Below, in pieces: positions 1 to 39,474 of a stretch of 39,474 nt of DNA. Numbering within the stretch: the stretch's first letter is position 1; every line of letters begins with the position of its first letter. The DNA is from a virus (lineage: Duplodnaviria > Heunggongvirae > Uroviricota > Caudoviricetes), in IMG/VR virus record IMGVR_UViG_2861053794_000004, positions 1 through 39,474 of that record, one strand, 5' to 3'. Made by a program: the position numbers and the translations under genes. A model generated the notes under the pieces. It was not told the DNA's origin and did no database searches. It saw only the letters and a list, made by a program, of their open reading frames with translations.

Positions 1-90
1 TCACTCTGCCAGATGGCGCAATGCCATCTGGTATCACTTAAAGGTATTAAAAACAACTTTTTGTCTTTTTACCTTCCCGTTTCGCTCAAG

Positions 91-105
91 TTAGTATAAA
101 AAAGC
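91..105. repeat. attR core (reverse complement of lambda core GCTTTTTTATACTAA)
   Basis: Exact 15-mer repeated at 38130-38144; followed by lambda-like P-arm sequence. Confidence 0.9.
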
Positions 106-250
106 TGAACGAGAAACGGAAAACACTGTAAATATCAATATGTTATGAAAGATTTAGTCTAAATAATAGACTGCATAATACTACAAAACACAACATATCC
201 AGTCACTATGAATCAACTACTTAGATAGTATTAGTGACCTGAGACAGAGC
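106..250 (-). other. attR P arm with arm-type Int binding sites
   Basis: Reverse complement reads CAGGTCACTAATACTATCTAAGTAGTTGATTCATAGTGACTGGATATGTTGTGTTTT..., closely matching lambda attP P arm as recalled; arm-type motifs at 200-210 and 230-242. Confidence 0.8.
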
Positions 251-251
251 A

Positions 252-292
252 TTAGCGCAAGGTGATTTTTTGTCCTCTTGCGCTAATTTTTT
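252..292 (+). terminator. Hairpin plus T-run (10-bp stem TTAGCGCAAG / CTTGCGCTAA, then TTTTTT)
   Basis: Perfect 10-bp inverted repeat 252-261 / 277-286 followed by T6 at 287-292. Confidence 0.5.
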
Positions 293-542
293 GTCAACGG
301 ACTGTGGTAGTTGAATTTACAACCATGCTCAGTATCTCGATAAGCGCAGAGAAATGATGCAGTGGTGGGCGGACTGGCTTGATGAAAAGGTGGAGTGATA
401 CACCTTAACTATCGAATAGCACAAAGCCTTGCAATCCAGTGCAAAGCTTTGTGTGTCTCAGTTTTTATAAATTCTTAAGCAAGAATCATAGTTATAACTA
501 TTATGTAAATTTTATGATATATATTGTATTTAAATGCTGGTT

Positions 543-2621
543 TTACTTATTAACCCAACCTGTAGCATTTGTGTTGCTTTCCTTTATATAAAGTACTGTA
601 TTTCCACCTCCATCAGAACGAGTGTAAATAGAACCAACTGGTGCTCCAACTCCGCTAGATGTTGGGTTGCCTTCTTGCCCAAATATCACAAGTGAGCTTT
701 TATCTGTAGCTTGATTATTCTGTGTGGCTGATGTTCCAAATGAAACATTCCCTATAAATGACACGCTCTTACAGGTTGATGTAGCAAATATACCAACTGA
801 TGGTTTATTAGTTGCAATGCCATCACGAATTTGATTTGAACTAACAATTACATTTTCTGCACCAGAGTCAATTCGTATACCATTATGGTTGTTATCTGCG
901 GTAGAAACCCCAGCTATAATGTTTGATTGAATAGTAACATTTGAATATTTACCATTAATATGAATCCCATGCAGGGAAATATTTCTAAAGATGTTGCTAG
1001 AAATTACAACATCATGCGAAAAACCAGACCCTATAAATTCTTCTGCATTGGTTTCAGAAATCCATAAAGAACTTGATGTTCCTGAATCGTATTCATTATT
1101 AGAGATGATTGATTTGTTAATAAAATCACCTTTGAAAAAACCGATTCCGCCTCTTGCTGTGTTTCCAGTGACAGTTAGTCCTGAAACCCATCTTGCGTCT
1201 ACTGCATATGATTGAGACTCTGTAATAAACATGGAATTGTTGGATATTACGATATCTTCATGAAATGCATCTGATGTATCTGTATATGGATATGTAGGTG
1301 CAGCAAGAAGAATCGGGGATCTAACGCCTTCAAAATAATTGCCAACAATGCGCCCCCTCCTTGCCCCCTGTGGTTTTGATGATGATGGGAATGGGGTTAC
1401 ATGAACTCCTCGCGCGGTACTGTTATAGAAAGAGCATCCGCTAACCACCCAATCATACCAGTTGAAAACCCTTACCCCGGCAAAGAGCATTCCATCGAAC
1501 CTGCAGTTTATGACCCTTATATTTTTGTCCTGATTCCCATATGAATTAGCATGGTTCCCAACCCCCGCCCCCCACGCCCCAAACCCAGTGGTGGTATTTT
1601 GTGGATTTGAACCAAAATAACAGTTATCAACAAGAACATTGATGTTTGGGTAATAATCGCCAAGAGATTCAATCCCCGGATCTAACTGTATCGCTTCTGA
1701 ATAATTTCGGTTGGAAAGTGGTTTGAAGCCAAGAAACTTACAGTCTCTTATAATCACCCCTTGCCCGTCAGCAATATCTACAGCATGAAAATCGACTACA
1801 TCAAGAAATGTTACTCCAACAATAGAAAGATTTCTTGGTGAGGAGGCCGCAATGATGTCAAAAGGATCTGTAGGGTGGTCTTGTCCTCCTCCATCTAGTA
1901 TTCCGCCTGTTATTTTAATGTTAGTGCCAGTATTAGGGTTTATTCTCAGCATAACGTCATTAGAAAAATTACGTTTAATGGTTACGCCATCAGTCATCTT
2001 TAGGTGAGTATTTGATTTTATTTGCAACTCAGAAAGCAAAGTATATATGCCTGGTAGTGAAAACTGTAGTGTACCTCCTCCAATGCTATATATTGCATCT
2101 AGCGCAAATTGCAGAGCTACTTTATTGTCAGCATTCGATGGATGAGCACCGAAGTCAAGAACATCAATGATTTGTTGGTTCTTTTGGTGTTGAGTTTGAT
2201 TTGCTGCTCCGGGGAATGGTTGTTTCACCGACACTAATTCATCCCCATCACCATCATCAAAGGATGCCAACCTCTTCTGAAACTGATCAGGGTCATATTT
2301 CAGTACATTAGGGAAATAAAACTGCTGCGCCCCATACGCATCATAAACAGCCATGGAATGGCCTTGCACAGTAACGAACTTGGCAATCTGTCCGTTATAT
2401 ACCGGATATCCAGCAGCGTTAATGATGATTGGTTGAGAAACAGGAACGTGAGAGCCGTCTTCATTCTCCACATAAACCTGAATCTGGTTTTCAGGATTTA
2501 CCGGGTCCGTGTCAATTTTACCGATATAAATTTTGCCATTGGCTACGGCTTTAAAAGAACGCGCCATAGTGAAGAGTTGCGAAGGCATGCTTACCACAAC
2601 ATTTGCGGTGATATCTGACAT
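543..2621 (-). CDS. Tailspike protein, P22 gp9-like N-terminal head-binding domain with a different receptor-binding body
   Basis: N-terminus [11 protein letters not shown]...[33 protein letters not shown] matches P22 tailspike head-binding domain from memory; 692 aa; terminal position in the virion module. Confidence 0.85.
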
Positions 2622-2657
2622 TTCATTACTCCAGACGAATGATATGATGCAATCATG

Positions 2658-2686
2658 ATGTAATTACATACCGAAATGGTACTATT
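2658..2686. promoter_or_regulatory. Palindromes in the mnt/tailspike divergent intergenic region (candidate Mnt operator)
   Basis: ATGTAATTACAT (2658-2669, perfect palindrome) and AATGGTACTATT (2675-2686, near-palindrome) in the 88-bp gap between divergent genes. Confidence 0.35.
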
Positions 2687-2709
2687 GAGTATTTATCCAG
2701 TAGGTTACG

Positions 2710-3003
2710 ATGCCATTCCACCCAACTGGTGAGGCATCAAGGATGTACAGCAAATACGACGAGGCGCAGTTTCACTTGAGACTTCCGCATGAACTCCACG
2801 CGAAAATTAAGCAGCGTGCGAAGATGAATAACAGGTCGCTGAACTCAGAGATAATTGCAGCGATTGAGGAATCATTAGATAAACAAAGCTCTGCATCAGT
2901 TTACATTGACGATGCAGAGCGTATGGCAAAACAACAATCTGATATGGTTAAGAAAATTGTCTTTGATACGCTCAAGAAGCTATATAAAAAAGACAGCAGA
3001 TAA
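2710..3003 (+). CDS. mnt: Mnt-like ribbon-helix-helix repressor
   Basis: C-terminal DAERMAKQQSDMVKKIVFDTLKKLYKK matches P22 Mnt tetramerisation tail as recalled; RHH-like N-terminus; divergent from tailspike. Confidence 0.8.
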   Translation: MPFHPTGEASRMYSKYDEAQFHLRLPHELHAKIKQRAKMNNRSLNSEIIAAIEESLDKQSSASVYIDDAERMAKQQSDMVKKIVFDTLKKLYKKDSR

Positions 3004-3092
3004 CCATCCGTTACGGAGGATTTATGCACAGAGATATGCTGAATATTGCGTTCTACATATTTGGTTTTTGCACGTTCCTGGTGTTTGCGAAG

Positions 3093-5090
3093 CTATTCTG
3101 ACAATGCATCAGACTTAGCCCCCTGCGTCATAGCGTTAATTGCCTTTTGTGCCTGCTGCATGGCTTTCTCAAACGCTGTTGATCCTCGTGGGGTGTTTGC
3201 CATTCGGAGCATTGCATTTCTGAATGGCTCGCTCTCATAGGCGCGAGTAAGAAGTCCGTAGCTTACTGCTGCGCCAGTTGTCGCCGGGTTCATTGCCGTC
3301 CCATACCCAATAATGAACGGGATAGTTTGCTGCCCTGTGGGTGTTGTTACTGCCGCTTTTGCAGCCTGCTGCGTGGATTGCAGGTAGTTTTTTAATCCCT
3401 TCAGATAAGCAGCGTCCTGCCCCTTAAATGTGATGCCAGTCTGGTTTTGCAGGATGTTAAGCTGCCGAAGGAACTGGTCAGGGGATCCGCCAGATTTCTC
3501 CATCGCCTTTCCAATGATGCCATTGCGCATTTGCGCCCTGCCAACACGACCAACTGAGTTATACAGCGTCTTAATTTCAGATTTGTTCTTGCTGAATAGC
3601 ATGTTGTTGACAACTTCCGGCGTCAGATCGCCTTTCATGAGAACATTCTTCAGCCTGGTATTCTTTAGTTTCGCTGCTTCGTCAGCGTAGACGGCATTGG
3701 CCTGCTGATATTTACGGAGAGTATCGTTGCCAAGATTCTGACCAATGGCACCATTGATATCGTCGGTCATTGCCTTGTAAACGCGCTGAATGGCGGCATC
3801 TGAACGGTTTGGTAGCACTGGTCTCTCACCCTTCACGTCCATTCTGAACTGGCTGCGTAGATCGCTTAATTGCTTCAAATCCAGATTTACCGGACCATCA
3901 GGACCAGCATTGCGAATAAGCTCATCACGATAGGATTGAAGTTTTGAAATCGTCTCGTTATCAGCGACCTTACCAAGCTTCTGCAGGTTAGATATCTCAG
4001 TATCTATCTGCTGAATTGCTCTGGCAGGTTGAATGTTGATTCCTGCCATTGCATTCTGTACCTGCTCAAGACGGTTCCCAGCAGCACGACGAATTCCTGA
4101 TGTTTTCGCTTTAAGGCTGTCAATAACAACCGCTGGATCATACTCCCCGAATTTATTGGCAAATCTCTGCACCAACTGGCTTCTCGCTTCCTGTTGCGTT
4201 GCTCTCATTCCGCTTGTGCCAGCCAGAGGGATATTTTCTGCTGTAGTCTGCGCCATTTTTCCGACGCGGGAAGTAGGTTGTAACAGGTCCGTGGTGTGCA
4301 GAGGAACTCCTTCACGCTCTGCAAATCTGATAGCCTGCTGCGCTTCTGGCGCAATAGCACCGCGAACGCCACGATAAGCAGCACCTAATCCACGTCCAGC
4401 AGCGTTAATAGCACCGCCAGCCAGCACACCAACGCCTAAATCGGTGGCGAGGGCTTCCGCATCATCTTTCGCACTATTTGCAGCAAGTGATCCAACTGCG
4501 TTTTCTGCGAGAAGTCGTGTTGCCCCCTGAGCAATTCGACCAGCAAGTGTTGGTGCCTGTGCCGCCGCTCTCTCAACGCCAGCAGGAGTGAGGTAAGGCA
4601 ATGCTTCAGCAAATACCCTTCCCTCTGTCGTTTGTGGAGTCAGCGCGCCTTGCTGAAGGCCAAAGTCCTGCTCTAATCCCTGCGTTGTTACTCGTGGCGC
4701 TGGTTGATATGTACCATCGCCAATGCCGAGTTTACCGCCAGCCCAAGCCGCCGCGCTTGTTACAGCATCTGCAACTGATGCAGGTATGTTTGCCACGTTC
4801 ACGCCAGCCTGCACCAGTCCGCGACCAGTCTCTTTCACTGCTTCACCAAGATCAGACATAAATCCACTTTGCTGTGGTTGTTGCTGTGCTACTGGTTGCT
4901 GTGTATCCACTGGCTGCACAGATGGCAATGGATAGGCAGCATAGAAAGCTTGCTTAGCCTGCTCTGCATTTTCTCCGGCTTGCGGGGCCACGACTTCATT
5001 GAAGTATTGCTCCTGAGCCTGCGCTTTTTGTTCTGGTGCTAACGCCTGATACTGTGGAGAGGCGATAACATCTTTCCATGCTTTAGCCAT
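3093..5090 (-). CDS. Ejection/injection protein, P22 gp16 position
   Basis: 665-aa ORF in the gp16 position of the conserved 14-7-20-16 order; Ala/Gln-rich low-complexity composition. Confidence 0.65.
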   Translation of the reverse strand: MAKAWKDVIASPQYQALAPEQKAQAQEQYFNEVVAPQAGENAEQAKQAFYAAYPLPSVQPVDTQQPVAQQQPQQSGFMSDLGEAVKETGRGLVQAGVNVANIPASVADAVTSAAAWAGGKLGIGDGTYQPAPRVTTQGLEQDFGLQQGALTPQTTEGRVFAEALPYLTPAGVERAAAQAPTLAGRIAQGATRLLAENAVGSLAANSAKDDAEALATDLGVGVLAGGAINAAGRGLGAAYRGVRGAIAPEAQQAIRFAEREGVPLHTTDLLQPTSRVGKMAQTTAENIPLAGTSGMRATQQEARSQLVQRFANKFGEYDPAVVIDSLKAKTSGIRRAAGNRLEQVQNAMAGINIQPARAIQQIDTEISNLQKLGKVADNETISKLQSYRDELIRNAGPDGPVNLDLKQLSDLRSQFRMDVKGERPVLPNRSDAAIQRVYKAMTDDINGAIGQNLGNDTLRKYQQANAVYADEAAKLKNTRLKNVLMKGDLTPEVVNNMLFSKNKSEIKTLYNSVGRVGRAQMRNGIIGKAMEKSGGSPDQFLRQLNILQNQTGITFKGQDAAYLKGLKNYLQSTQQAAKAAVTTPTGQQTIPFIIGYGTAMNPATTGAAVSYGLLTRAYESEPFRNAMLRMANTPRGSTAFEKAMQQAQKAINAMTQGAKSDALSE

Positions 5091-6484
5091 TAATCACCCC
5101 ATAGTGAAGAAAAGTTACTGCTGGCTGCTGGCTGTGATACCTGTGCAGGTTGAGATTGCTGCCGCTGAGATTTACCAACATTAACGTTATATTGTTGGTT
5201 GTAATTGTTGGTGTATTCCTGAATCTCACGAATCGACTGCTGCATAGCCTCCGGGCTTGAATAGTCAACCTGCGGCATCCCCTGAAAATACATCTTCGCT
5301 TCTGCAACGGTGTTAATACCACTGGCCCCCATGTCCCTTGCTGCCGCCACACCCTGATTCTGCATTCTGCCCTGAATACGTTGTGCTGAGTTATATAACT
5401 GGCGCTGCTCTTTTCCTGTTAATCGGCTGCGAACATCAGCACCAATTGCCGGGTTACCTGCGCCGCCGGTCATTCCTGTCATGAAATCGAGAGCAGAAGC
5501 GTCTGCATTTGCGATCGCGTCGATATCCTTCTTCATGGCATAGTTTTGTGCTGATGCAGACGATGTTGCAGGCGCTGCGATTGAACTGGCAGGAACGCGA
5601 ACCATATTCCCCTCGTTGTCGATGCCTTCGTAGAACGCATTTGCCCCAGCGCCGTGAAGTTTCCCGCCAACCGTTACAGTTCTGCCATCTGATAACTGAA
5701 CTGTACGCTCATCATTCCCAGCGGTTCCTCTTGTTGACGCTCGCTGCATTGCCAAATCCTGCCCGCGTCGCGCAGTAGAAGCAGATAAATCCTGACCGCG
5801 CATCGTGATGTTCTGACCTCGTGCTGTTAGCGCCTCGCCAGCCTGATTGCTGCGGATTGTCTCTGCAAGTTTTCCGCGATCAATCTCACGCCCAACGATT
5901 CTGTCTTGCGCCTGAAAATATTGTTCTGGACCAAGTGCAGCCATTCCAAGGTGATCAACAAACTCTGTGAAACCTTGTGGATTTTGCTGATACATTTTCG
6001 CCACATCCAGAGGGTCTACTCCGGCACGAGTAAGCTCAGATGAGTTGTTCTGCAACCATGACATCATGGCTTCTGGAGATGAAGCTGCCAGTCTGGCACT
6101 TGCTGCCAGTGTGCCGACAGTGGAACGCTGGTCTTCATCGACAAATTTCATGCCGTTTCTTACAGCGTCAAACTGCTCAGGATACTGTGATGCCAGTTTT
6201 CGCATTGCATCGCGGTCACCAGATGTATATGCATCAGCATAAGCCTGCTGAAACTCTTGCTGTCGCTTCTGCTGATCCATCTGCTTATACATATCCATGA
6301 CAGATGAAATGCCCTGCAAAGCCTGCAAGCCAACGTTATTACGTCCTGAACGCTCCATCTCGTTATTCTGTCGAATGTATGCAAGCGTGGCGTCTGCATC
6401 ACTTGCTCTTGGAGCGTTGGAGTTCATGCCGCCTAACCCGGCAAGAAGCGCGCCTGAATTACCAGCCTGTTGCCATGTAGCCAA
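5090..6484 (-). CDS. Ejection protein, P22 gp20 position
   Basis: 464 aa (P22 gp20 is about 471); synteny. Confidence 0.65.
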
Positions 6485-6496
6485 GAGACACCTCCA

Positions 6497-7150
6497 TTAA
6501 AAAAGTGAACCAAGAAGACCGACGCCAGCACCAATTGCTGTACCCCAACCAGGCATGATTGCAGTACCTGCAGCTGCACCTGCTGCCGCTCCACCCAGGG
6601 CGCTCTGAAATCCTGATGGTTTATTCGCATTAGCCGCAGATGCTGCCGCCTGCTGTTGATACAACTGGCTGACGTTGTTGGCGTAGTTTTGTCCAGCGTT
6701 TGCCTGACCTGTAAGAGCACCAAGGCCGATATTTGCCAGATTGTTGTAGTTGTTCATCTGACCTGACAGCCAGTTTTGACCGAGTGTAGGTGCGATTGAT
6801 GCTAACTGGTTTCCTGTTGCTGTAGAGCCTAATCCACCCGTTGCCTCTGCTGCTGCCAGACTCTGGTAACGCGCCTGACCAGCAAGGTCTTTGTACTGCT
6901 GGGAGTTGTAATACTGGTTAAGCGCCTGACCTTGCCCCTGAAGAGAGGAAAGATTCTGCAACTCTGATACGTACTGTTGAGCGAGTGGCGTGAACGGTGC
7001 AAGGTTTTGCATGTTCGTTTGCCACATTTCACGCTGCAATTCGATACCCTTTTCAGTTGCGCGTGCCTGGGCTTTTGAACCGCCATCACTGCCGCCTTTG
7101 CAGTAAACAGCTTTGCTGAGGTGCTTATTGGCAATCTGGAAAATTAACAT
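6497..7150 (-). CDS. Ejection protein, P22 gp7 position
   Basis: 217 aa; synteny; Gly/Ala-rich C-terminus. Confidence 0.6.
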   Translation of the reverse strand: MLIFQIANKHLSKAVYCKGGSDGGSKAQARATEKGIELQREMWQTNMQNLAPFTPLAQQYVSELQNLSSLQGQGQALNQYYNSQQYKDLAGQARYQSLAAAEATGGLGSTATGNQLASIAPTLGQNWLSGQMNNYNNLANIGLGALTGQANAGQNYANNVSQLYQQQAAASAANANKPSGFQSALGGAAAGAAAGTAIMPGWGTAIGAGVGLLGSLF

Positions 7151-7607
7151 TCTTTAGCTCCTCGTATTTTGAGCGCGGTAACTGATAAATCGTGATGCCT
7201 ACAGGCTTTCCATTGCTGGTATAAGCATCATCAAGGTGACCAACACGGGTAGCGCCAAGCAAACGGATAATTGCCCGTCCGTATTTGGTGATGTCAGGAA
7301 CCATGGTGATGCTGTTAAGGAATGGTGAGTTTTCGAGAAGCCATTTGCAGAATAATCGATGCCCTTGCAGTGCATATTCGCCTCGGAATCCGGGGTCGTA
7401 CACAGCATGGCATTCAACAACGCTATGCCAGAAGTTACGCACTTCATGAACCCCAGCCAGCACTAATCCTTCGTAGATGCCGAGATATACCGCATCAGGC
7501 TTGATGTAGTATTTATCTCCACTGTCTACGATATTTCCCGTGTTTGCCGGGTTGTTGAGGAATTCTGCAAGCTTCACCGGATTATCGATGAGCTTTATTT
7601 CCATCAC
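7125..7607 (-). CDS. Virion protein, P22 gp14 position
   Basis: 160 aa; located between tail needle and gp7-like gene. Confidence 0.55.
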
Positions 7608-8557
7608 TGCTCCGCAATGATTTTGATGGTTGTGGCAGTAAACGCCGCACCATTCGACTGAATGGTTAACGTACTGCCATTTGTGGCAAGAAAGCCGTCT
7701 TTATCCACGCTGAAGAACGTAGCTAACAGGATGTTATCGGTCGTTGTCGCCGAGTTGCGGCTGCTTACCAGTGTGTCAGGAACAGAGCCGGAAAAGGTTA
7801 GCTGCATTGACCTGTTGGCTGTTCCGCTGGGCCACGTCCCGACGATCGCCAGCTTGAAGAACAAGGTTTTGTTCTCGTTGAACACAACCATCTTGTTGTT
7901 AACGGTGTCGAAGAATGGTGCCAACGTGCCGGATGACGGCGTGAGCGTTTTCAGTAGGCTAACAAGGTTGGTCGGCGCTGTTGGAATGGTTACTGATACT
8001 CCTGAGTAAACAACCTCTGATTTCTTGCGCGTGGTGGCATACTCAAGCGCAGATATTCTTGTTGAGTGATCACCAACTGTGCTTTGTAGCGTCGAAATAC
8101 TTCCCTCTGCCGCTGTGAGCCTGGTATCAAGTGCGTCGATATCAGTTGTATTCTGAGTTATGCGCGCATCATGGTTTGCTAACTCAGATTCATTGGCAGC
8201 AATTCGCGTCTCGTGATCAGCCAGCTCTGTTTCAGCAGCCGTAATCCTTGTTTCATGATCTGCAAGAGTGCTTTCCGCTGCTGCAATTCTATTTTCATGA
8301 TTGATGAGAGTTGCTTCAGCAGCTTCAATTCTGGATTCATGGTCTGCAAGGGTGACATCCTGCTCATCATTCTTCACCTGTGCATCATAAGCCCCCTTCC
8401 CTGCTTCGTTGGCCTTGTTAGCCACGTTACCAACATCAGTGCCCTGTGCGATAACGTAAAGCAGATACGACTGCGAGAAGATATTGCGTGGAAGGACTGA
8501 TGTGTCGAGTCGTGTAGTCTGAATGATTACCGGCTCATTGAGATTCGAATCAGCCAT
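7604..8557 (-). CDS. Tail needle (P22 gp26-like) with extended C-terminal domain
   Basis: N-terminus [43 protein letters not shown] matches P22 gp26 as recalled; 317 aa versus about 233 in P22. Confidence 0.85.
8144..8353. repeat. Five imperfect 42-bp tandem repeats inside the tail-needle gene (14-aa coiled-coil repeats [12 protein letters not shown])
   Basis: Repeated peptide units [14 protein letters not shown] / [14 protein letters not shown] / [14 protein letters not shown] / [14 protein letters not shown] / [14 protein letters not shown] visible in translation and DNA. Confidence 0.8.
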
Positions 8558-9975
8558 TACTCAATCCTTATCTGGCAGCCAGACAGAGTGACAGGTGACT
8601 TCGTGATAACGCGCAATTTGAAGCCGACATTTTTCCTGATTCGCCCGACACGCTTCCACAAAACGCGTTTGTCGTAAACGAACGGTTCATTCTGCTCAAT
8701 CATCTGCTCACGCCCGTAATTGATGCCGTCAGTAGTTGCAGAGAGGAACAGGCGGTCAGCATACTGCGCAACGCCAGTTGAAGATTCAACTTCAAGGTCG
8801 AAAACTCTGGCGTTATCCGCTTTGAACAACGGAGTAAACAGCAGGTGTTCCTGTTGCTTGTCGTACTGGCTGCTGATATCGAATTGCAATTTCCCGGTCA
8901 CGGACTCCAGCTTATCGCCGCACGTTATCTGATTGCCTTCGTAAATGAAGTCGATAGCGCGGTACACATCGTCATACAGGCCTGTTTTCAGCACACACCA
9001 TTGCGGACCATTGGCACTTGAAGATGCGTCGTACACGAGGACGTGACGCGGAAGATGGATAATCAGCAACTCATGCGCATCAAACCGCAACGATTCCATC
9101 ACGCCATCAGCCAGTTCATCAGCAGTGTAGGAGCGTAGTATTTTCTCAATGCTCGCGCTGGCGATTGGTGATACCTGACCGGAGCCGATGATATACACAG
9201 ACGGCGCACCTGTTGCCGGATTGCTGATAAACGCATAGGAATCAGCAAACGGCGTTTTGCAGTAAGTTCCGGCGATGCCTTTTTGCACCATCAGCGATGG
9301 CTGTGCGACATACAAAGCAGCACCAACGGTGGTTGCACCAGTCAGGGAAAAATACTCAATCGTCGATGAACCAAAACAGACGATGAAGTCTCGCCATGTT
9401 CCGATGCCGATGATGCCGTCAGGCTGAGACTCAGCACGATATTGTGCGCTGTAACGGTCAGGATGTGATTCGTCTTCAAGGTCAGTGATGAACCATGAAT
9501 CAGTACCATCTTTTGACCACGCATAACGCCCACGTAAGCGAGTAATGTCGCGAACTGAACCTAACTCATACTGCGTGAATCCACTGTCTGTAGGCCAGTT
9601 TGAGACGGTTTTAACCGTGCCATCATAACGATACTCGACCAGTTGACCATTAACGCCTACAGCCTGTGATGTTCGACCATGCGCCATTGATACGCGACCA
9701 CTTCCGGCGACGTCACCGACTTCACTTTCTCCTTTGTAGAGCTTCCCACCACACACACGATAAACAGCATTCTGCGCCATGTTGTACTCGACGCCGCGCG
9801 ATACACCGTTCACATCAGAGCGTTTGGCAATGCCCGGGAATGAGCGAAGATATCCGCTGCTGTTCAGGATTTCTTTGGGTGTAGCCAGCATATTCACTGG
9901 CAGATAGTCGATATAGTCGGCATTTCGGAAGTCTTTGCCGACACCTTTCATGAGCGGAAGTTGCTGAATCGGCAT
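8557..9975 (-). CDS. Tail hub protein, P22 gp10-like
   Basis: 472 aa, same length as P22 gp10; synteny between gp4-like and gp26-like genes. Confidence 0.7.
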
Positions 9976-9984
9976 TTATTCACC

Positions 9985-10446
9985 TCACGTACTCGGATCA
10001 TCTTTCTCGATGTAAAACCGATTCCACGTAAACGCGCTTTTGTTACCACTACCGCGAGGCATGTCATTTCGCCGCTCAAGTGGTGGTATTTTGGTTAAAG
10101 CGATGCAGATTGTCTGATATGCACTGTCAGCAGCGGCAAGGAGAGCGTCTGACGGCTGAATGACGTTATCCATGCACACTTGCACAGCGAGCTTCAAAGC
10201 GACGCCATCATTTGCCCATGCAGGGATACCTGAATCATCGTCAGGTAACGGCATGATGCCGTTTTCTGTATCCGCAAACTGATATCCAAGCTCGATACCT
10301 TTCGCCTGCCATGCTGCCATCATGTCTTCGAGGTCATTAATGGCATCTTCAATTGCCTGAGGGTCGGCATCTGTCAACGTGGCATTGGAATACAGCCCGG
10401 CTTTTCGTAAAGCCTTAAGAACGAGATCACCCTTCGTTTTCGCCAT
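9985..10446 (-). CDS. Head-to-tail adaptor, P22 gp4-like
   Basis: N-terminus M..KTKGDLV.KALRKAG....ATLTD.DPQ...DA..DLE.MMA.W resembles P22 gp4 as recalled. Confidence 0.8.
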   Translation of the reverse strand: MAKTKGDLVLKALRKAGLYSNATLTDADPQAIEDAINDLEDMMAAWQAKGIELGYQFADTENGIMPLPDDDSGIPAWANDGVALKLAVQVCMDNVIQPSDALLAAADSAYQTICIALTKIPPLERRNDMPRGSGNKSAFTWNRFYIEKDDPST

Positions 10447-10615
10447 CTTCTTCCGCCTTAGCCACTTTTTGCTTCGTTGCGGTTTCTTCAGGAGTTTTTA
10501 CCCAGCCTTTTTTCAGGTGAGATTTAACTTCTTCGTCATCAACAATGATGTAATCGACAGCAAACTGACCACAGGTGATCATGTTGCCCGGCTTATAGAG
10601 CATTGTTCGTGCCAT
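10427..10615 (-). CDS. Small hypothetical protein between coat and gp4-like genes
   Basis: ATG at 10615 preceded by GGGAG; start shortened from the listed ORF (10427..10654), whose first codon is TTG. Confidence 0.4.
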   Translation of the reverse strand: MARTMLYKPGNMITCGQFAVDYIIVDDEEVKSHLKKGWVKTPEETATKQKVAKAEEDGENEG

Positions 10616-10626
10616 TGTCTTCTCCC

Positions 10627-10649
10627 AATAAAAATGGGGCCGAAGCCCC
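10627..10649 (-). terminator. Rho-independent terminator immediately after the coat gene
   Basis: On minus strand GGGGC-TTCG-GCCCC followed by ATTTTTATT; starts 8 nt after coat stop. Confidence 0.65.
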
Positions 10650-10656
10650 ACCAAAA

Positions 10657-20533: not shown

Positions 20534-21029
20534 GGCTTTTAACAGCAACATGCTTAACTTTCTCAACACGTTTACGCATTTTGAAAGCATTTTGCATTGG
20601 TTGGTACAAAACAAATAACGACGCTTTCAGGATGTCGTCAATTTCGTTTCTACAGGTTGCCAGTGAAGGTTTTCTCCATCCCTCGCCACCACGTCCACAC
20701 ATCTTGCGTGGCTTTGCAGTCGCGTGATAGTAGGATGCAATTGCTCGCTTAGATGAACCATGAGCGTAGTAGCTGAGGAGGATGCCAAAGGCTTTCTTGT
20801 CAATGTACATGACGGAATCGACGACCTGAGAAATCAACATTCCATCATCATCATTACACATTGGCCTTGTCATAACTCTTCCCGGCTCTACGCTCTCCAT
20901 GAACTTCGCTATTACGCTGCTCATGCGCTTTTCCAGACGACCTGAATAAACCCATGCGCCCCACAGCTCAAGCCAGCCATTCAGCCAATCGTGCTGTTCT
21001 TTGGTGAGGTTTAGCTCTCTTATGCTCAT
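20511..21029 (-). CDS. Q: Late-gene antiterminator Q
   Basis: 172 aa; position between ninH and pR'/lysis genes; resembles phage-21/82-type Q proteins as recalled. Confidence 0.7.
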   Translation of the reverse strand: MSIRELNLTKEQHDWLNGWLELWGAWVYSGRLEKRMSSVIAKFMESVEPGRVMTRPMCNDDDGMLISQVVDSVMYIDKKAFGILLSYYAHGSSKRAIASYYHATAKPRKMCGRGGEGWRKPSLATCRNEIDDILKASLFVLYQPMQNAFKMRKRVEKVKHVAVKSLDMQLAI

Positions 21030-21214
21030 CGTCTTCCCTTTTTTCCTGGCGTGACCATCAGGACGCCGTTAACTATTACATGACGCTCGCCTTTGCTGTC
21101 TCGGTTGTACTTGAGCACTGTTCCTCTTGCGCAGGAAAGCATCCTTGCCACTTCGGTCTGATTGCCTCGTGTCTGGATAAGAAGCTCTGGTATCGTTTGA
21201 ATTGTGGCGTTCAT
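21026..21214 (-). CDS. ninH: NinH
   Basis: IPELLIQTRGNQTEVARMLSCARGTVLKY...VIVNGVLMV matches lambda NinH as recalled. Confidence 0.85.
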   Translation of the reverse strand: MNATIQTIPELLIQTRGNQTEVARMLSCARGTVLKYNRDSKGERHVIVNGVLMVTPGKKGRR

Positions 21215-21573
21215 ACGTTCTCCAGTTCGGTGATTTTTATTCCAAGCCGTCCGCCTGGTACTTTCACACCACGAATTACGCGAATGTCATCGAATTGCTC
21301 GTCGTCTTCCGCAAATCCGGCGTGGATAAGAGAGTCGAGTAAACCTTTCAGGATGTTATCGAGGTCGCGGCGGCGGGAGTCTGGAACGTCTGCGATGACT
21401 TTGATGCGGAGCCGTGATTTGGTGAAAATATCTAACTTGAGTTGGTGGATGATTTGCTGAACGTCTTTTCGGTATTTCTGGCCTTTATCGCTGATGTAGT
21501 ATTGGCTTCCCCGTCTTCGCCAGTAGGTATTCACCGACGGCGGGTATGGAAGCACAAACTGATATTCGTTCAT
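21211..21573 (-). CDS. rusA: Holliday-junction resolvase RusA
   Basis: 120 aa; PYPPSVNTYW...; size and motifs of RusA family. Confidence 0.88.
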   Translation of the reverse strand: MNEYQFVLPYPPSVNTYWRRRGSQYYISDKGQKYRKDVQQIIHQLKLDIFTKSRLRIKVIADVPDSRRRDLDNILKGLLDSLIHAGFAEDDEQFDDIRVIRGVKVPGGRLGIKITELENV

Positions 21574-21860
21574 GACTTAATCTTCCCCTCCTTCAGCAGT
21601 ATCGCCTGCGTCCTGATCACGCCTTCGAGGTGGTAAAGTCTGGCGTCTTTGTTGTCGAGGTTATGGGTGCGTCGGTCGATTTCATCGTGACACGCGCTAC
21701 AAGCCCATGCGCCGATCAGGTCGTCAGGCTTCATTCCCGTTCCGCAAATTCCAGCCATCCGGTAATATGCCAGAACTGTAGTTTCAGGATTACCATTGCA
21801 TACGCCGTAAATACGTACCTGGCATTCTCTGCCGCGTGCTTCTTTGCGTAGGTTAGCCAT
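21570..21860 (-). CDS. ybcO: YbcO-like (DUF1364) protein
   Basis: 96 aa; RGRECQVRI.GVCNGNPET...CSACHDEIDRRTH matches E. coli YbcO as recalled. Confidence 0.8.
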   Translation of the reverse strand: MANLRKEARGRECQVRIYGVCNGNPETTVLAYYRMAGICGTGMKPDDLIGAWACSACHDEIDRRTHNLDNKDARLYHLEGVIRTQAILLKEGKIKS

Positions 21861-22065
21861 TTACCTTCCCTCGCAATTGAAGAATTGACTGAAGGTCTTT
21901 TTTAATAAATATGCGAGTGCGAATTGAGCAGTAGTTTTCCTTCATTCTGGCGTAGTAATAGTCCTTTCGTTGCTTAAGCTTGTTGGCATCCGCTGTCATC
22001 CAGTCTTTTACAGCAAACTTAATTAACCAGCGGTGGCAGAGATACCATTTCATGTAATCACTCAT
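21853..22065 (-). CDS. Hypothetical protein (70 aa)
   Basis: ORF in operon context between ninF and ybcO-like gene. Confidence 0.45.
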   Translation of the reverse strand: MSDYMKWYLCHRWLIKFAVKDWMTADANKLKQRKDYYYARMKENYCSIRTRIFIKKDLQSILQLRGKVNG

Positions 22066-22288
22066 CGTCTTCTTCCTCGTACATTGAGCTATTCGGATCG
22101 CTCATCAGTTCTGCGCAGCAGTGCTCACACACGTGAACTTCCAGCACATGCAGCTTCTGACCGCAGTTAGCGCACGTTAAAGCTCGCTCGACGCTTTCTT
22201 TCTGGTATTGAAGGGTTTGGGATGGGCTAAGCATGGCTTTCACCATTAAAAAGTCGCTTGTAAGCATCAATGTCTCGTTTTGCTTCAC
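22058..22288 (-). CDS. ninF: NinF
   Basis: ALTCANCGQKLHVLEVHVCEHCCAELMSDPNSSM.EEEDD matches lambda NinF as recalled. Confidence 0.85.
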   Translation of the reverse strand: MKQNETLMLTSDFLMVKAMLSPSQTLQYQKESVERALTCANCGQKLHVLEVHVCEHCCAELMSDPNSSMYEEEDDE

Positions 22289-22634
22289 CGAGCTTTCGTC
22301 TTAATTCCATGTTTTCTGATTCAAGCTTTTCCATGTCTTGTTGGTATCGATCGCGGTGTTCTTTCCATGCTTTTTGATACGCCTTCATGTATGTCATGTT
22401 GGCCTTTCTCTTTGCCTGACGAACTGCGTGGTGGTTTTTAACAAACCAGTCAGGGTCGTTAAATGCTGCTCTGGCGCATGTATACCAATAATTTGTTGCC
22501 TCCCTGTTTAGCCAATAAATACTGATAAATGGCAACCGGATAGACACCATTTTTCGTTGTGACTCTTTCTCGCCAAACATGTGGCCTTTTTGGATGCTAA
22601 GGCCAAATCCAGGTTGAATTAAAAGCATTGTCAT
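22227..22634 (-). CDS. Hypothetical protein inserted between ninE and ninF
   Basis: Start ATG at 22634 overlaps ninE stop (ATGA); start shortened from listed ORF (22227..22670). Confidence 0.5.
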
Positions 22635-22807
22635 TTCCTCGCACGATGTCTTAGCCACCGGATATCCCACAGGTGAGCCGTGTAGTTGAAGGTTTTTACG
22701 TCAGATTCTTTTGGGATTGGCTTGCGTTTATTTCTGGAGCGTTTCGTTGGAAGGTATTTGCAGTTTTCACAGATGATGTCGGTGAAACTTCGTCGCTGTC
22801 GTCTCAT
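22631..22807 (-). CDS. ninE: NinE
   Basis: [53 protein letters not shown] matches lambda NinE; start taken at internal Met, overlapping ninB stop. Confidence 0.85.
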
Positions 22808-23214
22808 TCGTACCTCCTGTCGGTAAATCTGACACCCTGACCAATAGCCCAGGCTGTTGTGTACTCGATCAGACTTGCCATGCGCTTCACGCTCATCTGC
22901 GCGCTGCTTTCGCGAATGTTGACGCATTCTCCTTCAAGGCCGGGCAAAACATCAGCTTCCTGTTTTGTTGCCACTGCATGACCGCTGATCAACAAAACCT
23001 TCCATTGTTCCGGTTTTAACCATTTGCCGCACCATTGAACCTGACGTGCGATATCCGCCAGCATCGCGTGAAATTTTGCGTTCTGGTCAAGGTTGCGCTT
23101 GTAGTCAGTAATGCGGATTGTGACTGGCTTGTCTTTATCGAGTGGTGTTGCGAGGATGGCATTTATTGCAGCTTGCTGTTGTTGCTTACTTCGGAGGAAG
23201 ATTGTTTGCTTCAT
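22804..23214 (-). CDS. ninB: NinB (Orf family recombination mediator)
   Basis: Motifs RSLDQN.K and QV.W.G.WL resemble lambda NinB; start taken at MKQTIFL. Confidence 0.75.
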
Positions 23215-23216
23215 CG

Positions 23217-23483
23217 TTACTCCTTCACTTTGACTCCAGCAGCGCGAATCCGTCCTTCGCATTCACTAATTGCGTCGTTATAACCAAATGTGACCCCATC
23301 CTCGAAATCGGTAGAAAATGCCTCACGCTCTATTTTTCCAGGACACTCAATCTCGATAGCTGCTCGCGATGCCTGCCACGCTTGCCAATACATCTCAACC
23401 ATATTGGCGTATATTTTATTTTTAGGATCACATCCGGTGTAATTTTCAAACCATTCTTCAAACTGCTTTCTTGATTCGTCCAT
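23217..23483 (-). CDS. Hypothetical protein (88 aa)
   Basis: ORF tightly packed upstream of ninB. Confidence 0.45.
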   Translation of the reverse strand: MDESRKQFEEWFENYTGCDPKNKIYANMVEMYWQAWQASRAAIEIECPGKIEREAFSTDFEDGVTFGYNDAISECEGRIRAAGVKVKE

Positions 23484-23500
23484 CGATTCTTATCCTCAGT

Positions 23501-23707
23501 TCAACTCACAAAACGCCACGCCATTTTTGCTACAGCGACAGGCGCAACACCGATAATCACCCACAGGAAAATGCTACCGAAAAGCACACCCACCAGGTCT
23601 TTACCTTCGCCTACCAACCGGACAAAACTGCTGGCAACAACAATGAACGTCGCCACCATCCACATAGCACCGAGAATCCTCAATGCAGAGAAAATTAACT
23701 CAGCCAC
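23501..23707 (-). CDS. Small membrane protein (two predicted TM helices)
   Basis: 68 aa, two hydrophobic stretches. Confidence 0.45.
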   Translation of the reverse strand: MAELIFSALRILGAMWMVATFIVVASSFVRLVGEGKDLVGVLFGSIFLWVIIGVAPVAVAKMAWRFVS

Positions 23708-23779
23708 GATTTACCCTCCCCCAAATAAAAAGGCCTGCGATTACCAGCAGGCCTGTTACAAGCTCAGTGATGTAGATGG

Positions 23780-24049
23780 TCATTGCTTCATCTCCCTTTC
23801 CATTTCATCAATGTCAACGTCATCAGGAAGATGGGAACAATACGCTGCTATACCATGATGATTTATCTCATACCCTTTGAACGTTACCATCTGGTGCGTA
23901 ATCTCAACTTCGTTCAGGAATCCGTCATCGCATAACTGCCTGGCTATTTTCGATTTGGTCTGGATTATTGGTAGTGCCTGTTCTTTCAAAGCGCATGATA
24001 TTTGTGCATCCCATGCCTTTTCGAGAATGGCTAATTGTTTTTTATTCAT
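23780..24049 (-). CDS. Hypothetical protein (89 aa)
   Basis: ORF directly downstream of helicase gene. Confidence 0.45.
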   Translation of the reverse strand: MNKKQLAILEKAWDAQISCALKEQALPIIQTKSKIARQLCDDGFLNEVEITHQMVTFKGYEINHHGIAAYCSHLPDDVDIDEMEREMKQ

Positions 24050-25500
24050 CAGAATCCTCCTTTCTTCTTGGACTGCGGTTCCTCGCGTTCACGGCGGCGC
24101 ATTTCAGCAGACTGTTGGTCTGTGTCATAAATAGCGCCATTTGCCTGAATGCAATACACCGTGCCGGTATTGCCATGACGATTGAGACGAAGGATTAGTT
24201 CAGTTTCACCAGGTGGAACACTGTCATCAAAAGCGCCTTCACGATGGATCCCGACCCAATAATCGCAATCCTGTTCAATCTGCCCTGTATCTCGTGAGTC
24301 ACTTGGTAATGGGCGTTTATTGGTTCTGCTTTCCAGTGCGCGGTTAAGCTGCGTCAGAAGCACAACAACGCAATCAAGCTCTTTGGCAAGGTTCTTCAGT
24401 CCTTTGGTGATCATGCCGTAAGCAAGATCGTTGCGATCGGCCTTCTCAGCAGTCATTAGTGTCAGGTAATCGACCAGAATCATGCCAACACATCCTTTTT
24501 CTCGCTTGATTCGACGGCTTTCGCTGACGATTTGAGCCAGAGATAATCCCGGCGTGTCGTCGATGTAAAGCAGGTCGATTTCACTCAAGCGATTGGCTGT
24601 TTCGATCGCCCTGTTGAAGTCACCATCGTAATCACCCTGATAGCCGTCATCAGCGTCATTTGTCGCCGGAAGGTAAAAAATATTCGGGTTAACACCTGAC
24701 TTCTGTCCCACCAGTTTTTCCAGTATCTGGTCACCTGGCATTTCAAGGCTGAACATCAGAGCGGGCTTTTTCTCATGCACTGCGCAGTTGATTGCCATCT
24801 GGCTGTATAGCGTCGTTTTCCCCATCTTAGGGCGAGCGCCAATGACAAACAGAGAGCCTTTCACCAGACCTTTCGGTGACAGCATCCTGTCCAGCGATGG
24901 GATCCCTGTGCTCATTCCTCGTTGTTCACCTGACGGGTCAAATCGCTTCTCAAGGTCGCTAACCCAGTCTTCCATGACCTCACCAAATGAGCGAAGGCCG
25001 CGACGCGATCCGGTTTTTGCATGGTCTGTCAGTTGCGTGAAAATAGCCTGAATAGCTTCGTACTTCTGCGTTGCAGTCATTCCGTTGCGGGAATAGAGCA
25101 ATTCCATCGCTTCAGTCATGCGGTTGATGGCGTAGCGTTCCATTGCGGTTTCACGAACCTGCATTGCATAGGCAACGATGTTTGCTGCGCTTGGCGTGTT
25201 CTTTGCGATCTCAGCGATATAAGCAAAACCGCCAACAGACACCGTTAACGATTTGCGCTCCAGTTCATCGAAAAGCGTCAGGCCATCTACTGGCTTTTGC
25301 TCCCGGTGCATTCTGGTTATTTCTTCGAAAAGGATTTTGTGTGGTCGGCTGTAAAATGAATCGGGCTTCAGCATCGCCAGAACTTTCTGGACGCGCTCAC
25401 TGCTGTCATCATCCAGAAGCAATCCACCAATCACCGCCTGCTCTGCCTCGATGCTATGGGGCGGCGCATAAAAATTATCGGTCATCGTGTTCACCCTCAC
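24049..25500 (-). CDS. Replicative DNA helicase (DnaB family; P22 gp12 analogue)
   Basis: DnaB N-terminal motif PPHSIEAEQAVIGGLLLD and Walker A GARPKMGKTT; true start may be the Met at 25485. Confidence 0.88.
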   Translation of the reverse strand: MRVNTMTDNFYAPPHSIEAEQAVIGGLLLDDDSSERVQKVLAMLKPDSFYSRPHKILFEEITRMHREQKPVDGLTLFDELERKSLTVSVGGFAYIAEIAKNTPSAANIVAYAMQVRETAMERYAINRMTEAMELLYSRNGMTATQKYEAIQAIFTQLTDHAKTGSRRGLRSFGEVMEDWVSDLEKRFDPSGEQRGMSTGIPSLDRMLSPKGLVKGSLFVIGARPKMGKTTLYSQMAINCAVHEKKPALMFSLEMPGDQILEKLVGQKSGVNPNIFYLPATNDADDGYQGDYDGDFNRAIETANRLSEIDLLYIDDTPGLSLAQIVSESRRIKREKGCVGMILVDYLTLMTAEKADRNDLAYGMITKGLKNLAKELDCVVVLLTQLNRALESRTNKRPLPSDSRDTGQIEQDCDYWVGIHREGAFDDSVPPGETELILRLNRHGNTGTVYCIQANGAIYDTDQQSAEMRRREREEPQSKKKGGF

Positions 25501-26374
25501 GAACTTTCAGGTAGGTATTATCGTTAAGCAGAAAATCAAATCCCTTTTTGTGCCAGACAGTTCCGCGTTGATGGTTTGGACGCTCTTCGAACATCCATCG
25601 ACAATTTTCGCCTACGTAGCTCAAATAATTTCTCCAGTCCTGCATCGTGAACCCATGCCCGTCAAGCTGGCGGGTTATCACTCCGGCTTTGCGCCAGAAC
25701 GTTCGGATCTGGTTTTTACGCTTGTCATTCAGTGCGCGGATTCTTGGCGCTTCAGGAAGGATTTCGTGGTAAGCATCGACAACATCCTGACAGCTGACGG
25801 AAGGTTTTTTCTTGTCAGACTTTTTGTCTGCTGTGGCACTCTCTAATACGTCAGTATTAGAGATAATATTATTATATTCTTTATTTGTGGTAATTTGCTG
25901 GTAATCTGCTGGTACAGCATTGCTTACAGGCATTGGTATTGCTGGCTTTGAGGTGGTAATTTGCTGGTAATCTGCTGGTACAAAATTTGACTGATAATCG
26001 TCATATTTCTCTACCGAGAAAACTGAGAATTTACCGTGTGAAACCCAGTCAATCATGCCGAGTTTTTTGAACTTTCTAAGCAGGTACTGAACGCGATCTG
26101 GTTTGAGTCCTGTTTCAAACGCCAGAGAGTTTCTACCGCCAAGTAGCTTCCCTCTGCCTACCAGAATTTCTCCTGCGTCAGTCATTACATACTCAGGCGT
26201 ATGCTTTGCTTTGAGGATTAAGTGAACCCACAGATGCGCAGCTTCTGCGTCCTTGTAAAACGGCACATCCATAATTTTACGGTGCAGCAAGGCATACCCC
26301 TTACCGCTGCTTTGATGCGGTTGTTGTAGCCTTCTGGCCTCTCTGGCTTCGGCTAGATTAGATATGTTACTCAT
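25475..26374 (-). CDS. Replication initiator (lambda O / P22 gp18 analogue)
   Basis: 299 aa; position between cII and helicase; contains in-frame iteron array. Confidence 0.65.
25888..25982. repeat. Replication-origin iterons within the O-like gene
   Basis: Perfect 30-bp direct repeat GTGGTAATTTGCTGGTAATCTGCTGGTACA at 25888-25917 and 25953-25982, each containing two TAATYTGCTGG sub-repeats; AT-rich tract at 25855-25887. Confidence 0.75.
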
Positions 26375-26513
26375 GACCTTTCTCCTTCTGCATCAGCTTC
26401 ACCTTTTCCAACTCAGCCCGGAATCGACCAGGCTGCTTGAAGCTGGACAGGAAGCGATCACGTAGTATGTGTTTGTGAATTTTGTCCTGGTAAGGACTGA
26501 GTTGTTTTGTCAT
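26367..26513 (-). CDS. Small ORF (48 aa) between cII and O-like gene
   Basis: ATG at 26513; stop TAA overlaps O start (ATGAGTAA); below the ORF-track size cutoff. Confidence 0.35.
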
Positions 26514-26545
26514 AATGACTCCTGTGGATTGATCCAGTAATTCCC

Positions 26546-26842
26546 TCAGAATTGCATATCAATTTGCTTAAAATCCTCGGTGGCGGCCGGGGATTTTTTC
26601 TTTGTGATTTCATCAAGCGCATACTTAAAAGCCCTGCTAATCGGACTGATGTCTGATGCCATTCCGAAAGCACACAAGACCGAAGCAATAAATCTCCAGT
26701 CCGTTCTGCTTATCTTCGATTCATGACAGCCAATCATCTTTGCCAGACCGCGCTGGGTAAGCGTTGACAGGTTGATGAGTAAATCAGTTTCAGCGCGATC
26801 AATTTCTCGCTGTGTTGGCTTGCTGTAGCTTGCTTGTGTCAT
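26546..26842 (-). CDS. cII: CII-like transcriptional activator
   Basis: HTH ([14 protein letters not shown]) and C-terminal [18 protein letters not shown] resembling lambda CII tail. Confidence 0.8.
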
Positions 26843-26963
26843 TTCTTACAATCTCCATAGGTAAATAATTTGGGTTTTTATCGTGCACCATTGACAGTCA
26901 TCCTTGACCACGCCGGGCACCCGACCGTATACCGGGCCGTTCGGTACTAAAAGTACATTTTTA

Positions 26964-27194
26964 TTACATAACAAACTGCTGTTTACCGATACGGCGAATC
27001 TGTGCTGCTGAGTACTTGCCGCCTGATGCCTTGGCGATCTTATCCGCATATTCGGTTTCACCAGTGAACTCGGTACGCGGCAGAGAACCACGCTCAAGCC
27101 ACTTATAGATGGCTTTTGGCGTAAGTCCACAAACATCAGCCACAACAGAAACTCGAACTGATTTGATAACTTCTCCAAACGTAACTTCGTTCAT
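26964..27194 (-). CDS. cro: Cro-like repressor
   Basis: 76 aa HTH protein divergent from cI; AGGAGAG SD before ATG. Confidence 0.7.
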   Translation of the reverse strand: MNEVTFGEVIKSVRVSVVADVCGLTPKAIYKWLERGSLPRTEFTGETEYADKIAKASGGKYSAAQIRRIGKQQFVM

Positions 27195-27209
27195 GCTTCT
27201 CTCCTGTGG

Positions 27210-27283
27210 TGAACTTATGGTTCATATTATGACGGAACTGATAGTACAGTCAATACCTAATATAGTTGAACTTATGGTTCAAC
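27210..27283. promoter_or_regulatory. OR operator cluster with pR and pRM
   Basis: Palindromes TGAACTTATGGTTCA at 27210-27224 and 27267-27281, weaker GGAACTGATAGTACA at 27233-27247; minus-strand -35 TTGACT / -10 CATAAT for pR; plus-strand -10 TAATAT just before cI ATG. Confidence 0.7.
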
Positions 27284-27981
27284 AGAAAGAGCGTGAAACT
27301 TTCTCGCAGAGGCTTGCGCTGGCCTGTGATAAAGCGGGATTACCTTTGCATGGTAGGCAGGCTGATTTAGCTGTCAGGCTTAAGGTCACACCAAAAGCCA
27401 TTAGTAAATGGTTCAACGGGGAGTCAATACCAAGAAAAGACAAGATGGAATCTCTGGCTTCGGTGCTGGGAACTACTGCTGCATATCTGCATGGCTATGC
27501 TGATGATGACGGTATCACGGTAAATCATCTATCAAGATCAAATGATTATTATCGTGTTGATGTATTGGATGTTCAGGCGAGCGCCGGGCCAGGAACCATG
27601 GTTTCCAATGAATTTATAGAAAAGATAAGAGCAATTGAATATACGACCGAGCAGGCAAGAATTTTATTTAATGGAAGGCCACAGGAAAGCGTAAAAGTCA
27701 TCACGGTTCGCGGTGACAGCATGGAGGGAACCATCAATCCGGGAGATGAGATCTTTGTTGATGTATCCATAACCTGTTTTGATGGCGATGGCATTTATGT
27801 GTTTGTATACGGGAAAACAATGCACGTTAAGCGCCTGCAAATGCAAAAGAACAGGCTTGCCGTCATCTCTGACAATGCCGCTTATGATCGATGGTACATA
27901 GAAGAAGGTGAAGAAGAGCAACTTCACATTCTAGCCAAAGTCCTCATTAGGCAGTCAATCGATTACAAGCGATTCGGATAA
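27274..27981 (+). CDS. cI: CI repressor (HTH plus S24 autopeptidase domain)
   Basis: HTH RQADLAVRLKVTPKAISKWFNG; C-terminal GDSM...K LexA-like cleavage domain; start set at ATG 27274 inside OR3-like site. Confidence 0.85.
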   Translation: MVQQKERETFSQRLALACDKAGLPLHGRQADLAVRLKVTPKAISKWFNGESIPRKDKMESLASVLGTTAAYLHGYADDDGITVNHLSRSNDYYRVDVLDVQASAGPGTMVSNEFIEKIRAIEYTTEQARILFNGRPQESVKVITVRGDSMEGTINPGDEIFVDVSITCFDGDGIYVFVYGKTMHVKRLQMQKNRLAVISDNAAYDRWYIEEGEEEQLHILAKVLIRQSIDYKRFG

Positions 27982-28000
27982 AAATAAATTTCCTTAAAGT

Positions 28001-28070
28001 TCACTAACTTATGATGTAGTGAGCTTTTTATATCCATAAAATGTACTATTGGTACTTTACATTAATGAAC
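28001..28070. promoter_or_regulatory. Candidate OL/pL region (degenerate operator-like palindromes)
   Basis: CACTAACTTATGATGTAGTG (28001-28020) shares the ACTTATG centre with OR sites; TGAACTTTAAGTACA (28056-28070) matches OR consensus at 11 of 15 positions. Confidence 0.3.
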
Positions 28071-28242
28071 TTTAAGTACATCATAAGCCCATAGACGAAC
28101 GGCGCGTCTTTAAACCATGCGTCGGGAGCGCGGCGGGTTCAGGATGAACGGCAATGCTGCTCATTAGCGAGAAGGCTTTTTTGCTTTTAGTCACAAAAAG
28201 CAAAGCAGCTTTTTGATATAGAAAAAGAAAAAGGAGGCTGAT

Positions 28243-28686
28243 TTGAAGAGTGCTACAGTTTACACGGCAATGAGAGTTAAGCAATATGGCGGCGTACCTT
28301 CGGTAGAGGTAAGGTGTGATGATAAAAGAACCAAAGTTGTTACTGATTGCCTTCTGCTTTTTAAAAGCATAGACGAGGTAATTTTTATTGGCGCTGAAAA
28401 TCTTCACCCTTTGATAAAAGCAGAGATGAAGCAATGTGCAATCGATGCATTGGGAGTTGGGCAAGGCAAGTCTCAGATCGAAGCAAAGCAAATGCTTACA
28501 GAGCTTGAAAGCAGCAGACGTAGACAAGCAAGCAGGGCAAGACAATTTCACGATGCGATCGCAGGATGGAGCAGAGAGCTTATGTCTTTAAATGTAGACA
28601 TACAGAGAGGAATTGATGTTCCAACAATAAGGTCAAGAATAGGTACGATCGCAGAGAACATGGAAAAGCTAAATCCAAAGAAATAA
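28243..28686 (+). CDS. Unrecognised 147-aa protein in the N/rex position (gene A)
   Basis: TTG start preceded by AAGGAGG at 28231-28237; non-hydrophobic; Arg-rich patch SSRRRQASRARQ mid-protein; followed by strong terminator. Confidence 0.6.
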   Translation: MKSATVYTAMRVKQYGGVPSVEVRCDDKRTKVVTDCLLLFKSIDEVIFIGAENLHPLIKAEMKQCAIDALGVGQGKSQIEAKQMLTELESSRRRQASRARQFHDAIAGWSRELMSLNVDIQRGIDVPTIRSRIGTIAENMEKLNPKK

Positions 28687-28688
28687 TA

Positions 28689-28710
28689 ACCCGCTAAGGC
28701 GGGTTTTTTA
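28689..28710. terminator. Bidirectional rho-independent terminator between convergent genes A and B
   Basis: ACCCGC-TAAG-GCGGGT followed by TTTTTT on plus strand and TTATTATTT on minus strand. Confidence 0.8.
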
Positions 28711-28802
28711 TTACATAAATAACCGAATTTACTACCGCAAGCCTGGCGAACGCGGCATAACATGCAGAGGACGCCAGAAAATTAAAGGTAAATCTATATC
28801 AC

Positions 28803-29384
<582 letters not shown>

Positions 29385-29507
29385 TTAAAAGACAGGCATA
29401 CTAATAAACACTGCACTGTGTATTCATTCCAACGAGTGAATACACGGAGCAATGTCGCTCGTAACTAAACAGGAGCCGACTTGTTCTGATTATTGGAAAT
29501 CTTCTTT

Positions 29508-29533
29508 GCCCTCCAGTGTGAGGGCCTTTTTAT
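29508..29533 (+). terminator. Rho-independent terminator in the early-left leader
   Basis: GCCCTC-CAGTGT-GAGGGC followed by CTTTTTAT; a second weaker hairpin AACGC...GCGTT plus T-run at 29546-29571. Confidence 0.7.
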
Positions 29534-29597
29534 ATGCATACCAATAACGCTTCACTTGAGGCGTTTTCGTTATGCAATCAAATATAAGGAGTTACCC

Positions 29598-29732
29598 ATG
29601 ATGCACTTTCAGCTCGCGGGTAGCGGCGTCATGTCCGCTTTCTACCCGCACGAATCTGAATTATCACGCCGAGTTAAACAATTAATCAGAGCAGCAAAGA
29701 AACAACTGGAGGCGTTATGCGCAATGAAATAG
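29598..29732 (+). CDS. cIII: CIII-like protein (44 aa)
   Basis: AAGGAG SD then ATG; MMHFQLAGSGVMSAFYPHESELSRRVKQLIRAAKKQL parallels lambda CIII (MQYAIAGWPVAGCPSESLLERITRKLRDGWKRLIDIL) as recalled. Confidence 0.6.
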   Translation: MMHFQLAGSGVMSAFYPHESELSRRVKQLIRAAKKQLEALCAMK

Positions 29733-29869
29733 CCATCAATCACCAGATGCTTCGTGCAGCACAAAACAAAGCAGTAATAGCCAGATTTATTGGTGATTCA
29801 AAAATGTGGCTTGAAGCAAATAAAGCGATGAAATCAGCTATCAACCTTCCGTGGTATCGCAGGAAATGA
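29717..29869 (+). CDS. kil: Kil-like protein (50 aa)
   Basis: GGAGG SD; segment IARFIGDSKMW resembles lambda Kil as recalled; overlaps cIII-like stop. Confidence 0.5.
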   Translation: MRNEIAINHQMLRAAQNKAVIARFIGDSKMWLEANKAMKSAINLPWYRRK

Positions 29870-29973
29870 GTTTTACAGATAACTGGTCAGACGAAGAATT
29901 CATTCGTCAGATGAACAAAATGCTCAATCAGCACAAAGAACAGGAGAAAGATGATGATTCTGACTCTGAATGA
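29866..29973 (+). CDS. Small acidic ORF (35 aa)
   Basis: ATGA overlap with kil-like stop; translationally coupled chain of small genes. Confidence 0.3.
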   Translation: MSFTDNWSDEEFIRQMNKMLNQHKEQEKDDDSDSE

Positions 29974-30262
29974 TAAGCGTGAAATATCGCAAATAATCGC
30001 AAGTTTTACTGATGAAGATTACGAGCGAATCAACAGTGAAGTTGATCGCCTCTGCAAACGTTGCGACCCAATAAGCGAAATGCTTCGCTCATATAAACCA
30101 GATGAACACACTAAGGACGCTATCGACTGGCTGGAAGATGATGACTGTAACTATCAGGAAAAAGCCGCTGAATGGTTCTGGGATGCAATAACCGAAAGAG
30201 TTAAGGCTGAATATGCCTTCGCAATATTCAAACGCAGACATATTTATGGAGAAGCTGCATGA
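29951..30262 (+). CDS. Hypothetical protein (103 aa)
   Basis: ORF ending with ATGA overlap onto recT. Confidence 0.5.
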   Translation: MMILTLNDKREISQIIASFTDEDYERINSEVDRLCKRCDPISEMLRSYKPDEHTKDAIDWLEDDDCNYQEKAAEWFWDAITERVKAEYAFAIFKRRHIYGEAA

Positions 30263-31170
30263 GCAATATCGTTGAATTCGTTAAACAGCAAGAGCAGTTA
30301 TTCTGCGGAGCATTGACTGAACAGACGGTGACATGGGCTAAGGAAAGCCAGTTTGCAATTCAGTATTTCCAGAAAAACGATTACCTGGCTAAAACAGCAC
30401 TGGCAAATCCAACCAGCGCACAGAACGCCATCATCAACGTTGCGGCGATCGGCATCACCTTAAACCCTGCAAGCAAACTGGCTTATCTAGTTCCGCGCGA
30501 TGGCATGGTTTGCCTTGATATCAGCTATATGGGATTGCTTCATATTGCAATGGAGTCTGGTGTTATCTCATGGGGTCAGGCAAAACTTGTTCATGCTAAC
30601 GATACCTATGAGTCAAACGGGCTTGATAAAGCACCAACCCATAAATACAACGCCTTCGGTGATCGTGGTGATATCGTTGGCGTTTACTGCACAGTTAAGA
30701 CGCCGGCAGGTGATTATCTAACGGAAGAGATGAGTCTGGCTGAAATTGAGGCTGTAAGGAAAACAAGCAAGGCGGCATTCAGCGATAAAGGACCATGGGT
30801 AAATCACTGGAATGAGATGGCGCGAAAGACGGTCGTAAAGCGTGCAAGCAAGTATTGGCCTAAGGCATCACGTCTTGATAGTGCTATTCACGTACTAAAC
30901 GAAGAAGAAGGTGTGTGGACTGAACCAGTTATGCCGCACAAATCAGAGGAAGATATCCGCGAAGATGAACGGAAACGCCAGCAGGAAATAATGGATAAAG
31001 CACAACTTCTTTGCGATGAAATGGCTCAGGCAGAAAACATGGACGATTTGAAGCGATATTTTGCAGAAGCATATCGCCTGACATCTGGAATGAAATTGCA
31101 GCAGAACGTACAAGCCATTTACGCAGAATGCAAAGCGAAACTGGAGGTTGCCAGTGAGCAAACTATATGA
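30259..31170 (+). CDS. recT: RecT-family single-strand annealing protein
   Basis: Motif GPWVNHWNEMARKTVVKRASKYWP closely parallels E. coli RecT GPWVTHWEEMAKKTAIRRLFKYLP as recalled. Confidence 0.85.
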   Translation: MSNIVEFVKQQEQLFCGALTEQTVTWAKESQFAIQYFQKNDYLAKTALANPTSAQNAIINVAAIGITLNPASKLAYLVPRDGMVCLDISYMGLLHIAMESGVISWGQAKLVHANDTYESNGLDKAPTHKYNAFGDRGDIVGVYCTVKTPAGDYLTEEMSLAEIEAVRKTSKAAFSDKGPWVNHWNEMARKTVVKRASKYWPKASRLDSAIHVLNEEEGVWTEPVMPHKSEEDIREDERKRQQEIMDKAQLLCDEMAQAENMDDLKRYFAEAYRLTSGMKLQQNVQAIYAECKAKLEVASEQTI

Positions 31171-31636
31171 AATTGCCAATGAATACGCAAAATTGATGGA
31201 TTCAGATTTAGAACCAGAGATGATTGCTGACACAATAGAAGGCATGGAAGGAGAATTTACCGATAAAATAGAGCAACTTCTTTCCATTATTAAAAATGAA
31301 TCTGGTTATGCCGAACGCCTCAAGGAAGAGGCAAAGTCACTGAATGAGCGAGCCGCAGTAATTCAAAATAAGATTGACAGCATCAAATCATATATAGCGT
31401 CATCGCTTGAAATGGTTGGCAAGAAAAATATTCGAGCAGGTATTCACCAGGTAACAATCCGCAAACCGTCAGAAACTGTAGAAATCATCGACTCAAGCGC
31501 CCTTCCTCCTGAATACGTTGAGTTTGAAACGACAATTAAAGCCGACAAACTGGCAATCAAACACCAACTAAAAGCAGGAATAAATATCCCCGGCGCTCAA
31601 CTCAAAGTTGGGAAACCTTCACTTCTTATCAAATAA
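31148..31636 (+). CDS. Hypothetical protein (162 aa) downstream of recT
   Basis: ORF overlapping recT end; coiled-coil-like N-terminal half; family not recognised. Confidence 0.5.
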   Translation: MPVSKLYEIANEYAKLMDSDLEPEMIADTIEGMEGEFTDKIEQLLSIIKNESGYAERLKEEAKSLNERAAVIQNKIDSIKSYIASSLEMVGKKNIRAGIHQVTIRKPSETVEIIDSSALPPEYVEFETTIKADKLAIKHQLKAGINIPGAQLKVGKPSLLIK

Positions 31637-31647
31637 CGGTATCGCCT

Positions 31648-31962
31648 ATGAAAAAGACTCCATGGGAGAAATGGGAAGTCGATTTCTTGCGCGAAGTAGC
31701 GGCGACAATGCCAGTTGAAGTTATCGCTGAAAAACTGGAAAGGACTGAAAAAGCAGTAATGGCGAAAGCAACAAGGATTGGCGCTGACATTGTTAGCCGA
31801 CTTCGTGGAAGACGCTGGACAAGAGCCGAAGTATCACTTTTCGGTAAGTTCTCCGCAGAAGAAATAGCAATTGCAACCTGCCGCTCAATTTATTCAGTAA
31901 GAGCTATGCGATACAAGCTAAAAAAACTCGATGAAGAAAGAGAAGGCATACGAATAAATTAA
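31648..31962 (+). CDS. Hypothetical protein (104 aa)
   Basis: ORF in operon context. Confidence 0.5.
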   Translation: MKKTPWEKWEVDFLREVAATMPVEVIAEKLERTEKAVMAKATRIGADIVSRLRGRRWTRAEVSLFGKFSAEEIAIATCRSIYSVRAMRYKLKKLDEEREGIRIN

Positions 31963-31978
31963 CATGGAGTAATTAACA

Positions 31979-32260
31979 ATGAAGCTAAACATCGACCTAG
32001 GCAAATACGTTATTACCGGAACAAAACACGATCTGATTCTTAGTGAAATAGGAGTTATCAAAGAAGGTGATAATGCAGGGAAAGAAACATTAAGTCGTAT
32101 CGGTTATTACAGCAAGTTTGAGCATCTGGTAAAAGAGTTATGCAACCGTGAAATCCTGTTATCTCAGGCGCAGACGCTACAGGATATTCAGCAGCATATC
32201 GAGACTTTAGGTGTATCACTTAGCATGGCTATTGACCAGTTCGTGGAGAGTAAATCATGA
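31979..32260 (+). CDS. Hypothetical protein (93 aa)
   Basis: ORF in operon context. Confidence 0.5.
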
Positions 32261-32421
32261 GAGGACTTGCATACAATCCCGGCATTCTTCCGGCAGAAAT
32301 GATTATTCGCCAGCGCGTAAAGCCAATGCCATCGAGAGAGGAATTGCTTAAGAGAAATTCTTTTCCGTCAGTGAATCAAAACAAATATCTGAATGCGATG
32401 TGGTGGAGTGGAAAGAAATGA
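32257..32421 (+). CDS. Small ORF (54 aa)
   Basis: ATG overlapping upstream stop (ATGA); its stop overlaps the next ATG (ATGA). Confidence 0.3.
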
Positions 32422-32840
32422 AACAAATGACACTAATTGAGATGGATGGTTTTCTGAAAGGTAAATGCATCCCACGAGATTTAAAGGTTAACGAAACAAA
32501 TGCTGAGTATCTGGTGCGTAAATTTGCTGAAGCGGAGGCCAAGTGCGCGGCGCTGGCTGCTGAAGTTGAGGCTGTGAAATCAGCACATCAAGATGCTGTA
32601 AACACCATCATGTATACCGCCAATCGAACGGGTGTTTTATACACTGAGAAGGCAATTCAAATGTCCTGCAAAACCCCGGCCACCGACGCCTTCCTGGCTG
32701 AAATTGAACGCAAAGCAATCCGCAAGTTCATTAACAGCATTGAACACATCCTGCGTGACAAGCTGTCTCCGTATGACACCGAAGAGATGCTTGAGGCTAT
32801 GCGTATTTTTCTGGAAGAACAGGAAGGTGAGCAAAAATGA
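32418..32840 (+). CDS. Hypothetical protein sharing a PATDAFLAE segment with an Ea22-like paralog
   Basis: Start moved to ATG 32418; shared 24-nt segment at 32679-32702. Confidence 0.5.
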
Positions 32841-33148
32841 TGATCACAAAACAACGTGTAGAAGAAATCATATCCCGTATTGAAATGTATGGGCATGGTT
32901 CCGGGTATACCGCTGATGAGGTTTATGACCTTGCTGTACTGGCGCTGAATTTATCAAATATCGCAAAACTCAAGCGATACGAGCTTGATATGGATGGTTG
33001 TGACTCGTTCGGTCAGGATTGTGGCGCTGACATGACTGAAGATTCTGATGGCGATTATGTCCTGTTTGATGACGTGGTTAAGTTGTTTGAGTTTGATACA
33101 ACCACTCAAAAGTTAGAAATCCCGGCAAAGGAGGCAACCAGTGAATAA
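32837..33148 (+). CDS. Hypothetical acidic protein (103 aa)
   Basis: ORF with ATGA coupling. Confidence 0.5.
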   Translation: MMITKQRVEEIISRIEMYGHGSGYTADEVYDLAVLALNLSNIAKLKRYELDMDGCDSFGQDCGADMTEDSDGDYVLFDDVVKLFEFDTTTQKLEIPAKEATSE

Positions 33149-33785
33149 CCGCTTTTACATGATGTGCTTGCGTGAAACTGTAGGTAATAACGCCTCATTC
33201 CATTGCCATAACGGCAATGGTTACAGTTCTGATATCGATCGCGCTCATGTTTACACGCTGGAAGAAGCCCAAAAAACCTGGAATTGTGGTCGAGATATCG
33301 ATCAGCCTGTTTGCGCTGATAGCGTGGATGCAATGGCAGTGTGGCACGTTGATTGCCAGTACATCCCTACAGAAAGCCTGATTGAGCCAGATTGCACTGC
33401 GTATGTGGCCTATAAAAAAGGTTGCTGGAATGGCAACGATGTTTATTGGCTTCAACACGGTGGATTGCCAACAGATGACTTCAGTAAAGCGACCATCTTT
33501 AGCGTCGCCAACAAAAACGAACCAGGAATAATTTGGTTGCCATTTCCCATTGCTGATGCAGCAAAGCGCCGGACGTTCAATATCAATAACTTTAACCGCA
33601 GAACAATGGTTCAGGGCGCAGGTTTGGTCATGCCTGACTGGTTGAAAGAGCAGAACAGAAGAAAGAAGTCGCGAAGCGGGAAGGTGCGTTGGAATTGTCC
33701 GCATTGCGGAAAAATAACCTGGCAGTACAGCCCATATGATTTTGAAGGCTGTAGTGATTACAACTGTGAAGGATGGCGAGAATGA
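33141..33785 (+). CDS. Hypothetical Cys-rich protein (214 aa)
   Basis: GTG start preceded by AGGAGG; C-terminal CPHCG...C..C motif. Confidence 0.5.
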   Translation: MNNRFYMMCLRETVGNNASFHCHNGNGYSSDIDRAHVYTLEEAQKTWNCGRDIDQPVCADSVDAMAVWHVDCQYIPTESLIEPDCTAYVAYKKGCWNGNDVYWLQHGGLPTDDFSKATIFSVANKNEPGIIWLPFPIADAAKRRTFNINNFNRRTMVQGAGLVMPDWLKEQNRRKKSRSGKVRWNCPHCGKITWQYSPYDFEGCSDYNCEGWRE

Positions 33786-34381
33786 CAATTGACTATCAGG
33801 TACTGCGTGAGGCGGCAGAAAAGGCAACACCAGACGAATGGGTCGCATTTATTTCGACGGATACTGGTACTTATGCGGTGCACACGCCCGGTGATGAACG
33901 ATGTGAAGACGTTATCAAATGGACCGGCTTTGATGGACAGAAAAATGCAGAGAACAACGCTCGTCATGTTGCCGCGTTCAACCCAAAGGTTGCACTGGAG
34001 CTGCTTGGTGAAATTAAGTGCCTGGAGGACACAAATATTGATGCTATGTGTCGAATTGCAGAGCTTGAGACTAATCGCGCGGCGCTGGTGGTGGAGAATG
34101 AGCTGGCTCGTAAAGCAGTTCAGGCATTCTGCGATGTTGTTGGCGACAACACTGAGGTTATCTGTGAGGAGGTTGGGAGAGATGGCGTTCTGGTTATTTT
34201 GGAGGCCATGAAGGCAACAGGAAATATGCCAGCCACCGACGCTTTCCTGGCTGAAGTACGGGCGCAGGGCGTGGAGATGGCTATGGAGCATATGCAGTCG
34301 AGCGGTTCGTTAACATTTGGAGATTGCTACATATCACTTAACGAGTTCGCCGCCCAGCTTCGCAAAGGAGGCAACCAGTGA
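33773..34381 (+). CDS. Ead/Ea22-like protein (paralog 1)
   Basis: N-terminus MTIDYQVLREAAEKATPDEW typical of Ea22-like early proteins as recalled. Confidence 0.6.
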   Translation: MARMTIDYQVLREAAEKATPDEWVAFISTDTGTYAVHTPGDERCEDVIKWTGFDGQKNAENNARHVAAFNPKVALELLGEIKCLEDTNIDAMCRIAELETNRAALVVENELARKAVQAFCDVVGDNTEVICEEVGRDGVLVILEAMKATGNMPATDAFLAEVRAQGVEMAMEHMQSSGSLTFGDCYISLNEFAAQLRKGGNQ

Positions 34382-34917
34382 GCGAAATTAATTACCAGGC
34401 ACTGCGTGAAAAGGCAGAGAAAGCAACGTGTGGTGTGTGGTCGCTAGAATATGGAGAGGGCCGATTTGATGGTGATGATGCACTAATTCATCGCGAGGCT
34501 GCTGGATATATTCCCATTTGCAGAATTGAAGGAGCGCATCCAGAAAGCGGTTTCGATGAAGATTTCCAAATGGAACAGCAGGCCAATGCTGAATTCATCG
34601 CCGCAGCCAGTCCAGCTACTGTGCTGGCGCTGCTGGATGAACGGGAAAGAAACCAGCAATACATAAAACGCCGCGATCAGGAGAACGAGGATATTGCGCT
34701 AACGGTAGGGAAACTGCGTGTTGAGCTGGAAGCCGCAGAGAAGTGCATAGCAGAACTGTCTGCTAGCCACAGCAAATTGCGCGACACAATGGCTGGCATC
34801 CACAACACAATCCGAATGGATGGCGGCTATACGCCACTGGCAGCAATCCTTAACGCTGCTAAACGCGCATATGAAGAATCAGCAAGCGCAGCTGGCATTC
34901 GCATCAAAGGAGAGTGA
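34378..34917 (+). CDS. Ead/Ea22-like protein (paralog 2)
   Basis: N-terminus SEINYQALREKAEKATCGVW paralogous to preceding gene; GTG start after AGGAGG. Confidence 0.6.
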   Translation: MSEINYQALREKAEKATCGVWSLEYGEGRFDGDDALIHREAAGYIPICRIEGAHPESGFDEDFQMEQQANAEFIAAASPATVLALLDERERNQQYIKRRDQENEDIALTVGKLRVELEAAEKCIAELSASHSKLRDTMAGIHNTIRMDGGYTPLAAILNAAKRAYEESASAAGIRIKGE

Positions 34918-34918
34918 T

Positions 34919-35206
34919 ATGGCAACTTTGCAGGAATTAATCGACCTGACGCCAGAACAGGAAAAAGCGTGGAATCGCCTTGTGAAGGCTGTAAAGGATT
35001 TCAGGGCAGCCGGAGGAAAGTTTTATAGCGTCCTGGACACGCTGAGCGCATACAACGGCGAGCACGTTGCCAGCATTGATAACGATAAGGGCTACCACAC
35101 TGCAAGCGTCTATATGCCTAGCATTGATGCGCCAGGGCTAACCAGTTGGGCTGATGATTGGCACGGCATCACGCTGAAAGATGGCGTTGAAGTGGATGAG
35201 GACTAA
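34919..35206 (+). CDS. Hypothetical protein (95 aa)
   Basis: Start set at internal ATG 34919 after preceding stop. Confidence 0.45.
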   Translation: MATLQELIDLTPEQEKAWNRLVKAVKDFRAAGGKFYSVLDTLSAYNGEHVASIDNDKGYHTASVYMPSIDAPGLTSWADDWHGITLKDGVEVDED

Positions 35207-35209
35207 CAT

Positions 35210-36160
35210 ATGACAACTTTCACCGACAAAGAACTGATTAAAGAAATCAAAGAGCGCATAGGCAGCCTGGACGTTCGAGACAATATTGAGCGCCGTGCTT
35301 ATGAAATTGCACTGGCATCACTGGAAGCAAAACCAATAGGTGCATTCCACATTGCAGAACAGCAAGTTGACGGCACAAGTGACTACCTCAAGGATGGAGA
35401 ATGGCCTATTGATAATGGGATTATTGAAGTATACGCCGCCCCTCCAATGCCAGTAGTACCTGAAGAAAAACCAATGCCCAACCCTCTTAAAATGTACGCG
35501 GTCGATGCTGTTGCCGCTATTGCAGAGGTGAGAGGCTGGAATGCCTGCCGCGCCGCCATGCTTCAGGGTGTCGAACCTGCAAGTAATCATGAAGAGTTGT
35601 CAGAGGAGAACGGATCATCGCTTCAATTGCGCAATTTAATCCGGCAGCGCCATGCTGAATGGTCAGATAAGACGTTTGGCTGTGTTGGTCCAGTTGGCCC
35701 GCTGAAACATCTCTCAAAAGAGGCACTGGAAGCCGCAGCCGAACCAGACGATCTTAGCGAGTGGGCTGATATGCAGTTTCTGTTGTGGGATGCACAGCGC
35801 CGTGCTGGCATCAGCGATGCTGAAATTACCGCTGCTATGGAAGATAAATTGAAGATCAACATGGAGCGCCAGTGGCCTGAGCCAAAAGATGGTGAGCCTC
35901 GCTTGCACATTAAAGAACCCGGCAACTCTCCGGTAACTCCGGATGGTTGGATAAGCTGTAGTGAGCGAATGCCTGAAAAGGGCCAGAACGTGCTTATTTC
36001 GGTGAATTTCGATAGCTCTCTGGTTGAACCGCTAATATGCTCCGCACGCTATACCGGAAGCACCTTTCGGCGCGGAGATGCAACGATTAAGCAGGGTAAT
36101 GGTATTGAGCAAGCAACTCACTGGATGCCGCTACCGGAACCGCCGCAGGAGGTGAAATGA
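35210..36160 (+). CDS. DUF550/DUF551-like two-domain protein (MazG-like middle domain)
   Basis: Domain pattern recalled from lambdoid prophage proteins (..AEWSDKTFG.. and C-terminal WMPLPEPP); not searched. Confidence 0.5.
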   Translation: MTTFTDKELIKEIKERIGSLDVRDNIERRAYEIALASLEAKPIGAFHIAEQQVDGTSDYLKDGEWPIDNGIIEVYAAPPMPVVPEEKPMPNPLKMYAVDAVAAIAEVRGWNACRAAMLQGVEPASNHEELSEENGSSLQLRNLIRQRHAEWSDKTFGCVGPVGPLKHLSKEALEAAAEPDDLSEWADMQFLLWDAQRRAGISDAEITAAMEDKLKINMERQWPEPKDGEPRLHIKEPGNSPVTPDGWISCSERMPEKGQNVLISVNFDSSLVEPLICSARYTGSTFRRGDATIKQGNGIEQATHWMPLPEPPQEVK

Positions 36161-36221
36161 TGCTTGGCCTGAAGTATTTTATGTAATTGGTATTGCTATA
36201 TTTTTATCTGGGGATAAACGA

Positions 36222-36464
36222 ATGTTCTCTCTGATTCAACGTGGTCAGATATACACCGATAGCGCTGGCTATCCAGTAAAAATCATTCGTAGTACTGATC
36301 ACTCAGTGTTCTTCAAGAGGATGGATGGCTATCCTGGAAGAGTGTGCATCAGAAAATTCAATAATTTATTCGAACACATTGATCACAGAGAATATCACCA
36401 GATCCTGGCTGAAACAGAGCAGGAGAACCATCTGAAAAAATTACGTGCCATGCAAAGGAGATAA
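36222..36464 (+). CDS. Hypothetical protein (80 aa)
   Basis: ORF upstream of xis. Confidence 0.45.
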   Translation: MFSLIQRGQIYTDSAGYPVKIIRSTDHSVFFKRMDGYPGRVCIRKFNNLFEHIDHREYHQILAETEQENHLKKLRAMQRR

Positions 36465-36582
36465 ACCGGTAAAGGTGTTCGCGATAAGGGTGAATATCAG
36501 CAATGAATAACAATCCTCGCATTCGCGGGGATTTCTTTTATCTGAACTCGCTACGGCGGGTTTTGTTTTATGGAGATGATAA

Positions 36583-36750
36583 ATGCACTTCCGAGTCACA
36601 GGTGCATGGAATGGAGAACCATTCAACAGAGTTATCGAAGCAGAGAACATCAATGACTGCTATGACCACTGGATGATATGGGCGCAGATAGCGCATGCAG
36701 ACGTAACCAATATTCGAATTGAAGAACTGAAAGAACACCAAGCCGCCTGA
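36583..36750 (+). CDS. Small ORF (55 aa) upstream of xis
   Basis: ATG at 36583; stop inside a downstream terminator hairpin. Confidence 0.35.
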   Translation: MHFRVTGAWNGEPFNRVIEAENINDCYDHWMIWAQIAHADVTNIRIEELKEHQAA

Positions 36751-36762
36751 TGGCGGTTTTTT
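36743..36762 (+). terminator. Rho-independent terminator upstream of xis
   Basis: CCGCC-TGAT-GGCGG followed by TTTTTT. Confidence 0.6.
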
Positions 36763-36789
36763 CTTGCGTGTAATTGCGGAGACTTTGCG

Positions 36790-37008
36790 ATGTACTTGAC
36801 ACTTCAGGAGTGGAACGCACGCCAGCGACGCCCAAGAAGCCTTGAAACAGTTCGTCGATGGGTACGCGAATGCAGGATATTCCCTCCTCCGGTTAAGGAT
36901 GGAAGAGAGTATCTGTTCCACGAATCAGCGGTAAAGGTTGACTTAAATCGACCAATAACAGGTAGCCTTTTGAAGAGGATCAGAAATGGGAAGAAGGCGA
37001 AGTCATGA
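36790..37008 (+). CDS. xis: Excisionase Xis (lambda type)
   Basis: MYLTLQEWNARQRRPRSLETVRRWVRECRIFPPPVKDGREYLFHESAVKVDLNRP..., essentially lambda Xis as recalled. Confidence 0.97.
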   Translation: MYLTLQEWNARQRRPRSLETVRRWVRECRIFPPPVKDGREYLFHESAVKVDLNRPITGSLLKRIRNGKKAKS

Positions 37009-38056
37009 GCGCCGGGATTTACCCCCTAACCTTTATATAAGAAACAATGGATATTACTGCTACAGGGACCCAAGGACGGGTAAAGAGTTCGGATTAGGCA
37101 GAGACAGGAGGATAGCAATTACTGAAGCAATACAGGCAAACATTGAGTTATTCTCAGGACACAAACACAAGCCTCTGACAGCAAGAATCAACAGTGATAA
37201 TTCTGTTACGTTACATTCATGGCTTGATCGCTACGAAAAAATACTCGCCAGCAGAGGAATCAAGCAGAAGACACTCATAAATTACATGAGCAAAATTAAA
37301 GCAATAAGGAGGGGTCTGCCTGATGCTCCACTTGAAGACATCACCACAAAAGAAATTGCGGCAATGCTCAATGGATACATAGACGAGGGCAAGGCGGCAT
37401 CAGCCAAGTTAATCAGATCAACACTGAGCGATGCATTCCGAGAGGCAATAGCTGAAGGCCATATAACAACAAACCCGGTCGCTGCCACTCGCGCAGCAAA
37501 ATCAGAGGTAAGGAGATCAAGGCTTACGGCTGACGAATACCTGAAAATTTATCAAGTAGCAGAATCATCACCATGTTGGCTAAGACTTGCAATGGAACTG
37601 GCTGTTGTTACCGGGCAGAGAGTTGGTGATTTATGCGAAATGAAGTGGTCTGATATCGTAGATGGATATCTTTATGTCGAGCAAAGCAAAACAGGCGTAA
37701 AAATTGCCATCCCAACAGCATTGCATGTTGATGCTCTCGGAATATCAATGAAGGAAACACTTGATAAATGCAAAGAGATTCTTGGCGGAGAAACCATAAT
37801 TGCATCTACTCGTCGCGAACCGCTTTCATCCGGCACAGTATCAAGGTATTTTATGCGCGCACGAAAAGCATCAGGTCTTTCCTTCGAAGGAGATCCGCCT
37901 ACCTTTCACGAGTTGCGCAGTTTGTCTGCAAGACTCTATGAGAAGCAGATAAGCGATAAGTTTGCTCAACATCTTCTCGGGCATAAGTCGGACACCATGG
38001 CATCACAGTATCGTGATGACAGAGGCAGGGAGTGGGACAAAATTGAAATCAAATAA
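36986..38056 (+). CDS. int: Integrase Int (lambda-type tyrosine recombinase)
   Basis: 356 aa, MGRRRSHERRDLPPNLYIRNNGYYCYRDPRTGKEFGLGRDRRIAITEAIQANIEL..., essentially lambda Int as recalled; overlaps xis as in lambda. Confidence 0.98.
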   Translation: MGRRRSHERRDLPPNLYIRNNGYYCYRDPRTGKEFGLGRDRRIAITEAIQANIELFSGHKHKPLTARINSDNSVTLHSWLDRYEKILASRGIKQKTLINYMSKIKAIRRGLPDAPLEDITTKEIAAMLNGYIDEGKAASAKLIRSTLSDAFREAIAEGHITTNPVAATRAAKSEVRRSRLTADEYLKIYQVAESSPCWLRLAMELAVVTGQRVGDLCEMKWSDIVDGYLYVEQSKTGVKIAIPTALHVDALGISMKETLDKCKEILGGETIIASTRREPLSSGTVSRYFMRARKASGLSFEGDPPTFHELRSLSARLYEKQISDKFAQHLLGHKSDTMASQYRDDRGREWDKIEIK

Positions 38057-38144
38057 TGATTTTATTTTGACTGATAGTGACCTGTTCGTTGCAACAAGTT
38101 GATAAGAAATGCTTTTTTATAATGCCAACTTAGTATAAAAAAGC
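38057..38144 (-). other. attL: P' arm with arm-type Int sites plus 15-bp core
   Basis: Reverse complement reads GCTTTTTTATACTAAGTTGGCATTATAAAAAAGCATT.CTTATCAA.TTGTTGCAACGAACAGGTCACTATCAGTCAAAATAAAATCA, matching lambda attP core and P' arm as recalled. Confidence 0.9.
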
Positions 38145-38190
38145 AGGCTTCAACGGATTCATTTTTCTATTTCATAGCCCGGAGCAACCT

Positions 38191-39474
38191 GTGAACACAT
38201 TTTCAGTTTCCCGTCTGGCGCTGACATTGGCTTTTGGCGTGACGCTGACCGCCTGTAGCTCAACACCGCCCGATCAACGTCCTTCTGATCAAACCGCGCC
38301 TGGTACCTCTTCTCGCCCGATTCTGTCGGCAAAAGAAGCGCAGAATTTCGATGCTCAACACTATTTTGCATCCCTGACACCAGGTGCGGCAGCGTGGAAT
38401 CCTTCCCCGATTACCCTGCCTGCGCAACCTGACTTTGTTGTCGGCCCGGCGGGTACTCAAGGTGTAACGCATACCACGATTCAGGCGGCGGTAGATGCGG
38501 CAATTATCAAGCGTACCAACAAGCGCCAGTATATTGCCGTGATGCCTGGTGAGTATCAGGGAACGGTGTATGTCCCTGCCGCTCCGGGTGGAATTACTCT
38601 ATACGGTACAGGTGAAAAACCGATTGATGTGAAGATTGGGCTTTCCCTTGATGGTGGCATGAGCCCTGCCGACTGGCGTCACGACGTCAACCCGCGCGGC
38701 AAATATATGCCAGGTAAACCGGCGTGGTATATGTACGATAGCTGCCAGAGTAAACGCAGCGACAGTATCGGCGTTCTCTGCTCTGCGGTCTTCTGGTCAC
38801 AAAACAATGGACTGCAACTGCAAAACCTGACCATCGAAAACACGCTGGGCGATAGCGTAGATGCGGGTAACCATCCGGCGGTGGCACTGCGTACTGATGG
38901 TGACCAGGTACAGATTAACAACGTTAACATTCTCGGTCGTCAGAACACCTTCTTTGTCACCAACAGCGGTGTGCAGAACCGTCTGGAAACGAATCGTCAG
39001 CCGCGTACGCTGGTGACCAACAGCTATATTGAAGGGGATGTGGATATCGTTTCTGGTCGCGGCGCAGTGGTGTTCGATAACACCGAATTCCGCGTGGTGA
39101 ACTCCCGTACCCAGCAAGAAGCGTATGTGTTTGCACCGGCTACGCTGTCCAACATTTACTACGGTTTCCTCGCCGTAAACAGCCGTTTCAATGCTTCCGG
39201 TGATGGCGTGGCGCAACTGGGCCGCTCGCTGGATGTTGATGCCAATACCAACGGTCAGGTAGTGATCCGTGATAGCGCCATCAACGAAGGTTTTAACACA
39301 GCCAAACCGTGGGCTGATGCGGTGATCTCTAATCGTCCGTTTGCGGGTAACACCGGCAGCGTTGATGATAACGACGAAGTACAGCGCAATCTGAATGACA
39401 CTAACTACAACCGCATGTGGGAATACAATAACCGCGGCGTGGGTAGCAAAGTGGTTGCAGAGGCGAAGAAGTAG
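38191..39474 (+). CDS. ybhC: Host lipoprotein YbhC (pectinesterase-like), gal-side neighbour of attB-lambda
   Basis: 427 aa; lipoprotein signal LTLAFGVTLTACSS; sequence recalled as E. coli YbhC. Confidence 0.9.
   Translation: MNTFSVSRLALTLAFGVTLTACSSTPPDQRPSDQTAPGTSSRPILSAKEAQNFDAQHYFASLTPGAAAWNPSPITLPAQPDFVVGPAGTQGVTHTTIQAAVDAAIIKRTNKRQYIAVMPGEYQGTVYVPAAPGGITLYGTGEKPIDVKIGLSLDGGMSPADWRHDVNPRGKYMPGKPAWYMYDSCQSKRSDSIGVLCSAVFWSQNNGLQLQNLTIENTLGDSVDAGNHPAVALRTDGDQVQINNVNILGRQNTFFVTNSGVQNRLETNRQPRTLVTNSYIEGDVDIVSGRGAVVFDNTEFRVVNSRTQQEAYVFAPATLSNIYYGFLAVNSRFNASGDGVAQLGRSLDVDANTNGQVVIRDSAINEGFNTAKPWADAVISNRPFAGNTGSVDDNDEVQRNLNDTNYNRMWEYNNRGVGSKVVAEAKK

What the first reader, a model, noticed from the sequence alone, without database searches (positions are those of the whole stretch)
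33126..34381. Identical 19-bp junction sequence at two gene boundaries flanking Ea22-like paralogs
CAAAGGAGGCAACCAGTGA occurs at 33126-33144 and 34363-34381. Each copy spans the stop codon of one gene, the SD, and the GTG start of the next, but the upstream genes end in different frames. Conservation is therefore at nucleotide level, consistent with a linker sequence mediating modular exchange or duplication of early-gene cassettes.
Basis: seen in the sequence. Interest (0 to 1): 0.45.

Follow-up and report, generated by a model that had tools for sequence, protein, structure and literature searches.

The report
Reused gene-junction sequence in lambdoid prophages
The repeated 19-base sequence is a standard ribosome-binding-site, start and stop junction that many E. 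coli prophages place between unrelated accessory genes, and here two copies bracket a 1.2-kb two-gene cassette that is missing from relatives carrying a single copy: a clear example of an old, already proposed idea about how phage genomes swap modules.

Summary
CAAAGGAGGCAACCAGTGA is exact at 33126-33144 and 34363-34381 (20 nt with the preceding G). The flanks are unrelated (16/60 and 12/60 identities), so it is not a longer duplication. The 19-mer is a translational-coupling junction: a strong SD (AAGGAGG), a 6-nt spacer, and a GTG start that overlaps or lies close to the upstream stop. It is the commonest allele of the junction that ends Ead/Ea22-family genes (...RKGGNQ*) and starts the next gene. 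In IMG/VR it occurs in at least 120 contigs, in 28 upstream x 33 downstream flank families (89 combinations). Two control junctions from the same operon each stay with essentially one context. Variation leaves the SD, start and stop unchanged but alters the encoded Asn, and about 8% of upstream genes read it in another frame. So the constraint is on nucleotides, not on a peptide. Homology between phages breaks at its edges. In 115 complete E. coli genomes orf103 is joined to the Ea22B-type gene through one junction copy. The window holds two copies plus the intervening 1,237 bp (orf214 + Ea22-like A). Recombination at the site is inferred, not shown. It is a new member of a known kind, of moderate interest.

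The parts
33125..33144 (+). Junction copy 1 (20-nt exact repeat; the 19-mer is 33126-33144). SD AAGGAGG at 33128-33134, GTG start of orf214 at 33141-33143. orf103 reads through it as ...AKEATSE and stops at TAA 33146-33148.
   Evidence: (D15)
34362..34381 (+). Junction copy 2. SD at 34365-34371, GTG start of Ea22-like B at 34378-34380, overlapping the TGA stop of Ea22-like A at 34379-34381 (GTGA). The upstream gene reads it as ...RKGGNQ*.
33145..34381 (+). 1,237-bp cassette (orf214 + Ea22-like A + second junction copy). It is present here and in IMG/VR locus L058, and absent from the single-junction form found in 115 complete E. coli genomes.
32837..33148 (+). orf103 (phrog_3126, unknown function). 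It is upstream of copy 1, and its last residues are encoded by the junction in the minority frame. In relatives its C-terminus changes (...SE*, ...SEQD*, ...SDQN*) according to the gene that follows.
33141..33785 (+). orf214 (phrog_2457, unknown function; homolog of P7 Upf87.6). It is preceded by the core GGAGGC(A/G)ACCAGTG behind at least 5 different upstream sequences, and by the exact core in four of them.
33782..34381 (+). Ea22-like A (PF13935 Ead_Ea22). It starts at an ATGA overlap with orf214 and ends ...FAAQLRKGGNQ* in junction copy 2.
34378..34917 (+). Ea22-like B (PF13935), with a lambda-Ea22-like N-terminal half. It starts at the GTG of copy 2.
34345..34425 (+). Conserved island of about 80 bp (Ea22 tail + 19-mer + Ea22 head). 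About 65 fetched loci share it, and it has matches in 2731 of 5426 complete E. coli genomes. It is the extended homology patch at Ea22-Ea22 junctions.
31143..31162 (+). Related junction (GGAGGTTGCCAGTGAGCAAA, 16/20 identical to 34367-34386) at the RecT 3' end and the likely GTG start (31154) of the Gp157-family gene.
   Evidence: (D1, D18)
30259..31170 (+). RecT-family single-strand annealing protein encoded by the same operon. It is a candidate catalyst for exchange at short homologies.
   Evidence: PMC3945230, PMC2327257

Best explanation
The 19-mer is a portable translational-coupling junction in the accessory ('ea', exo-xis type) gene arrays of Escherichia-group lambdoid prophages. It carries a perfect SD (AAGGAGG), a 6-nt spacer, and a GTG start that overlaps the upstream stop (GTGA) or lies 2 nt before it. 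In most genomes it also encodes the last residues (KGGNQ*) of an Ead/Ea22-family or DUF2737 gene. The same nucleotides sit between otherwise unrelated genes. They therefore give a patch of perfect identity, 19 to about 30 nt long and about 80 nt of high similarity between tandem Ea22 genes. At that patch, homologous recombination (phage RecT/Red-beta type annealing, or RecA) can swap, insert or delete whole genes in register, so that every product keeps a working stop, SD and start. In this window, two direct copies bracket a 1,237-bp cassette (orf214 + Ea22-like A). The window differs from the common single-junction arrangement (orf103-J-Ea22B) by exactly that cassette plus one repeat copy. 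Shown: the sequence anatomy, the nucleotide-level constraint, the promiscuous reuse, breakpoints at the junction, and the repeat-flanked indel. Inferred: that translation is actually coupled, and that recombination occurs within the junction rather than merely next to it.
For: Anatomy. Not a longer duplication: (flanks 16/60 and 12/60). Reuse: at least 120 IMG/VR contigs; 125 occurrences in 22 x 26 flank clusters, 68 combinations; 169 occurrences in 28 x 33 clusters, 89 combinations after more loci were fetched. Controls: 94 occurrences in 1 x 7 clusters and 12 occurrences in 2 x 2 clusters. Frames: 114 of 124 read KGGNQ*, 10 of 124 use the other frame. Unbiased junction sample: 31 of 80 exact and 64 of 80 within 4 mismatches. 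GGAG, C14 and TGA are invariant; the degenerate Gly third positions change in 0/59 and 1/59; Asn position 2 changes in 10/59, always non-synonymously; GTG changes only to ATG. Mean non-consensus frequency is 0.02-0.11 inside the 19-mer, 0.47 in the 30 nt upstream and 0.23 in the Ea22 head. Breakpoints: where one flank is homologous over at least 100 nt, homology on the other side ends 0-5 nt from the 19-mer in 53/101 pairs (downstream) and 0-2 nt in 39/71 pairs (upstream); 769 of 2145 context pairs share only the 19-mer. J1 and J2 are hot spots for long-HSP ends, with 22 and 24. Perfect-identity runs through the junction have a median of 23-24 nt, and 61-64% are at least 23 nt; the Red-beta minimal efficient pairing segment is 23-27 bp (PMC3945230). 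orf214 follows the core behind 5 different upstream sequences. Indel: the synthetic joint orf103-J-Ea22B matches full-length in 115 of 5426 E. coli genomes. In strain YDC107 the two HSPs to the window (32676-33144 and 34362-34730) overlap by exactly the 20-nt repeat. The phage encodes a RecT-family protein. No competing RNA, promoter or terminator signal was found.
Against: There are no expression data, so coupling is inferred from geometry alone. A bare 19-20-nt identity is below the published minimal efficient pairing segment for Red-beta (23-27 bp) and RecA (31-34 bp), so exchange at stand-alone copies such as copy 1 should be rare. Other boundaries in the same region (orf93 start 25 ends, DUF2737 start 34 ends) and some sites inside genes are equally frequent homology end points without carrying this sequence, so the junction is not needed for mosaicism. 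The breakpoint analysis is partly circular, because flank clusters were defined next to the 19-mer. The direction of the 1,237-bp difference (insertion or deletion) cannot be told. The exact reciprocal joint (this Ea22A tail-J-orf214) was not found. Four of the ten 'other frame' cases come from a T7-8 homopolymer family and are probably frameshifts.
Confidence: 0.68

Rival explanations
1. The junction is only a passenger. It is conserved because it is a good translation-initiation and coupling signal inherited with Ea22-family genes. The mosaic joints around it arise by illegitimate (homology-independent) recombination anywhere, followed by selection for joints at gene boundaries (the Hendrix/Juhala model). 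The 19-mer plays no causal part in exchange.
For: SD, start and stop are the invariant positions. Homology end points are enriched at gene starts in general (31% against 10% expected), including boundaries without this sequence. The stand-alone identity of 19-20 nt is below published pairing minima (PMC3945230). Illegitimate recombination is the favoured general explanation, because conserved boundary sequences are usually absent (PMC3029335).
Against: Random joining plus selection does not explain why the same 6-nt spacer and 4 upstream bases recur between 28 x 33 unrelated flank families, while control junctions stay with one partner. It does not explain why unrelated downstream genes (orf214, a methylase-like gene and others) all start at the same GTGA behind the same spacer. 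It does not explain why the window and YDC107 differ by an indel flanked exactly by the repeat. The spacer is more conserved (0.05 non-consensus) than SD function alone requires.
Confidence: 0.2
2. The conserved unit is a functional C-terminal peptide (RKGGNQ) of Ea22-family proteins, and the nucleotide identity simply reflects protein conservation. Copy 1 would then be a relic.
For: 92% of occurrences are read as ...KGGNQ*, usually preceded by a semi-conserved FAAQLR. The 14 nt upstream are moderately conserved.
Against: Degenerate Gly third positions never or almost never vary, while the Asn codon is replaced by Cys, Ser, Lys or Gly. Unrelated families (DUF2737...NAMWRKGGNQ*) carry the same tail. 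Several families (orf103, P7 Upf87.4, a YdaW-type gene) read the junction in another frame as ...KEATSE or ...EATSE. The C-terminus of orf103 changes with whatever gene follows.
Confidence: 0.05
3. The two copies are the ends of a recent tandem duplication of an early-gene block.
For: Two Ea22-family paralogs lie in tandem. Their heads share a 42-nt stretch at 79% identity (D2).
Against: The flanks of the two copies are at chance identity (16/60 and 12/60). The downstream genes are unrelated (orf214 and Ea22-like B), and so are the upstream genes (orf103 and Ea22-like A). The two Ea22 paralogs are diverged mosaics that hit 9 and 15 different PHROG families.
Confidence: 0.01
4. The 19-mer is the target of a dedicated site-specific system, such as an integron-like attC site, a recombinase core site, or a binding site for a regulatory RNA or protein.
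For: Direct repeats bracket a gene cassette, and the spacer is conserved more than translation would seem to need.
Against: The 19-mer has no internal dyad, and no inverted-repeat partner lies nearby. Folding is not better than shuffles (z = +1.49 and -0.54). There is no credible Rfam match. The only site-specific recombinase nearby is a lambda-type Int/Xis pair with its own role. The junction occurs in different operons and phage types (exo-xis region, downstream of replication genes in YDC107, the P7 hea operon), with no gene that always accompanies it.
Confidence: 0.03

Closest known systems
'Boundary sequences' of lambdoid phages (Clark, Inwood, Cloutier, Dhillon 2001, J Mol Biol 311:657) and the linker idea of Susskind and Botstein 1978, as cited in PMC3029335 and PMC2327257
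   Same: A short conserved sequence at gene or module boundaries, shared by phages whose flanking modules are unrelated, and proposed as a focus for homologous recombination that assorts modules. This junction shows all of these comparative features.
   Different: From my memory of the abstract, those seven sequences mark the borders of large functional modules of the metabolic domain. This one sits between single small accessory genes, is itself the stop/SD/start overlap, and recurs several times within one operon. I could not read the paper, so I cannot say whether this exact sequence is among them. No paper in the searchable library contains it.
Translational coupling by start/stop overlap (ATGA/GTGA) with the SD inside the upstream gene, as is common in phage operons (established knowledge)
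   Same: Copy 2 is a GTGA overlap with AAGGAGG 6 nt upstream of the start. Copy 1 has an 8-nt gene overlap. The neighbouring junctions at 32837 and 33782 are ATGA overlaps.
   Different: Ordinary coupling junctions belong to their own gene pair: the controls gave 1 x 7 and 2 x 2 contexts. This one is identical across 28 x 33 flank families.
Mosaic ea22 genes of lambda and Stx phages (PMC10834534)
   Same: A shared N-terminal segment and coiled coil with swapped C-terminal domains. The window's two paralogs are PF13935 members of this kind.
   Different: That work describes the mosaicism at protein-domain level. Its passages matching my search terms (conserved, mosaic, amino-terminal) do not mention the conserved inter-gene junction, and no paper in the searchable library contains the core sequence. 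Lambda itself has a different junction allele upstream of ea22 and lacks the core.
Relaxed or short-homology recombination by Rad52-like phage recombinases (Red-beta, RecT): PMC3945230, PMC2327257
   Same: This gives a mechanism for exchange at short or diverged homology. The window phage encodes a RecT-family protein in the same operon.
   Different: Those studies used homologies of hundreds of bp. Here the perfect run is typically 19-30 nt, at or below the 23-27 bp minimal efficient pairing segment.
Integron gene cassettes bounded by attC sites (established knowledge)
   Same: An array of promoterless single-gene cassettes in one orientation, separated by a recurring short sequence.
   Different: There is no attC-like imperfect inverted repeat and no integron integrase. 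Exchange would be by general homologous recombination, and the repeat is itself the translation signal.

Membership tests
Lambdoid 'boundary sequence' / linker (Clark 2001; Susskind and Botstein 1978) | A short conserved nucleotide sequence located at gene or module boundaries | tested here: met
   Both window copies and all 124 analysed occurrences span a gene end and the next gene's start.
Lambdoid 'boundary sequence' / linker (Clark 2001; Susskind and Botstein 1978) | Shared by phages whose flanking modules are not homologous | tested here: met
   28 upstream x 33 downstream flank clusters and 89 combinations; 769 of 2145 context pairs share only the 19-mer; control junctions do not behave this way.
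Lambdoid 'boundary sequence' / linker (Clark 2001; Susskind and Botstein 1978) | Homology between genomes breaks at the sequence | tested here: met
   Homology ends 0-5 nt from the edges in 53/101 and 0-2 nt in 39/71 informative pairs. J1 and J2 are hot spots for long-HSP ends. The YDC107 HSPs overlap by exactly the 20-nt repeat. Other boundaries without this sequence are equally hot.
Lambdoid 'boundary sequence' / linker (Clark 2001; Susskind and Botstein 1978) | Recombination actually takes place within the sequence | not testable with these tools
   This needs marked crosses with and without RecT/Red-beta/RecA, and junction mutants.
Lambdoid 'boundary sequence' / linker (Clark 2001; Susskind and Botstein 1978) | Identity with one of the seven published boundary sequences | not tested
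   The paper is not held. No paper in the searchable library holds the core sequence.
Translationally coupled start/stop overlap | The start codon of the downstream gene overlaps or abuts the stop of the upstream gene | tested here: met
   Copy 2: GTGA (34378-34381). Copy 1: GTG at 33141 and upstream stop at 33146-33148, an 8-nt overlap.
Translationally coupled start/stop overlap | An SD within the upstream coding sequence at a functional distance from the start | tested here: met
   AAGGAGG is followed by a 6-nt spacer before the GTG. GGAG is invariant in 59/59 contexts.
Translationally coupled start/stop overlap | Downstream translation depends on upstream translation | not testable with these tools
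   This needs reporter fusions.
Ead/Ea22 family (Pfam PF13935), for the neighbouring genes | A match to the family profile above the curated cut-off | tested here: met
   33773-34381: 71 bits; 34378-34917: 114.6 bits (cut-off 27). orf103 and orf214, the neighbours of copy 1, do not match.
Recent tandem duplication | Similarity continuing beyond the repeat into both flanks | tested here: not met
   16/60 and 12/60 identities in the flanks.
Integron attC-type cassette site | An imperfect inverted repeat able to form a hairpin, plus an integron integrase | tested here: not met
   No dyad in or next to the 19-mer. Fold z-scores +1.49 and -0.54. Only a lambda-type Int/Xis pair is present.

The most novel reading that the evidence does not exclude
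The junction is not just a shared translation signal. It is a standardised 'plug' kept uniform because it makes accessory genes exchangeable. That would amount to a cassette system based on homologous recombination, comparable in outcome to integron cassettes but driven by phage annealing proteins. It would move single genes of unknown function, in register, between lambdoid, Rac-like and P1-like prophages, and even between different operons. Conservation of the spacer would then come from repeated exchange or conversion, or from second-order selection for exchangeability.
Probability: 0.15. Interest if true: 0.6.

Novelty: new member of a known kind. Interest (0 to 1): 0.36.

Why it matters
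How temperate-phage mosaics form is a long-running question: by homologous exchange at short conserved linkers, or by illegitimate joining followed by selection. Reviews note that linkers are usually not found at mosaic joints (PMC3029335). This junction is an unusually clean and abundant natural example. It is the same sequence between dozens of unrelated gene pairs. Matches to the ~80-nt junction island are found in about half of complete E. coli genomes, and Stx-converting phages of pathogenic strains carry it. Its length sits right at the pairing threshold of Red-beta. That makes the linker hypothesis testable at a defined site: mutate the spacer, keep the SD and start, and measure cassette exchange with and without RecT. 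It also matters for annotation. The C-terminal residues of the upstream genes (KGGNQ, KEATSE) are by-products of the junction rather than protein features, and the GTG starts here are real starts.

Tried and rejected
(1) Longer hidden duplication: rejected. (2) Structured RNA or a known RNA family: fold z-scores were +1.49 and -0.54, and the only Rfam hit was a sub-threshold eukaryotic snoRNA model at 36152-36238, which is spurious. (3) Promoter or terminator at the junctions: none. (4) Spread beyond the enterics. The one-genome-per-species scan gave 9 hits, only 2 of them Escherichia. By my calculation about 4 chance hits are expected in 596 Gb on both strands, so the other 7 are probably chance. 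An 'Actinobacillus phage' hit is a 50-55% GC sequence, 83-87% identical to E. coli Rac-type prophages, so it is not evidence of wider spread. (5) Lambda as the source: lambda has a different junction allele upstream of ea22 and no core match in the region. (6) Literature: Clark et al. 2001 could not be read. No paper in the searchable library holds the core sequence. The lambdoid co-transfer paper does not discuss this. (7) Function of orf103, orf214 and orf95: Pfam gave nothing, and PHROGs gave only families of unknown function. (8) Frame-2 readers as proof that one gene family uses both frames: partly withdrawn, because that family has a T7-8 homopolymer and is probably frameshifted. (9) The exact reciprocal product (this Ea22A tail-J-orf214) was not found in 5,426 genomes. 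Only generic Ea22-type tails joined to orf214 through the junction were found.
Full report
OBSERVATION. CAAAGGAGGCAACCAGTGA occurs exactly twice in the window, at 33126-33144 and 34363-34381 on the + strand. No other copy exists at up to 2 mismatches, and none appeared in 100 shuffles. With the preceding G the exact repeat is 20 nt, at a spacing of 1237 (D15). By my calculation about 0.003 identical 19-mer pairs are expected by chance in 39.5 kb. The 60 nt on either side of the two copies share 16/60 and 12/60 bases, which is chance level.

ANATOMY. The region is a tightly packed + strand operon that runs into xis (36790-37008) and a lambda-type int (36986-38056). It is thus the early-left 'ea'/exo-xis type accessory region of a lambdoid phage, shown here in the reverse of the lambda map. 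The gene order is as follows:
- RecT family (30259-31170) and Gp157 family (31154-31636).
- Two small ORFs, then DUF2737 (32257-32421).
- orf146 (32400/32415-32840) and orf103 (32837-33148).
- [copy 1], then orf214 (33141-33785) and Ea22-like A (33782-34381).
- [copy 2], then Ea22-like B (34378-34917) and orf95 (34919-35206).
- A dATP/dGTP pyrophosphohydrolase + DUF551 protein (35210-36160).
Each copy holds AAGGAGG, the spacer CAACCA and a GTG that opens the next gene. At copy 2 the TGA of Ea22-like A overlaps the GTG (GTGA), and the 19-mer encodes ...RKGGNQ*. At copy 1, orf103 reads the same bases in another frame (...AKEATSE) and stops at TAA 33146-33148, 2 nt beyond the 19-mer. Neither neighbour of copy 1 is an Ea22-family gene. 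There is no RNA structure (z = +1.49 and -0.54), no credible Rfam match, and no promoter or terminator signal at the junctions.

HOW WIDESPREAD IT IS. Near-matches are in about 300 of 50,697 phage records. These are mainly Stx-converting and other Escherichia lambdoid phages, with a few Salmonella and Shigella phages. The ~80-nt island around copy 2 (Ea22 tail + 19-mer + Ea22 head) has matches in 2731 of 5426 complete E. coli genomes, up to 13 places per genome, 582 of them on plasmids. In one genome per species (596 Gb) there are only 9 hits, 2 of them Escherichia. About 4 are expected by chance, so the element looks confined to the Escherichia group. An 'Actinobacillus phage' hit is E. coli Rac-like sequence. 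Lambda itself has a different junction upstream of ea22.

WHAT FLANKS IT. 125 occurrences fell into 22 upstream and 26 downstream flank clusters, in 68 combinations. After more loci were fetched this rose to 169 occurrences, 28 x 33 clusters and 89 combinations. Two control junction 19-mers from the same operon, defined in the same way, behave differently. The orf214/Ea22A junction has 94 occurrences, always behind orf214, and 7 downstream clusters that are all Ea22 heads. The orf146/orf103 junction has 12 occurrences in essentially one context. For the target, upstream genes read the 19-mer as ...KGGNQ* in 114 of 124 cases. These include many different Ea22-type C-termini ending FAAQLRKGGNQ*, and also the unrelated DUF2737 family (...NAMWRKGGNQ*). 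The remaining 10 use the other frame. Four of those ten belong to a family with a T7-8 homopolymer and are probably frameshifts. The clear other-frame readers are the orf103 family, P7 Upf87.4 and a YdaW-type gene; a fourth family ending ...RAKEATSERN* (2 of the 10 cases) was not examined further. About two thirds of downstream genes start with the Ea22 head (V-S-E/K-I-N/D-Y-Q-A-L-R-E). The rest are unrelated: orf214, a methylase-like VTGHAAILDMCCGSRMFWFD, VTVCLIDKRRRG, VSGKRMTNREL, VSNSARLQLGF and others. orf214 follows the core GGAGGC(A/G)ACCAGTG behind five different upstream sequences.

NUCLEOTIDE OR PEPTIDE CONSTRAINT. I took a sample that does not depend on the 19-mer: 80 junctions anchored only on degenerate Ea22-head codons. 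Of these, 31 carry the exact 19-mer and 64 are within 4 mismatches. Among 59 unique contexts, GGAG, C14, T17, G18 and A19 never vary. The four-fold-degenerate third positions of the two Gly codons (positions 7 and 10) vary in 0/59 and 1/59. The second position of the Asn codon varies in 10/59, always changing the residue (Cys, Ser, Lys, Gly). The only change in the start codon is G to A (GTG to ATG), which keeps both the start and the stop. Mean non-consensus frequency is 0.02 (SD), 0.05 (spacer) and 0.02 (GTGA), against 0.47 in the 30 nt upstream and 0.23 in the adjacent Ea22 head coding sequence. The constraint is therefore on the translation signals, and to a surprising degree on the spacer, not on a peptide.

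MOSAIC JOINTS. Consider pairs of distinct contexts that are homologous over at least 100 nt on one side. When that side is upstream, homology ends 0-5 nt past the 19-mer in 53 of 101 pairs, and within the Ea22 head in the rest. When it is downstream, homology ends 0-2 nt before the 19-mer in 39 of 71 pairs. 769 of 2145 pairs share only the 19-mer. This analysis is partly circular, so I also mapped the ends of long HSPs (at least 150 bp and 85% identity) across 31000-37000. Of these ends, 31% lie within 25 nt of a gene start, against 10% expected. The two junctions are hot spots, with 22 and 24 ends. But the starts of orf93 (25) and DUF2737 (34) and some sites inside genes are equally hot. The junction is one frequent kind of joint, not the only one.

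THE CASSETTE. I built the joint expected if the DNA between the copies were absent (33026-33144 + 34382-34500). It matches full-length in 115 of 5426 complete E. coli genomes; the best is YDC107 at 96.6% over all 238 nt. In YDC107 the two HSPs to the window (32676-33144 and 34362-34730) overlap by exactly 20 nt. That one junction copy (allele GGAGT) aligns to both window copies. The window's two-copy arrangement is in none of the 5426 genomes at 80% coverage or more. It is present in one IMG/VR contig, L058, at about 100% identity. The exact reciprocal joint was not found, but generic Ea22-type tails joined to orf214 through the junction exist in E. coli W and phage 18-1-2. Other relatives have orf103-J-Ea22 head directly (L104, L081, L006) or orf103-J-orf214 (L019). 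So the window differs from a common arrangement by a 1,237-bp, two-gene cassette flanked by direct repeats of the junction. The direction, insertion or deletion, cannot be told.

MECHANISM. Shown: the junction is a stop/SD/start overlap. It is conserved at nucleotide level, reused between unrelated genes, located at homology breakpoints, and flanks an indel. Inferred: (i) it couples translation of successive genes; (ii) it serves as a patch of identity for homologous exchange. Perfect-identity runs through the junction between different contexts have a median of 23-24 nt; 61-64% are at least 23 nt and 18-23% are at least 31 nt. The published minimal efficient pairing segment is 23-27 bp for Red-beta and 31-34 bp for RecA (PMC3945230). 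RecET can use 5-13 bp at about 1e-8 (PMC2327257). The phage encodes a RecT-family protein in the same operon. Exchange at Ea22-Ea22 junctions, with ~80 nt of similarity, should be easy. Exchange at stand-alone copies such as copy 1 should be rare but possible. Any crossover inside the junction leaves both genes with intact signals, which explains why such products survive.

COMPARISON WITH WHAT IS KNOWN. This is the 'boundary sequence' or linker idea (Clark et al. 2001; Susskind and Botstein 1978; cited in PMC3029335, and PMC2327257) applied to single accessory genes. It combines that idea with ordinary translational coupling. Mosaicism of ea22 at protein-domain level has been described (PMC10834534). 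I found no paper that contains this sequence, and I could not read Clark 2001. I therefore rate it a new member of a known kind. It is well supported as a description and moderately interesting, chiefly as a defined, abundant test case for the debate between homologous and illegitimate recombination.

Noticed in passing
window 32676-32702 and 34229-34255: A 27-nt direct repeat at 93% identity encodes PATDAFLAE in both orf146 and Ea22-like A. It is a second conserved island, with many short HSPs from other loci starting near 34220 and ending near 34270. orf146 also shares PHROG families (614, 492, 368) with Ea22-like A, so it looks like an Ea22-related protein without the usual head.
   Followed up: partly
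window 31143-31162: GGAGGTTGCCAGTGAGCAAA lies at the RecT 3' end and the probable GTG start (31154) of the Gp157-family gene. It is 16/20 identical to copy 2 plus the Ea22 start (34367-34386), so it may be a diverged relative of the same junction outside the ea array.
   Followed up: partly
window 32394-32421: The DUF2737 gene ends ...NAMWWSGKK* here, whereas in many relatives it ends ...NAMWRKGGNQ* through the 19-mer. The window sequence departs from those relatives at ATGTGG, just where they carry the junction, so this is another joint next to the same element.
   Followed up: partly
L191 (phage P7, AF503408.1 87443-89014) and window 33141-33785: orf214 (P7 Upf87.6) and an Ead-like gene lie in the C1-controlled 'hea' operon of P1-type phages. 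They are about 96% identical in nucleotides to the window and are preceded by the 15-nt core. So lambdoid ea cassettes also circulate in P1-like plasmid prophages. The P7 note 'putative tyrosine protein phosphatase' has no support from Pfam or PHROGs here.
   Followed up: partly
L289 (E. coli YDC107, NZ_CP025707.1 1100872-1106109): In this prophage the orf146-like, orf103, Ea22, DUF551 and pyrophosphohydrolase genes lie directly downstream of replication genes (DnaT-like, P, DUF1064), not between the recombination genes and xis. The same cassettes are therefore used in a different operon position.
   Followed up: no
L009, L012, L018, L021, L028, L068 (about 25-35 nt upstream of the 19-mer): One upstream gene family has a T7-T8 homopolymer just before its ...IAAQIRKGGNQ* tail. 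Tract-length differences shift the reading frame in several contigs. This could be sequencing error, pseudogenes or phase variation.
   Followed up: partly
L195 (PP818812.1, 'Actinobacillus phage vB_Apl-pPE4'): This region has 50-55% GC and is 83-87% identical to E. coli Rac-type prophages, which is odd for a phage of Actinobacillus pleuropneumoniae. The host assignment may be wrong, or the sequence may be a contaminant.
   Followed up: partly
window 33110-33130, with L006, L081, L231, L281: In most orf103 homologs the bases before the junction read AGCCCAG|CAAAGGAGG. That resembles the usual Ea22 tail CGCCCAGCTTCG|CAAAGGAGG with 5 nt missing. If the resemblance is real, orf103's other-frame tail derives from an Ea22-type tail by a 5-nt deletion. 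It may also be chance.
   Followed up: no
window 35210-36160: A 316-aa protein combines a dATP/dGTP pyrophosphohydrolase domain (PF04447) with DUF551 (PF04448). PMC10834534 mentions a phage pyrophosphohydrolase of this kind (MazZ) as inhibiting host restriction enzymes, which suggests that this accessory array includes counter-defence functions.
   Followed up: no
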